From Heteronotia binoei (taxonomy: Eukaryota): 64,000 nt of DNA. Made by a program: the position numbers and the translations under genes. This document shows, in pieces, positions 1-64,000 of the stretch (within the stretch, counting starts at the first letter, position 1; each line of letters opens with the position of its first letter). The notes below the pieces were generated by a model. That model had not been told where the DNA came from. It made no database searches and saw only the letters and a list, made by a program, of their open reading frames with translations. The stretch covers positions 123,752,001 through 123,816,000 of the forward strand of contig NC_083223.1 in NCBI RefSeq assembly GCF_032191835.1, written 5' to 3'.

Positions 1-1175
1 AGTCAAAGAAAAACAAAACTCGAGGCACATTTATGCTGTTAGAGACTCAAATGGCAGTCTGCATAATGACACAAATAGTATTATATAATGCTTTGAACAA
101 TATTATAAAAAGCTTTATGATTATCAGAATGCAGAGCAATTAGAAAAATTTCTAAATCAAGCTATAACAGAACAAGAGGTAAGAGAGGCCATAAATCAAC
201 TCAAGAACAACAAAGCAGTAGGAAATGATGGATTCCCTGCAGAATTTTTTAAGACTTTTAAGAAGGAGTTATGTAAACCTTTTGTCGAGCTTAGTAATGA
301 TATCTTAAAAACAGGGAAGCTACCGTTTTCATGGACACCAACTAATACAATTCTGATACCAAAACCCAACAAGGACGCAACTACAGTCTCAGCATATCGC
401 CCAATTACATTACTAAAAGTTGATACAAATATCTTTTCAACTATATTAGCAAAAATGTTAAAACAGATTCTGCCACAGTATGTAAAGGAAGCTCAATCAG
501 GTTTTATTCCTCAGTGTAATATAATAAACAATTACGGAGAAAAAAAACACAATTATTGGCAGTATCTTTTGACATTGAAAAAGCTTTCGACAGCGTACAT
601 ACTGATTATATTCATAAGCTTTTGGATATTGTAGGTTTTGGACAACAATTTAAAACTGCTATTAGAGCTTTGTACCTAAATCCATCTACTAAATTAAAAA
701 TTAATGGGTCAACATCCAATTCTATACCGTTACGTCATGGGACAAGACAAGGGTGCCCTTTGTCACTGCTTTTGTTTATTTTAGCAATAGAGCCTCTTGC
801 AGAGTACATAAGAAATAACCAAAAGATTAAGGGGGTACAAATAAATTCAGATATACAAAAGTTTGCTCTATAAGCAGATGATATGATTTTATATCTTACA
901 AATCCATTTGAGTCTCTAAAGGAACTCTAAAAAGGTATCAAATTATTCAGTTTACATTCAGGACTCAAATTTAATGAAGAAAAGACCATTATGCATCCAA
1001 TAAATGTAAGGCAATCAGAATTAACCAAAATACAAACAGAATTTGGTTACAAAATGTCAAAAACTCCTTGGCGATATCTAGGAATATATATACCAAAAAT
1101 TACTAAAGATATATACCATTGCAACTTCATAAAGTTGCAAGACGAAATCAAAAGCTCATTAAAGAAGTGGGAAGG

Positions 1176-1304
1176 NNNNNNNNNNNNNNNNNNNNNNNNN
1201 NNNNNNNNNNNNNNNNNNNNNNNNNNNNNNNNNNNNNNNNNNNNNNNNNNNNNNNNNNNNNNNNNNNNNNNNNNNNNNNNNNNNNNNNNNNNNNNNNNNN
1301 NNNN
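1176..1304. other. Assembly gap (129 N)
   Basis: Run of N. Confidence 1.
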
Positions 1305-1636
1305 TATAAATCGAAATATAAGTGGAACTTAAAAATGCTCACTTGGAATGATAGGTTAAGTTTATTGAAAGCATACATTTTACCTAAGTATCTGTTTTTA
1401 TTTAGAGCTCTCCCTCTGTTAATTCCGTCAAAAACAATACAAGAGTGGCAAAGTCATCTAAACAATTTTTTTTGAACTATAAACGTCCACATATCAACTT
1501 TAAAACTATTAGTAGAACAGTTAATAGAGGTGGTATACCTTTTCCAAATTTAAGGTTATATTATGAATCAGTTCATATATCAATATTATTACGTGCAGCT
1601 ACTGAACAAAATCCACCAGCATTTATAGTCTTATAG

Positions 1637-2050
1637 TTTTGTTAAATTGAATTGCAGAAATTCACAGAACAACCAGAACATTCCACAGAACAATCAGCAC
1701 AGTCAACAACCATCTTCCTTATCTTCACACCCCTTCCAACCCTCCCAGCAATTAACACAGAACAATGGTCACATTCAACAGCCAGTTTCCTTATCACTAC
1801 CCTTCCAGGAAGCCCCACCAAACAATGGGCACATCCACAAACCTATTGCCCTTTCACCACACCCCCTCCAGCCTAGAAATAGCAGCTGTCCAGCAGCCCC
1901 GGCCTCACTCAATGCACAGCAGCCAAGAAGGTCAGAGTGCCTGCTCCGGCTGCAATGCCACTGAGGATGTTCTCCGCAGCCGAGAACGAAACGTCTGGAA
2001 GAAAAACTTTCTCCAGTAGAACTTGTGCCCAAAAGATTCTACAAACCCTA
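1637..2050 (+). mobile_element. 5'-truncated Penelope-like element 3' end inserted in the L1
   Basis: Non-L1 segment with three diverged ~55-70 bp repeats (QNNGHIQQP-like frame) ending in a hammerhead core typical of PLE termini; right boundary approximate (2020-2055). Confidence 0.7.
1958..1998 (+). ncRNA. Minimal type I hammerhead ribozyme motif
   Basis: CCA-CTGAGGA-T-GTTCTC-cgcagcc-GAGAAC-GAAAC-GTC-TGG: core, perfect 6-bp stem II, palindromic ACGT stem III, GUC triplet, CCA/TGG stem I. Confidence 0.8.
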
Positions 2051-3073
2051 ATGAGTTAGAACAGTTATTATATAAGGCTAAGGAACAAAAAGCAGGTTTT
2101 ATAACAGTAATGTACAAATTATTCAATAACTTAGAAGAAGAGACAAAAACTCTGTATCAAAAACAGTGGCATGCTGACCTGCAGAAAACATTAACAGATA
2201 CTGAATGGGATCACATCTGGAATTCACCTAGCTACACGTCAAATATTTTTCCAGTTCGTTTACAATTAATAAAAGTGTTAACTAGGTGGTATATGCCACC
2301 TTCTACTCTAAGCAGAATAGATCCTAAAATTTCATCATTACATTTTAAAAACTGTGGCCATTCCTCAAACTATTTACACAGTTGGTGGGCAAGCCCAAAA
2401 ATGCAAATCTATTGGACTAGCATAGTTAATAAAATAAATGAAATTTTGACAATAAATATACCATTTACTCCAGAAGCAGTTTTGTTAGATCTCTGGAATA
2501 TAACACAGGGTAATACTTCAAAGAAAGAAATTGGTTCAATTTTGTTAAATATAGCTAAAAGGTTAATTGCATCAAAATGGAAAGATGACAAGGTACCTAC
2601 CGTATCAATGTGGATAAATAAAATATGGGAATACTTTGTTTATACAAAATTGGCATTTGTAACATCAAATTGTTTTCCTGAAAAATGTATAAAAAAAGTT
2701 GTTAGACCATTGTTTCCGGTAATAGAATATTTATCTCTAAATGACATTATACCTAATAATTCTTTGTATGCTAATTTGATATACTTTTCAAGTTGGAAAC
2801 CATAAAAGAAATATATACTGAAAAATTTCAAAGGAAACCCTAATTTTTCATTATGTTAATACAGGGTTTGTGTTTTGTTTTGTATTTTATTTCACGATGT
2901 GTTATGTTATGTTAGATAATATAGGAATTTAATAAAAATGTTAATTAAAAAAAGTATACAGAAAAATATGACTTTTTAAAGTTAATCAAAAGAAGTAAAA
3001 CCCAAAATGGTCTAGTGACTGAATATGCTTCAGGAGGCACAGAAAGTTGAGACCAATTGAGAAACAATTAAAG

Positions 3074-3200
3074 CAGAGGTGTCCAACCTTTTGGCTTCCC
3101 TGGGCAGCATTGGAAGAAGAAGAAGAATAGTCTTGGGCCGCACATAAAATACACAAATGATAGCTGATGGTGAGCTAAAAAAGGTCCATGCATAATTTTT
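3074..3200 (+). mobile_element. hAT-Charlie MITE fragment, MER30-like (left half)
   Basis: cagaggtgtccaaccttttggcttccctggg...ggaagaagaagaatagtcttgggccgcacataaaatacac...gatagctgatg...gagctaaaaaa matches the MER30 left end as I recall it. Confidence 0.7.
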
Positions 3201-3539
3201 GCAATATCTGTCACCACACATAAGCAGAAGGTGGGTGGTGGTGGGGAATCAGTATAAAACCCCATTCCTTCCCTCCCAGAAACACAGGGCCTTAATGTCC
3301 TTTCTGCTTCCAAGTCCTGCTACAGATGGCCCAGAGCCAGGCCAGGCAATGCACTAAGCCAGGAGTAGGACTGGGAAATGTCTAGCCTGGGGTATGCAGC
3401 AGCCAGCAGCAGACCACCAGGCTACCTCAGTCACCCACCTCAACAATAAAGAAAAAAAAAAGCATAACATCAAAAAGGGCAGAAAGATACTGGCTAGATA
3501 TTGGGGAGGTGGGTGGGGCCATACAGGAGGTGGGGCCAT

Positions 3540-3760
3540 CTAGTCCAACCTCCTGCTTAGTGCCTCTGGAACTGCACATAGTACTTCATGTATGACCTGA
3601 TCAATGCGGTGTGCAGCAGGACTATAACATATTGCGATTTGGATGTTATGCCTCTGCTGATATACCCTAAGACTGCACTAACCTTTTTTGCTGCTGCATC
3701 ACAGTGAATGCTCATATTTAGCTTACAGTCCACCCATACCCGAACATCTTGTTCATACAC
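3540..3760 (-). mobile_element. CR1 LINE RT C-terminal fragment
   Basis: ORF 3557-3760: DCKLNMSIHCDAAAKK...LGYISRGITS...LIRSYMKYYVQF, homologous to ORF 22563-23189. Confidence 0.88.
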
Positions 3761-4621
3761 ACACTGCTACCCAGAAGTGTGTCCCCCATTCAGTATGTGT
3801 GCTTCCCATTTTTGTTACACGGATGTAGAACTCTGCATTTATCCTTGTTGCATATCTTATTCATATCCACCCACTTTTCTCATGTGTTCAGATCTAATTG
3901 AAATCTATATCTTCCAGTTATGGCATGGAAAATAACATCACCTGGTATATATCATTCTATTAAGCTTCCATTAAAGGGGCAAGACATTTTTTTTCCTCCA
4001 GGCATTTGGCAACTCTAACTAAGTATAGTTGTTCCTCTCAGTAATGAAAAGCTGAGGGCAGTTGATTACCTTGGAAGAAAGGGGGAGGAGAATAATCAGA
4101 AGAGGATGGGTAATTGGTCTGCTCAATTTCCTAAGAAATTATTCTTGAAGAGGAAATTTGAGGCAGGGAGACAATATCCTCTCACAATCCCTTTTAGGTT
4201 TTCATGTTATTTGATAGTAAAGTCTCTAATTCTATACAAATCATTACAATAGCAAAACATGGTTACCCACAAACTAGGAGGCATCTGCATAGCTGTGGAA
4301 AAACCCCTCCCAATATGGAAAAGCATGGCCATCATCTCCCAGTGGGGCATTCCAAGTAGACAGATAGATATGGTAGGAATTTCTGTTCACTTTGGACACT
4401 TCCAAGGTATGCAGAAAATATTAGTATTTAAACAAACAAATAATAACAAGAACCTTCCTCCAAAACTGCCTGTTAAGCATTGAGAATACCGATTGCCTTA
4501 TGATCCAAGGAATGTTGAAGGTACTTTAGCATCTGATAAAAATAATGGTGGAAAGGGGACAGGGGAGGGACTTGGTCTGCTTAACCTTGTAATAGTTTGT
4601 GCTATCCAGCTTGGTGTAGTG

Positions 4622-4900
4622 AGAGCCAGTTTGGTGTAGTGGTTAAGTGCGTGGACTCTTATCTGGAAGAACTGGGTTTGATTCCCCACTCCTCCACTTG
4701 CACCTGCTGGAATGGCCTTGGGTTAGCCATAGCTCCGGCAGAGGTTGTTCTTGAAAGGGCAGCTGCTGTGAGAGCCCTCTCAGCCCCACCCACCTCACAG
4801 TGTGTCTGTTGTGGGGGGAGAAGATATAGGAGATTGTAAGCCGCTCTGAGTCTCTGATTCAGGGAGAAGGGCGGGGTATAAATCTGCAATTCTTCTTCTT
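4622..4900 (+). mobile_element. tRNA-derived squamate SINE with L2-like tail (Squam-type)
   Basis: A box ggtgtagtggtt, B box ggtttgattccc, body, gggcggggtataaat and (TCT)n tail; homologues at 6313, 8166, 54521. Confidence 0.88.
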
Positions 4901-5639
4901 CTATCCTGGAGGTGAAGATCAGAGTCAGGGGATGCAGTGAGCCACAGAATACTGAAGCATAGAGTCTCCAAATGTATGGCTTTTCTAAAACTAAATTCTG
5001 AAATCCTGAACAATGTATTTCTAGGAGCTAGATTACTCTTACACACTGGAAAAAAAATACAGATTTATAGTATCTCAGTGTAAGAGCATGTATTGGAAAT
5101 GTACTATTTGAAACTAAAGTTTCTAAAAATGTGTAATGCCTGCCAGCAACCAGGCTAAATCAAAGCAGCATAGTCACTCCTGATCTTTTCTGGCTATTAT
5201 GATGAGATAGTCTCTCACACTTAAGGGTAAGCATCTAAATCAAGTTTTATGAGAACTGCCAACTAGCTCTGTGTCTTTAATAGCAGGAAGAAAATCAACA
5301 AGTTGTGCTTATTAAGGCATTTCCATCACAGAATTTTTGTTGTTGCTTGTAATATAGGTTGCTAAATACTTGGGAACCCTAATTCTTGTGCCAAATTTAC
5401 CATTGAGCCAGGATTTTGGATTTTACTGGGATAAGGGAAAGAAGGCTTCATGGTGCTTTTAAAACAGATTTGTAAATAGCCAGTAATTTATTCACCCAGA
5501 ACAAGTAAGAATTGCATCCAAATTGACAAAGCAGATTTTTTAAAAATATAATTTTTGAAGAGTTTGTGCTTTTCCATCTGTTCAGTCATATCCGTGTATC
5601 TCATTTGGTGAACAGAAGAAGAGTTGCTTTTTATACTCT

Positions 5640-5770
5640 GCCTTGGGCGGCAGAGCTCCACACACCGGGCCTGCAAAGAGGTCTCCCATTAAAGTACTTG
5701 CCAGAGTCAACCCTGCTTAAGCTTCTGAGATCTGACGAGATCAGGCTTGCCTGGGCTATCCAGATCAGGG
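5640..5770 (-). mobile_element. 5S rRNA-derived SINE (SINE3-type) fragment
   Basis: Reverse complement cctgatctcgtcagatctcagaagcttaagcaggg...agtactttaatgggagacc aligns to the 5S rRNA internal promoter region. Confidence 0.82.
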
Positions 5771-6211
5771 GAAACAGCCTCCATAAGTTTTGTTCACAGA
5801 TTGGACAGAACACAAGCAGGTTGAAGGGTATGGTTCTCCTTTCCATGCATATTGGTAGAATGGCTTTAAATATTGGATAGCTAAAATTCTCAGTGCTCAG
5901 AGATCCATCCATATAATAATATGAGGCAGTTCAGTGCTTTACAATGTCGACTCTTAAACAATTCCTGTCTTACATTTTCCTACTTTCCAAGCACTTTATG
6001 TCACTTTAAATACTATGTGATTAATACATTCTTAAGGATGAAATGTTAACTTTTGAACACGTGCATAACAATACTTCAATAAAAAAAAAACCCTCAGGGT
6101 TCTGTTTGCTTTCTATGATAGCTGACTTTATCATGTTGAAGAACATGCACCTTCATCTACTGCCCACATTGATACAACAGCTACAGTCCTAAACATCTAG
6201 GTGTACTAGTG

Positions 6212-6708
6212 CAGGGGTCCCCAACCCCCGGTCCGTGGACTAGTCCTGGTCTGTGGCCTGTTAGCAACCGGGCCATGAGTTGTATAATTATTTCATTATA
6301 TATTACAATGTAGTCAGAAGGAGAAGAGGAAGAAGATGATGACAATGTAATTGGATTTATATCCTGCCCTCCACTCTGAATCTGAGAGTCCCAGAGCGGC
6401 TCACAATCTCCTTTACCTTCCTCCTCCACAACAGACACCCTGTGAGGTGAGTGGGGCTGACAGAGCTCTCCTCAGAAGCTGCCCTTTCAAGGACAACTCT
6501 GTGAGAGTTAGGGCAGCTGCAAGTGGAGGAGTGGGAAATCAAACCTGGTTCTCCCAGATAGGAGTCTGCACATTTAACCACCACACCAAACTAATAAGAA
6601 TAAAGTGCATAATTATATTATCCCAAAACCATCACATGCTCCCACCCCAGTGGAAAAATTGTCTTCCACAAAACCTGTCCCTGGTGCCAAAAAGGTTGGG
6701 GACCACTG
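6212..6708 (+). mobile_element. hAT-Charlie MITE, MER1-like, carrying a nested SINE
   Basis: Termini caggggtccccaacc / ggttggggaccactg; 8-bp TSD TACTAGTG / TATTAGTG. Confidence 0.85.
6313..6592 (-). mobile_element. tRNA-derived SINE inserted in the MER1-like MITE
   Basis: Reverse complement of the 4622 family; GAA/GAT tail at the left end. Confidence 0.85.
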
Positions 6709-7827
6709 TATTAGTGGAATTGCAAATGGGTTTTAGATCTAGGGTATTTTCTTAAATGTTTATTATAGATTCAGAAATTATATTGCTATACAAAAGTTTT
6801 AAATATTTTCTCCTCCAGATAGAGGATTCTCAGCAGCCTCCACTTCTATAAATGTCTGCTTTCAATCTAATCTATCACTGTGTTTGGTAGATTTTTTTTC
6901 TTGCCTTATCATTTCTCCCAGTCTTGTCTTATCTATATCATCCTGCTGCAGTCATAAGATTTCATTGCCTGATTATTCACCTTCTCTTGAAAGGCTTTAA
7001 TAAATACATTTAGCAAACAGTTCTTATTGATCTCCAGGGTATCTCCTATTAAATTCTATCCTATTATGCAATTCAAACATGCTTGTACTGTTTTTGCTCC
7101 CCTTCCTGTACACCTGAACTAAAATTTAATCCATGGTAATTAAAAGACATTCACCTCTGTTTATTTTTTACTTACTGACTTTAAAAGTAGTGTGTTATGA
7201 AGGACTTGAATAAACATTTCAGTCTTTAGAAAGCTATGGTGTCTTATGGAGAAAATATGCAATGCAAAAACACAAAACTGGTGTCAAATTAGTATTCCTG
7301 AGATATCTCTTTTCCCCTCTGTTATGTATAAAGCTTACCCTATCTTCTGACATCATCATGAGCATTTCCTCAGTTTCCACTCAGCTTTATTAACTGCCAT
7401 TGGTATATGTAAGAAAAGCACAGCAAGATGACATCAAGACATGAGTTAGATTTTACTGTACATTATTGAGATAACTTGAAATGCAGATGCCATTTTCAGT
7501 GGCATCCTGCTATTTCTCAAAAGGTACAATTCCTCTGTTAGACCAATTTATTTGGTGGCACAAACTTTCACAGGCAGAGCTATTCCATCAAATTCCTACA
7601 AAACTCACGGCTTACTAATTTAATTTTCTTTTGCTGTTGCAGACTCAAGTATTATAACTCTGTTCCTCACTTAGCCTGTTTTAGATACTGCTATCAAAAT
7701 GCTTTCTGGAAGTACAGAAGAACAGTTTTTAGAATAAAACATATTTGAGTTATGATTTATAGTTCATTAGGATATCTCCAGAATGCATGTGTTACTGCCA
7801 TGACTTGTTAGCAGTATATTGAAAGTA

Positions 7828-8043
7828 AGGGTTGCCAGGTCTATGTTGGAAAATATCTGGAGACTTTGGGGGTGGATCCAGGAAGGGTGGGATTTGGGGA
7901 AGAGAGGGGCCTCAACATGGTACAATGCCATAGAGCCCACCCTTCAAAGCAGCCATTTTCTCCAGGGGAGCTGATCTCTGACCGCTGGAGATTAGTTGTA
8001 AAAGTGGGAATCTTCTGGCTTCACCTGGAGGCTGAAAACCCTA
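7828..8043. mobile_element. Non-autonomous DNA element with AGGGTTGCCA-type termini
   Basis: agggttgccagg start, gaaaacccta end; related fragments near 4000, 15800-15905 and 33676. Confidence 0.6.
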
Positions 8044-8125
8044 TCAATATTTGGTATGGATTCAGGTGGGTAGTCATGTTGGACTGAAGCACTAGAATAA
8101 TTGCCTTCACTTCCTCTCCCCATTA

Positions 8126-8585
8126 GTCACCTTGTGAGGCAGTGGGGCTGAGGGAGTTCTGATTTTGGTGTAGTGGTTAAATGTGCGGACTCTTGTATGG
8201 GAGAACTGGGTTTGATTCCCCACTCCTCCACTTGCAGCTGCTGAAATGGCCTTGGGTCAGCCATAGCTCTGGCAGAGGTTGTCTGCTGTAAGAGCTCTCT
8301 CAGCCCCACATACCTCACAGGGTGTCTTTTGTGGAGGGTAGGAAGGTAAAGGAGATTACCACTCAGACTCTGATATCATCATCATCATCATCGTCTTCTT
8401 CATCGTCATCATCATCGTCATCATCATCGTCGTCGTCATCATCACCTTCTTCTTCCTCTTCTTCTTTGACTGTGATTGGCCCAAAGTTACTCAGCAGGCT
8501 TCATGTGAAATGGAGAAGTAGGGGATCAAGCCTGGTTCTTCAGGCAAGAGTCTGCTGCTCTTAACCACTATACCACACTGGCTCC
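8126..8585 (-). mobile_element. SINE (minus) split by a plus-strand SINE (about 8166-8466)
   Basis: Outer halves 8126-8165 and 8467-8585 are the reverse complement of a tRNA-SINE; inner copy is the 4622 family. Confidence 0.7.
8373..8466. repeat. (TCA/TCG/TCT)n compound microsatellite at the SINE 3' tail
   Basis: Directly visible. Confidence 0.95.
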
Positions 8586-11564
8586 TATGTGTGAACTGTA
8601 CTGAGAGAAGTGAAACTGCCCCTCCTCTCTCTTCTGTTAGTGAATCTATGATGTGGAAGATAGGGTGATTTGCCTCACCTCCATCACTGTATACCTTGAC
8701 CCCACTGCCTCTTTGTTCACCTAGGTCCTATCTGCATTTGCTGGTACCTTCCACTGAAATTTCATCTATGGCATCAAAAGTCCGCAAAGGTCATATTGTA
8801 CTCTCATTCAGATGTTGTTCAGATAGTGCTTGCTTCTGGAGATGTCTAATCTGTTTTCTCTTAATCTGGTCCACCCTTTCATTTTGTAGCATGATTATGT
8901 TATAAATTATATAGCTGCCTGAGCAAGACTCTGCCATCTTCCTATGTATGAAACAGGTAGAAAGAGGAACATAAGCAATTTCATGCTGGATCAGATCAAA
9001 GATCAATCTAGTCTTGCATATTATTTCTCAGAGTAGCCAGCCATCTGTTTCCAGAAAGGGACAACCATGGAATGTAAACAATAGACTTCCCTGTGGTGTT
9101 GGACCCCACCAACTTGTGCTCAGAAATGTTATATGTGAACATCAAGCATTTGTTAGTTACTATAGTGAATTCATATCAATAGATATATCCTCTGTGAGTT
9201 TGTTCAGTCACTGTTTAAAGCCATAAGAGCTAGTGGCCATCACAACTGGGTATATCCACATCTTTTTGTGATGGGGAATAGAAAAGAGAAAAATGAGAAA
9301 GACAAGGATCAGATCTGCTCAGCTTGTTTTAATTCAGTCTAATTTACATCACATAATAGCTTTGAGGATAAAAGGGCACAAACAATGGGTGAGATCACAC
9401 TGGAGATTAGGAGCGGCATTATCCCAGCTCTGAAAAAACTGGTTCTATTTTATCCGTGCTCTGGCATTCATACAGGCCCCTGTCCTGCTGCCAGGAGAGG
9501 CATGGGCTGCATATGTGCAAGAGGAGTCTTCAGACTCCTCATGCACATGCTGGGTGGGTGCAGGGCAGGTGCAGTGGGTGCCCAGCCCTTCAGACAGCCG
9601 GGAAATGCACCCTACATACAGTTTATAGGTTTGTTACCTGGAAGTCCCTGGTAGCTATTTAATCTGGTCCCAGCCCATCCTCAGATAAGGTAGGTGAGGG
9701 TGGGCCTGGGGAGGAAGATGTGCTCATGTGATTGAGCACATTAAATTGGGATGGGAGGCATGGCTTGGTTGGGCCAAATATCTCATGTGATCGCACTCAA
9801 TGTGTGTCGTCGACCTTGGGCAAAATGTGGGTTGCAGAGTACTGCTTTAAAATATTAAATCTGTTTTTACCCCAAAACCCCAAGATCTCACCACAGATAA
9901 TATGACCTTTTCTGCACACTCAACTTAATTTTCTTGGAAGTTGATCCACAAGCACCGGAATTGGGTTGGGCATGGTTCCTCTGCACATCTGCCTTCCCTG
10001 TGAATTTTCACAGTTCCAGTTTTTTCTTCTGCACATGCCTTCAATAATAAGGATTTTCAAGGGAGGTTGCAGTCATCATTGGTGTTATCATTGTTGGCAT
10101 CACAGCACCCCCCCTATTTTTTTTTTTAAAACAGACTAAAATATCAATGTATCTATATAGTGTTGTAATGAGAGTTTAAGCAGGTTCTCTTAATTCCCAG
10201 TGTTCATTTTAAAAAGTCTTCAGTCCCTTCTCTTGTGGAGATATAAGGGAAAAGGTGTATCTCCACAAGGGTGAAACCACTCATCCTCAGGGCAGGGAGA
10301 GAAGAGAGGGAGTGGTTTGTCAATGACTACAGTCTGATCACTGAAAGGTGGGCTGGAGGCAGGGCCAGATTAACCATTAGCCCTAGAAAGCACCTGCCTA
10401 TGGGCCCCCACACCTTTAGGGGCCCTGGGCTAGCTTTTCCCCCTGCTTTCAGCCCTCACAACCTTTTTTGTCAGCAGAGAGTTGCCGATGTCCTTGTCGA
10501 CTCCCTTGGTCAAGTGACAGGTGGAGCCTGATGGGGCGACACACAAAGCCCACCTCCTCTCCACCCTGGACAGAAGGTGCTTGCTTGGGCAGCCACCTGC
10601 CCTCTCTCCAGCCAGCTTGTGGGAAGAAAGTGAGGCGATCCCTCAGCCATGCACTGCCCCTTCCCAGCACTGCCAGGAGAGTGACCAACATGACAACCTG
10701 GTGAGCAGCAGGCAATCCAAGAACAAGAACTGAGCTGGGGGACTGGAAAGATGGCATGTTAAGGGGAGGAGACCCCCAATCTTTGAGAGGTTTTATTTCA
10801 CCCCCCCCCCCCCCCGGCAGGGCTTGTCTTTTTGCAAGCAATGCAGTTTGCATTGCAAGCAATTTTGGGATTTTGTTGTTGCATTGCAATCTAATCCCCT
10901 GCTTTTTTTTTTAATCTGTCTTTGCTCCCCCCGCCACCCCAAGCCTTGGACTGCTTCTTTTTGATGGAAGTGAGGAGGCAGCTTCCTGGTGTGATCACTC
11001 AGCTGGGCAGGAGGCGGCTCCGAGGTGCCTCCAGACTCACCTGCTGCTGGGACCCCCTCCTCTTCCTCCTCCTGACATTGCCAGCCTTTTTGCTATGGGA
11101 GAAGTGAGGAAAGTGCATCTCTTCTTGTGCCCCTCCTTACCCTGCCTTCTCTGATGAAAATGGATCTGGATTTGCTAATGACTCTCATGAATGATGCAGC
11201 AGGGATCAAACCAGATTGGGAGGCAATGTTGCTGGCACTGGGGCAACTCTTGGCTAAGCAGAACGGGCCCTCCCTCCAGAAAGGAGGATTTTGTGCTGCT
11301 CTCCCGGGAGAGCCCTGTGCCCCAAAGGAACGGGATATTAATATCTCTGAGCAATGCTGAAAATCTGGCTGTTTGGCACTTCCCAATGAAAGGGAACCTC
11401 CAGTTGCAGAGATAATCAATCTCTGAATTCCAGGCAACAATGCCTTGGCCTCTATGCCTTCCAGGGCAACTAGTTGGCCAGTGTAAGCCAGGATGCTGGA
11501 CACCCTGAACAATCAATAAACCAGTTACAAAATATGATAATGCTTTTGTTTATTCCTCTGCTTT

Positions 11565-11795
11565 AATCTATTTCATTTATACCTGCCTTTCTCTCTAATG
11601 GGGACCCAAGGCAGCTCACAGCATTCTGTTCTCCATTTTAGCCTCACAAGAACAATAACTGTGAGGTGGGTTAGGCTGAGAGTTCATGATTGACCCCCGA
11701 CCACCTGACAAGCTTCAATGGCAAAGCATGGATTCAAACCCAGCTCCCCTCCCCTTCACCCCCAGCTCTAACCACCACACAACCCTGGCTCTCAG
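11565..11795 (-). mobile_element. Older tRNA/CORE-like SINE with L2 tail
   Basis: tttatacctgcctttct...cctcacaagaacaataactgtgaggtgggttaggctgagag...ggattcaaaccc...ctctaaccaccacac; homologues at about 14110-14275 (+) and 21945-22160 (-). Confidence 0.72.
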
Positions 11796-13194
11796 TTTGT
11801 TTTCTTTTCTTTCACTTACTTTATTTATAGACTGCCTAGTGTGTCTTTCTCCCTGAAATTTAAAGTGGATTTCTAATAACGTATATAGGGCACTTTCATG
11901 CATACTAAGTAATGCCCTTTGCAACTGGATTTCACAGACTTTCACACATGCTAAATAATGCAGTTTCAATCTACTTCAACTACTGTGTGCCAGTGGATTT
12001 TACCATTCACACAGCAGAAGCCAGTTAATTTGTTTAATAACATTAATAATTGTTAATAACTGTTTTGTGTAATAAAATTGGTTTATTAAAATTGTTGGTT
12101 GGTATAATTAAAAATGTATTAGGAGATAATTTGCAAAGGGGCCCCCAGGTTTTGACTGCCTATGGGCCTCCACAGGGTTTAATCTGGCACTGGCAGGAGA
12201 TGGGTGGGGCAAAGAAAACCCACAGAAACATTATACACATGAAAAATGGTTCCAAAAGATTAGGGAAAAGGGAAAACCTGTTTGGTGCCAGCACTGATGG
12301 AAAATATCCATACAGAAAAGCCCTATGAGTCCCTGCATCGCATATTGTTCCATAAGCTTTTAGGGTGGCTTTGCAACATCCCATTTTGACACTTTGGGAA
12401 AGAGAGAATTTGTATACCTTATGAGGAGATGAATGAGTTATGTTTGCATGGATGCATGAGTTTTATCTTTGCTCAGCACCCCAAAACATGGAAAGGAAGT
12501 GCATGAGACATATGCAGCAGTTTCTACTGATACCTCTGCATTATATACATGGAGGTTCTCAGTGAATATGAATTAAATGTGGGTCTCTTCCAGAGCTAAT
12601 TTCAGGAGCATCATTCAATTAAGAACTAGAAGATAGTCTTCACTATTTAGAATGTAACTATAAGTATTCACATGATCAATTTTTGCTCTTGCCTGGAAGC
12701 TAACATTAAGAAATGAACCAGTATTTTAATTTTTTCATTTCTCAGTGAAAGGTACAAGATTAGCTCTGCTTGTTCTAGTGAGAAGCAAATTGCATTTGAT
12801 ATACTCTTAGTATATAGTACACTACCCTAATTTTTTTTACTTCCTCCTTTTGTATCCTTTTTTTTTATTGAACACAAACTGTCCAGTGGTTAATGAAGCT
12901 TACCCATTACTTTCAGTATTGCTATTCATCTCTCTAATGCTACAATGTGTACTGAAGATATTTAATCACATAATTAAGGTAGCTGAAGAGTAATAAACAG
13001 GTGCTTTTTTGGCTACTCTTTAAATCGGTGTTTTTGCAAATAATGCATAAGATGCTTTTTTTCATGAACACCCTTCTTTTAAAATTTGTGAACATGGCTG
13101 TCCTGAACATCTATTATGGAAAACAAGCCTACTTGATACAAATAAATCAAATTATTAGGGTGGAAGTAGCCTATGAATGGCTTTCTTATAGTCA

Positions 13195-13340
13195 CAGTCA
13201 GTCAGTCACATTTTATTTGTATCCCGCCCTCCCCGCCAAAGCGGCTCAGGGCGGCTAACAGCAAGAACTCAATACATACATTGTACAATAATTACATTTA
13301 ACTACAATTAATTAAAATCCATTAAAATTCTAAAAACATT
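13195..13340 (-). mobile_element. L2 LINE 3' end
   Basis: ttttatttgtatcccgccctcccc...ggctcagggcggctaac, with (CAGT)n tail. Confidence 0.65.
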
Positions 13341-13769
13341 AATACATTTAGTGCTATATTATAAAATCATATTCATGCCAGTGCTGAAAATGAAACCATC
13401 TAGGTATCCATGCACTAAACTGTAGCGACATGTTGGGAGAATTAAAATTGTATTTTGCAAACATACACAGTTCATGCATACATGATGTCACCATCAAAAT
13501 GCAGAAACTTTACAAGATTGTTGACACTACTGAGATGGGAGGCATCTGGTCCTGTTCAGTATAAAACAGATTCTTACAAAATGATGAGTATATACATAAT
13601 CTTTAATTGCAATGATCTTTAATTGCTTATACTTATTGGCCTATCTGGCTGTTTCTTTGCCCTTTGTCACAATACTGCACTCATAAAGCTATAAATGTAC
13701 TGATTTCAACAGGGTGTTATTTTGAGATACATACTGGGCTTTTCTGTGACAGTACTCATTGGTGTTGAC

Positions 13770-13950
13770 TATGGTAGAAAGTTCAATTGAGTCGCAGCCA
13801 ACATATGGCAACCTTGTAGTGCGTTCAAGGCAAGAGACAAACAGAGGTGGTTTGCTGTTGCCTGCCTCTGCATAGGAACCCTGTATTTCTTCATAGTCTC
13901 CCATCCAACTACCAACCTGGGCTGACTTTGCTTAGCTTCTGAGATCTGAA
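13770..13950 (-). mobile_element. 5S-derived SINE
   Basis: Reverse complement of agatctcagaagctaagc...agttggatgggagac followed by the family 3' body. Confidence 0.75.
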
Positions 13951-14309
13951 TACTGGCACTTTTTTGGGCTCTCCCAAGTCCTGGGAGGTGGGGTAGAATG
14001 AGTGGAAACTAGCATAACCTTATATATCAGCACTGAAACTTAAAAAACAAACAAGTGACACAAAAGCACAGGTTAGATAAATCTATGACATATAATCACT
14101 TAGCTGTGGAAGCTCAGTGGTGATTTTGGGTCACTCACATAGTTTCATTCTAGTCTACCTTTCAGGGTTGTTGTGATAAAAAGGAAGAGAGAAGCATAAT
14201 GTAAGCTGCTTTGGTCCCCACTGTAGTGAAAGGTGGATATAATTAAGTAAATAATAAATATAGCTGAAGATGGGAGGTAGATAAAAGGTAGGTTAGTGAA
14301 TGGCTTTTG

Positions 14310-15591
14310 TGAGAAAAATACCCCTATTTCCAGAACATTGTAGTCAGCCACTGGGTTGCCAGGGTGGCTGGAGACTCAACTCTCACACATCTGCCAGGAG
14401 AACGTGGGTTTTGTCTACCCTAACTGGAAGGGACTTATGAGAACTAGCAGCCATAACTTTGCAGCAGCACTCAGTGTCTCCAGAAGAGTGCTAGCCAGGA
14501 GAACAGATGGGTTTTCAATCGCTCTGTGCGAACTCCATCTTGGCCATTGGAGTGGAAGAAGTTGTGCAGCAAGGAACTGTCCAGGCAAGCGGTTTTCAGC
14601 CTTGACCATAGAATCCACTTTGGGAGGCTAACACCACAAGCAACTATCTTCCTGCCGTGCCAGACTCGATTACAGCGAAGCAGGAGGCCCGTGTACTCAA
14701 CAGATGTCACCTATGCATAAGAGCCATCAAGCTTATCTTAGACGTGTACCCTGTCAGACCGCCTAAGCCTTTGTCCAACGGAACTCAAGACAAAGACTGG
14801 TGCCAATAGAAGATCAAAGAGGAGGAAGAACATCTTCACCCAGAGCCAAGTTCTATTGTATAGACCGGGTGTTACCTAGGTAGCAATTTGGCCATCTATT
14901 CTCACCTTTTTAGATAAGTTTGATAGACTTAAGTATCCCCCCACCTTAACAATTTTTCCCATTCTTTCCCTTAACGTGCATCCTGGAGCTTCCCAACCTG
15001 GCCTATTGTTACCTGGAAGTCCAACCAGGGCCCAAGCCTGTTTGTTGGTCAGTTATGGGCACCCAATTAGGTGCTACCAACTAACACTATTGGCTACTGC
15101 AGAAGTCCAGCCCTTATGGTCACTGTAGAGCCTCCCCTTTTTCCACCCCTGTACCTCCCATCCCTGAAGGCTCAAGGTAGTCCTTATAACCTGTGACGCA
15201 GCTCCTCACAGGTGTGCATCTAGCAGTACCCCAGTTCCGCTGTCTAGATATGTCCCCAATTCCTGATCAGTTGAGGGTCCCCTCCCCCTAGTCCTCGTTT
15301 GTCACCATTGGAGCCTTCCTTGAAGACTACGATCAGTAATTATCACCCTGTTTGTCCATCCTTGTGTTCTCTCTGAATCTCTCTCTGTTTTTCTTAGGAC
15401 TGTATGTATGTTTTATGAGTTTATTATCTTGTATGTGTGTCTATATTTTTTCTGGAATAAATTTTAATTGTTTTTTACTTAATTAGTGTCCCTGGTAAAT
15501 TTAAGCAATAATTTCTGTTTGTGTATCCTGTATACATAGGTTAAAAGATCCTGTTTAAGCCAGGTGCCCACCTGTCAATTCCCCAACCTTG
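14310..15591 (+). mobile_element. Long (~1.28 kb) solo LTR, copy A
   Basis: Starts TGAG; CCAAT-like boxes near 15063; TATA-like ccttataa near 15183; AATAAA near 15456; flanked by TTTTG; collinear with 37111-38439. Confidence 0.65.
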
Positions 15592-17665
15592 TTTTGAGGG
15601 CATTTTGGCTTACACTTTGGAAAAAATAATGTGGGGAGGGGGGTGCAGACGAAAGTGTGGTGCCATCCCAAAAGTTTGTAAGGGTTCTCTACCATGCAAG
15701 TGGGCCTGGCCCAGAGGCTGGCACCACACAACTAGGCCACAGTTTTCTGAGGTACATGCTGCTTGGTAGGGTAGGCTGAGTTCACTTTCCTCTCAAGGCT
15801 CTACCCCCAAATATTCAGGAATTTCCCAAACTAGTAACCCTAAGGGGGAACTGATCTTTGTATCTGGGAACTCTCCAGGCCCTACTTGGAGGTTAGCAAC
15901 TCTAGGAGAGACAGAAGCAGGAAAAGGGGAGAGACTATGGAGGCTTTCAGGAGAGGGAAATAGTGGTGGGAGGATGAGATGCCTCCTGCAAGTCCTTGCA
16001 GGTTCCCATTTGTAACAATCAATAGGAGGAAGACAGTTTCTGCATGTGTACTGTAAATACAGTGGGTTGCTTGGGGGGGGGGCTGCCATTTGAATTCACA
16101 TGTAAAAGCCTGAGTAGCTTCAAAATCAGCAATATCATTGTAGCATTTTGCTGTGCATCTCATACCCTGGATTAGGATGAGCATTTGGAACTGAAGTGTT
16201 GGCTAATCTCTAAGGTCAGGCACCCATCTTTCTTCAGATAAGCCTTTTCTTGATATTAAAAGGCATTAATAAACAGCTAAAGTTCTGTGCAGATGTAATG
16301 CTGAATCATGGCTTGTTTGTCATAGTCATGATTAAGCATTATGTCTGAATATATAAACTTTGATTAAGGACTGACCACAAACCAGGATTATTGTTGTTAT
16401 TATTTATTACATTTAATGATATGAAACAATGATTTGAAATGGGTTTCAAACTTATGTTACTCACAGTTAACTTCACTTTTTAGCACCCCTATACACCAAG
16501 ATGATTAATTGTTGTTTAGATGTGTCCAACTATCAGCACTACTTTTTCAAACATGTATTAACTCCTTCCTGTGGCATGAATAATGCTGACCATGTATTAT
16601 GTCTTCAACACTGAACATGTATTGTGTCTTCTCTCATCTCTTACCATTCAGAAGGCAGTCCTGTGCACACTTAGAATATATACAGTGACAGATGTAAAAA
16701 CAAGCCATGGTACATATTTCTCAGGGGCTGAGCCTGGCTTCCTCTCACATTCAAATACCAATGACATCATAATCAACTTTTAATTAAATGAGATCTTTTG
16801 TATTTTGATCCATGCTTCAGGCAGCCTATCTGCTCATTCCATTTAACAGGAGACTCTTTTTTCTACAAAGTTGGAATATTGTTCTGAGAGAAATGGACTC
16901 ACGACATCACTTGGAACCAGTCAATCTATGTCACACATAGGTGTATTGCAAACAACAACCTGAACTGGGCCCCCAGGCACCTGGGAGGCCTAAAACATGT
17001 CTGCTAATTGGTCCAGGGATGTATCAAGGAAAAGACAGCAAAGGAGTGGTCAGAAACACATACTGTGTAATCAGGACATGAGACTGGCACTAAAAGAAGG
17101 TTATAAGTTGTTCCATGGTAAACCTTGGTTTCTGTCAAGAACTGGATCTTGCCATGATAGTGGGAATTCCTGCACTCCTGCTTTGATCTTTATTTGCCAT
17201 GTTATAATACCTAATGTATCTACATGCTTTGCTTTGGCCCTGTCTGTATTCTTTGCAACTTCGTACAAGTAACCATTCTGCCCTACCCAGCTACACACAT
17301 TCCTTTTGCAAGTTGTGAAAGTCACTGGTTATCTACATAGCTAGAGAATCTTAACTTTCACTTTTAAAAAAGCTGTGTGAACTGTGGGGTAAGTGGGAAT
17401 ATCAAACCCACCAGAATTTGGGTGCCTAAAGACCTGGGTAATGAATGGCTTTTGTAACTTATAAAAGTGTGACCTGACCAGTGCAGGTCAGTTTTAGCAA
17501 GACTTATCTTTGCTGTGGACATCCTCATCATTTAAATAAAACCTAATTTGATTCACATCAAAGAGGTGGACTTAATGATTTCTGCACAGAACTTGACAGC
17601 TTCAAACCAAATGAAGCAGTACACCTATGTTTTTTTAATATGAAAAGGAGGTTCCAGAAAAGTGC

Positions 17666-17757
17666 TCAAAAATGCACATACCAAAATGTGTTTTACACCA
17701 CTCCATCACAGCATCTGAGGAGTGGTGCAAAACATGTTTTGGTGTGTGCACTTTTGA
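17666..17757. repeat. Imperfect 39-bp-arm palindrome
   Basis: Arms differ at 5 of 39 positions (all transitions); 14-nt spacer. Confidence 0.85.
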
Positions 17758-18194
17758 ACATGGGTACAGGGTAATGCTTAAATTGGTGGCTCATCAGAAA
17801 AAGATTAGCTGCAGTGTAGCTTGAAAACTAAAAAGTGGAACATGCTATCTTGGAAAGAAATGGTGGTTTCCATGCCTACTGGTCTTACACAAGAGAATGC
17901 TTTGAAGTTCAAAGCAGGATTTATATGTAACATCCTTTAGTTTCCAGTTTGATTTATTCAGTCCATTGCTCTTTGCCTGAAAGGCCTGTTGGGTAGGGCT
18001 GTCTCTTCCCTACAAGATAAATGTTTAGATATGGTGATGGGTGGGGCTGGTGACAAATTTGGTTATGCATACCTATGCACAATTGACACCACACCTATGA
18101 TCTGAATCAGAAAGCATTAGGTTGAAGTTCTCTCCTCCAGAACACTTTCCTCTGATCCCAATCTCACTAGGATCTTAGTGGGCAGCTGTGGTGG

Positions 18195-18560
18195 TCTGAA
18201 GCAAGTCCAGGGACACTTTTAAGACCAACAAAGTTTCATTCAAAAAGTGAGCTTTCATGTGCTAAAAGCACACTTCATCAGACAACAGTATGAGTATAGA
18301 ATGGAATTAGCAGTCCTACATATAGGGAGTAGGCAGTGAATTAGTATGCAAAATAGTGAAAATTCTTTTAATAGATTAAAATAATAACAAGTTTGGTTCT
18401 GGTTATTCTTGTTATTCTTTTAATCTGTTAAAAGCGTTATCACTATTTTGCATACTAATTCACTATCGTCTGATGAAATTTACTTTTACTGCACAAAAAC
18501 TCGCATTTTGAAGAAAACTTTGTTGGTCATAAAGGTGCCACTGGACACCAACTTTGTTCA
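18195..18560. mobile_element. Fold-back element with inverted Penelope-type termini and an inner ~57-bp-arm palindrome
   Basis: Outer arms ttttaagaccaacaaagtt / aactttgttggtcataaaggtgcc, each with a CTGATGA core; inner arms 18335-18391 and 18408-18464. Confidence 0.7.
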
Positions 18561-20154
18561 CTAGGATCCTATCAGGGCAATATTACATGCATCTAAGTGT
18601 AATATTTGGTTGAACCTTAAAATCAAGTTTTCAACATATGACAAAAATAAACTTCCCCCTTTCCCATGGTGTAATTTACCTCCATGGTTTCTTAAGAATG
18701 ACCTTAGTCCTGTATCCATGAATACACAAAAAGACAAGTCCAGGGTCATTTTTAAAATAATTCTAAAGTCATTTTCATAGATTTAAGTTGATGTAAACCA
18801 CCAATGTAAAACCTGCATGCACCAGAAAGCACACATGGTTTCTTCTTTCTTCATTCCCACCCAAATTAACAACATTTATGTGTGGCGCGAAGAAGCTGCA
18901 ATGGTGCTTTTTAGGCATATGTGTGATAAAAACCTAATAATTTCCTCAGGAACTGTTGCTCCTGTGACACAAACAATTGTCTTCTATCTCAGACTTCACA
19001 TTTCAGCTTGCTTTCATTCTCTAGCTTCTATGCCCTCATTTTTTTCTTCCTATGAATCCCCTTCACTGTAAGAGCCCTTCCTAGCTGCCAAAATTTCACT
19101 TCCCCTCCCCCCAAACCAGGGTGCTGCTGCTGCAGCCTACCTCAATCTCGCTCTTCCCACAATCCTTCGCACCCTCCCCTCTTCATGCTCTTTATCTTGC
19201 CTGCACCAGACGGCCTTTGCAGCTGCCTAAATAGGTTGAGTCTGTAGCATGCAGGAGTTTTCTGTCTTATTTTGGGCGCTTTTGCTCTCTTTCCCTGACC
19301 ATTTCCTTTCTCCATCTTCTTGACTGAAAAATAATAAAGGCAAGAATGGGAAGGGAGACGTGCTGCTTCTGTGCTTGCAATGCAGTTGCCATCCACCCTT
19401 TCCCTTCTCTTGTCTGTTGTTGTGTAACAGCAGCAGATGTTCTTGGTTGCTGGAACAGCAGTTGCAGCAGCAGCAATCAGCTTCCTTCCTAATGGCTGGA
19501 GTGATCAGTGTTGTGTAGGGGACACATTAGACACGTTGAGGTTGCACTGAAGTTGCACAGAACAGACAGACAAGCCCCGTGTACAGCTGCTTAGCTCTTT
19601 GGGACCTGTAATGCAATGGGTGTGTGTGTGTTTGCTTCCAGGCAAATAGCTAAAAGGTTTTTGACTCATTCTAGGAATCAGGGGGTGGATAGGGACAGGT
19701 CACTGGAGGTAGACAGTTACAGGCAACTAGGCAGATATTTGGACTTTCCCCCCTCTCTGATCTTAGTATTGCTCTCACAAGTTTGTAATGCTGTTTCAGT
19801 TAGGGCAACATTAACCTAAATGTCTGTTGGCATATACTGAAGAGACATAAAATTGGTTAAGAAATCTAACTTCCTTACAGTGTGATTTAAGTTTTCCCTA
19901 ATAGTTCCTGTGCCTTTAACTCCTACATAGTAGGCAACAATTTAGCTGGCTTGGAATTGGCTGCATCTTTGAATTACCGCAGCTTTTGAAAACGAAGGAG
20001 AGCCCTGCTAGGAAAAAAAAAGGTAGCAACCTTAATCTTGAGTATACAGTCAGCTGTGGCAGCTGTTGAACAGCAAGTTCTGTTTTAGAAAGAGGATTCT
20101 TTGTGTTGAATAACATAAGACAGGGCAACTATAAGGTGTTTAGGAAAGGAAGGT

Positions 20155-20280
20155 GGCATGGTATAGTCTGATTTTAGAAGCTAAGGAGGGTCAGTACCTG
20201 GAAAAGGCGACCACCAAGGAAGGCTCTGCAGAGGAAGGCTTTGGCAAACTGCTGCTTAATCACTTGTCTTGAAAGCCTCA
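20155..20280 (+). mobile_element. 5S-derived SINE, degraded
   Basis: tagaagctaag...cagtacctgga...gaccaccaaggaag...gcagaggaagg...tggcaaac. Confidence 0.65.
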
Positions 20281-22620
20281 TGCTGTGTTAGCTGTAAGGC
20301 AATTGCAACTTGATGACAATTCACACACATGCATTGCACAAATGGAATATAGCACAATGCGGGGAAACTCTCAGTACCATCTTTCTCCTAATGCCAACAT
20401 TTTAAATAAAACATGCTTCCTCACTTCTTTTTTAATCTCTTCTTATCTTCCTCTTTTGCTCCTAGAGGGTTTTTTTTGGTGTAGGTTTTTTGTTTAAAAA
20501 AACAAAACACAAGGAACTTATGATTTATGAAGGACAAAAAGAAAAAAAAAGATACTGACATCTTTTCTCAGCAACTAGAGGGCTTCTAACTTTGAAATGT
20601 TTGATTTATTTTGCTGCAGTACAAAAAGCGATTATATTGCTCATCATGAATCAGTGAGAGGGAAAAGAATGGGGTTTACCATCCAGGAAAGGTAGAGTTT
20701 AACTCTGAAGCTAAGTTCACATATTAGGTTCCGTTATTCAGTTCATTTATTCCCATTTAAATAGGGGCTTTTAGTGAGTAAATTGGGTATTGCAGTTTAA
20801 AACACCAGTCCTCAAAACATTATTGGAGCTACAATACCATTAATTGGAAACTGAAAAATACTGGAGGGAGCAGACAGCAATGGTTAAAACCATATATCAG
20901 TGACCATAAGATAAAGAGCCTTCTTAAACAGCAGCGAATGAACAATGACCACTAAACATAAAGTAAATATTTTCTATGAAAATGCAGCAGAAGAAAACAA
21001 CATCATCAATTAGCAAAGGAAGAGTCAGGACTTAATCTGATGTCCCTTAGCTGACCACCAGCAACAAAATGATATCCTTTTCACGGACCAAGAGCGGAAG
21101 CTCAGAATACTAGTAGATCTTTGCAAATGCTGTTAGAAGAAGGCTGTCAGTATTTATCTGCACAAACATCAGCTATCTAACTTATCTGTTCAGGACAACA
21201 TAGCTTGTTAGTAGCATAGTTCTTTTTGCAATTGAAGATTAAGTCAGTAAGTACAAATTGCTGTAGATCAATTTGCTTCACTGCAAATAATTCCACATTT
21301 GAATGAGAGTTATTCTTTCACTTAGAACCAATTATGAAATTAAATTAGAGCTTTTCCAGTTACACAGTTTCTTGGAGCAACATGGATGTAATGAAATGCT
21401 AATGAGGCACTTTACCTTACTGCCCATTGCTAATGTTGATGTGAACAAGTTCTTGAGTGTCCTATTGGCCTCAGTAGGGACAGTATTTTAAGGCCATGAT
21501 CTGCAAAAATACTTTAATTGTTAAAGCAGTTTTTAGAGGAAACGTATCTATGCCCTTTTTGCCCTCCAGGGCAACTGGTTGGCTACTGTGTGAAACTAGG
21601 TGGACTAAGTTTAAAGTGTAACTTGTAGGAAATGTGTCATTTCTATGACCCCAATGGGAAGTATACCATTTATTTTCAAGGAAAGCTAGTTAGGTGAGAA
21701 GTGGTGGCTTTTCAATATAAGTAGAAATGAATCAACATTATTTATCTATGCCAATAAATAACTTCTCTCTTTTTTGTTAGCTCCTTTCTCTATAGCGTTC
21801 TTGCAACTTTTTGAAACCAATGAGATAAATTCAATGATACTGTTCTAGTAAAAATCTGATCTAATACAAATGCTTCTTTTTCTCCTTCCTGCTCACCCAC
21901 CTACCAACCTTTTATCTTCCTCCCATATTCTGCTATATTTATTTACTTTATTTACACCCTGACTCTTTCCACAACGGGAACCTAAAGCAGCTTACACTAT
22001 TCTCCTTTTTCATCCTCACAACAACCCTGTGAGTTAGGTTAGGCTAAAAGTGTATGGCTGGACCAAGTCACCCAGTGAGCATGATGACAGAATGGAGATT
22101 AGGACACTTGTGATTTCAAGATCCTAGTCTGAAACTCTAACCACTATACTACACTGCATTGATGAAATGGGTGCTTCATATAATAGCAAGCAGTCAAGCC
22201 TGCCAGTAGTTGCTGCTGAGCCTGGCCCTGATAAATCCTTCCTCAAGGGACAAAACAGCCCTGAAAAGGGCCCTGCCCCCTCTCCCTGTCATTTACTGAT
22301 AGAAACCAAGGCTTGAAGGCTGGCAATATTGTTGTAGATAGAAACTCCCACAATGACCTCTTCAGAGACCATCTATTTCTTAAAGGTACAGACATTGCTT
22401 TTATTATTTTGGTTTTTAAAACATTTTTAAAAAGATTTTAGCTTTTTCTGGTTTGTAGGAAGATCCATCTTGTCTGTTTAAATCTTCATTCTGTGAACTG
22501 AACTATTAATTGATAGGGCCACATGAAGAACAAGACATAATGATGATAATTTTCTGAGATTAGTGGGACCCAAAAGATATACATGTGCACACTTTTATTA
22601 TGTTGAATGTAAAAGTAGCA

Positions 22621-23129
22621 TAGAGGGAATGCTTATTAAATTTGCAGATGATACTAAATTGGGAGGGGTTGCAAATACAATAGAAGACAAAAACAGGATA
22701 CAGGATGATGCTGACAGGCTGGAAAACTGGGCTAAAATGAATTTTAACAGGAATAAATGTAAAATTCTGCCTTTAGGTAGGAATAATTCAATGCATGGTT
22801 ATAGTATGAGGGAGACTTGTCTTAGCAGTAGTATGTGTGAAAAGGATTTAGGGGTCTTAGTGGATCATATGCTGAACATGAGTCAACAGTGTGACGTGGT
22901 GGCTAAAAAGGCAAATGTAATATTGGGCTGTATCAACAGCAGTATAGTGTCCAGATCACGTGAGGTGATGGTATCACTTTACTCTGCTTTGGTAAGACCT
23001 CACCTGGAGTATTGTATTCAGTTTTGGGTGCCACATTTTAAAAAGGATATAGACATGCTGGAACGGATTCAGAGGAGGGCAACAAGGATAGTGAGGGATC
23101 TGGAGACCAAGTCCTATGAAGAAAGTTTG
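22621..23129 (+). mobile_element. CR1 LINE, 5' part (RT C-terminus)
   Basis: KFADDTKLGG...EKDLGVLVD...RPHLEYCIQFW...QRRATR; stops at ETKSYEE. Confidence 0.93.
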
Positions 23130-26100
23130 CGTTTAAAACAATTTATTGTACTGCAATATATTGTAATAACACTTATCATTTGTTATTAAAAATTAATACA
23201 TATAGATTACATTTTCTCCCCCCTCCCCCCCTTTTGGTGACCCCCGGCAGTGTATTTTAATTAAATTGCTTAAAACAAGGTAATCAATTTAGTCTGTTTA
23301 AGAATCTTCATAAAAAAGAAAGCATCATAAAGCAAAGAGAGAAAAGGAAGAAAAAACAAACAAACCATATGTTATAATTATAAACCATCTTCATAGTAAT
23401 CCTTTAGTCAATATCAAAAGAACAAAAAAAGATATATTCCAATAGTCTTGCTTTTTTACTGTAATCCATTTAACGTTCCTTTAGCATTTAATCATTGTCA
23501 AAGATCGCCAAATATCCCTTAACATTCCATTGTTTTTCAACATATTTTTGAAATTTTCCCACTCATTTTTGAACTTCTCTAAATCATGTTCTTTTACGAT
23601 TCTTGTAAACTTGTCCATTTCACTCCAATGCATAACCTTTAAAGTCCATTCCCACTTTTCTGGTAATTTGTCTTGCTTCCACATCTGCACGTATAATGTC
23701 CGAGCAGCTGAAAGCATATACTGAAGTATTGTTTTAGCTTGTTTTGGAAATTTTTCCATTTGTAATCTCAACAGAAAAATGTCTGGTGCCTTCTTAATAT
23801 TATATCCCAAAATTTTTGAAATCTCTTGCTGAATCATTTGCCAAATTTGTTTTGCCTTTTCACAAGTCCACATATGGTAGAAAGATCCCTCTTGTTTTTC
23901 CAACATCTATTTGACACCTGATTGCTCAGTTTTGCTAATTTCTTAGGTATATCACCTATATAACATACCACCTATATAACATTTAAAACAATTTTCTTTA
24001 ATATTGTAACATGTCGATATTTTCATAGAGTTCTTCCATAAGTATTCCCATGACTCCATCTGTATTTCCTTATTTATATTTATCACCCATTTTATCATTT
24101 GAGATTTAACTACTTCATCTTCCGTAGACCATTTCAATAATAGTTTATAAGTTCTTGAGATCAATTTTTCATTTTCACCAAACAGCATTCTCTCCAATTC
24201 TGTTTGTTCTTGTCTTATTCCATCATTCTTAATGTCCTGTTCAAGCAAACTCTTAATTTGTTGCAATTGAAACCAATTATATTTGTATTGTAATTCTTCA
24301 GCCAATTTTAATTCCACCTTTCTCCATGTATTTTTAAAAGTTGTTTATATGATAACCACTTCTCTTCTTTAGTGTCTGAATATAATTTTATTATTTCTGT
24401 TGGCACAATCCAAAGCGGTTTCCTCTCGTCCCCATATCTTTTATATTTTGACCAAGTATTTAGCAGGTTGCTTCTTTTATAGTGATACGAAAAAACCCAT
24501 CCATCTTATTTTTCCCGTAGTACATGTAGGCATGCCAACCAAAAACATTTCCATGACCTTCTAGTGCTAGTAATTTTCTGTTTAGTAATGTCATCCATTC
24601 CTTAATCCACACCAGGCATACTGCATCATGATACAACTTTAAATTAGGCAATTGAAATCCTCCCCTTTCTTTCGTGTCAAGAATTTCATTTTAATTCTTG
24701 GTTTTTTCCTGGCCCATACAAATTCTGCCCAGCATAGACAAATTCAACTTATTCCATTTTATCAAATCTCCATCAATCTTACGGCAAAGCTTCTCATAGT
24801 TGTTTTTGTACAGATCAAGATTTTTTGTTGTTACTTCCACACCTAAATATTCACACTCTGTTAACCTCTGTAGTTCTTTCTGTTTACTTTTTGATATATT
24901 TTTACACAAAATTTTTGACTTTTCTTTATTTATATAAAAGCCTGCCAATTCTCCATATTCTTGTATCTTACGAAGCAACAATGGTGTTACATGAGTGGGA
25001 TTTCCATTTATAAACATTACATCATCTGCAAATGCTCTGTATTTATAAGAAAAACCTTTCAACTTCAGTCCCTCTATCTCTTTGTCTTCTCGAATTTGCA
25101 TTAGCAAAACCTCTAAAGTCATTATAAATATCAATGGAGATAGAGGGCAACCTTGCTTTGTTCCTTTACTAATTATCTTTTCCCCCGTCAAATCTGCATT
25201 TACACAGAGCCTTGCTTGTTGTTCAGTATATATCGCTTTCACCATTCTTATAAAGTCTTCTCCCAATCTCAGTTTCTCCATCACTGCAAAGATAAAGTTC
25301 CAATGCACATTATCAAATGCTTTCTCTGCGTCTGCAAAAAATAATGCTACTTCTATTTCAGGATGTCTCTCATAATATTCAATAGTGTCTATAACTGTTC
25401 TGATATTATCTCTAATTTGCCTCCTGGAAGAAATCCTGCTTGCTCTTCTTTAATAAAATTGTTCAAATGCTGTTTAAGGAGCTCTGCTAAAATTCTGGCA
25501 TATATTTTATAATCATTGTTAAGTAATGAAAGTGGTCTATAGTTTTTTACATTCGTAGTGTCTCTGTCTTCTTTTGGTATCAACGAAATTACTGCTTCTT
25601 TCCATGTGTTAGGGATTTTCCCATCTATTCTTATAATATTCATCAATATCTGAAGTTTTGGTAATAGCACCTCCGTGAGGACTTTATAAAATTTTGCCGT
25701 AAAACCATCTGGACTGGGTGCTTTCCCAAATTTCATTGAATTAATTACCGCCTCTATTTCTCCTTTTTCAATTGGTTCATTAAATGCCTTCTCCATATTT
25801 TCTGTTAGGGGATTTACTTTAATTTTCTGTAAATATGCATTTTTTTTTCTATCCACCTTTTGACTTTTAAATAGCTTGGCATAATATTTATAAAATTCTC
25901 TTTTAATTCCTTCCTGATCAACAATGTCCTTACCTCCCGATACAATTTTGTTAATAACTTTATTCTCCCTTTTTTTTTTTCATTTGCCAGGCCAAATATT
26001 TTCCAGGTTTATTCGCTCCTTCAAAAGATTTCTGTTGAAGTCTTTTTTAAGTTCCATTCCACTTCTTTATTCAACAAATGTCTCAATTGGCTTTGAAATA

Positions 26101-28311
26101 TTGTAATCTCCCTTATAATTTTCTTTTTCTCAGGTCGCTTTTTAAGCTCCTTCTCTTTCTGAATGTCCATCATTTGCTTATTTTATTGTTCAGTGTAATT
26201 AAGATGACCCTCATTACTCTCTCTCTCTCGGCTTGACTTCGCGAACGAAGATTTAAGAAAGGTACAGTAGTCCACATCTGCTGCAGGCTCGCTGGTGGCT
26301 GACAAGACCAATGCGGGACAGGCAGGTCCGGCCACAGTGGCTGCAGGGAAAAGTCTGATTTGGGGTTGGTGCTGTAGCAGTGTGATTCTTCCTCAATCTC
26401 CTTTTGTCCTCAAGACCAGCTTTGCGTGCATTCTCAAAGGAAGAGACAGCCAGGTGGATGGTGTGCCTCCATGCTTTGCGATCTGAGGCCAGGTAAGACC
26501 ACTGGTGATGGTTGATGTAACAGGTACCAAGGGATTTCTTCAAGGAGACCTTGTACCTCTTCTTTGGTACCCCTCTATTTCGATGGCCGGTGGAAGGTTC
26601 GCCATACAGGGCAATCTTGGGAAGGCGGTGGTTTTCCATCCTGGAAATATGCCCTGCCCAGCACAGCTGCGTCTTCAGCAGCAGTGCCTCGATGCTTGTA
26701 ACCTCCGCCCGCTTGAGGACTTCAATGTTGGTCACAAAGTCACTCCAGTGGATGTTGAGGATGGTGCGAAGGCAGCACTGATGAAAGCGCTCAAGGAGTC
26801 GCAGGTGATGACGGTATAAAACCCACAATTTGGAGCCGTAGATGAGAGTTGTCATCACAACCGCTTTGTAAACATTGATCTTTGTGCCTTTTTTCAGCAA
26901 TCCACCTCACCCCACTGTTGGAAGCATGGGGGCACAGTACTACATAGCACACTTCACAAAGTACTTGTCACCTGCTGGGAACAAGGCAAACTACCACAGG
27001 ACTTTTGTGATGCAATCATCATTACTCTATATAAGAACAAAGGGGAAAAGTCAGACTGCTCCAACTACTGGGAGATAACCCTGCTCTCCATCGCAGGCAA
27101 AATCCTTGCTAGAATACTCCTGAACAGACTGGTGCCCACCATTGCAGAAGAACTCCTCCCAGAGAGCCAGTGCGGCTTCAGAGCTAACAGGAGCACCACC
27201 GACATGGTATTTGTTCTCAGGCAGCTCCAAGAGAAATGCAGGGAACAGAACAAGGCTCTGTATGTGACTTTTGTCGACCTTACCAAAGCTTTCGACACCG
27301 TTAGCAGGAAAGGCCTGTGGCAAATCTTGGAACGTTTAGGATGTCCTCCAAGGTTCCTCAGCATGATCATCCAGCTACATGAAGATCAGCGAGGCCATGT
27401 CAGACACTGCAATGATCTCTCGGAGCCCTTCCCAATAGGCACAGGTGTAAAGCAAGGCTGTGTTCTCGCACCAACTCTCTTTACGATCTTCTTTAGCATG
27501 ATGCTTCAAAGAGCCACAGTAGATTTAGATGATGACGATGGTGTCTACATCCGCTATCGCACCGATGGCAGCCTGTTCAACCTGAGGCGACTAAAGGCCC
27601 ACTCCAAGACAATGGAAAAACTTGTCTGAGAGCTACTGTTTGCTGATGATGCTGCACTCGTCTCCCACTCGGTATCAGCTCTGCAGCATATGATGCCCTC
27701 ATTACTACTTTATATGCATTCCACACAATTTGAAATTGAGTCTCCTCTTTTTCATTTATTTGAAATAAGTATTTAGTTTCCTTTTCCAGAGGCACCACTA
27801 TTTCCTATTTCTGTAGCAAATCTTCATTTATCCACCATTTTAGGGTCTTTATCACAGGTTTTTCAGACCACATTATTGGATTGTGGTCTGCCCCTATTTT
27901 AGGAAGAATCTTTTTTTTGTTAAAAGTCCAAGATCTTTTGTAATCCATAACATATCAATTCTCGAGAAAGAATTATGCCTTGCTGAAAAGAAAGTATAGT
28001 CACGTTCCTTGGGGTTAAATTCCCTCTATATGTCTTCCAGACTTTCTTGTTTTAACAATCAAAAAATGACTTTGGTAGTTTCCCTTCATTATTTTTTCCC
28101 CAGATCTGTCCAAAATATTTTTAACTGTTCGAATCTCCCATTATCATAATTTGCTCATACGCCACTTGATCGAATTGTTGCATAATGTCTTTAAAGAAAG
28201 AGTCTTTTGCTCCATTTGGGGCATACAGTCTCAATAACAAAGTTCTTTTGTAATTCAGCATCACTTTCACCGCAATATATCTGCCATCATTGTCTTTGAA
28301 AATCAATTTTC
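23130..28311 (-). mobile_element. L1-clade LINE, 5'-truncated within the endonuclease; decayed ORF2
   Basis: EN (LYAPN, IMGD), RT (DAEKAFD, QGCPLSP, AFADD), GSFYHMWTC; AATAAA near 23140; TSD 23109-23129 / 33202-33223. Confidence 0.92.
26219..27691 (-). mobile_element. RTE-clade LINE with 5' inversion (3' part minus, 26219 to about 26900; RT part plus, about 26900 to 27691)
   Basis: ORF 27132-27629 (ESQCGFR, DLTKAFD, GVKQGCVLAP, then FADD) and ORF 26253-26900 with C2H2-like end; (GA)n tail; TSD GATG(A)CCCTCATTACT. Confidence 0.92.
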
Positions 28312-28422
28312 AATCAACCGCAGAAATCCTCTGTAGACGTTAGAATGCAGTCCTTCTCCGGGGACTCTTTGTCAAGCATGCGGGTTCAATGATGAGTCGG
28401 GTTGGATACAAGACTATGTTTA

Positions 28423-28662
28423 TTTTTTTTAGTTACAAACAATTTTATTAGTAACATATGGTAATACATTTCAATTTCTTACTTCATTAATAATTACTTT
28501 TTAAAAATCTATCCCATCTATTACTTTCTACCCACCCCTCCCCCTGTTACTTAACCTCCGCCAGTGTTATATACTTAAAATTTTAATATTAAAGGTACCC
28601 TTAATTAATAAGAACCAAAATTAATATCCTCTTCCCTCTTATACTTAGTTATTATCAAAAAT
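28423..28662 (-). mobile_element. L1 3' UTR fragment with poly(A), inside Gypsy copy 1
   Basis: Reverse complement matches 62270-62498; T-run at the left end. Confidence 0.85.
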
Positions 28663-28664
28663 GA

Positions 28665-30974
28665 AGTGTGCCTGTTTACGGTCTTCCCTTGCAAGGCTGG
28701 TAGTTCGACTATGAAATCCATTGACACTACAGACCAAGGATGTGTAGCTGTTTCTAGAGGCTTTAATAATCCAGGGGGCTTCCCCCCCTTCTCTTAGCCA
28801 TTAAGCAAATGGGGCAAGAAGCCACGAACTCAGAAACGTCCTTTTTCATAGATGGCCACCAGAACTGCCTGTTAATTAGATGCAGTGTCTTCACATACCC
28901 AAAGTGCCCGGCTAGCTTGTTAGAATGGCAAAATTGCGGGACCTCTAAGCGGCGGTCTTCCCCTTCCTTTTCGGTCTCTGTGGCCAGTCGTTTCCCCCCC
29001 TCCCACTTCTCTGTTTGCAGATTCTGCCTTGCTTTGGACCATGTGGTTACCATGGCCGCTACTTCAGAGGGGGAGATCAAGGAGTCCACTACCTCTTCTT
29101 TTTGGCTATTGTGCTGAGGGAGGTGCGAAAGGGCGTCTGCCAAGAAATTTTTTATCCCTGGGATGTGCTTCAGTATGAAATCAAATTAAGAGAAAAACCC
29201 CGCCCACCTAATTTGCTTTTCAGTGAGTTTGCGACGGCCGGTGAGCGCCTCCAAATTTTTGTGATCGGTCCAAATTTCAAATTGCAGTTTGGCGCCCTCC
29301 AGCCATGACCTCCATGTTTTTAAAGCATAGGTCACAGCAAAAGCTCCTTATCCCACACTGACCAATATCTCTGCTCCTGGGAAAATTTCTTAGAAATATA
29401 GGCACAGGGCTTTAGCCTTCCCTCCTCATCCCTTTGTATGAGGATGGCTCCGACCACGACGTCAGAAGTGTCACATTGCACAATGAAAGGCTTCAATTCA
29501 TTCGAGTGGGTCAAGACCGGCTTGCTTGTGAACAGCCTTTTGAGCTTATTGAACGCTTCCTGACATTTTGGCGTCCAATTTAGCTTCACTCCTGGTTTTT
29601 TGGAGTCTGGACCCTTCTCCTTGGTTTTTAATAACTCAGTGAGGGGCAACATTATCTGGGCGAACCCTGGTATGAAGGTACGGTAAAAAATGGCAAACCT
29701 GAGGAACGATTGGAGCTGTCTACATGTCATCGGGGGAGCCCAATCTAGTACCGCTTGAACCTTACTGGGGTCCATAGCCAACCCCTGCCCGGATACTCTG
29801 AAACCCAAATAGTCGAGTTCGGTCTTGTGGAACTCACATTTTGACAATTTAGCATACAACTTATGCTTCAGCAGTGTACTGAGGACCTCCCTCACTAGTT
29901 TCATATGCGATTGGAGGTCTTGTGAATAGATAATTATGTCATCCAGGTACACCACCACCCCCTTAAACAAATATTCTCTCAGTACTTCATTGATAAAGTT
30001 CATGAACACTCCCGGTGCTCCTTGTAACGCAAATGGCATCACTAAGTACTCAAACTGTCCCATTGGTGTATTGAATGCCGTTTTCCACTCGTCCCCCTCC
30101 TTGATGCGCACCCTAAAGTACGCATCTATCAAGTCCAGCTTAGTAAAGTACTGAGTAAGTCTTTGATGAGGGGTATTGGATAGGCATTAGAAGTGGAAAT
30201 CCCATTAATCCCCCGAAAATCAGTGCAAAGTCTAAGCGAGCCGTTCTTCTTTTTCCTAAAGAGAACGGGGGCTGCATTGGGGGCCGTGGCGGGTCGTATT
30301 AAGGCTCTCCTCAAGTTCTTATCTAGGAACTTCCTCAGTTCTACCTTTTCGGCCCACCCCATTGAGTACAGCTTGGCCTTAGGCAGGGTCTGCCCTGGGA
30401 TCAGTTCAATGGCACAGTCCGTGTTCCTATGGGGCGGGGGTTCATCAGCTCCCTATTCACTGAACACCCCCCTTAAGTCTTGATAAGCCTTAGGGATCAC
30501 CTGGACTTCCTCCATTGCCAAGCAAACCTCCTCATTTCTGGGCGGCAGACTGGGGCCCCACTCTTTATTCCAAAGATGGGCCAGACACCTCGCATCATTG
30601 AACTCTATTATCTGGTCTCCCCATCGAATATCGGGCTTGTGCTTGGCTAGCCATCCTACTCCCAAAACTACATTGTAAGAGGATGAGGGGGCTATCACAA
30701 AAGCCTCCTGGTCCCAGTGGTCTTTAATGCCCACCGGTACTAATTGAGTCTCTAACATGCATGGCTCCCCACTCATCACTGACCCATCCATTTGTTCAAA
30801 CTGGATGGGATGCGGCAAAGCCATTGTGGGAGGCCCCAACGCATCCACCAGCTTAGGGGTGATTATGTCTCTCGTGTACCCTAAGTCAATCAAGGCTTTC
30901 ACTTGCACAAACCTCTTGAATCTGCTGTTTAGCAAAATTACTGGCACAAAATATAGCGACCCCGTTACTCTCAC
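28665..30974 (-). pseudogene. Gypsy copy 1 pol (protease, RT, RNase H, integrase N-terminus), frameshifted
   Basis: ALIDLG protease site, YLDD, QCDTSD RNase H, GHFG...CPIC HHCC zinc finger. Confidence 0.9.
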
Positions 30975-31018
30975 CCTGAGTGGTGCCGGTTTGTTGGCGA
31001 CCTGCTGACTGGCACCGT

Positions 31019-32484
31019 TTAGAGCAGGTTGTCCTCGTTTCCTGCTGGCTCATCCTCCCAGGACATCTCACTCAGCTCATCGATGACAATGGTCTCCCTG
31101 TCAGGCATCGAGCTTGCAGCCGCGCTGCTCTTCACCGCATTCTTAGGGCGGCCGGTTTGCTTCTTTGGAGTCGGAGTGCTTGTCTTGGTGGTGGTGAACG
31201 GTGGCCTAAGGGGGTTCGGGCAGCCACTGGCCAAGTGGTTCGGGTCCCCGCACCAAAAACACTTGCGAGTTGCTGGAGACTTCCTGGCTCCTCTCCCCGC
31301 CTGGCTCTTCTTCGCCTGTTTTGGGTCACGGCCTGACTTGCCGCTCTGTTGCTGGCATTGCATGGCCAGTCTCTTCATGTTGGTCTCCACCTCCCCCACC
31401 AGCTGTATCCACCCCAGCAGGGTGGTTGGCTTCACTTGCTGTAAGGCTCAATCCAGGACACTAGCATTCAGCCCCCGGGTGAAATGCTTGATCTTCATCA
31501 GCTCACTCCACCCCCTCACTTTAGCCGCGTTGGTGCGGAACTCAGCCGCATACTCACGGATTGACTTGGAGCCTTGTTGTATGTCCCTCAGGGCAGCCAG
31601 CACGCGGGTCTCCTGCAGGGGGTCCTCATACTGGGCCAGCAAAGCTTGGAGGAAGGTGGCCACATTGTCCAGTTCCGGGCTCATGGCCTTGTACAGACTC
31701 ACGTACCATCTTTTCGCGGTCCCCTTCAGTTTCGATCCAAGATAGTCCACAAGACTAAACTCATCAGGGAAGGTGTTCCCCCAATAGTGCATGCAGCTAT
31801 TGGCCTGGATCGTGAAGTATTCCACTTCTTCAGGGTCCCCATCGAAGGTGGCATCCAACTCCCTTCCTTGGCCGCCTTCTCAAGGGGCCAGGGGTGCTGC
31901 TGGTTGCGCCCGGGGTGGTATTGTCGATGGTCTAGCCGCAGGCGGTTGCGAGGCTCTTCTTGTTGCGGGCCTCAGAATCCGGTCGACTTGCCTGTTAAAT
32001 TCTCCGGCCATCATGATGGTCATCACTTGCATCTCATCCCGCAACCCCTTGGCGACCTCTTCAACTTCCTTTCTTACCATCGAGCGGAATTCTCGAGCAA
32101 TCTCGTCTTCCTCCTCCCTCGGGACCATTATCTCATGGGTCCCAACCACTTCTACCTCTGCCAGAGGTGGATCGACTTCCACGCTTGTCACTGCTGTGCT
32201 CCCCTCCTCTCCAGGCTCGGCTGCCTCACCCTCTCCATTGGCCATCTTCACCAGCGTATGTGCCTGGTTAGGATGGCATCTCTGTGCGTCGGAGCCTCAT
32301 CCATCATGGTGGTAGAGGTACGCAGTTGCCACTGGTGTGGGATGACCAAGAGTTGTTGAATATGGAGAGGGGAGCCCTTTCCAGTGACTCTCCAGGTGTC
32401 CAGCACGTGCCACGGCGGTGTTGGTGCTCTCACCCCTTCCTCAGGTTCTGGAAGTTCACTGCTCACTGGAATCTTTTCAGCCAT
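31019..32484 (-). pseudogene. Gypsy copy 1 gag (PEG10/LDOC1-like capsid plus CCHC knuckle), frameshifted
   Basis: FDGDPEEVEYF...LKGTAKRWY; CFWCGDPNHLASGC. Confidence 0.88.
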
Positions 32485-33201
32485 TCAGTTACAAAGTTGC
32501 CAAGGCGGTTAAACTTCTTACAAGGATCACTCTCAAAATGTCAATCATGAGGGTTCAATGACGAGTTGGGTTGGATACAAGACTACGTTTATTGATAGAC
32601 CGATACTTTCAGTGTAACAGATTCTTGAGAGTGATGCTACAGATACATTGATACAATACTTTTAAGGCTAACTTCAAAAGGATTCCAAAAGGTGGGGCAA
32701 GGGATGGGCTCTCACACATAAACTATCATAAATGTCTACATTCTCATGGCGTTATCAGGACTTCGTCCTTGCTTTCCCCAGATGTATCGTACTCCCTAAC
32801 AGGAATGTATGGGAAGGTGCTGATTACTTATTCTCAAGTTAGTTTCATTTCTCTCTACTTCTACTTTGCAAGCAAAAAGGAGGAAGGGAAAGAATAACAG
32901 AGTTAACAGACCTTGGTCCTCCATGATATTTCACAGACCAGTTTCATGGAGGACCCTAAAACAATCAATTATCAATGGAATTTTACCATGCTTGACACTC
33001 TTCAAAGCCAAAAAGGAACCCCACTGGAATTCCTCATCAGCCAAAGTAAATCCCCTCAGAATTTCATATGCATGTCTTGGCCTTCTCCTTGCCTGGAAGA
33101 AGTAGGCAGCAGGTGTTAAGATCACCTTCTCTGCCCAGAACAGAGGCTCTGGTCTGCTCCTCGACTGAGAAGCAGTTCAATCTTCCATGACCAAAGCCTG
33201 G

Positions 33202-33630
33202 AAGTCCCTATAAAGAAAGTTTGAAGGAGTTGGGCATGTTTAGCCTGGAGAGGAGGCAGCTGAGAGGTGATATAATCACCATCTTCAAGTACTTGAAGGG
33301 CTGTCATATAGAGGATGGCGTGGAATTGTTTTCTGTAGCTCCAGAAGGTAGGACCAGTACCAATGGGTTGAAATTAAATCAAAAGAGTTTCTGGCTCAAC
33401 ATTAGGAAGAACTTCCTGACAGAGTGGTTCCTCAGTGGAACACGCTTCCTCAGGAGGTGGTGGGCTCTCCTTCTTTGGAGGTTTTTAAACAGAGGCTAGA
33501 TGACCATCTGACAGCAATGAAGATCCTGTGAATTTAGGGGGAGGTATTTGTGAGTTTCCTGCATTTTGCAGGGGGTTGGACTAGATGACCCTGTAGGTCC
33601 CTTCCAACTCTATGATTCTGTGATTCTATG
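33202..33630 (+). mobile_element. CR1 LINE, 3' part (continuation of 22621-23129)
   Basis: KELGMFSLERRQLRGD...; (TTCTATGA)-type tail at 33609-33630. Confidence 0.92.
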
Positions 33631-34510
33631 TACATATGCACTTAATGTGGTGGGGAAAATCTAATTTGTTTTTGCTAGGCTTGCCAGTCCCTAGGTCCCA
33701 GTGGGGATCCCTGGTTTACCAGGCTCCTTCCTGCCACCAGTCAGCTGGCTGGCAGGGGGAAGCAACACTCTCACAGTCACTATGTGCCTTTCCACCTCAG
33801 ACAGCTTAGAAGACTTGGGAAGGGCTTGCTTTTTGAAAGGTGTGTGTGCCTTAAAATCTCCAGAGCTAGGCTGAATTGGGGTCGGGCGAGCCTGCAGAAC
33901 AATGTGGCTGTTGTAAGAAAGGGGAGGGAAGCATCCCAGTCCCTCCATTTGTTTTGCAGCTTCTTTAAAAGTTGTTTGCACAGTAAAATAGAGAGAACCT
34001 TTGGTTTCCCTGTGTTAGTCTGAAGAACTTGGTAGTGTATACAGCATTCAACAACTCCCATGATGAGCAAATTGCCCCAGTGAGACCACAAAGTGTGTGC
34101 TTCCAAACTGTGTTTATTTTTGTCTGCTGTGTGTGTGTGTGTATGAGAGAGAGAGAGAGGAAGTGGAAGTGCAGCCAGCTGCTGGGGGATGAGGGAATGA
34201 AGACTGTATTCAGGGAAACTACACTGCTGTATTTTTATTTATTTATTTTAAGGAATGGGAAAGTCTCCTGGCCCCACCCCCAAAGCACCCAGGTATTTTC
34301 TGAGTTATACTAGGCAACTCTAGTTTCAGTTTGGGAACCCAAGAGGAGTTGAACTAAAATTGATACACATGAGGGTTTTTTTTGTCTTCATCTTCTACTG
34401 TATCTCATCATAATTCATTATACATATTAGAATCCAGATACCAGATTGGCTAGTCCTGTGTATGCTTTGTTGTATACAACTATCATAGACCACAGTCCAA
34501 TTACTACAAA

Positions 34511-34800
34511 TAGGGATGGGCACAAACCTAATTTCATGAAAAAATCATCAGTTTGTGAACCAGATGTTTGTGCCCATCTGGATGACCACAATCCTCTCAT
34601 GACCCTTCATGTGGTTTATTGGGTTCATGCTGGGAAATGAGGGGGGGGGCTTCCAAATATTCTTATTAAATGGCTTTTGCAGGATCTCTCCCCCACCCTT
34701 GGAGAGCCGCTGCCAGCAGAAAGGAGGGAGGGTCAATCTCAGATCTTCCCCCAAACCTCATGAACTGAACCTTCATTTTCTCAGTTCATGCCCATCCCTA
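34511..34800. mobile_element. MITE with TAGGGATGGGCA termini
   Basis: tagggatgggca ... tgcccatcccta. Confidence 0.75.
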
Positions 34801-36099
34801 ACTACAAACTATTCTGCCCTTGGCTTGCAGAAGACATTCTCCTTTTCCCTCTTATACTAATGTGATGCATGGGTGATGGTAGCATGTAAGTGTTCTCATA
34901 ACCTAGAGAGGTGGCAACAATTGACAGCTGTACCTGTAAAACCTGAACAGAGAACGTTTCCCTTGGATTTCTCTTCACACTTTCAATAGATTAATGGAAC
35001 CATTTGGTGTTTACAGGCCTATGTAAGATGAGTAAGGCCACCCTTGAAATACAGACAAGTCTTTTGACTTTAATTTGAGAACTTTATCTCTCTTTAATTG
35101 AAATAAAGTACTGTCTAACAGTAAGTGAGAATGACAAAGATCTTTGAAGGTATGACTGGTTGACTTCAACACAATTTTTTCATGGCCTTAAACATTGCTA
35201 TATCAATTAAACTCCCTTATCTGCAAAATTAATGGAAACATGCCTTGTTTCACAAGTATAATAATTTCACAAGTTTTAGGAACAAAAATTCTGTCTTTGC
35301 ATGTATTACATACAATCCAATGACTGCATCCAGAATTGTAGGCATATACATAGAGGCATACTAATAAACAACTTTGAAAAACTGTTTTTGTGCTGATGTG
35401 GGATGGGATGAAAACTGTTCATGACATTTGACTTATGTTGGTTTTTCTCACATATAAGACATTTTGACATTATTCATGTGATTAACATGAATGTGTGACA
35501 TCAACCTTTGCACAGCTTTGGAGCATGTAAACAGCTTGCAGAGATGCTGTTAAATGCAATTATGAAGTACTTTGTAACTCAGAAAAAATAAATAAAAGGG
35601 CATTTCCTACTGAGTCGGAAAAAGTGCATGTTAAGAAAAAGCAAAGGAACAAGAAGATGCTATTTTTTGCTGCTGAAGTATGCTCAGTGCCTAAGGCAAT
35701 TTGTTCAAGAACATTTCATGCTTACCTCTTGACTGATTGGTCTAGAATGCTGCCAAGGTCAGTGAAACCTTGGGTTATCTGTCAGATGGATGCCAATTTC
35801 ATGAATTACTGACCAAAGCTATATAGTAACTTAACTGAAGAGTAACTTAAATTAAGCATGCAATATATTTTTAAAAAAATGTGTGTCAGGTTCTTATTTT
35901 TCTTGTTTTAGAATTAGGGGAAAGCAAAACATGCCTATCCCAATCTCCAAGCACTTATTAAAACTATAATTTTATATTCCCATATCTGCCTTATAATTCA
36001 GCTTGAACAAAAAACCAGAACCATAATCCAATAAATAAAGCCTTGCTTAAAAAAATTGACCTTACTGTTGAAAAAAGTTCCCTCTCTCTCTTGTCTCTC

Positions 36100-36195
36100 T
36101 CTTGTCTAGAAGACATGAGCAGTGACTCATGAAAGCTTATATCCTGCCACAAATTTTGTTAGTCTTTAAGGTGCTACTAGACTCTTACTCTTTGT
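36100..36195 (+). mobile_element. Penelope-type terminal fragment with degenerate hammerhead core
   Basis: atgag-cagtga-ctcat-gaaagctta...ttgttagtctttaaggtgcta; CTGANGA box broken. Confidence 0.6.
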
Positions 36196-37110
36196 CTAGA
36201 ATAGGCTGTCTGGTCTGAAAAATCAGCAGTTCACAAGGACTCACAAATGGGGAATTGAGGGCCTTAATAAAAGACTGACTCTTTTAAAACAGCTCTTTCA
36301 AGTTAATCAAAGGGCTGCAGCATCAAAATATCCAAGTTTATTTTCAGTCTGCCAGAGTGCCAAGACAGCCCAAGAGTTTCACATTACATTTTCTTTATAC
36401 ACAGTTCTACAGTCACATGGAAAGATATGTATGTTATGTAACATGGGAATAGTTGTGTCCTATTACACATCAAAATGCTGATCAGCCTGATCCGGTTTTA
36501 ATTTATTTATATAATTTCCTTTCTCCCTGACCTTACTGCTTCTTTTTAAAAAATGAAGAATGGCAATTTTAGTACCAGCAACGTCACACAATTCTTTGCC
36601 AATCACCTTACAACAGCTCTAGAAAGCAGACTTTAAAGAATAAACAGGGATTCTAAGCTAAGAATTGATTCTGCGACTATGAAACTCACTGAGAACCCGA
36701 GTCCAGCACTTTCCCACCCAACTCCAACACTGTATTCATTGGACCATAGATATATTACATGATGCTAATTAAATTAACTTTAGCTCCCATGATTAGTTCT
36801 CCCTGTTCCAGGGCCATAGCCAGGATTTCGAAGGTTGGGGGGCCTCTAAATTTTTCAGGGGGCACTCAGTGGCCCCACCCCATAGCCTTCCCTCCCACTC
36901 CCTTCAAATAAAACTGCCCTACATGATTTGGGTGATGGGGAAGGGAGGGCAGCAGCTACTAGAGCACTGACTGAACTTGGCAGGCGCTGCAGAGGGAAAC
37001 TGACAAGTATTTTTCCTTGGCTTTAAAGTTTCCCTCTGCAGCACTGCACCCCTTAAAGCCAAGGAAAAGTGGCAAATCCCCTCTCCTGCACTGGCTGAAC
37101 TCGGCCAGTG

Positions 37111-38439
37111 TGAGAAAAATACCCCTAATTTCAGAACATCGTAGTCACCCGTTTGGTTGCCAGGGTGCCTGGAGACTCAACTCACATACATCCGCCAGGA
37201 GAACTTGGGTTTTGTCTACCAGAATGTAGGGACTTTTGTGAGTACAAACAGCCACAATGTTGCAGCAACATTCCGTGTCTTCGGAGGAGTGCTAACCAGG
37301 AGAACAGATGGGTTTCCAGTCACTCCGTGCAATCACCATCTTGGCCATTGCAGCGGAAGAAGGTGCGCCGCCAGGAACTGTCCAGGCAAGCGGTTTCCAG
37401 CCTTGACCATAGAATCCATATAGGAAGGCTAACATCACCAGCAGCTATCTTCCTGCAGTGCCAGACTCTATTACAGCAAAGTGGGAGGCTCATGTACTCA
37501 ACAGATGTCACCTATGCATAAAGCCATCAAGCTTATCTTAGGCGTAGATCCTGTCAGACTGCCTAAGCCTTTGTCCAACGGAACCCTAGACAAAGGCTGG
37601 TGCCAGTAGAGGAATGAAGAAGAGGAAGAACATCTTCACCAAGAGCCAAGTTTCTTTGTATAGATCGGGTGTTACCTTAGGTAGAAATTTGGCCATCTAT
37701 TGTCACCTTTTTAGATAAGTTTGATAGTCTTAATCACCTCCACCCATTCTTTCCCTTAATGGTCATCCTGGAGCCTCCCACTTTGGCCTATTGTTACCTG
37801 GAAGTCCAATAAGGTAACCAGGGCCAAGTCTGCTCATTGGCCAGGTACAGGCATCCAATCAGGTGCCCCCAATAAACTGGCTATTGGCTACCGCTTAAGT
37901 CCAGCCCTTATGGTCATTGTGAAGCCTCCCCTTTTCCTGAGGTCATGTACCAGCTGACCACCTCTCATCTGCCCCTGCACCTCCCATCCCCTAAGGGCTC
38001 AAGGTAGTCCTTATAACCTGTGACCCAGCTCCCCACAGGTGTTCCTCTAGCAGTACCTCATTCCTGCTGTTTAGATACATCCCCGATTCCTGATCAGTTG
38101 AGAGTCCCTTCCCCCTAGTTCTTGTTTGTCGCCATTGGAGCCTTCCTTGAAGACTATGATTGGAAATTATTACCCTGTTTGTCCATCCTTATGTTACCTC
38201 TATGCATTTTTCTCTATTTTTATTAGGACTGTATGGGTGTTGTATGCATTCATTACCTTGTATGTGTGTTCTATATTTTTCTGCAATAAATTTTAAATTA
38301 TTTTACTTAATTATTAAAATAATTGGCAAATAATTGGCAAATTTAAGCAATAATTTCTGGAAGTGGAATCCTGTATACATAGATTCTAGATCCTTTTTAA
38401 ACCATAGATGCCCACCTGTCAATTCCCCAACCTCTTTTG
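37111..38439 (+). mobile_element. Long (~1.33 kb) solo LTR, copy B
   Basis: Collinear with 14310-15591; AGTG duplicated at both ends within array unit 2. Confidence 0.68.
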
Positions 38440-39064
38440 AGTGCTGCACAGGGAAACTGACAAGTCTTTTTCCTTGGCTTTAAGAAATGGGGGGAGTCCC
38501 CCCCCTTAAAGCCAAGGAAAAAAGGGCGATTCCCTCTCCTGCACTGGCTGAACTCAGCGGGCGCTGCCGAGGGAAACTGACAAGTGTTTTTCCTTGGCTT
38601 TAAGGGGAGGGGGGAACCCCCCCTGTCAGGCGATGGAGACTCAAGGCAGTATTCATTGAGACAATGTAATACTTTATTGGAAACTCATAGCTGGAAAAAA
38701 AAGTTGAGACTAATACCTGGGAATGGGTGTCTCTTAGTCTTATGGAATCTACATCAAAGCGATATCTAAACAAAGACACTATTCTCAAAACAACAGGGAG
38801 TGAAGGTGCAAACTTTCACACAAGAGCTTCTGCTTATCTCTTTGCCTCTGGGAAGATGCTGGCCAGCAGTGGCATCTATTAATGGTCACATTCCTTTGCT
38901 CCCTTTACAACCTAAACAAAGTTAGCACTTCAAACGTCCTCCCTTTGATATGCATGCTAGCTACAATATAACAAAAGGCTGTGGGTTAGTATGGAGAGTC
39001 CATTTGGTTAGTATTCTATAATTTCAGTATGATAGAGTTACAGAGCCTGACATACTGCCCCCCC

Positions 39065-42000
39065 TAAGCTCGTGCTCGGGGTTTGTCTGGGTGCAGTAGG
39101 TAAAATCTTTTTAGAAGAAGAGGTGCCCTTAGATCGGTTGACTTAACCCACTCATCGCACGAGGGGGGAAAATATTTCCATCGGACTAAAAAATGCAATA
39201 TTCCTCACTTGAGCTCAGCATCCAGTATTTCTTGCACTTCATGATGACTCTGACCCCTCACTTGAATAGGGGTGGGCGTCGTAGGGCGTGGATGCCAAGA
39301 CAGCTCCAGGATGGAAAACCGGGTGAATTTTACTAAACATTTTAGGTAGCTCTAATTCAACAGTCACTGCATTTATTATTCTCTTTATTTTGAACGGTCC
39401 CAAATATTTGTATGCTAGCTTTCTGGACGACTGTGGCAAAGGTAGATTCTTAGCTGAGAGGAACACAGTATCCCCCACTCTAAAGTCCCATTTGGGTGAG
39501 TGTTTTTTGTCAAATTGTGCCTTGTAATCCTTTTTGGCTGCTTCCAGGTTTTCTTGAATTATTTCCCACCCTTTGGCTAGCGATTCCCACCATTGTTGAC
39601 ACGATGTGGGGGAACTGGTGGTGTTGGTGACTGGTAAATTGGGGAAGGGTTTCCCTTCATATCCATTCACAATTTGAAAGGGAGTGGTTTTTGTCGAGCT
39701 ATGCAGGCTATTGTTGTAGCCATATTCTGCAAATGGCAATAGCTCCACCCACTTGTCTTGTTGGTAGTTAATAAAGCACCTGAGATATTGCTCGAGAAGA
39801 GAGTTCACACGTTCCGTCTGTCCATCCGTTGGGGGTGGTAGGCGGAACTCAGTCCCTGCTCAATCCCTGTTAATTTACAAAACTACCGCCAGAAGTTGGC
39901 AACGAACTGTGGGCCGCGGTCACTAATGACCTTGTCCGGGAATGAGTGTAGTTTCACTATGTGTTGAAAAAATAGCCGCGCTAGTTTCTTAGCAGTGGGG
40001 AGTTGCTTGCACGGTATGAAGTGGGCTTGTTTTGAGAATGTGTCAACCACCACTAGGATCACTGTCTGTCCCTGTGATATGGGTAGTTCGACTATAAAGT
40101 CCATAGACACCACCAACCACGGTCGTTCTGCTGTGGGAGTGGGACGAAGTAAACCGGGTGTTTTCCCTCCCCTCCTTTTGACCATTATGCAAGCTGGACA
40201 AGACGTCACAAATTCTGAAATATCCCTTTTTCATTTGGGGCCACCAGAACTGTCTGCTCACCAGATGTAGCATTTTTACATAGCCGAAATGCCCGGCTAA
40301 TTTGCTGCTATGGCAGTGCTGCAGTACTTCCTGGCAGAGGCTTTTGGGGACGTACAGTTTCCCTTCCCGATACCAAAATCCTCCTTTATTAGTCCTTCCG
40401 GCCTCTCCTCCCCTTCTTGCTCTGCTTCTGTGATTAGTTTATCCCCCCTCCCCACGGCTCTGGTTTCCCGGTCTTTTTTCCTGACAGAGTGGTCACACCT
40501 CCTGTGACATTGGAAGGCGGGATGAGAGAGTCTATGGTCTCCTCCTGTTGGCTTTCGTGTTGCGGCAACCGAGAGAGGGCGTTGGCTAAAAAGTTTTTCG
40601 AGCCTGGTATGTGTCGTAACGTGAAATCAAATTTGGCGAAAAACCCCGCCCACCTGATTTGTTTGGCGGTTAATTTTCAGCATGCGATAAGTGCCTCTAG
40701 GTTTTTGTGATCTGTCCATATTTCAAATGGTACCCTAGCCCCTTCCAGCCAGGACCGCCAGGTCTTTAGGGCAAATGTTACTGTGAATGCTTCTTTGTCC
40801 CAGACTGACCAATTACATTGTTCATTGGAAAATTTCTTGGATATATAGGTGCAGGGTTTTAATCTGCCTTCAGGGTCCTTTTGCATCAGTATTGCTCCAA
40901 CGGCTACATCGGAGGCATCACATTGCACCACGAAGGGTTTCAGTTCATTGGGGTGCGCTAAGATTGGCTCACTGGTAAACAGTTGTTTTAATTTTTCAAA
41001 CGCTTTCTGACATTAGGGGGACCATGCTAGTTTTGAACTTGTTTTTTTCGCCTCGAGTCCCCGCTCCTTAGTCTTTAACAAGTCTGTTAGCGGTAACATC
41101 ACTTTAGCAAACCCTTCTATGAACCCACGGTAAAAATTTGCAAATCCGATGAAAGATTGGAGCTATCTACGTGTTCTCGGGGTTCCCAGTCCAATACTGC
41201 TTGGATTTTTACTGTGTCCATGGCTAAGCCTTTTCCTGACACCCTGAAACCCAAGTAGTCTAGTTCCTTCTGGTGAAATTCACATTTTGATAACTTAGCA
41301 TAGAGTTTGTGCTCTAGTAGGGTGTTGAGTACTTTCCTCACCAACTTTATGTGGGAAGGGAAGATCCCTCGAATAGATAATGATGTCATCCAGGTACACC
41401 ACCACCCCTTTGTACAGGTACTCTCTTAGTACGTTAATGAAATTCATAAACACTCCCGGGGCCCCTTGTAGCCCAAACGGCATCACTAAGTACTCGAATT
41501 GTCCCAAGGGGGTGTTGAACACTGTTTTCCATTCGTCTTCTTCCTTAATTTTGATGCGGAAGTAAGCGTCCCTCAGATCTAGTTTCGTAAAGATGCACCC
41601 CTCTGATACTGTGCTTAACAAGTCTTTGATCAAGGGGATGGGGTAGGCGTTTGACATGGATATGGAATTTATCCCGCGAAAATCTGTGTAAAGTCTAAGC
41701 CCCCAATCCTTCTTCTTTCTGAATAGTACTGGGGCCGCGTGCGGTGCCGTGGTTGGCCGGATGAACCCCCCGGTTTAAGTTTTTGTCCAAGAATTTCCTC
41801 AGTTCAGCTTTCTCTGCCCATCCCATTGAATACAGTTTCGCTTTGGGTAACTCTTGCCCCGGGATGAGCTCCATGGCACAGTCTGTGCTTCTGTGTGGGG
41901 GAAGTTCGTCCGCCTCCTTTTCGCTAAACACTTTACGTAAGTCTCGGTACTCTTGTGGGATGGACCGTACTTCTTCTATGGTTAAGCACAGTCTCTCATT

Positions 42001-42429
42001 CTGAGGGGGAGGTGAGGGGCCCCATTTTACTGACCAGTGGTGGTGGGTGCATTTTTTGCTGTCAAAGTCTGTCATGGTTTGTTAGGCCCACTGATGCCTC
42101 GCCAGCCACCCTACCCCCACTACTATGTCGAAGGATGAGGAGAGGGCAATTACAAACACTTCCATGTCCCAGTGCTCTTTAATCCCTACTGGGAAGAATT
42201 GGGTTTCTTCTACGCACGGTTCCCCCCTCATTACTGTCCCATCCATCTGCTTGAATTGTAGCGGGTGGGGTAGGGGCGTCCTGGCTAACCCTAGTGCTTC
42301 GACTAACCTCGGGGTGATGATCTCTCTAGTACACCCGGAGTCGATTAGCGCCCGGGTGTGCATAAAACGCTTGGAATTGGGATTTAATAAAGTCCAAGGG
42401 ACTAAAAATAGTTCTCCGGATACTCTCAC
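39065..42429 (-). pseudogene. Gypsy copy 2 pol (PR-RT-RH-IN-chromodomain), frameshifted
   Basis: LIDSG, YLDD, CDASD, SMDFI...SDRG integrase core, GPF motif; terminal EVQEILDA...FLVRWK...DEWV...HPDKP chromodomain with an internal TGA. Confidence 0.92.
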
Positions 42430-42473
42430 CCGCAGTGGTGCCGGTGTGGCATCGACCTGCCTTTCGGCACCGC

Positions 42474-43928
42474 TTAGGGCAGGTCGTGCTCGTTTCCCGA
42501 CGGCTCTGTCTCATCTCCTGACTCGTTCTCCCTGGTAAAATCCTCGTCAAGCACCGGCAACAGTGCGGTGTTGCCCCGACTGGGCTCCTTTGGTCTCCTC
42601 AGTGTCTTCTTCGCCTTGGGACCCACTGCCTTCGGTGCAGAGTGGGGGGGGGGGCTCGAGGTTTCTCGGGACATTCCTCGACTAGGTGCCTCGGGTCGCC
42701 ACATCGATAGCATCTGCGAGTGGTGGATCACTTTGCGGAGCTGCTCGGGGGGGGGGGTAGGTTTTTTGGACTCAGTCTTTGCCCCTGACTGAGCCTCACG
42801 TCCCCCTCTGCTCCCCTCTCGCTGTCACTGCAAGGCCACCCGATCCATGTTGGTTTCCACTTCTCCCGCTAGTTGCACCCAACCCACCAGCGTGTTTGGC
42901 CGTGCCTGGTGGAGGGCCTGATCCAGGAGGGCGGATTTGAGGCCACTCTGGTAGGCTTCAATCTTCATCACTTCATTCCATCCTCTCACCTAGGCACAGT
43001 GGGTCTGGAATTCCGCAGTGTACTCTCTCACCGAGTGGGTTCCTTGCTTCAGGTCTTTCAGCGCGTTGAGGGCCTGAGCCTCTCGGAGGGGATCCTCGTA
43101 TTGGCGCAGCATGGCTTGCAAGAAGGCATGCACACTCCCCAGTTCCGGGCCTCTCAATTTGTATAAACTCACGTACCATCTCCGGGCCGCTCCCGTGAGT
43201 TTCGATCCTAGATAATCCACCCGGCTTGGTTCATCTGGGAAGGAGTTCCCCCAGTAGTGCATACAGCTGGTTGCCTGGATGGTGGAATATTCTACTTCTT
43301 CTGGGTCCTTCTCGAATTTGAGATTGAGTTCAGTTCACGAGGTTTTCCTGTTTCTCGAGGTGCTGTACCTCCCAGAGGTGGTACGGGTGGTGTCGGGGCT
43401 CCTCTACTGCCACCTCCGCTTGGATTCGGCAGTGGTGGTGGTGCAGGCGGCCCCGATCCCCGAGGTTGCCGGCGTTCCTTCTCCCATAGGGACTGCATGC
43501 GGTCGATCTGCTTCCCTACTTCCCGGGCGATTGCCTGGGTGTTGCTGTGGATCTCGCTTTGGAGGTCCCTCACCAGCCCCTTCATCTGGGTCTTCACTTT
43601 CCCCAAGATTTTTTCTTCCAAGCGGGTGGCTTCATCTTCTTTCCCCGGCCCCGTCGTCCTCCGAGTCGAGCAGGCTCATGCGGGACGTGTCGATTTCTTC
43701 TCCTGGTTCTCCCGTCGTGGGCCATGTGAGGAGGGTCTCGTGTCGGGCTGGGGCTGCATCCATCAGTGCAGTGGAGGCCCTCGGCTTCCACTGCTGCGGG
43801 CTGATGAATAGGGTTTGGATGTAGGATGGGGATTCGATTTCCGCGGCACGCCTATGTCCAAGGACGTGCCAGGGGGGAGTTTTCGGTTCCCCTGGAGGTT
43901 CTCCGTTATCCGGAACTTTTTCAGCCAT
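42474..43928 (-). pseudogene. Gypsy copy 2 gag, frameshifted
   Basis: YWGNSFPDEPSRVDYLGSKLTGAARRWY; CYRCGDPRHLVEEC knuckle. Confidence 0.88.
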
Positions 43929-45389
43929 TCGACTTCAACGTGGCTGGTTCAGATAAATCTCTTTTTAAAGATTAGTCTCAAAATGTCAGGCGATGGAGAC
44001 TGAAGGCAGTATTCATTGAGACAATGTAATACTTCATTGGAAACTCATAGCTGGAAACAAAAGTTGAGACTAATACCTAGTAATGGGTGTTACAGAGCCT
44101 GACACCCCCCTTAAAGCCAAGGAAAAACGGTGATTCCCCTCTCCTGCACTGGCTGAACTTGGCCAGTGCTGCACAGGGAAACTGACAAGTGTTTTTCCTT
44201 GGCTTTAAGCGGTAGGAGGAGCCCCCACCCCTTAAAGCCAAAGAAAACCAGCAATTACCCTCTCCTGCACTGGTTGAACTCAGCAGTGCTGCAGAGGGAA
44301 ACTGACAAGTGTTTTTCCTTGGCCTTAAGGGGTGGGGGGAGTCCCCCCCACCCTTTAAAGCCAAGGAAAAATGGTGATTCCTCTTTCTAGCGCTGGTGGT
44401 AGAACCTGCTTTTTGCATTTCTGCCTGAATACTACAGTGCTAGACCAGAAATATTGAAACTCATAGCTTCATGTTCAATAGACTCTATTTAATTAAAAAA
44501 GAAAACTGTGGATTGACCAGCTGGTTCTATCCTTGATATGACTATGAAAGTGTCAAAAAGGTTAGGGAGGCTTCAAAGGAATTAGGATAAATGGTCAGCC
44601 TTGACAACATCAAATTCCAAAATGCAGTTAGTTCCAAACTGATCAGGTACAGAAATTTAAAAATCTGCTAACTGCAGTAATTTGGGAATACTTGCTTTCA
44701 GCAACAAGGACCATGTAGTAAGTACAATTCCTATACAAGGTACACAAACCACATAGGCTAATCTGTTATCAGAAGGCTGGGATCTGGGTACAGGCAGGAA
44801 GAAGAATAAGGAGATGGTAAGGCAAACCACCCCGTAAAAGGTCAGCTGTGAAAATGTCATGATGCGATGTCACCCCAGAGTTGGAAATGACTGGTGCTTG
44901 TACAGGGGACTATCTTTACCTTTTTAAGTTCAGAGAGAGACATATGTAAGGGGAGAGGAGAAAGAACTTTGGGGCCACTCAACTGTCACTGTTGTCCTAC
45001 ATTCCCAAGTACAGTAGTACTCAAAGTTCCATTTTAATGGTGCTCTTTCCTTTACCCCACCCCAAACTTTTTGTACCTTTCCTCTCTCCTGCTATCCAAA
45101 TTCCTGCCTGTAACTTTCTGATTTTAGCAGAAATTGAGGGAAAGTGAATTGTTCAAGGTCTGAAGGCATGTTTGACAGAAAATTCAACACAAACATTTTA
45201 GTTGTTAATTTTCTTAATAAAATTGGGAACCACAGTTGTAAGACCAATAAGCCTCTAGGTTGTCCAGTAAAAAACAAAAGGGATCTTTTGCCATAAACAG
45301 TGTTGGAAGAGAATGGTTTGGCAAAAGTTTTGCTAATTATATTATTCTGGAACTCTGTTCTGGAATTCAGAATATAGCAAATGGTATAT

Positions 45390-45500
45390 GCAGGGCATTT
45401 TTTGTAGAAATAGCCCAGCAGGAACTCATTTGCATATTAGGCCACACCCCTGATACAAAGTCAGTTGGAACTGTGTTCCAGTGCATTTCTGCTAAAAAAA
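45390..45500. mobile_element. Short MITE fragment
   Basis: caggaactcatttgcatattaggccacacccc; related copy at about 53930-54000. Confidence 0.5.
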
Positions 45501-46103
45501 GCCCGGATGTAAGACATGTTTATATCATCGAAATATGCCCTTGCCCTCCATACTCAGCATCTTTATATCTGATTTTAGTCAGGAAGGGCATCCAGTCACA
45601 TATGTGCAAGCTTCAATGTTTTATTTTAGAAATACAGTGCTGACAAATAAAGGAGGATCCTGGAATACAAGTAGAAATCAGTGGTGGGAAGGCAAGGGTC
45701 TAATCTAATGAGAGGGAAGATGTGTACAGTAAAACAAAGAGCTCCATTAGATCTGACTAGAGAACCATTTAATCCAGCATCCTATATTGTGCAGTGGTTG
45801 CAAATAGGGCATAGCGGTCAGAGCATTTTCCTGATGTTGCATCCTAGAAGGTATCCAGATGTTTACTGCTTCTGAAGATTCCCTTTGGTCACTATGGGCA
45901 GTTGCCACTGATAGCTCTGTCTTCTGCATCTAATTCCCTTTTGAAGCTAGCTGTGCTCATACTGGTGGGGTGAAGGTGTTGCCTAGGAACTGGGAAATCT
46001 CCTTTTCTGGATGAGATTGCAGTCTGCCAAAGAAACAGGTTCATAGTTTGTGGGTGCTTCTGGACCCAGGCCTTTGTTGGATGAACAGGTAAGGCAGTAT
46101 TGG

Positions 46104-46900
46104 CCAGGGGCTACTTTCACCATCTTCCCAGGTCTGGCACTAAGGTTTCTCATGCCCCATGCTGCTTCCTTTGCTGGCGCCCCGTTATGTTTTTTGGCTT
46201 GATGATGTTATCATGATGTCATTGCCTGCACACACAAAGCGCAAACACTCAACCCCCAAGCTTTTTTTTCCTCAATGAAGAGGGAGAGGGATGGGCAATG
46301 GATGGGCCTCCCCCCCAGCACTCCAAAGTTGCTGAAAGTCACTCCTGAGCCCCATTCAGAGGGGTGGATGCCAGAGGCCAGCCCCCCCCCCCCCAAGAGT
46401 GGTGGAAAGTCCTGCTCTTGCCATTGCCCAGCAAAGTCGAGCAGTGTTCAGGAGCAATGGATGCCAGAGCCCTGGAGGCTGCTTCTCTCCCCCTCAAGAA
46501 CAGCCAAAAGTCTTGCTGCTGTCCACCATGACACCATCATGCTGGGCACTCAGCCCACTCTTTCAGCTCTGAGGGATTGGGGCAAACTCTTCCTATCCCT
46601 CAAAGCCGAAGGAACACTCAGCCTTTCCCTTCCCCTGCGCCCTCAGAGGACGTGAGGGGAGGGAAACGCGGTTCTTTCGGCTTTGAGGGAATGGAGGAAA
46701 ATCCTCTGATCCCTCAAAGCCGAAGGAACGACGTGTGCTTTCAGTCCTGGGTGCTTGCCCACGACTGAAAGAGCCATTGTTTCTGGGTGCTGAGGGGCTG
46801 GAAGAGTTCCTCTGACCACTCAGCACCCAGAAACAACGCCCTTCACAGGAGCCGGCGCCCCAGGCAATTGCCAAATATTGCCTAATGGACGCGCCTGCTC
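46104..46900. mobile_element. MITE-like element containing hairpin units
   Basis: ttctttcggctttgaggga / tccctcaaagccgaaggaa pairs; perfect 18-bp stem 46777-46794 / 46819-46836. Confidence 0.5.
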
Positions 46901-46919
46901 TTCATCTTCCATTGGTGAT

Positions 46920-47340
46920 CTAGCTGTAGCCCTTCCTGAGTAGGAAGGATCTTGCCACTGTGATACATGCCCTGGCAATATCAAGATTATGTTACTGCAA
47001 TGTGCTCTATGTGGGGTTGCCCTTTAAGACTGTCTGGAAGCTACGGTTGGTCCAGAATGCTGCAGCCAGAACACTGACTGGAGTAGGTCCTAGGGGCCAT
47101 ATCATCCCATTCTTATTTCATCTACACTGGCTTCCAATTTGCTTCTGAGTTCAATTCAAGATGTTAACATTGTACTTTAAAGCCCCATATGACTTGGGGT
47201 CAACATACCTGAAGGACCAACTACTTCCATATGATGCTACCTGACCACTTCAGTCATGTTCATAAGCCCTGGTTTGGGTGCCTCCACCATCTGAGGGGTG
47301 GAAATTGTTGGTCTTGGGTACTGAAGCTTTGGAACCTCCC
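46920..47340 (+). mobile_element. L2 LINE RT C-terminal fragment
   Basis: IHALAISRLCYCN...LVQNAAAR...LHWLP. Confidence 0.88.
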
Positions 47341-47973
47341 TAGGGATTGCCTGACTGATTCCTCACTGGCAGTTGCTCCGCCCCTGGACTTCTGTTTGAA
47401 CTGGCTCAAGCAATCAATTCCCCATCAAGCAATCTATCTCCCATTCCGCTCACAGCGACTGGATCTCCAAAACACTAGGTCTGCTTGCTTTCTAGGGATA
47501 TGGGAGGTAGCCGTGGATCAAAAGGTGCCCACGGAGCAACTGGTGAGGAATTGATCGTTTGAGCTGTCTCAAGTGGAAGCCTGGGGAAGAGCAACTGATG
47601 GTGAGGAATCAGTCTCTGTCTCCCTTTATCATTGTCTTCCACTTGTGTGTGAAGATTTTTGTTCTGGAACTTTGGAGTAGATTCAGTAGTAGTTAGTTTT
47701 GACAAACCTGCAGCTGGATTCATGGAGGTGAGGCAAAATCAATTCACTGCTTCAGCTAAGACTGCTACTGTTGTCCTGGAGATTGCACTCAGCAAATTAA
47801 TGTAGGCAATAGCCTCTCCTCATCCATCAGCACCATTCAAAGAACTCAAAAGCAGAGATGGTAGTGACAGACTCAGGAATTCATTGTGGTATTACATCTC
47901 TACCACCAATTAAATGTTTATGGGGAAGATAAGGTATCAAGTGTGGGCTTCCTGTCTCACTTTGCCATTACAG

Positions 47974-50900
47974 AACTTTGACAACAATCCAAACAGGTCT
48001 TGCAGAGGGGATGTTCTCAAAACTATTCAGAAGTAGGTAAATTGACTTCTTTTTAAAGAGGTGCTATTTTCCTACTTCCTCTTGGCCTCGGCTTCTCTTC
48101 CAGTAACAGTGCCACCTTCTTGTGTACTGTGCACATCAACAGGATTACAGAAATTATTGATAACTCATAAAATATAGGCTAGAGTAACTTCCAGTATTTC
48201 CTTTTAATACAACTCAAGTACTGTATGTTTATTCATGGGAAAAAAACTTCATTATTTTAATTTTTGTTTGTGCTCACACCTGGAAGTCATGGTTGACTTC
48301 TTGCAACCCCTAGTGCGGCCTGGATGTTCAGAGAGGTGGTCTGCTGTTGCCTGCCTCTGTATACTAGCGCTGGTATTCTTTGGAGGTCTCCCATTCAAGT
48401 ACTTGCCAGGGTAGAGTCTGGTTAGCTTTCAAAATCTGACAAGATCGGGCTTGCCTGGGCTACCCAGGTCAGGGCCAAACATCTTCCTTCTTTTAATTAG
48501 TTGTTCAAATAGACTTTTCATTTTAACTCGTTCATTTAACATCTATCTTTTAAATGTCTATTAATATGACATGTGCACACACAGAAAGGAATTTACAGAA
48601 ACTCATTGAAATGGTGTTGAAGTAGACTTTTGTATTAATATTTTTATAACAGCTTTTTTCATTTCATTTCTTTTAATGTCTAGCAGGCAATCATTTATAG
48701 AGTAATTTGAAAATATACAATAGGCTAGACCTAGTTTAAAGGTGATGGGAGACAAATTAATAATCAAAACAAATGTTTCCCATGCATGCATCTGGTGTTG
48801 TGTTCAGTATAGGTTGTTAACATCTATATATATGTAATGGTTCAGAGCTTTCTGCCCAGACATCCCAGCCAGATCTGCTCACCTGCCTGCAGCCCTGTAA
48901 GGTGGTGGGAGCAAAAAGGTGCCTCTAGCCCTCTCCACCTTCCATTAGGTGAAGAATTGGAACTCAGTTCTGGTAGCTTGCCACCATCTCTGACTTCTTT
49001 AATTTGCCCCATGCACCTGGTGCTGTCCAGAGGGGAATCTTCAAGTAGCACTGGCACCTTGTCTTGGCTGTGAGTAAGGAATTGTGCAAGGCTCCTAGTT
49101 AAACAGCTTTATTACTACAAGGCACAGGCTTTTAAAGTAACTACAAGACAGTGCCAGGGGTTTTTTTTTATACTGTCACAGCTGATTTATGGTGATCCCT
49201 AGGGTTTTCAAAGCAAGAGATGTTCAGAGGTGATTTGCCATTGCCTGACTCTGTGTAGTGTCCTGGTATTCCTTGTTGGTCACCCATCCAAATATTGACC
49301 AGAGCTGACTCTGCTTAGCTTCTGAGATCTGATTGAACTAGGCCTGAATATTTGGACATGAAAGAAAGGTTACTGGCTAAGATTATGTTACAGCACTGAA
49401 CATCTGGTCCAGCTTTGGCAGGATGTTGGCTGCTGTGTAGAGTGCACCTGCCTGGCTGCACCTGCAAACAGCAAGCAACACTTCTTCCTCAGTCTTGTTA
49501 ATCTCTTCATCTGCCCAACTCTGCCTAACTTTTACACAAGGGGACAGCTCCCTTTTTAGACGCACTCCCGTGTGGGATCATAGGGCATTAGCTAATCTGA
49601 GTGCCAGGTCCTGGGGCTCAAGCCTCCAGAATGTGGTCCCTAATAATGAGATTGCATGTTTTACCTTTGAGTTCTAAAAACTCTCTCTGTTTGGTGGAAT
49701 GGATTGGTTCTCAGGCTGTGGTGGTCTTTGGGGCTCCAGTCCTAAAGTCCATTACCATAACTGTCATGGAATGTTCCCCATCTGCCCCTCATCCAAAACA
49801 ACATGCAACATTTGTATAATAGAGATCCACATTCTGGTGGTATGCCTATCCTGTACATGTGGACACCGACAACCCAATGTAAACTTTGTAGTGAGTAAGG
49901 ATAATTTTTCTACAACATGCCTACTGCTATATTTATACCAGACTTATCTGTCTTATCTACAAGCATACTATGAAATACACTAAACACATTATTTCTATAA
50001 CCAAAGATGGAGGGGACCTTGAATAAGTCCTGCTGCAAAAGGTAATCATGAAACTTTTTCATAGGATAGGTCATGCTTGTTCCCATTATATGATTGGGTA
50101 GTAATTATATGATTAGGTAGCAATGTTTATATTGCTAGCTACTAGAGGTATGGTCCATGTCTGGATGGAAGACCTCTTGAGAATACTATGAAAGATGCCT
50201 TGAGTTCTATTATGTAAGAAAATTTAATAAATAAATAAACAGATTATTATAATTCTGATTTTACTTGCAATGGTCTGAAGGTACTTCTAGTTCCTCCTCC
50301 TCCCCCTCCCTCCCTTCCAAACACTTATATTAATTTGAATCAGCCTTCAGAGATCTGCAGTGCAATCCCAAGCAGAGTTACACACTTACAAAATCAGTGG
50401 ACCAAGAAGGGTATAACTTGGTTTAGGATTGTACTGTTATTTATTTGCACTGTGTTGTAAAACTGAGAAGGATTCACTGTCTTTGATCATGCAAAAATAT
50501 ATATTTGTCAATGAGATCTTGAGGCCAGAGATGTTGTTTGTCTGTTTCACAGGAAAACAATGCTATTACTTATTTTTAGAACATGTGTCACATTTTTTCT
50601 TTTAAGCAGCAGTAGTCTTTCACAAGCTATCACCTATTTTGTTGCTTTTTAAAAAGTGTCTTAAAGGTTTTCCCAAGCTCCATAACTGTCTTGATGCTCT
50701 AGTGAATTTTCATGGTCAGCTATTGGTAAATGTTTCCACTCTATAAAGCTTTCCTTGAAATGTGCATTGGTACCTTTCTTCCTGCTTTTTTCTTGAGAGA
50801 GGAAAAAAGGCATCAATGTTTGTTGTATCACTACATATAATCTTGACAGATTATGTGTACTTTATTTTCTTTAGGAGTAAGTGTTTATGCCATTTTGTCC

Positions 50901-53743
50901 CTTTCAGAAGATTTTAGTTCCTGGTATTTGACTCTTGAGGTAATTTGCCCACAGAGATAAGAAATGCTGAAGGGGGAAACTGAGGTACTCCTTTCCTTAA
51001 ATGTAGCATGGAAACAATTTTTGTCTGTATCGCCCCCAAAATCTGCATATGGAAGGCAGAAAGTGAATAATCAAGACAGCCAATTCAGGATGACATCTTT
51101 ATTGAAGCAAGCTATGAAAAATGGCTTCACAGGGTACATATATGGCTTTAGTGGGGAAAAGACAGAAGGGAAAGGTAGGCTGAGGAAAGTAGGATTGTTG
51201 GGAGAAGGATAGATCATATGGAGACAGAAAAGGAGCATCAGGTATGTGCAACTCTGAATGTGAGGTGAATTTTGGCACCTGGAAATGAAAATTCTGGGAT
51301 ATTACGCATGAATTTCTTAACTGGAATGTATGACAGAAGGAGAATGATCTCTTTCTCTCGCAAAACTTGCTCATAAAATCTAGAACGTGTTAACAATATA
51401 TCTAAACTGATATGTGATTGAAAAAATAATGTGCAAATTGATGATTTTTAAAAAGAAAACAACCCTTTTGTTTTCTATTTTGTAAAAATAGAAAAGAAAA
51501 GAAACAATAGCTTGGGGAGGGGGGAATCCAGTAATACAGACTTCATTTAAGAACTTCTTTCAGGTCCTAAGAATTCTCCAAAATGCAGTATATTGCAAAC
51601 TCCGTCTACCAGTCCTTCTTCCAGTCATGTCAGCCAGTCACATCCTTCCAGAGCTCCCTCAAGAATTATCTTCTTCCAAAGAACATACTACTGAGTTTAC
51701 ACTAATAGAACTCATCTGTGCATTCTTTATACATTTATTTCACCACACATATACTGTATTCCCAATGTGCTTTCACAGATGTTTACACTCATTATTCTTA
51801 TCCTTTACACACATGTATGCAAAGTGAAAGCACCTTAGTTCTTATCGGTGGAGCCATATACACAATATTGAAGTTGAAGAATTCAGATGGCTTCCTGTAT
51901 CTGAAATCCTTGTGAAAACTTCAGTTTTATGTGTGTATGACTTCACTGATAACAACGAAGAAACTCCTGTTTTGCATACTTGAATGTCTAGTATGAGGAT
52001 AATATGTGCACTTGAGTGATAAATGTATTGGTATGGTTAAATTTATTTAAGTAGTTTATTTATTTATGAGTAGGGGTTAAGTAGTTTTAATGGCTTCTTT
52101 TCATCTAGATAATGTTGGTATCCTACATATTGTAGTGGAAAAGCTAAATCTGGCAATGAAAATAATAATGTTTAGGCAAACAGTGCAATCCTAAACAGAG
52201 TTACTGTCTTCTAAGCCCATTAGCTCTTCTGGACTTAAGACAGTGAGATTCTGTTTAGAATGACAATGTTCATTCCCTCATGTACTGCCACTTTGCATTT
52301 CAGAAGGCCTATCTAATCTGTTTCTCATCATCTTGCCCATCAGACAAAAATTTCCCAGTATATTTAATTTTCTGGCAAAGCTGAATAGTTGGTTGATGGT
52401 CCCACTTCAGTTTTTAAGGTGGATAAACAGGAAGAGCTGAATAGAAAAATGTGTTTCCCCATACCTTTTACTGTTTTTTTGTGTGAGATACATGGTGGTT
52501 CTAATTAAACAGTTTTGAATGTAATGAAATGATGCACTTCAGGTTTCATATTGCATTTCTCTCTCTCTAGCAATCAGAAAGCCAAGTCAGTGTTGGAGAA
52601 TTAGTGCTCCCAAGTGATTCTCCAAGCCAAATAATTTCTACAGAAGTGGTGATGAATGGGCCTATTAGCATCTCCTGCCTCACTGGAAATGACAGTACTT
52701 GCAAGAGGAAAAAAAAGTTGTTTCTTAATCACTCAGTGAGATGTGGGCATCACATATAGTCTTTCTTTAATAACCTACATTCTGATAAATATAAACTTTA
52801 CCATCACTGGGTTTGTTCATGCACTATTATTATTTATCAACATTGTTTAGATGTGTTAATAACAATCAAGGGTAAACATTTAAATCTCATTTGCTTTTAC
52901 ATGGGAAGAGTGAAATAACAGAGCACTGACTGCTTTTATGCTGCAGCAAAAACAAGTAAAATCCTCCAGCTTTCTCATCACTTGCTAGGATTCCAATTCA
53001 GGTGTGGACAACAACTTGTGCATACTCTGTTGGAATTTGCTTTTTTCCCCCTTTTTGAATAACCAATCCCCCATATCAGAAGTTGGCTTTGAAAATCCCC
53101 TCAGTTTCAAAAAAGGTTTGCTCAGTGGAACAGAGAAGGGTCCCAAGCAATGTTCCCTCTAGGCTGCAGAGTCTTGTGAGCAAAAATTCTACATTGTGAG
53201 CTACTGGCATTAAAGTTGTGAGCTACTGCATAAATTATTGTGCTCTGGGGTCATCCTTCCTGAGCTAAGACAAAAAACTGTGAGCTGGAGGCTAAAAATC
53301 TCTAAACTAGCTCACACTCACTCAGCTTAGAGGGAACACTGGTTCCAAGTTCCCTTCAAAAATGGAGGACTATTTCCTCTGCATCAGAAGTGGTTGAAGC
53401 AACAGGTGGAGTCTGGAATTGGTATTGCATAAAATGAGAGGCAATGGAGTGAAATTTAGTTTGAAGTGCTATTTAGATTCAGGGGCAGACTAACTGGTTT
53501 AACTTACAGGGAAAATTCACCTTGGAAGTACCCCATTGCCTTGGAGGGCAGCTGGTGGCCAGGAGCAAGCAAGCAGAGCCAACACCTAGCAGGGGCTAAC
53601 CTTGCAGGGATTACTTGGTTCAGATCCTTCAGAAGTAGCAATGATTAGTGTCACCTTGCAAGTAGTGCAGGAGCTGCTCATCTTAGCTTGCCCCCGGGCC
53701 ATTGTAACTTCCCAAACCACCTTGACTAGATCTGCTTATGCAG
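47974..53743 (+). CDS. Tentative multi-exon host gene or pseudogene, unidentified (candidate exons 47974-48032, 48949-49069, 49823-49890, 50908-50939, 51564-?, 52571-52735, 53608-53743)
   Basis: AG/GT-bounded open frames, most with good polypyrimidine tracts and compatible phases; protein not recognised. Confidence 0.3.
48290..48475 (-). mobile_element. 5S-derived SINE
   Basis: Same family as 5640 and 13770. Confidence 0.78.
49180..49345 (-). mobile_element. 5S-derived SINE
   Basis: Same family. Confidence 0.72.
50358..50438. repeat. Small palindromic MITE
   Basis: cagtgcaatcc-aagcagagttacac ... gtataactt-ggtttaggattgtactg; related copy at about 52180-52270. Confidence 0.65.
53148..53341. 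mobile_element. hAT MITE
   Basis: TIR caatgttccctctag / cttagagggaacactg; 8-bp TSD GTCCCAAG / GTTCCAAG. Confidence 0.85.
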
Positions 53744-54520
53744 GTGAATGGAGCATAGTGTTTTTAACCAGTTTGCCAGCTGCAGTCTTTCCTTGAAAAC
53801 CACCACTATCCATCCTCTGGTTGGTTCCAGGTTATTTTACTGAAGTGCACTTTATGTAGGACTTCCCTTGAAAACAGTTTGCATGTTTTCCTGTTGCAGA
53901 AGACAGCAGGAGGTACTAACTACGTAGACACCAGGCCTTTTGTTTTTATAGAAAAAGCTCAGTAGGAACTTATTTGCAATTAAGACTACACCCCCTGACA
54001 TCTCCGGAAGTGATGTCATCCATTCAGTAGGTTACTTTCTGCATATTGACGCAGAACAGTACAGTGCCATCAACTGCGTTTCATGGATGTGTGTTGTCAC
54101 ACAGCCCAATGAGAGACCTTGTTTTGCCCCCCCCCCAAAAAAAAACAATAACAACATGGCCAGTGAGAGACAGCCATGTGCAGCAGAGCAGGCAGTGGTA
54201 GGCCCAGCTTCTCCTGGGAGGGGGCACTCATTGGCAGCTCTGCATCTCTTGCTCTCTTCACAAGCCCACTGAAGACTGGAGCCGGCAGAGAGGACAGAGC
54301 TCATGGTCTGTGTGGCTGCCTAGTGCCTTTCATCTAACAGAGACCTCTTTTGGAGCTGGAGCTCTGGCCAAGCCAGCTGGAGCTGTGTTCCTGTGCGTTT
54401 CTGCTCAGAAAAGCCCTGATAAACACTATATTCTGCCAGTAGTTAGGACACTTCATGGGCTGCTTGTTCACTTCTGGATAAACTATAATTCCACTTTCTG
54501 TCATATTAGCTTTCCACAGA

Positions 54521-54800
54521 GAGCCAGTCTGGTGTAGTGGTTAAGTGTGCAGACTCTTATCTGGGAGAACCGGGTTTGATTCCCCACTCCTCCACTTGCA
54601 CCTGCTGGAATGGCCTTGGGTCAGCCATAGCTCTGGCAGAGGTTGTCCTTGAAAGGGCAGCTGCTGTGAGAGTCCTCTCAGCCCCACCCACCTCACAGGG
54701 TGTCTGTTGTGGGGGAGGGAGATAAAGGAGATTGTGAGCCACTCTGAAACTCTTCAGAGTGGAGGGCGGGATATAAATCCAATGTCTTCTTCTTCTTCAC
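54521..54800 (+). mobile_element. tRNA-derived SINE (4622 family)
   Basis: Full head, body and (TCT)n tail. Confidence 0.88.
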
Positions 54801-55555
54801 AGGCCATTTCTGACCTGGAATGCATTTAATCATGATATTGAAGAGATACAGTTTCAGGAGGATTGTATTGTAGAATTTTTGAAACATGTGTATTAGCAAT
54901 AACACCTTCATGTTTTGGCAGCGCTCTGGAAGATGCTGCAGAGAAACAATACAGAAAAGCCTGAACTCATGTTTGGGAGAGAGGCTCACAAAACCTTATG
55001 TCACAGTATAGTCTTTAAGATGTCATAAGACCCCCTTGGGTAGATCCAGCCAGGTTTTTCTTGTAATCTTACCCATTCCCCTCTTTACAATAGTTCTCAT
55101 TTAGTGTAGATTTTGTACATCCAGGTCCCATGATCCCAACATATCCTTTTTTATGTGAGCAAACAGGACCCTGCCTTCCTTTTTTAACAACTGAAAAGGT
55201 TGATGTGGAATTGCCATGATGGTGGTCTGCTTAACATCACAGGGCTGGAAAGCACTCAGGTAAAGGAAGTAGCTGCCTATTCCTAACACAACTTGCCATT
55301 CCACCTAGTTGCTGCTTCAGAGGGAGAGGTGAGACACTGACGTCCCTTAATTGTCCTTCTTGCTGTTTCATCCTGCAGCACCTATTGCCAGATGGAATAG
55401 TGGAAATTATGGAAATTTTGTATAAGTTATCTAGAGGATGTATCTTCATTTGCTTCCACCCCCTTCCCTTTCTGTTGCTTTTTCTTTGATGTTTTGCATA
55501 TTATTTTTATGTGCTAATTGAATTGTAAACTGCCTTGAATCCAATGAAAGAAAGT

Positions 55556-55845
55556 AAAGGTAAAAGGTGCAAGCACCGGTCATTTCTGACTCTGGGGTGA
55601 CGTTGCTTTCACAATGTTTTTACGGCGGACTTTTTATGGGGTGGTTTGCCATTGCCTTCCCCAGTCATCTACACTTTACCCCCAGCAAGCTGGGTACTCA
55701 TTTTACTGACCTTGGAAGGATGGAAGACTGAGTCAACCTTGAGCCGGCTACCTGAACCCAGCTTCCACAGGGATCGAGCTCAGGTCATGAGCAGAGAGCT
55801 TCAACTGCAGTACTGCAGCTTTACCACTCTGTGCCATGGGGCTGT
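55556..55845 (-). mobile_element. Sauria SINE
   Basis: aaaggtaaagg tail, ggtactcattttactgaccttggaaggatggaagactgagtcaaccttgagccggct core, tRNA-like head at the right end. Confidence 0.85.
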
Positions 55846-56599
55846 AATGTAAGAAAAGTAGTATGTAAATATCAAACAGCGCTACAGATAATAATAACTG
55901 TTTTTATAATTTAGAAATCTTAACCTGAGTCTATCTCATGGTAGTTTAAAAGCACTGTATTGGATGAAATGCTTTCTCTTTTCCTTCTGGGATGCTTTCA
56001 GCGATGTATCATAGCACGAGTGGCATTCTGAAGGGGCAGAAAATCTCCTAGACATTACATACTGTTATGTATTGGAATTGCCATGATGGTGGTCTGCATG
56101 TATGCATGGCAGGAAACGTTCATGGGCAACTGGGCAACCACGGGAACGCTAGTAATATGGTATTTCTGGCTGAAATCTGAACTCTGTTAAATCAATGAAC
56201 AGTCAGGGTGTGAAACTTGACTGCTGTGATTTGGTATGGGAAGTTGGGGGGGTGGTTCTTTCAACATGCACCATGTTGCTTTAGTATGTAGTTATCAATA
56301 AAGCAAGTCCTGTGTGAACTACAAATGTATCGAACCCAGTATTTAACACATACTATCAGTCTTGAATTGAGAAGAAGCTCATAAGGCACCAGAGAAGGCA
56401 AAATATGTGCAGAGGCAATGTGAGCATTGCAATTGTGAGAGGGGCAAAAGGCAAGAGGACATCACAGGGCTGAGGAGTATAAAAGTATGCTAGGAAAGGA
56501 GAAGGACCAGGATAAATCCTTTCCTTTGTTAATGATGAGAAATACCCATTAATCAGAGAAGTGACATCTTGCTCATGTTACATATGCCCCTTTGCCCAG

Positions 56600-57700
56600 A
56601 TGTTCAGGAGGTATGGGCTGGGTTGTCATCAGTACGCTGATGGCACCCAGCTCTATCAATTGATGGATGGCCAGTCTGGCTGCACCCCAGAGAACTTAGA
56701 CCTGGCATTATAAGCTGTGGTATCATGGCTCAGGCTGAGTTGACTAAAGCTGAATCCGATGAAGATGGAGGTTCTCTATCTAAGTTGCAGTAGCCTGGGA
56801 AGGGTGATCCCTTTACTAACCTTCAATGGGGCACTGTTAATGCCAGCACCAAGGGTTAAGAGCTTGGGATTGCTCCAGGAGTCCTCCTTAACTATGGAGG
56901 CCCAGGTAGCAGCCACTGCCAGAGCCACCTTTTACCATCTTCAGTGAATACAGCAGTTGGTCCCCTACCTTGAGCACGGTGACTTAGCAATGGTGATCCA
57001 CGCCTCAGTCACTTTGAGAATAGATTACTGTAATGCCGTCTACTCAGATTCAGAAGCTGCAACTGGTGCAGAATGCTGCAGCCAGGCCACTAATGGGGCT
57101 CCCTTGGTAGGAGCACATTTAGCCTGTGTTGAGGGCATTACACTGGCTGCCTGTTGTGTACCGAATACATTTCAAGGTTCTGGTATTAACCTTCAAAGTG
57201 CTATCTGGCCTAAGACCTATCTATCTGCGAGACCACCTTGCCTCACATATTCCCCAGAGAGCACTTTGATCAAGTCCCCAAAATCTTCTGGTTGTCCCTG
57301 GGTTAAAAGAGGCTAGGCTAAATTCCAGAGCCTTCTCGGTGGCAGCCCCAATAATCTGGAACATCCTCCCAGAAGCCATCAGGGCCCTGTGGGATCTATT
57401 GCTGTTCCACAGGACCTGAAAGACTGAATTGTTCCAAATGGCATATGACACCTAAATGGGAAAGGACTGCCACCTCACCTGGACCTGTCATGTGTTAGTA
57501 CCAACTGCCACGGATCTGACAGCTTTGGAGTAAGGAAGACACAATACGATCTTGCCTGGAATAGATGTAGTAGCACCGCTGTGATTTTATTTGATTGTTT
57601 TACTGTTTTAAAATTGTTTACAAATGTTGGCTTTGTTTATTTTATGTTGTTAGCTGCCTTAAATCTTTGTAGAATGAGCAGGATATAAATCAAACGTAAG
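56600..57700 (+). mobile_element. L2 LINE 3' portion
   Basis: YADGTQLY, KLNPMKME, RVKSLG, IHASVTLRIDYCN; 3' tail near 57690. Confidence 0.88.
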
Positions 57701-59999
57701 AAACAAACAAACAAATATGAAACAAGTTTAATTATTTACATTTAGGTAGATAAACAAATTACCAAGTCTGTTAGGGCAGATTTACACATTGCTACACATT
57801 ACTTGACTTTTTATGCTAGTTACTTGATGCCTTCCCATTGCCTTGCGAATGGATTCCACTGAAAAGCGCTGTACATGAGGTAACATTAAATTTATATCTA
57901 AAGTGATTGTATTTTTTACATATTCACACATAAGCCATCACATGATGCAGAAGTCACCGTTTGCAAGTGAAGCAGCTCATATGTTACTAGCTGGTGAGAG
58001 TCAGTTGCAGCTATCTGTTTTACTGATTTGGGTGTGAATAAGGAAAATGCCATTTTCCAGAAACATGATCTGGATCTGTACAATAAAAGTTACAACATTT
58101 GGAAGGGAACTATGAGAATGACAGAATAATATAGATGTAGATTCAGTGAATGTGATACGTCTGTCTGGACGTAGACTTAATTGTTTCCTAGGGCTGGCAA
58201 ATGCACAAGTTGTTCTAAAAAAAAAAAATAGACCTCTTTTCCCTGCAAGAATTTTATATTGTAATTGTGACTAATACAATATTTGGAACACAAAGAAACA
58301 GAGTAACATCAAAGGGGGGTAGAATAAAAGCATGGGATTTGCCAGATCAGATCAGATCATTGGTCCATGAAGTCTTAAAGTCTTGCTTGCAGTGGTGGTT
58401 GGCGTGTGTGTGTGTGTGGGGGGGGGGACACCCACCATATATCACAGTGTTCCAAGATATACTCCTTTAGAAATGACACAAGTAGAATTGTTTGTTTCAG
58501 ATATACTGCATCAATAAGATTGTCGATCTAGAAGGCATTTCTGATGAAGAGGAAAGCATATCTGTGACCAATATGTTGGCAAAATTCATTGTTGGGAAAA
58601 CAGTGTTCCCCTATGTCTGCCAAATTTAGTGACTGTACGGGTTATGTCTCCACAGTGTACTAAAATGTTACTTTGAATGCTAGAGCTGCTTGGAATAATT
58701 TCACTTGGACATTGTGCTTTCTCTGAAACCCTTGTTATGAACATTAATTAATGTTCCACTCCATTCACTGCTCCTTCATAGTGTTTCCTATTTTCCAGTC
58801 ATCCCCCCATTCCACATATTCATTCTTCTATCTTTTACCTTATGGAATATACTACTACTTGACAAGGAAGAATACTGATTGTTTTATTAGGTTCATGGAG
58901 AAAACATTATGACTGATAATTGTTCCAACCCTTTCTGTACAGTTTCCACAACCATTCATGAAAAACAATAAAGTCATTTTACAGTCCATATGAAATGCAA
59001 AAAAGAGATAAGTTGCACTGATAGCCTATTTACATGACTATTTGAACATGTTTTGATCATTGCTGGAAGGTGGTTTAGGGAATGTTCAGTGCACTGTGGT
59101 CAGTATACACACAAGCAACTTAACAGTGCATCCTCTGCAGTATCACACCAGTCTAAACCTTGTGTAATCCTATGCAGTTAATATATGATACTCGGGTTGG
59201 AAGTCAGCATGAAATGAAAATAATTTCTGCATTGTTTTCTGCTAGAGAAGGACATTATGCCTCTGTTCATCAAAGTAATACCATCTTAGAACCAATAACA
59301 TCAGCCAAACCATCAAACACATTTTATGCCATCATGTTCCACAACTGTCCTTCTGCCATTACATTGGGCAACCTGGATATCTGTATATAAGTGGACACAA
59401 ATCAGACATTGAAAATGGAAATAGGAACCATGGGAGAGCATTTCAGCCTCTGGACATTCTATAATAGACTTAAAAATTGGAGTATTTCAGCAGAAAAATT
59501 GCAAAGGGAGGGCCCAGTGAGAAGCTGCTGAGTTTTGTGGGAGGTCAGGAAGGCTCCTACTTTTTTGGCTTTCTAAGAACTATGCAGAACTGAACTATTC
59601 AAGAGGGCTTTTCTATGTGGGCAATAGGGTAGCACTGTATAAAATGGTTCACAAAGTTACTAGGACAAATTATTAGATACTGTGGTCTATACTACTGTGT
59701 ATAGGTTGCTGAAACTAGGACCTCACTGTGTCATTTTTGTATCATTTAATGTGTCATGTAAACACTTATGCCTTGCTTCAGTTCTGTTTTTTAGCTTTCT
59801 GGTTGGTTCTACAACCCCAGTGCTATTTCACAGTTTGTCAGATTTCCCATCCTGTTGATTGTATTGACTCATTCTGTGTATGCTACTTTGAGTCCCAGTG
59901 AGAAAGGCAGACTATAAATAAAGTTAATAAACAAGCAAAGGGTCTAACTAGTATTTCTGATTGCCATAATTTATTTTTATGTATGTATGTATGTATTCA

Positions 60000-60469
60000 T
60001 TCATTCATTCAATTTTTAAAGTTGCCATTCACCCACAGGGTCTTGTGGTGACTTACAACCTTAAAACCAGTAAGGTAAAAACAATATAAAAACAAACAAC
60101 AAGCATAAATATTACCTATAAAATATTGCAATATGTGGCTATCACCATACCACTATTAAAATAGCCCAAACCATGTGGTTACCCTCCAAGGATCAACCTA
60201 AATAACTCAGTTTTGCATGCCCTGAAGAAACTAGACAAGTCCAGCAGAGCTTGGGTGTCATCTGAGAGTGCATTCCACAAGGTAGGGGCCATGACTAAGA
60301 AGCCATCCTGGGGCCAGAAACTAAACCATCTTGGGGCCAGAAACTTGCAAGAGGCCCCTAGATGATGACCAAAGGGAGTGGGGGTTGTAATGGGAGACGT
60401 GGTCCCATATGTATAAGAGTCCTAGACTGTTGAGGGTTTTGAAGGTTAACACCAACACCTTGAATTGGA
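60000..60469 (-). mobile_element. L2 3' portion; continues at 62506 to about 62600 after the mini-L1
   Basis: Reverse complement of L2 3' end; duplicated target aacaccaacacc(t/c)gaattgga. Confidence 0.7.
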
Positions 60470-62505
60470 GACTTCTGGGGGAGGAAAATGTCGAGCTGAG
60501 CTGCTTCTCACAATGGGAGCAGGCTGGAACTTCTGTTCGGGGTAGTGGAAGGCAAATTAATGCCTACTGCCTACTTTTCTCAGTCAGAGATTAGTCCAAG
60601 ATATGCACAGGAAACTTTGAGGAGATTTACCTTGGCTTAAAAGAAGTCCCGGGGGGAGGGGGGCGGCTTCTTTGAGGCTTTGAGGGGTCTCTGGGAAGAG
60701 TTGCATTTTCATCATCTGCAGAAGTTTTTCAGAGTCATTTATTTGACATAAGCTCGGCAGGATCCTAACCTTCTTGGACATTGCTAAACATCTAAAGCTT
60801 TGCAAGACCAGTGGAAACTTGGATAATTGGAAGAAAAGGTACAGATAACTATCTTTCATTCTGGAACTATTTACAGCTTAAAGATACAAATTTAAAAGGT
60901 GGGAAAGGAAAATTTAGAGAGCTTGGAAGAAGAGGGGAGGAAGAGGTGAAATTTGGACTTTATAAATATAAAGTACAGTGTTAAAAACTGTTAAAAAGTG
61001 GAAAGGAATTTATTGTTTAGTCTACTTGCGGTTTTGGAAGAAAAAGCACCATCGTCATATTGGCACAGACCTGCAGTACATCTGAGCAAGACAGGAAATA
61101 TGTCAAGTATCGTGAGATCTCCTTACCAGTGTGAATGAGACTTCATGGCAACAAAAGCAGGAAGTAGTGGAAAGAAAACCTACTCTAGGAATATATACCA
61201 TTGAGAAACATCGGCAACCATTGCTGGGAGGCCAAAATAAAAATTATTTTTTTTAAAGAATTCGGGATATTAAAAATCGTTGGAATTGAGAAGAGAGTAA
61301 GAAGATAAATACTATTGGTCATATTATTTGTGTGGTCCTCGAAAGTTTTTAAAAGGGAAAAAAAATCGCAAGGAGCAGTAAAAAGTTGCGACCGCCATTT
61401 TGGAAGATTTAAAAACTTTAAAAATAAATATCTTGTCTTTGGGAGCTCTGAGGATGGTGAAATTGGGCTTGTTATAAAGGGCAAGTCCTACTCTTTTGAA
61501 CCTGATAGTTGAATTGGAAATTGGTGAGGTCCAAAATTTTGGTTTTTTTAAAAGGGTTTAAAAGTTTTAAAAATTAATATCTTGGTCTACGAAGCTCTGA
61601 GGATGGCGAAATTAGGCTTGTTATAAAAAGCAAGCTCTAATATTTTGAATCTGATAGTTAAATTTTAAATTTGTGAGATTAAAATTTTTGGTGTTTTTAA
61701 ATGTCTGAACACAAGCAGCCCCGTACAAGGGCAACGTCATTGGAAAAAATGCAGGACCAATTAGAGGCAATGGAGGCCAGAATGATGAAAGGGGTGAGAG
61801 AGATGATAGATGAATCGAAAAAAGAAATTATTGCAGAGATTAGAAAAGACATGGAAGATCTTAGAAAGGAAACTGAGGAAACATCTAAGAAAGTGCAGGA
61901 GGTAGAAGGCAAAATGAAAATATATGATTCCACCTTGTTGAAAATGCAAGAAAAAGTGACAATCCATGACTGCAAATTGATGGAGATCCAGATACGTCTG
62001 AGAGGAGTACCTGAAGGGGAGGATGGTGATTTAAAAGGAGATAGAACTTTAATCTGGTACTTGCTTTCAGCTGCTAGGACATTGTATGCGCAGTTGTGGA
62101 AGCAAGAAAAAATACCAGAGAAATGGGATTGGATTATAAAAGTTATGACATGGAGTGAAATGGACAAATTAACAAGAATATTAAGAGACTATGATTTAGA
62201 AGTTTTTAAGATGGAGTGGAAAAAGTTTAGAAGATATATAGAAAAAGAGTGGAAAATAAAAGGACATTGGACAATTTTTGATAATAATTAAGTTTTAAAA
62301 AGAAGAAGAATATAATTTCTTGTTTTAATAGTTAAGGGTACCTTTAATATATATATTTTAAGTAAATAACACTGGCGGGGGTCAAGTAACGGGGGGAGGG
62401 ATGGGTGGAAAGTAATATATGGGGTAGATAAAAGAATTTTTTAAAGATGTAAGATATAGATATAGATTTATTACCATATGTTACTAATAAAATTGTTTTA
62501 CCATG
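60470..62505 (+). mobile_element. Internally deleted L1 (5' UTR, ORF1 N-terminus, ORF2 C-terminus, 3' UTR)
   Basis: 22-bp TSD 60448-60469 / 62506-62527; AATAAA near 62486; 3' UTR matches 28423-28662. Confidence 0.88.
61701..62291 (+). CDS. 196-aa ORF1 coiled-coil / ORF2 C-terminus fusion ORF
   Basis: Coiled coil up to IRLRGVPE, then YLLSAARTLYAQLWKQ homologous to ORF 23481-23906. Confidence 0.75.
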   Translation: MSEHKQPRTRATSLEKMQDQLEAMEARMMKGVREMIDESKKEIIAEIRKDMEDLRKETEETSKKVQEVEGKMKIYDSTLLKMQEKVTIHDCKLMEIQIRLRGVPEGEDGDLKGDRTLIWYLLSAARTLYAQLWKQEKIPEKWDWIIKVMTWSEMDKLTRILRDYDLEVFKMEWKKFRRYIEKEWKIKGHWTIFDNN

Positions 62506-62838
62506 AACACCAACACCTCGAATTGGATCTGGAGACTAATTGGTAGCGAGTGCAACTGCCTCAGAATCTGAGTAATATGAACTGATAATGATGTTCCATT
62601 AGTAACCTCACAGCTACATTCTGGAACACCTGCAGTTTCTGAAGCATTTTGAAGAGTAGCCCTATGTACTATGAATTACAGTAGCCAATCTGGAGGTGGC
62701 TGTTGCATGGATCAAGGTGGTTTATCATTGCTTCTGAGAGTGAGAAAACCAGGCTAGCTAGCTCAGAGTAATGCACAATAGGAGTGTAATATTTTCAAAA
62801 AGAACTAGGCAAGTCACCTACCTATTGTAAAGACCCCC

Positions 62839-63359
62839 TGTCATGATCCGAGGCCTAGTGAGGCCTACAGGCTCCAGAGAAGTCTGTGTTAGAGTAGAGA
62901 GGGCCTACATTTCCCAGGACCCCTTCTGTCCCTCTGATTGGGTGGATAGCAATTTGGGAGGGAAAACTTGCTCTGTGCAGATCAGAGGGGTGGGACCTGG
63001 AAAGAAGGAAATAAAAGGCCCAGCTAGAGAGGGGAAAGTATTCTCTTTGGAAAGGCTGCAGCAGGATTCCCTCCCCCAAGGGGTGGTGAGTCTGTTGGCA
63101 TTAGAGGCAGAGAACATTTAGTTAGTCACATCAGGGGTCTTATTTTCTTTGCATTACCTTTAGTGTTTTCATATTCACTGTTGCACTAAAAGTTTTTACA
63201 ATCTGCTTGTTTCTTCTCAAGCACTTATAATAAACTGTTGTTGTTATACTGCCTGGATTCTCACATCTGTTTGGTCATGGATAGAAGACAGACCCGTACC
63301 AGAGTGGTGGCAGCCAGTAGAGGCCCTCCCCAGTCCCTTTCTTGTAACACCCTGTGACA
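62839..63359 (+). mobile_element. Probable solo LTR (Gypsy-like); a further LTR-like sequence may run to the window end
   Basis: TGTCA...TGACA termini; ATAAAA near 63011; AATAAA near 63228; no convincing TSD. Confidence 0.5.
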
Positions 63360-64000
63360 GACAGTAAGCAGAAGCATCATTATTTGTAGTGTTGCTTGGA
63401 AGAGAGTGAGTTGGCTAACCTGATTGACAGCTCATGGAACTTGTTCTGATTGGGGAACTGTAACTAACTGTGGGGAAGAGAGTGACAGCTGTGCAGTTGG
63501 AGAGTTGGATGGAGAAGTGAGTAGTGGTTTTTGAGAGATTATCTAGTGTGAGAAGACTCTAAAAAGCAGAGTCTGTTTCAGAGCCAGTGTGGTGTGATTT
63601 TGGAAAAAGAATAGACTCTGGAGGAGACTGTTTCAATTGTTTAATCAGTGTATCTCTGTGTAAAACAAAGAATCACAACTTGAGAGGGGAATTAGTTCTC
63701 CAGTTTTAAGTTTAATATCCAGTGTGAGAAGACTGTCAATCTGGAAGATAAAGTTTTGGCAAATGATTTGAAGTGGCATTGAAAGGCCCTAAACTCACCA
63801 AAAGCTATATATCTTAAAGACAAGATAATAATGATCTTGCCAGAGAAAAGGGTCTACTAGGAAAACTCTAGTCTTAGAGGGATAAAGCTGAGTACATTCT
63901 CATGACTGTGTGATTAACCATTCTGAAAGTCAGAAGGAAATCTATAACATCTGTTATACCTACAGTAAAAGCCAAACAGTCCTAAGTCTAAAAATGTATC

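What the first reader, a model, noticed from the sequence alone, without database searches (positions are those of the whole stretch)
1958..1998. Near-intact minimal hammerhead ribozyme in a Penelope fragment inside an L1
Seen: CCA|CTGAGGA|T|GTTCTC-CGCAGCC-GAGAAC|GAAAC|GTC|TGG. All catalytic core nucleotides are present, with a perfect 6-bp stem II, a self-complementary ACGT stem III, a GUC triplet (predicted cut after C1995) and a 3-bp stem I. One extra U sits between A9 and G10.1. Known: Penelope-like elements carry minimal type I hammerheads with palindromic stem III that are thought to act as dimers. Inference: this copy could self-cleave any plus-strand transcript crossing it, possibly in trans with another copy.
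Basis: partly seen in the sequence, partly recalled or inferred. Interest (0 to 1): 0.8.

Follow-up and report, generated by a model that had tools for sequence, protein, structure and literature searches.

The report
Ordinary Penelope hammerhead copy in L1
The hammerhead ribozyme motif is really there, but it is the standard, already described ribozyme carried at the end of a truncated Penelope-like jumping gene in a lizard genome, and nothing shows that it cuts RNA at this spot.

Summary
The motif is confirmed letter for letter at 1958-1998 (+) and is not a chance match. It is the canonical minimal hammerhead of Penelope-like elements (PLEs), not a "near-intact" one.

- **The "extra U".** U1968 is the conserved unpaired base of this class. 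It is also the middle letter of the element's start codon (ATG 1967-1969).
- **Match to a tested ribozyme.** The architecture is that of Poseidon_Ac from Anolis carolinensis: 3-bp stem I, 6-bp stem II, 7-nt loop, ACGU palindrome, cut 26 nt after the ATG. Four of the nine stem pairs differ by compensatory double changes.
- **The insert.** Public RNA and DNA reads bound the repeat at 1650-2054. It is truncated at its 5' side. Its 3' end lies 88 nt after the ATG, where tail-less Poseidon_Ac copies end (about +85). Both flanks match LINE-1 ORF2p.
- **Activity.** The family is transcribed, but no reads start or end at 1995/1996, and the flanks have zero depth. There is no partner copy in cis. The relative in Anolis cleaves only with its own protein present.

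The functional inference is therefore weak. The scan already holds 59 notes with the words hammerhead and Penelope for this genome. Verdict: a known kind of element, low interest.

The parts
1..1649 (+). Left flank: decayed L1 ORF2, reverse-transcriptase part. An N run at 1176-1304 was left untouched.
   Evidence: Pfam RVT_1, E 5e-10, for 556-870. phmmer against human LINE-1 ORF2p: residues 595-697, E 1e-19, and residues 842-881, weak. Stop codons interrupt the frame.
1650..2054 (+). Penelope-like element insertion, truncated at its 5' side and without a tail: part of the pseudo-LTR, the hammerhead, and the first 88 nt of the element's ORF. The 3' edge may lie up to 2058.
   Evidence: Reads at least 88% alike from two RNA runs, one RNA-contig run and one DNA-contig run cover only 1650-2057. 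The flanks have zero depth. Loose ends continue before 1650 and behind 2054. The 3' end at +88 fits the ~+85 boundary of tail-less Poseidon_Ac copies.
1655..1708 (+). 21-nt tandem repeats inside the pseudo-LTR part. Degenerate repeats of about 60-70 nt run on to about 1873.
   Evidence: Tandem Repeats Finder: period 21, 2.7 copies. Self-blastn: 1684-1738 with 1756-1807 (78%), and 1683-1741 with 1815-1873 (73%).
1958..1998 (+). Minimal type I hammerhead motif of the PLE class.
   Evidence: Sequence. Unique in the window, none in shuffles. Same architecture as the Poseidon_Ac hammerhead, with 9 of 9 pairs kept and 4 compensatory.
1958..1960 (+). Stem I, 5' strand (CCA). It pairs with 1996-1998 (TGG).
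   Evidence: Poseidon_Ac has CCT/AGG, so the pair next to the core is changed on both sides.
1961..1967 (+). Catalytic core box C3 U4 G5 A6 G7 G8 A9.
   Evidence: Family reads have the same letters, apart from a minor T>C at 1962.
1967..1969 (+). ATG made of A9, the unpaired U (1968) and G10.1: the start codon of the element's ORF.
   Evidence: [quoted passage not shown] Here 1969 + 26 = 1995.
1969..1987 (+). Stem II (1969-1974 paired with 1982-1987, 6 bp) and its 7-nt loop (1975-1981).
   Evidence: Covariation against Poseidon_Ac and against 42 metagenome sequences of the same geometry. Most family reads have T at 1981, in the loop.
1988..1995 (+). G12 A13 A14, the palindrome ACGU (15.1, 15.2, 16.2, 16.1) and C17. 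The predicted scissile bond is 1995/1996.
   Evidence: The family reads show no variants here. The ACGU self-duplex is worth -1.7 to -3.1 kcal/mol.
1996..2054 (+). Remnant of the element's ORF start after the cut site. This copy lacks 7 letters that other copies have between 2020 and 2021, so the frames before and after that point differ.
   Evidence: tables 4 and 7. The local alignment to Poseidon_Ac places a 7-nt gap at the same place, and the homology is modest (42 of 2000 shuffles reach the score).
2055..2805 (+). Right flank: the L1 ORF2 C-terminal part resumes.
   Evidence: phmmer against human LINE-1 ORF2p residues 1047-1233, E 2e-11. Zero read depth at 88% likeness.

Best explanation
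**What it is.** A Poseidon-type Penelope-like retrotransposon inserted a dead-on-arrival copy into an older, decayed L1. The copy spans 1650-2054 and is truncated at its 5' side.

**How the copy arose (inferred).** By analogy with Poseidon_Ac of Anolis, reverse transcription started inside the template RNA, about 85-90 nt into the ORF of the next tandem unit. It then ran back through the hammerhead into the pseudo-LTR and stopped early. Every such copy therefore carries the pseudo-LTR/ORF junction, with the hammerhead about 60 nt from its 3' end.

**The hammerhead.** It is the class-typical minimal form.
- The catalytic core is intact.
- Stem II is long and stem I is 3 bp.
- A conserved unpaired U doubles as the middle letter of the ORF's ATG.
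- Helix III has no loop. It is a palindrome (ACGU) that can form only between two copies.

**Function in the parent element (inferred from the literature).** It is a weak ribozyme that cuts 26 nt after the ATG and needs a dimer or the element's protein.

**Function at this locus.** It is most likely an inert passenger. I found no partner in cis, most of the element's ORF start is missing, and no transcription was detected.

**Shown here:** the sequence, the boundaries, the homology and covariation, expression of the family, and the lack of read ends at the cut site. The rest is inferred.
For: - **Sequence.** Core and stems are as reported. The pattern is unique in the window and absent from 100 shuffles.
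- **Class hallmarks.** PMC4209133 lists them: a base between positions 9 and 10.1, the G10.1-C11.1 pair, palindromic 15.2-16.2, a long helix II and a short helix I. All are met.
- **Poseidon_Ac, per PMC11167929.**
[quoted passage not shown] Here the ATG is at 1967-1969 and the cut follows 1995.
  - In the alignment with the published junction, 9 of 9 stem pairs are kept, 4 of them by changes on both sides. Slid controls give 33-44% paired.
- **Read boundaries.**
  - Depth is confined to 1650-2057 and is zero in the L1 flanks.
  - 311 reads in run X8 continue 5' of 1650, which shows the truncation.
  - 270 reads continue 3' of 2054 into sequence that resembles the Poseidon_Ac ORF by eye.
- **3' end.** The "tail" of Poseidon_Ac spans about nt 85-119, so tail-less copies end near +85. 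This copy ends at +88.
- **Flanks.** Both match LINE-1 ORF2p in the same order and orientation.
- **Independent sequences.** A scan of metagenome contigs used only the core boxes and the spacing.
  - 53 of 80 hits have exactly this spacing.
  - Stem II pairing is 3.81 of 6 against 2.38 +/- 0.18 in shuffles.
  - There are 59 cells with compensatory changes against 27.9 +/- 6.1, reached by 0 of 500 shuffles.
- **Inactivity at this locus.**
  - No place where reads begin or end in excess (table 6).
  - The ACGU duplex is worth only -1.7 to -3.1 kcal/mol.
  - The only other hammerhead in the window is on the other strand and has AGCU.
Against: - No Rfam hammerhead model scores it, even at E<=10 on 66 bases.
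- No reverse transcriptase or GIY-YIG endonuclease coding sequence lies in or next to this copy.
- I could not trace the family's reads further than about 45 nt into the ORF. The link to a full PLE therefore rests on homology to Poseidon_Ac, which is modest beyond the ribozyme (42 of 2000 shuffles reach the score). A BLASTP of the N-terminal peptides found nothing.
- Pfam found no RT or GIY-YIG in ORFs near the metagenome look-alikes.
- No target-site duplication could be defined.
- About 125 ORF2p residues are unaccounted for between the two L1 flanks.
- The RNA libraries look unstranded, and only about 6% of each run was read. Weak transcription or a small cleaved fraction (under about a fifth) would be missed.
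Confidence: 0.88

Rival explanations
1. The copy belongs to a non-autonomous derivative of a PLE (an animal "non-LTR retrozyme"). Such units carry a pseudo-LTR and a hammerhead, are transcribed, cut at the hammerheads, circularised, and copied back by PLE enzymes.
For: - RNA depth is highest over the stretch next to the hammerhead (1903-2057 in run X2), and reads joining opposite strands exist.
- A 2026 preprint reports that PLE pseudo-LTRs are closely related to vertebrate non-LTR retrozymes.
- No RT or GIY-YIG sequence was tied to this family here.
Against: - There is no tandem array here. Only one copy lies on this strand in 64 kb.
- Hundreds of reads run on past 2054 into sequence that resembles the Poseidon_Ac ORF by eye.
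- The 3' end at +88 fits internal initiation of reverse transcription on a PLE template.
- No excess of read ends at the cut site.
Confidence: 0.07
2. One reading: this copy is a working ribozyme at this locus. It would cleave plus-strand transcripts that cross it, by pairing in trans with abundant RNA of the same family, perhaps helped by the element's protein.
For: - Core and stems are intact and identical to the majority of expressed family RNAs.
- The ACGU palindrome is invariant in the family reads, so any family RNA could pair with it.
- Family RNA is abundant: 779 and 2326 reads were laid from about 6% of two runs.
Against: - Read depth in both L1 flanks is zero, so no transcript across the locus was seen.
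- No pile-up of read ends at 1995/1996, even at family level. The same was reported for Anolis.
- A 4-bp intermolecular helix is very weak.
- Cleavage of minimal PLE hammerheads in vitro is low even as dimers.
- The Anolis ribozyme was inactive without protein.
Confidence: 0.04
3. A chance look-alike of the hammerhead core in repeat-rich DNA.
For: There is no Rfam hit, and the fold is no more stable than shuffles.
Against: - None of 100 shuffles holds the pattern.
- The architecture matches a biochemically tested hammerhead in register, with compensatory changes.
- It belongs to an expressed multi-copy family that keeps the core.
- Covariation is seen in 44 sequences.
Confidence: 0.01

Closest known systems
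Hammerhead of Poseidon_Ac (PAc), the Penelope-like element of Anolis carolinensis (Mob DNA 2024, PMC11167929)
   Same: - The core box CUGAGGA is followed by U and G, which form the ORF's AUG.
- Stem II is 6 bp with a 7-nt loop.
- GAAACGUC carries the ACGU palindrome.
- Stem I is 3 bp.
- The cut falls 26 nt after the AUG.
- Genomic copies end about 85-119 nt into the ORF.
- RNA-seq shows no read ends at the cut site.
   Different: - The letters of stem II, of the loop and of one stem I pair differ, with the pairing kept through compensatory changes.
- The pseudo-LTR part is longer (over 317 bp here against 126 bp) and holds tandem repeats.
- Homology after the ribozyme is only modest, so this is a different family.
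- This copy is a fragment without RT or endonuclease sequence.
Minimal hammerheads of metazoan PLEs (Cervera and De la Pena 2014, PMC4209133). Their cleavage as dimers is reported by Lunse, Weinberg and Breaker (RNA Biol), which I know only as cited in PMC6765202.
   Same: - A base between A9 and G10.1.
- The G10.1-C11.1 pair.
- A long helix II and a short helix I.
- Palindromic 15.2-16.2 without loop 3.
- Mostly found as solo copies from truncated elements.
- Already reported in reptiles.
   Different: Nothing of substance. Stem I here is 3 bp, against the 4-5 bp described for the Schistosoma families, and so matches Poseidon_Ac.
Animal non-LTR retrozymes (PMC7229834; bioRxiv 10.64898/2026.07.22.740005)
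   Same: Type I hammerhead with a weak helix III, related to PLE pseudo-LTRs, and abundant as RNA.
   Different: Retrozymes are tandem units with canonical helices I and II and give circular RNAs. Here there is a single copy with a piece of ORF attached and no tandem partner.
Rfam Hammerhead_1 (RF00163) and the other Rfam hammerhead families
   Same: The same catalytic core and the same type I topology.
   Different: None of these models matches at any threshold tried. I infer that the missing loop 3 and the 3-bp stem I are the reason.

Membership tests
Hammerhead ribozyme, minimal PLE class | Conserved core: C3 U4 G5 A6 N7 G8 A9, G12 A13 A14, A15.1-U16.1, H17 | tested here: met
   All are present at 1961-1967 and 1988-1995.
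Hammerhead ribozyme, minimal PLE class | Helix II closed by G10.1-C11.1, long (6-8 bp) | tested here: met
   1969-1974 pairs with 1982-1987, 6 perfect pairs. Supported by covariation.
Hammerhead ribozyme, minimal PLE class | One unpaired base between A9 and G10.1 | tested here: met
   U1968. Named as a conserved feature in PMC4209133.
Hammerhead ribozyme, minimal PLE class | Palindromic 15.2-16.2 with no loop 3, so helix III forms only between two copies | tested here: met
   ACGT at 1991-1994. The duplex energy is -1.7 to -3.1 kcal/mol.
Hammerhead ribozyme, minimal PLE class | Short helix I flanking the core and the cut site | tested here: met
   CCA with TGG, 3 bp. Poseidon_Ac has CCT with AGG.
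Hammerhead ribozyme, minimal PLE class | Self-cleavage after H17 | not testable with these tools
   The only indirect data are that no excess of read starts or ends lies at 1995/1996 in two RNA runs.
Hammerhead ribozyme (Rfam families) | Match to a curated covariance model | tested here: not met
   No hammerhead hit at the gathering score or at E<=10.
Penelope-like element, Poseidon type | Hammerhead at the pseudo-LTR/ORF junction, with the ORF's ATG at A9-U-G10.1 and the cut 26 nt after it | tested here: met
   ATG at 1967-1969 and cut after 1995. Compared with PMC11167929 and its consensus file.
Penelope-like element, Poseidon type | ORF with a telomerase-like reverse transcriptase and a GIY-YIG endonuclease | tested here: not met
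   This copy holds only 88 nt of the ORF start. For the family as a whole this was not tested, because reads extend only 30-45 nt past 2054.
Penelope-like element, Poseidon type | Homology of the sequence after the ribozyme to a PLE ORF start | tested here: inconclusive
   Local DNA score 24 against shuffles of 15.4 +/- 3.1, with 42 of 2000 reaching it. BLASTP of the short peptides found nothing.
Penelope-like element, Poseidon type | 5' truncation, and a 3' end at the internal start site of reverse transcription (about +85 or +119 in Poseidon_Ac) | tested here: met
   Reads run on before 1650 and behind 2054. The end lies at +88, against about +85. The start sites of this family itself are not known.
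Animal non-LTR retrozyme | Head-to-tail tandem units, each with a hammerhead | tested here: not met
   One copy on this strand in 64 kb. The tandem repeats at 1655-1873 hold no hammerhead.

The most novel reading that the evidence does not exclude
Solo, truncated PLE copies with intact hammerheads, scattered through host transcription units, might be cut in trans. Abundant family RNA would supply the second half of helix III and the element's protein would assist. Bursts of PLE expression would then cleave many host transcripts at once.
Probability: 0.04. Interest if true: 0.6.

Novelty: already known. Interest (0 to 1): 0.12.

Why it matters
It matters little by itself. Minimal hammerheads in Penelope-like elements have been known since 2014. 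The anole version, with the start codon inside the ribozyme, the cut at +26 and genomic copies ending near +85 to +119, was dissected biochemically in 2024.

This copy is a clean textbook example that reproduces those published features in another family:
- stems kept by compensatory changes;
- a 3' end at +88;
- no read ends at the cut site.

It also corrects the reading of the "extra U". For the scan, it helps to know that such motifs are hallmark passengers of truncated PLE copies. This genome already has 59 notes holding the words hammerhead and Penelope.

Tried and rejected
- **Rfam, three ways.** No hammerhead family matched. The two hits were a CRISPR-DR61 match at 2101-2136 (16.4 bits, E 8.7) and a truncated IRES_KSHV match (14.9 bits against a gathering score of 100). 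I take both as chance.
- **BLASTP.** The first 60 residues of the Poseidon_Ac protein against the translation of 2023-2202 gave no alignment. The peptides are too short and the frame here is shifted.
- **Folding.**
  - The monomer fold is no more stable than shuffles.
  - The two-strand minimum-energy fold is just an extended duplex of the two stem II hairpins (-32 kcal/mol).
  - The active dimer crosses stem I, so these tools cannot score it. Only the ACGU duplex could be scored.
- **Metagenome look-alikes.** They were useful for covariation. Pfam found no RT or GIY-YIG in stop-free stretches of 140 aa or more, either within 3.5 kb upstream or within 4.2 kb downstream. They say nothing on the link to PLE proteins, and I did not determine which organisms they come from.
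- **Target-site duplication.** None could be defined. There is only an AATTG repeated at the 5' junction (1645-1649 and 1650-1654), which may be microhomology.
- **Continuity of the L1.** By human ORF2p numbering the flanks end near residue 907 and resume near residue 1035. I could not tell a deletion at insertion from a lineage difference.
- **The 105-aa open frame at 1647-1964.** It ends in the UGA of the ribozyme core. It has no Pfam match, and all three plus-strand frames are open in this T-poor stretch, so I read it as a composition effect.
- **Earlier notes.** Look-ups by place and by the words "Poseidon hammerhead start codon" gave nothing.

Full report
**Observation.** The letters at 1958-1998 on the plus strand are exactly as reported: CCA, CTGAGGA, T, GTTCTC, CGCAGCC, GAGAAC, GAA, ACGT, C, then TGG.
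- All invariant hammerhead positions are present.
- Stem II is a perfect 6 bp closed by G10.1-C11.1, and stem I is 3 bp.
- Helix III is reduced to the palindrome ACGU without a loop.
- The pattern CTGANGA..GAAACGTC occurs once in the window and in none of 100 dinucleotide-preserving shuffles.
- No Rfam hammerhead model detects it, at the gathering score or at E<=10 on 601 or 66 bases.
- The monomer fold is no more stable than shuffles.

**The "extra U" is canonical.** Cervera and De la Pena (PMC4209133) defined the minimal hammerheads of Penelope-like elements (PLEs). They list these as emergent, conserved features:
- a base between positions 9 and 10.1;
- the G10.1-C11.1 pair;
- palindromic 15.2-16.2;
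- a long helix II and a short helix I.

Every one of these is met here, so the motif is a standard member of the class and not a near-miss.

- Here A9, U1968 and G10.1 spell ATG at 1967-1969, and 1969 + 26 = 1995.
- The published PAc consensus ends in ...CCTCTGAGG and starts with ATGCCTGCC.... The junction therefore has the same layout: a 3-bp stem I, a 6-bp stem II, a 7-nt loop and GAAACGTC.
- In the alignment all 9 stem pairs are kept in both sequences. Four are kept through changes on both sides and one through a change on one side. Sliding the partners by 1-3 columns drops pairing to 33-44%.
- After the ribozyme the DNA homology is modest: local score 24 against 15.4 +/- 3.1 in shuffles, with 42 of 2000 reaching it.

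**What public reads show.** I laid two raw RNA runs, one RNA-contig run and one DNA-contig run on 1500-2400, counting reads at least 88% alike.
- Depth is confined to 1650-2057. It is zero at 1500-1623 in all four runs, and from 2058 on in three of them. There the RNA-contig run X2 has a single contig of depth about 3 over 2058-2237, about 94% alike, which I take to come from another L1 copy.
- The repeat family is therefore multi-copy and transcribed, while transcripts across this particular locus were not seen.
- Reads continue with a consistent sequence before 1650 (61 and 311 reads), so this copy is truncated at its 5' side.
- Reads also continue behind 2054 (67 and 270 reads). The sequence there resembles the next stretch of the PAc ORF by eye.
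- Other copies have 7 letters between 2020 and 2021 that this copy lacks. The aligner placed a 7-nt gap at the same place against PAc.
- Family reads carry the same core, stems and ACGU as this copy. The majority differ at 1981 (in the loop), and at 1938 and 1956, where this copy has TG against CG.
- No place in the stretch shows an excess of molecule starts or ends, 1995/1996 included. PMC11167929 reports the same for Anolis RNA-seq.
- Caveats: about 6% of each run was read, and the two strands have equal depth, so the libraries look unstranded.

**The 3' end.** The supplementary legend of PMC11167929 places the roughly 34-nt "tail" at about nt 85-119 of the PAc ORF, between the two internal start sites of reverse transcription. 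Tail-less genomic copies thus end near +85. This copy ends at +88, or +92 at most. It therefore has the anatomy expected of a tail-less, 5'-truncated PLE insertion. Because the sequence is continuous across the cut site, its template RNA was not cleaved at this hammerhead. [quoted passage not shown]

**The host element.** The two flanks match LINE-1 ORF2p in the same order and orientation.
- 556-870 carries Pfam RVT_1 and matches residues 595-697 of human ORF2p (E 1e-19).
- 1445-1570 matches residues 842-881, weakly.
- 2092-2655 matches residues 1047-1233 (E 2e-11).
- About 125 residues, in human numbering, are unaccounted for between them. I could not tell whether L1 sequence was lost at insertion.

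**Independent support for the structure.** I scanned metagenome contigs for the core boxes and the spacing alone.
- The scan returned the maximum of 80 loci, and 53 of them have exactly this spacing.
- In the 42 distinct sequences, stem II pairing is 3.81 of 6 against 2.38 +/- 0.18 after shuffling.
- With the window and PAc added, there are 59 cells with compensatory changes against 27.9 +/- 6.1 (0 of 500 shuffles reach it), more than in any slid control.
- Pfam found no RT or GIY-YIG near these loci, so they do not bear on the link to PLE proteins.

**Function.** These points come from the literature:
- Minimal PLE hammerheads show no cleavage as monomers and low cleavage as dimers.
- The PAc hammerhead cleaves only when PAc protein is added. 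C3G and G8C abolish the cleavage and the double mutant partly restores it.
- Hammerhead mutants do not affect insertion in vitro.
- The minimal RNA template for insertion needs the first 172 nt of the ORF, where the authors place the protein-binding motif.

These points hold at this locus:
- A monomer cannot form helix III.
- The ACGU self-duplex is worth -1.7 to -3.1 kcal/mol.
- The only other minimal hammerhead in the window lies on the other strand and has AGCU.
- Only 88 nt of the ORF are kept.
- No transcription across the locus was seen.

I conclude that the motif is an intact but most likely inert passenger.

**Novelty.** The kind is known, down to the details of its architecture. The scan already holds 59 notes with the words hammerhead and Penelope for this genome, which those notes call a lizard. 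I did not test that identification. I built no consensus and repaired no frame.

Noticed in passing
window 18205-18546 (hammerhead at about 18249-18289, minus strand): A second minimal PLE-type hammerhead of another family: CTGATGA, A, a 7-bp stem II with a TTT loop, GAA, AGCT, C. It sits in one arm of a fold-back insertion. The arms are 18205-18289 and 18462-18546 (78% complementary), with an inner pair 18335-18391 and 18408-18464 (91%). The copy in the other arm is degenerate. Its AGCU palindrome cannot pair with the ACGU of the 1958-1998 motif.
   Followed up: partly
window 1650-2057, RNA runs X7 and X8: Among the differences between RNA reads and this copy, T>C is the commonest kind (16 places in X8, against 6 for A>G). 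Several are minor variants clustered at 1962, 1970, 1971, 1996, 2008, 2009 and 2017, in reads that carry other differences too. This could reflect subfamily variants, decay of this copy, or A-to-I editing of antisense transcripts. There is no strand information and no matched DNA to decide.
   Followed up: no
window 1705-1917, RNA run X8 (table 5): A few reads join opposite strands within the pseudo-LTR part, for example 1705 with 1763 and 1766 with 1917. This fits inverted or fold-back copies of the family elsewhere in the genome.
   Followed up: no
window 1647-1969: A 105-aa open frame through the pseudo-LTR part ends in the UGA of the ribozyme core (1962-1964), two bases before the ATG at 1967. 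It has no Pfam match. All three plus-strand frames are open in this T-poor stretch, so it is probably a composition effect.
   Followed up: partly
window 4597-4889 and 6351-6755: Two copies of a short repeat lie in opposite orientations. Their translated ORFs share a motif, ...AAYNLLYLLPPQQTHCEVGGAERAL... and ...AAHNLLYLPPPQQTPCEVSGADRAL... This is probably a SINE.
   Followed up: no
loci L009, L014, L016, L023, L028, L041, L068 and others (metagenome contigs): Many metagenome sequences with the same hammerhead geometry share a stem II loop of the form GATAGGT, close to the CATAGAT of Poseidon_Ac. This hints that the loop, which codes residues 3-5 of the ORF, is conserved across distant hosts. 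I did not determine where the contigs come from.
   Followed up: no

Follow-up and report, generated by a model that had tools for sequence, protein, structure and literature searches.

The analysed window, a 64,000-nt stretch of the Heteronotia binoei genome, carries two degraded Ty3/Gypsy elements, here called copy 1 and copy 2, which most probably (we put the probability at about 0.85) represent two old, inactivated chromovirus families of the Tf1/sushi type that, when active, were primed by their own RNA and not by a host tRNA. An 11-bp complementarity between a site just past the 5′ LTR and a stretch of the LTR itself, its position, the mirrored changes in its two arms and the accompanying anatomy are observed in both copies, and the same layout is observed in relatives. 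From this arrangement we infer the transcription start, RNase H cleavage and self-priming; as both copies are dead, what is visible today is a fossil of the mechanism.

Copies 1 and 2 are both oriented along the minus strand, and the motifs of the earlier note on this DNA are minus-strand readings given at plus-strand coordinates. The features, in coordinates of the window, are as follows.

28370..32997, minus strand: copy 1, degraded chromovirus-type Ty3/Gypsy element (target duplication, inverted repeat, Pfam)
32539..32997, minus strand: copy 1 5′ LTR, 459 nt (outer end set by the target duplication and inverted repeat, inner end by the match to the 3′ LTR remnant)
32660..32665, minus strand: copy 1 TATA-like TTAAAA, −30 to −25 from the 11-mer, within the LTR under the corrected bounds
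32625..32635, minus strand: copy 1 putative self-primer ATCACTCTCAA, proposed RNA nucleotides 1–11, exact complement of 32526–32536
32588..32593, minus strand: copy 1 AATAAA, 43 nt into the proposed R
32526..32536, minus strand: copy 1 putative primer-binding site TTGAGAGTGAT, 2 nt (TT) past the LTR
28370..28424, minus strand: copy 1 3′ LTR remnant, the final 55 nt of U5 (91% identity to the 5′ LTR)
38624..44104, minus strand: copy 2, degraded chromovirus-type Ty3/Gypsy element (LTR pair, Pfam)
43984..44104, minus strand: copy 2 5′ LTR, 121 nt, lacking 308 nt of U3 present in the 3′ LTR at 38731–39038
44064..44074, minus strand: copy 2 putative self-primer ATTAGTCTCAA in the 5′ LTR, exact complement of 43971–43981
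43971..43981, minus strand: copy 2 putative primer-binding site TTGAGACTAAT, 2 nt (TT) past the LTR, which ends at 43984
39067..39204, minus strand: copy 2 chromodomain remnant at the integrase C-terminus (Pfam Chromo PF00385)
39053..39067, minus strand: copy 2 polypurine-like tract TTAGGGGGGGCAGTA, adjoining the 3′ LTR
38624..39052, minus strand: copy 2 3′ LTR, full form, 429 nt, TGTCAGG...CCTGACA (LTR pair)
38738..38743, minus strand: copy 2 weak TATA-like ATAAGA, −29 to −24, in the 3′ LTR only, aligning with TTAAAAG of copy 1
38704..38714, minus strand: copy 2 11-mer ATTAGTCTCAA in the 3′ LTR, the same as in the 5′ LTR
38673..38678, minus strand: copy 2 AATAAA, 37 nt into the proposed R (AATGAA in the 5′ LTR)

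Copy 1 is bounded by a perfect 5-bp target duplication, CTCTT (28365–28369 and 32998–33002), and by an 8-nt terminal inverted repeat, TGTCAAGC...GCTTGACA. Its 5′ LTR terminates in ...TGACA at 32539, is followed by the TT spacer (32538–32537) and would partition into a U3 of 362 nt and an R+U5 of 97 nt. The coding region has many frame breaks, and the integrase C-terminus and the remainder of the 3′ LTR are missing, their place being taken by an AT-rich stretch of 243 nt (28425–28667). Copy 2 sits inside a 120-nt tandem repeat, with matching repeat sequence and C-runs at both flanks. LTRs of about 120 nt with a U3 of only 20–30 nt were considered and dropped: the CTCTT duplication and the inverted repeat set the LTR end of copy 1 at 32997, so the short 5′ LTR of copy 2 is best read as carrying a 308-nt deletion, and the U3 difference between its two LTRs is probably not an insertion into the 3′ LTR. 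A comparison of the 308-nt segment with the U3 of copy 1 gave no significant homology, as 62 of 300 shuffles reached at least its score.

The earlier note held that neither element has a TGG-type tRNA primer-binding site and that each carries instead, 2 nt past its 5′ LTR, an 11-nt site with an exact complement in the LTR. Reading the sequence after each LTR bears out the absence of a TGG-type site in both copies, and direct reading together with a script confirmed every coordinate of the sites and their partners. In each copy exactly 11 bp can form before a mismatch on the 5′ side of the partner ends the complementarity (C × C and U × C, respectively). In copy 1 the partner’s first base lies 97 nt from the LTR end and in copy 2 it lies 91 nt away, as the earlier note had it, and the note’s finding that the 11-mers differ at two positions, each exactly mirrored in the partner, was also reproduced. 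Identity between the copies is 9/11 in the 11-mer and 11/13 in the spacer plus site, compared with 39/87 (45%) in the intervening R-U5. The probability that an LTR of 430–460 nt contains an exact 11-mer complement by chance is about 1e-4 (0.00015 and 0.00025, 20,000 shuffles).

By analogy to Tf1, the first base of the 11-mer in the 5′ LTR, about 30 nt past the TATA-like motif, would be where the RNA begins, and nucleotides 1–11 of this RNA would fold back to form a duplex with the site 2 nt past the LTR, closing an R-U5 loop of 91–97 nt. The RNase H of the element would then cut after nucleotide 11, and the freed 3′ OH would prime minus-strand reverse transcription. Tf1 uses a primer of 11 nt, the length of the gecko site, and in the Tf1 model the primer is later copied, which rebuilds the site. 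A mutation of either arm would then be passed on to its partner or purged by selection, and this would account for the mirrored differences.

Folding of the two RNAs, a check named in the earlier note, is in agreement with this model. The 11-bp duplex is present in the predicted minimum-energy fold of both, with pair probabilities that are mostly 0.86–1.0 (0.22–0.63 for terminal pairs and 0.63–1.0 for the copy 1 self-primer). The segment from the 11-mer to the primer-binding site has fold z-scores of −2.3 and −4.3, the latter in copy 2, and the z-score of copy 1 is weak (−0.8 to −1.0) when flanks are included. One candidate was found for the two accessory duplexes of the ‘pretzel’ structure: UGUU(A) just past the 11-mer can pair with the LTR-terminal (U)GACA in both copies, a match that is no proof of a duplex, being invariant between them. 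A scan for the third ‘pretzel’ duplex turned up candidates at positions that are not the same in copy 1 and copy 2, none of them convincing, so we make no claim for this duplex; the folding tool predicts no pseudoknots.

Several lines of sequence evidence suggest that both elements belong to the chromoviruses of the Tf1/sushi group (Ty3/Gypsy). Pfam searches on ordered pieces of both copies gave the gene order gag-PR-RT-RNase H-IN. The pieces of copy 1 matched gag, PR, RT, RNase H and IN-H2C2, and those of copy 2 matched PR, RT and SH3_Tf2-1, the full set of domains being gag (Retrotrans_gag, DUF4939), PR, RT, RNase H, IN, SH3_Tf2-1 and a chromodomain remnant. This remnant follows SH3_Tf2-1 at the integrase C-terminus of copy 2, has an in-frame stop just upstream and is a 46-residue piece whose match to PF00385 (E = 2.2e-4, 21.5 bits) stays under the 25.1 cut-off of Pfam; the corresponding region is deleted in copy 1. 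A word search with the first 98 gag residues of copy 2 returned no match, nor did a comparison of the gag piece with solved structures. The RTs of the two copies are 63% identical, marking two related families, and their best relatives are found in Gekko japonicus (74%) and Anolis (63%), followed by frog, fish and fungal elements (45–51%); one close relative is named Tf2-like by its source, and among solved structures the best relative is the Ty3 RT (E = 4e-40). Sushi LTRs have TGTYANR/CNTNACA termini and an AATAAA close to their 3′ end (PMC3601003, Table 3). The termini of copy 2 fit this pattern, those of copy 1 (TGTCAAG...ATTGACA) do so with one mismatch, and only about 50 nt separate AATAAA from the LTR end, in keeping with Sushi LTRs.

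The layout recurs outside the window. Among 80 metagenome relatives, 61 were usable, and in these we counted maximal inverted pairs of 10–14 nt. The downstream arm lies exactly 2 nt past a CA in 19 of 94 pairs on the sense strand; for the opposite strand, which served as the control, the count is 3 of 94. The 19 pairs span 12 different site sequences. Alignment revealed the repeat pair itself at three loci (L020, L054 and L080), in two of which (L020 and L080) the repeat ends at the CA that directly precedes the site. The two gecko elements compared keep the pairing through mirrored changes, and the metagenome relatives have the layout with site sequences that differ and co-vary.

A start of transcription at the first base of the 11-mer (ATCAC/ATTAG), as the earlier note predicted, is suggested by several features. 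The TTAAAA that it had placed 25–30 nt upstream in copy 1 was located at 32665–32660. In both copies a TATA-like motif lies 29–30 nt upstream of the 11-mer, the copy 2 version (ATAAGA) being poor, and a TATA motif also precedes the partner by 31–37 nt in 7 of the 12 relative loci examined. A pyrimidine/A step (C|A and T|A) occupies positions −1/+1 of the 11-mer, AATAAA follows at +43/+37, and both families have the 5′ limit of the complementarity at the same base. Many contigs 85–99% alike cover the element in two metatranscriptomic runs. These contigs carry neither strand information nor molecule ends; they show that RNA libraries contain the family and are not proof of its transcription.

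What else could account for the complementarity? The reading that it arose by chance and has no function is hardly credible: the match is short, which is all that speaks for it, whereas a probability of about 1e-4 per copy would have had to be met twice, at a fixed position, with mirrored differences and as islands of conservation. Priming at the site by a host tRNA or tRNA half, with the LTR match a coincidence, has a precedent in the half-tRNA priming of some Ty1/copia lineages (PMC6317226). Yet the site lacks an initial TGG, its LTR partner is improbable by chance and changes together with it between the families, and ARAGORN and Rfam detected no tRNA genes or Rfam matches in the region, all of which makes this explanation extremely improbable. 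A structural stem of the 5′ leader, serving packaging, dimerisation or translation control while another primer is used, would also be kept by compensatory change if it closed R-U5 over a long range. We regard it as highly improbable, because the downstream arm occupies the usual primer-binding position (CA plus 2 nt) and recurs there in relatives, and because the 41–42 nt ahead of gag contain no other primer site in either copy.

A variant closer to the preferred model retains foldback priming but makes the 11-mer internal to the RNA, which would start upstream or by read-through, so that a longer 5′ fragment is freed as the primer. The weak TATA-like motif of copy 2 would suit such an RNA, as would the existence of LTR forms with only 30–73 nt before the 11-mer (the copy 2 5′ LTR and an RNA-library contig). 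It is nevertheless unlikely given the identical base at which complementarity ends in both families, the TATA spacing in the relatives and the literature, which puts the self-primer at the RNA 5′ end (bioRxiv 10.1101/2022.12.06.519325). The contig in question joins 38730 to 39000 and thereby represents a 164-nt LTR form; it shares with the 121-nt 5′ LTR of copy 2 a breakpoint 16 nt before the 11-mer, and R-U5 and the site are intact in both. That these short-U3 forms are a propagating variant, transcribed from outside promoters and self-priming through an internal 11-mer, is very doubtful; if it were so, self-priming would in them be uncoupled from the start site.

Priming by the 5′ end of the element’s own RNA, the reading we prefer, has well-described parallels. 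Tf1/sushi elements are described as commonly self-priming, in hosts that range from yeasts to vertebrates, and in the Tf1-type layout there is no tRNA site, while a site just past the 5′ LTR complements an LTR-internal sequence that is taken as the RNA 5′ end (PMC4600332; PMC6317226; bioRxiv 10.1101/2022.12.06.519325). The tRNA-independent self-priming proposed in the earlier note is thus supported at the level of sequence by a layout that fits the literature and by relatives that look alike. Tf1 and Tf2 of Schizosaccharomyces pombe, together with Tj1, Tosmo1–3 and Tcry1, are like the gecko copies chromodomain-bearing Ty3/Gypsy elements without a tRNA site, in which a site past a CA-ending 5′ LTR complements the start of R (PMC4600332; bioRxiv 10.1101/2022.12.06.519325). 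Unlike Tf1, the gecko copies reside in a vertebrate, have a DUF4939/PEG10-like gag, are dead, and offer one candidate for the flanking ‘pretzel’ duplexes. Sushi-ichi and other vertebrate Tf1/sushi elements are predicted to self-prime, according to Butler et al. 2001 as cited in PMC4600332 and PMC6317226; on these secondary accounts they share with the gecko copies a predicted self-priming chromovirus nature and, by PMC3601003, LTR termini and AATAAA placement, although RT identity to fish relatives is only about 45–50%. For the plant Tcn1 chromoviruses and the TAR Ty1/copia elements, self-priming is likewise predicted from complementarity between primer site and LTR (PMC6317226), but their hosts are different and TAR belongs to another superfamily.

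Squamates contain chromoviruses (PMC3670739), and it is well supported that the gecko elements are an expected example of Tf1/sushi self-priming, an idea not new for the group; the known mechanism is unchanged. Two further reptile families join the LTR retrotransposons without a host tRNA primer, with primer and site changing together between families whose RTs are 63% identical. The layout is useful for annotating lizard Gypsy elements, which finders of tRNA-based primer-binding sites will miss, and for predicting their start sites. Mammalian genes such as PEG10 and RTL1 derive from sushi-type elements, so the copies in reptiles are the closest model still living of the ancestors of these genes (PMC3670739).

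Copy 1 and copy 2, the two degraded Ty3/Gypsy elements of the window, both lie on the minus strand, on which the motifs of the earlier note are to be read. Pieces of both match Retrotrans_gag, Ty3_capsid, DUF4939, aspartyl protease, RVT_1, RT_RNaseH, Integrase_H2C2 and SH3_Tf2-1 in the Ty3/Gypsy domain order, interrupted by many stops and frame breaks, and a chromodomain remnant (PF00385, E = 2.2e-4, a 46-amino-acid piece behind a stop) is found at the end of copy 2. The closest solved relative of the reverse transcriptase (RT) is that of Ty3. The top database relatives of the RT piece come from Gekko japonicus (74%) and Anolis carolinensis (63%); proteins of frogs, fishes and fungi come next at 45-51%, among them one that its source calls Tf2-like. 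Such a mixture of fungi and vertebrates is known as the Tf1/sushi or "Fungi/Vertebrates" cluster (bioRxiv 10.1101/2022.12.06.519325), and squamates are known to carry chromoviruses (PMC3670739). Identity between the copies is 63-64% in RT and gag and about 70% at the DNA level, which places them in two related families.

Features of the two elements (all on the minus strand)
28370-32997, copy 1, with target duplication and terminal inverted repeat
28370-28424, remnant of the copy 1 3′ LTR (its last 55 nt), 91% identical to the 5′ LTR
32539, end of the copy 1 5′ LTR, ...TGACA, followed by the spacer TT
32536-32526, copy 1 site after the LTR, TTGAGAGTGAT
32635-32625, copy 1 LTR partner, exact complement of the site, ATCACTCTCAA; first base 97 nt from the LTR end
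38624-44104, copy 2, inside a 120-nt tandem repeat that extends on both sides
43984, end of the copy 2 5′ LTR, ...TGACA, followed by the spacer TT
43981-43971, copy 2 site after the LTR, TTGAGACTAAT
44074-44064 (5′ LTR) and 38714-38704 (3′ LTR), copy 2 partner, exact complement, ATTAGTCTCAA; first base 91 nt from the LTR end

A target duplication of 5 bp without mismatch, CTCTT (28365-28369 and 32998-33002), flanks copy 1, whose ends form a terminal inverted repeat of 8 nt, TGTCAAGC...GCTTGACA; together these features set the length of its 5′ LTR at 459 nt. The 11-mer begins at LTR position 363, and the TTAAAA (32665-32660) is internal to the LTR. An alternative description, in which the LTRs are about 120 nt long with almost no U3, is therefore wrong. 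The integrase C-terminus and the remainder of the 3′ LTR are missing from copy 1, their place being taken by 243 nt of AT-rich sequence (28425-28667).

The observation that prompted the self-priming proposal is correct. Direct reading and a script agree that each 5′ LTR is followed, after 2 nt, by an 11-nt site with an exact complement within the LTR; no complement between an LTR and its next 59 nt exceeds 11 nt, and in all cases the match begins at the third base past the LTR. The distances of 97 and 91 nt between partner and LTR end were likewise reproduced, and no TGG-type tRNA site follows the LTR of either copy, as the earlier note had claimed. An exact 11-mer complement is expected by chance in an LTR of 430-460 nt with a probability of about 1e-4 (0.00015 and 0.00025; 20,000 shuffles), and the hits in the two copies are not independent because the copies are homologous. 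The two 11-mers differ at positions 3 and 5, and both differences are exactly mirrored in the site, again as reported. In the alignment of the copies, identity is 9/11 in the 11-mer and 11/13 in the spacer and site, compared to 39/87 in the R-U5 region between the arms. To give a rough idea, with R-U5 diverged to this extent, a partner free of constraint would retain nine positions and acquire the two matching changes about 2-3 times per 100,000.

Tf1 RNA base-pairs through its 5′ end with a site that lies past the 5′ LTR, within a three-duplex "pretzel"; after cleavage of the RNA, the 5′ piece primes reverse transcription. Among Tf1/sushi elements, from those of fungi to those of vertebrates, this mode of priming is termed common (PMC4600332; PMC6317226; bioRxiv 10.1101/2022.12.06.519325). 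By analogy, the 11-mer, as the predicted 5′ end of the RNA of each copy, would pair with the site past the 5′ LTR, and cleavage of the paired RNA would free a 5′ piece that could serve as primer. The Tf1 primer is 11 nt long. The 11-bp duplex forms in the minimum-energy fold of each RNA; most pair probabilities are 0.86-1.0, those of the terminal pairs 0.22-0.63. The segment from 11-mer to site has z = −2.3 in copy 1 and −4.3 in copy 2; copy 1 with flanks added folded no better than shuffles. Just inside the duplex, UGUU(A) can pair with the LTR-terminal (U)GACA in both copies; this candidate pairing resembles one accessory duplex of the Tf1 pretzel and, being invariant, carries no evidential weight. 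No convincing third pretzel duplex was found in either copy.

Transcription was predicted to start at the first base of the 11-mer, for which the LTRs offer indirect support. TATA-like motifs that align with each other are located at −30 in copy 1 (the TTAAAA noted earlier, spanning −30 to −25) and at −29 in the 3′ LTR of copy 2 (ATAAGA), a pyrimidine/A step occupies −1/+1 in both copies, and both families lose complementarity at the same 5′ base. AATAAA follows at +43 (copy 1) and +37 (copy 2); the LTR ends about 50 nt further on, in agreement with the Sushi LTR model (PMC3601003). Many contigs from two metatranscriptomic runs, 85-99% alike, together cover the whole of copy 2 (38624-44104), with 37 and 28 contigs at 99% likeness or more in the respective runs. 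Members of its family are therefore present in these RNA libraries, through transcription or possibly DNA carry-over; the runs are kept as contigs, a form that does not display RNA starts.

A host tRNA or tRNA half priming at the site is disfavored by the lack of TGG at the site start, by the co-change of the LTR match with the site, and by the absence of tRNA genes and Rfam hits near the two copies. A purely structural leader stem would be compatible with the covariation, but it does not explain the exact primer-site position of the downstream arm, and the 41-42 nt before gag contain no other primer site. Less probably, the primer may be internal to the RNA and not 5′-terminal, the transcription start being a prediction. 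Self-priming is well supported, although it is the expected and already known behavior of the Tf1/sushi group.

For comparison, 80 metagenome contigs encoding RT relatives (41-49% identity) were examined. Upstream of RT, every maximal inverted pair of 10-14 nt with arms separated by 30-500 nt was collected and the nearest preceding CA located. The downstream arm begins exactly 2 nt past CA in 19/94 pairs on the sense strand and 3/94 on the opposite strand, and no other spacing stands out. Twelve different site sequences are represented among the 19 pairs, each with a matching partner of its own, and most of the pairs stand in the context ...ACA GT. Alignment detected a repeat pair in three of these loci, ending at the CA just ahead of the site in L020 and L080 and elsewhere in L054, and a TATA motif lies 31-37 nt ahead of the partner's first base in 7 of 12 loci examined. 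The arrangement of the two gecko copies, with an LTR ending in ...CA, a gap of 2 nt, a site of 10-12 nt and a partner that follows TATA by about 30 nt, thus recurs across the wider group with co-varying sequences; as purely comparative evidence, this supports the mechanism as well as the geometry of the start site.

Seven of the contigs (L020, L022, L028, L034, L054, L061 and L080) form one family, probably fungal, that shares ...TTGACA GT ATTTCAGACT with the complement 213-248 nt upstream; GTATAAG precedes this complement by 33 nt in both loci checked (L020 and L054). Variant sites with matching partners occur in L027, L051 and L038. Upstream of its RT, L028 also has a long inverted repeat, almost perfect over several hundred nucleotides, that is unrelated to the priming site.

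The 3′ LTR of copy 2 is 429 nt long (TGTCAGG...CCTGACA) and adjoins a polypurine-like tract, TTAGGGGGGGCAGTA. The 5′ LTR, at 121 nt, lacks 308 nt found in the 3′ LTR at 38731-39038. We take the 5′ LTR to have lost this segment, not the 3′ LTR to have gained it, because the LTR of the sister family is 459 nt long and the TATA-like motif falls in the missing 308 nt. The junctions have only GT in common, and a homology test of the segment against the copy 1 U3 was uninformative on this point. One contig from the RNA libraries connects 38730 to 39000 with four other letters, sharing the left breakpoint of the 308-nt difference, 16 nt ahead of the 11-mer. In this family, U3 may be a module that varies.

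A single gap interrupts the window, a stretch of 129 N at 1176-1304. The 120-nt tandem repeat around copy 2 occupies 38440-38623 and 44105-44412, and is also found at 36923-37110; its core, CCTTGGCTTTAAG ... CTTAAAGCCAAGG on either side of a G-run/C-run, is palindromic. The insertion point of copy 2 in this repeat is a C-run, and C-runs at both of its junctions fit a duplication of about 5 bp.

Follow-up and report, generated by a model that had tools for sequence, protein, structure and literature searches.

How does an L1 come to lie in a genome with both of its ends and its target-site duplication (TSD) in place and its enzymatic core gone, and does the open reading frame (ORF) left inside it serve any function? 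These questions are raised by a 2036-bp element of Heteronotia binoei, here called mini-L1, which occupies 60470–62505 (+) of a 64-kb window of NC_083223.1; the window is the whole stretch of DNA that was analysed, and the bounds of the element are taken from the two TSD copies. Our analysis identifies mini-L1 as a defective derivative of an L1, produced by deletion, which may belong to a small non-autonomous family.

Termini, insertion site and untranslated regions

Sequences of organism A, comprising the RNA-seq runs X11 and X12, the RNA contigs X1 and the DNA contigs X4, were aligned to 59700–63300 at 90% likeness. Depth is 30- to 500-fold over the element and close to nil over its unique flanks. 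Since the flanks are bare and most reads are only 90–95% alike, the reads are those of other L1 family copies, and they serve below as a picture of the full-length parents. The outer features of the element are as follows.

60448–60469 (+): 5′ copy of the TSD, 22 nt, a direct repeat 95% identical to 62506–62527
60470–61700 (+): L1 5′UTR, 1231 bp, leading directly to the ORF1 ATG; family RNA reads reach 60470
61408–61701 (+): two tandem 149-bp monomers (TRF: period 149, 2.0 copies, 82% match), adjoining the ATG
62292–62505 (+): 3′UTR, 214 bp, with AATAAA at 62486–62491 and 81% nucleotide identity to 28437–28662 (−)
62506–62527 (+): 3′ copy of the TSD, 22 nt, with one mismatch against the 5′ copy

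On the top strand the target reads GGTT followed by AACACC, so that TT precedes the duplicated target and AA opens it. The bottom-strand nick would have been TGTT/AA, as read from these flanking letters, an L1-endonuclease-type site. TGTT/AA is the kind of site that the L1 endonuclease uses by established preference. The preference is restated in a study of spliced human L1 retrocopies (PMC5860796). A T-rich/A endonuclease target accompanied by a TSD is characteristic of the L1 clade, and the 22-nt TSD taken with the endonuclease-type target shows a single event of target-primed reverse transcription (TPRT) with both element termini intact. The flanks at 60063–60447 and 62528–62845 are unique within the 64-kb window. 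Two short flanking stretches, 59821–59941 and 62846–62966, carry RNA and DNA contigs to a depth typical of repeats, the other flanking sequence being bare, and are probably other small repeats. The window also holds a run of N at 1176–1304.

The 5′ end of mini-L1 is shared with another copy. A 367-nt DNA contig of that copy matches 60470–60550 and departs exactly at 60470, and because its alignment stops exactly there, 60470 is a genuine 5′ terminus of the family. Both parental termini are kept around the internal deletion, as in internally deleted non-autonomous LINE families of the RIME/SIDE kind. The preliminary description of this DNA had reported both L1 ends and a 22-bp TSD, which is borne out by the copies at 60448–60469 and 62506–62527 with their one mismatch and by the 5′ end in common with the other copy. 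With 36% A and 12% C, the sense strand has the A-rich, C-poor composition of lizard and mammalian L1s (PMC5381506).

The 5′UTR presumably acts as an internal promoter. Its monomer pair at 61408–61701 was also found as a direct repeat, and some family RNA reads skip 148–160 nt and others step back by 138 nt with 11 inserted letters; because of these two forms, other copies are taken to carry one or three monomers. The stretch is a variable, monomeric, promoter-like array in a lizard L1 that is reminiscent of the monomers of mouse L1. At the opposite end, AATAAA lies 14 nt before the end of the element and the TSD comes next, with no A-run beyond the AA that opens the TSD. Two DNA contigs of other family copies run into A-runs after 62498. 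AATAAA followed by a poly(A) tail has been stated for all vertebrate L1s (PMC5381506). The 5′UTR with its monomers and the 3′UTR with its AATAAA are the parts that an RNA needs for transcription and for pick-up by the L1 machinery, and both are kept.

The fusion ORF and its junction

Between the two untranslated regions lies one ORF, assembled from both proteins of an L1.

61701–62291 (+), stop codon included: fusion ORF of 196 aa, with an ATG start and no internal stop
61701–62039 (+): ORF1-derived part, with the N-terminus, ~13 coiled-coil heptads and the first RRM strand (LRGVPE)
62033–62039 (+): deletion junction, a 4–6 nt microhomology common to both parents, AAAG (X11 form) or AAAGGA (X12 form)
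62034–62288 (+): C-terminal tail of ORF2, 84–85 codons, downstream of the Cys-His knuckle

A stop-free 196-aa ORF that fuses the ORF1 coiled coil to the last ~83 aa of ORF2 had been described beforehand, and this reading stands, with a tail of 84–85 residues. The loss of the RNA-binding domains, endonuclease and RT, also described, is equally evident, since mini-L1 carries no RRM body, CTD, EN or RT. It does not qualify as an autonomous L1: on the sense strand no ORF reaches 100 aa except the 196-aa fusion, and this has neither an EN nor an RT domain.

The parentage of the two halves follows from their homologs. Residues 28–124 of the fusion align with P0063, which is an ORF1-like protein from the skink Tiliqua scincoides (BLASTP, 30% identity, E 7e-13). 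P0063 in turn matches the human LINE-1 ORF1p structures 2ykp/2yko (E 5e-5), and its LRLRGVPE aligns on the human counterpart LRLIGVPE, which is the start of the RRM. Residues 112–181 match residues 1163–1232 of the 1245-aa Podarcis muralis ORF2 P0096 (BLASTP, E 6e-14), a protein that carries Pfam Exo_endo_phos and RVT_1 (endonuclease and RT). Mini-L1 has in these parts the features of the L1 clade, namely an ORF1 of the coiled-coil and RRM type and an ORF2 with homology to a protein of APE endonuclease and RT. The ORF2 tail also shares 53% amino acid identity with the window's own L1 at 23508–23744 (−).

That neighbor belongs to a 5′-truncated L1 at about 23480–26200 (−) with a decayed ORF2, in which the RT, the Cys-His knuckle and the tail are spread over three frames with many stops. 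The earlier statement that the other L1s here are riddled with stops holds for this L1. A separate 225-bp fragment of an L1 3′ end lies at 28437–28662 (−) and is the window's partner of the mini-L1 3′UTR.

HMMER searches of 1.84 billion representatives gave 92 matches to the fusion protein, 91 of which fall on the ORF2 tail and one of which is ORF1-like; the nearest named sources among them are squamates. None of the representatives is a homologous fusion protein. P0003, which appeared to span the junction, was rejected as an ordinary ORF2 C-terminus. Pfam gave no family above threshold for the fusion ORF, with sub-threshold coiled-coil noise only, and a PDB sequence search with the fusion protein likewise returned only coiled-coil noise. 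The heptad pattern is regular: a/d positions can be followed over residues 8–105, with hydrophobic residues at 62–88% of them versus 5–25% elsewhere. The AF2 single-sequence model predicts one helix over residues 10–100, with pLDDT of 73–89 over residues 10–70 and below 50 in the ORF2 tail. On the opposite strand, an ORF of 156 aa at 61697–62167 (−) overlaps the fusion ORF, and most likely arises from the base composition of the sense strand, whose wealth of A and scarcity of C make stops rare on the other strand.

Other occurrences of the junction were sought in several collections. In collections without this lizard genome, word-index protein searches found no match to the whole ORF, to residues 80–196 or to a 50-aa junction piece, and an exact-sequence look-up in a collection that is likewise without it returned no record. 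Metagenome scans with a 23-nt junction pattern and with the protein found nothing; these too are of material other than this lizard genome. Little can be drawn from these blanks, since even the ORF2 tail of the family, common as it is among the reads, has no entry in those collections.

The junction itself can be read from the points at which the full-length parents leave mini-L1. Reads of full-length ORF1 depart after 62014 and then, past a variable acidic stretch, read ...GATTTGAAAG, with AATATAT next in X11 or GATATAT in X12. Reads of full-length ORF2 enter at 62033 and are preceded by ...ATGGAAAAATTTCC, which encodes ...MEKFP before KGDRTL. Beyond AAAG or AAAGGA at 62033–62039 the two parents have no overlap, and the K-G codons at the join belong to both. 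A join near 62038, with GDLKG joined to DRTL, had been proposed; this is right to within the microhomology, the breakpoint lying somewhere in 62033–62039. The deletion took away all of ORF1 beyond codon ~112, the spacer and ~1160 codons of ORF2, a loss of ~4 kb as estimated from the sizes of relatives. ORF1 is cut ~10 residues past its first RRM strand and is there fused to the ORF2 tail.

Among the three origins that had been considered for mini-L1, namely a chance deletion, a spliced L1 RNA and a non-autonomous family, the second would make the element a retrocopy of an RNA from which an intron reaching from ORF1 to the end of ORF2 had been removed. The join does follow AG on the ORF2 side (CCAAAAG followed by G), and retrocopies of spliced L1 RNA, called SpIREs, are known in humans (PMC5860796). 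Nevertheless, when the cut is slid over the whole microhomology, the would-be intron opens with AA, AA, AG, GA/GG, AA/GA, AT or TA. No GT/GC...AG or AT...AC is found at any allowed cut in the parental consensus sequences of X11 and X12, and the lone AT case ends in GG. A spliced origin is rejected because none of these dinucleotide pairs occurs at any cut that the microhomology permits, and we give it next to no chance; the join is a microhomology-mediated deletion and not a splice. With SpIREs, which are mostly dead ends (PMC5860796), mini-L1 shares the form of an internally deleted L1 RNA that was reverse-transcribed and inserted with normal L1 hallmarks. Their junctions lie at a splice donor and acceptor, whereas the junction of mini-L1 is a microhomology without GT...AG. 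Membership among the SpIREs was rejected, as the deletion boundaries are without splice dinucleotides.

Two details next to the junction allow more than one reading. A depth of ~32 was seen in X11 beside 62028, inside an 18-nt stretch that neither clipped parent covers (62015–62032), and reflects either bridging reads or ORF1 reads of a closer subfamily. The acidic stretch at 62013–62037 differs from the read majority at 8 of its 25 nucleotides (PEGEDGDLK in mini-L1 versus PEDEETDLK in the majority), with the same length and frame, and the neighboring sequence is ~95% alike. The divergence is either that of a hypervariable linker or a sign that mini-L1 originated from a minor subfamily.

Expression and apparent neutrality of the copy

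In X11 and X12, little or none of the family RNA comes from this locus. At 61217 the reads differ from the window letter in 84/84 cases in X11 and in 81/82 in X12; at 61296 they do so in 29/29 and 34/34, and at 61862 in 100/100 and 95/95. At several private letters, 0–1% of the family RNA reads match mini-L1 in X11 and X12 (~30–100 reads per run). The locus 60470–62505 supplies at most about 1% of the family RNA and is silent in these two samples, which are of unstated tissue and from animals that may differ from the reference. Expression of the locus, as looked for in a selected or domesticated L1-derived gene of the L1TD1 kind, was not found in X11 or X12. Along the whole element the family RNA reads of both runs have the two mate orientations in about equal numbers, which reflects either unstranded libraries or read-through of L1 copies on both strands. 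Because the orientations are about equal, the reads give no evidence that a promoter drives transcription of the sense strand.

The copy is not young, as judged from the TSD mismatch, its many private letters and the 90–95% likeness of most reads. Private indels are present, including a 10-nt duplication near 60979–60997 that is absent from other copies. Private differences were counted at the best-supported places, so that the counts are lower bounds: mini-L1 differs from the read majority at no fewer than 8 of 588 positions in the ORF and at about 20 or more of 1231 in the 5′UTR, a similar density. The eight best-supported private changes in the ORF comprise three synonymous and five non-synonymous ones, all of the latter conservative, and are too few for a test of selection. 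The private changes of mini-L1 look neutral, as expected without constraint.

The state of the frame can be accounted for in the same way. The chance of an in-frame join is 1 in 3. In the fusion frame, 7% of random substitutions create a stop, and with some 10–15 private substitutions and a few opportunities for indels the chance of the frame staying open is ~0.2–0.4. With chances of this size, neither the in-frame join nor the open frame calls for selection.

A selected gene would be the alternative. The protein of coiled coil and ORF2 tail would then be either a dominant-negative that poisons ORF1p trimers or a device that pulls parental ORF1p onto the mini-L1 RNA. Its N-terminus and ~13 coiled-coil heptads are intact, and its ORF is open while the neighboring L1 has decayed. 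There is also a precedent, for truncated human ORF1p with exactly these parts, the N-terminus and the coiled coil, suppresses L1 in trans in cell culture (Sokolowski et al. 2017, PMC5605252). The human proteins and the mini-L1 product are alike in having these parts of ORF1p without a working RNA-binding module; they differ in that the former are human and were tested in cultured cells, whereas the latter is known from sequence, is not detectably expressed in X11 or X12 and has an 85-residue ORF2 tail attached. The transcription that such a gene would need is not detectable for this copy in X11 or X12, and the three synonymous to five non-synonymous changes, with a density of differences in the ORF like that in the 5′UTR, give no hint of constraint. 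Moreover, chance would leave the frame open in about one to two out of five equally old copies, and a homologous fusion is missing from the 1.84 billion representatives. A selected gene is accordingly regarded as very improbable. The suggestion in the preliminary description that an ORF1 fragment could act as a dominant-negative regulator is not a new idea; it has its precedent in the human work (PMC5605252), but it finds no support at this locus, which is not detectably transcribed and whose changes look neutral, and for mini-L1 it is speculation.

Origin of the deletion and relation to known LINE derivatives

When the ~4 kb were lost relative to the insertion is a separate question. The L1 was probably already mini when it inserted at 60470, a timing that we infer in part from the 5′ terminus, which coincides with that of another genomic copy. 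Two considerations weigh against this order of events. No second copy with the junction has been seen, in searches that did not cover this genome, and a 4–6 nt microhomology is equally a signature of chromosomal end-joining repair after insertion.

If the deletion preceded or accompanied insertion, an L1 template would have lost ~4 kb, from ORF1 codon ~112 to the last ~85 codons of ORF2, the remaining parts being joined at the microhomology of 4–6 nt. This could have happened in two ways. In the first, the reverse transcriptase, in copying an L1 RNA, would have skipped from one AAAGGA-like site to another. It is established that non-LTR reverse transcriptases can jump templates. Such a one-off jump during TPRT is nonetheless unlikely to be what took place here. 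In the second, an earlier deletion in a source copy would have left the promoter monomers, a translatable ORF and the 3′UTR, and the RNA of this source may then have been mobilized in trans by full-length L1s to give a small non-autonomous family. We put the chance of a multi-copy family that arose by such mobilization at about even. L1 proteins prefer their own RNA in cis. Because of this preference, repeated trans-mobilization of an RNA without ORF2 would be inefficient. By either way, the insertion would have proceeded by ordinary TPRT from a TGTT/AA nick, leaving the 22-nt TSD, a complete 5′ end and almost no poly(A). The fusion ORF would be a by-product, joined in frame by chance and not yet closed by the few private changes of the copy. 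The inserted copy is now transcriptionally silent, as seen in X11 and X12, and would be drifting.

Alternatively, a full-length L1 of ~6 kb could have inserted and lost ~4 kb afterwards through microhomology-mediated end joining or replication slippage, in which case the ORF would be accidental and no family would exist. A microhomology of 4–6 nt is the classic mark of end joining, and the copy is not young and hence had time for such an event. Deletions of this kind after insertion are documented in non-LTR elements, for example Hebe (PMC2861651), and the junction has been seen in no other copy, although the collections searched are without this genome. On the other hand, both breakpoints are internal and the promoter and the 3′ end are exactly intact, an outcome with which chance is also compatible. 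Deletion after insertion is a possible but doubtful account, and a mini-L1 that was short on arrival is the one we favor.

Microhomology-associated internal deletions have been described in Hebe of Adineta vaga and in GilD of Giardia (PMC2861651). Like mini-L1, these elements keep their termini and lack interior sequence, with short microhomologies at the breakpoints. The deletions of Hebe are of 12–200 bp and were read as chromosomal repair, whereas mini-L1 lost ~4 kb and may have done so before, during or after insertion.

A close comparison in mammals is with HAL1 (half-L1), a group of L1 derivatives that are non-autonomous (Bao and Jurka 2010, as cited in PMC5753468). As far as that account describes them, HAL1 elements are L1-derived, are without endonuclease and RT, keep the L1 ends and an ORF1-derived frame, and need full-length L1s, and in all of this mini-L1 is like them. 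By the same account, HAL1 has a complete ORF1p and no ORF2, whereas the ORF1 of mini-L1 stops at ~112 and is followed by 84–85 ORF2 codons; HAL1 is moreover a proven multi-copy family and mini-L1 is not. Membership in HAL1 was rejected, since the ORF1 is incomplete and a piece of ORF2 is present. Mini-L1 falls in the broad group of LINE derivatives with internal deletions. RIME/ingi of trypanosomes is an example from this group, and RIME shows that the product of a deletion can become a family.

A multi-copy family of mini-L1 could in principle go further, with its fusion ORF under selection. Nascent coiled coils of the fusion protein would co-assemble with full-length ORF1p and thereby recruit the RNA-binding domains of the parent, and then ORF2p, to the mini-L1 RNA. 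We regard this as improbable. If true, it would make mini-L1 a protein-coding hyper-parasite of L1 that evades cis-preference, and that damps its parent dominant-negatively as a side effect.

As a single locus, mini-L1 is of little consequence, a clear case of an enzymatic core lost at a microhomology with the hallmarks of insertion kept. Squamate L1s are diverse, mostly full-length and of low copy number. If the junction recurs genome-wide, it would provide a natural test of whether trimerization of ORF1p alone can hijack the machinery of the parent. It would equally be a natural test of whether coiled-coil fragments of ORF1 restrain L1, as truncated human ORF1p does (PMC5605252).
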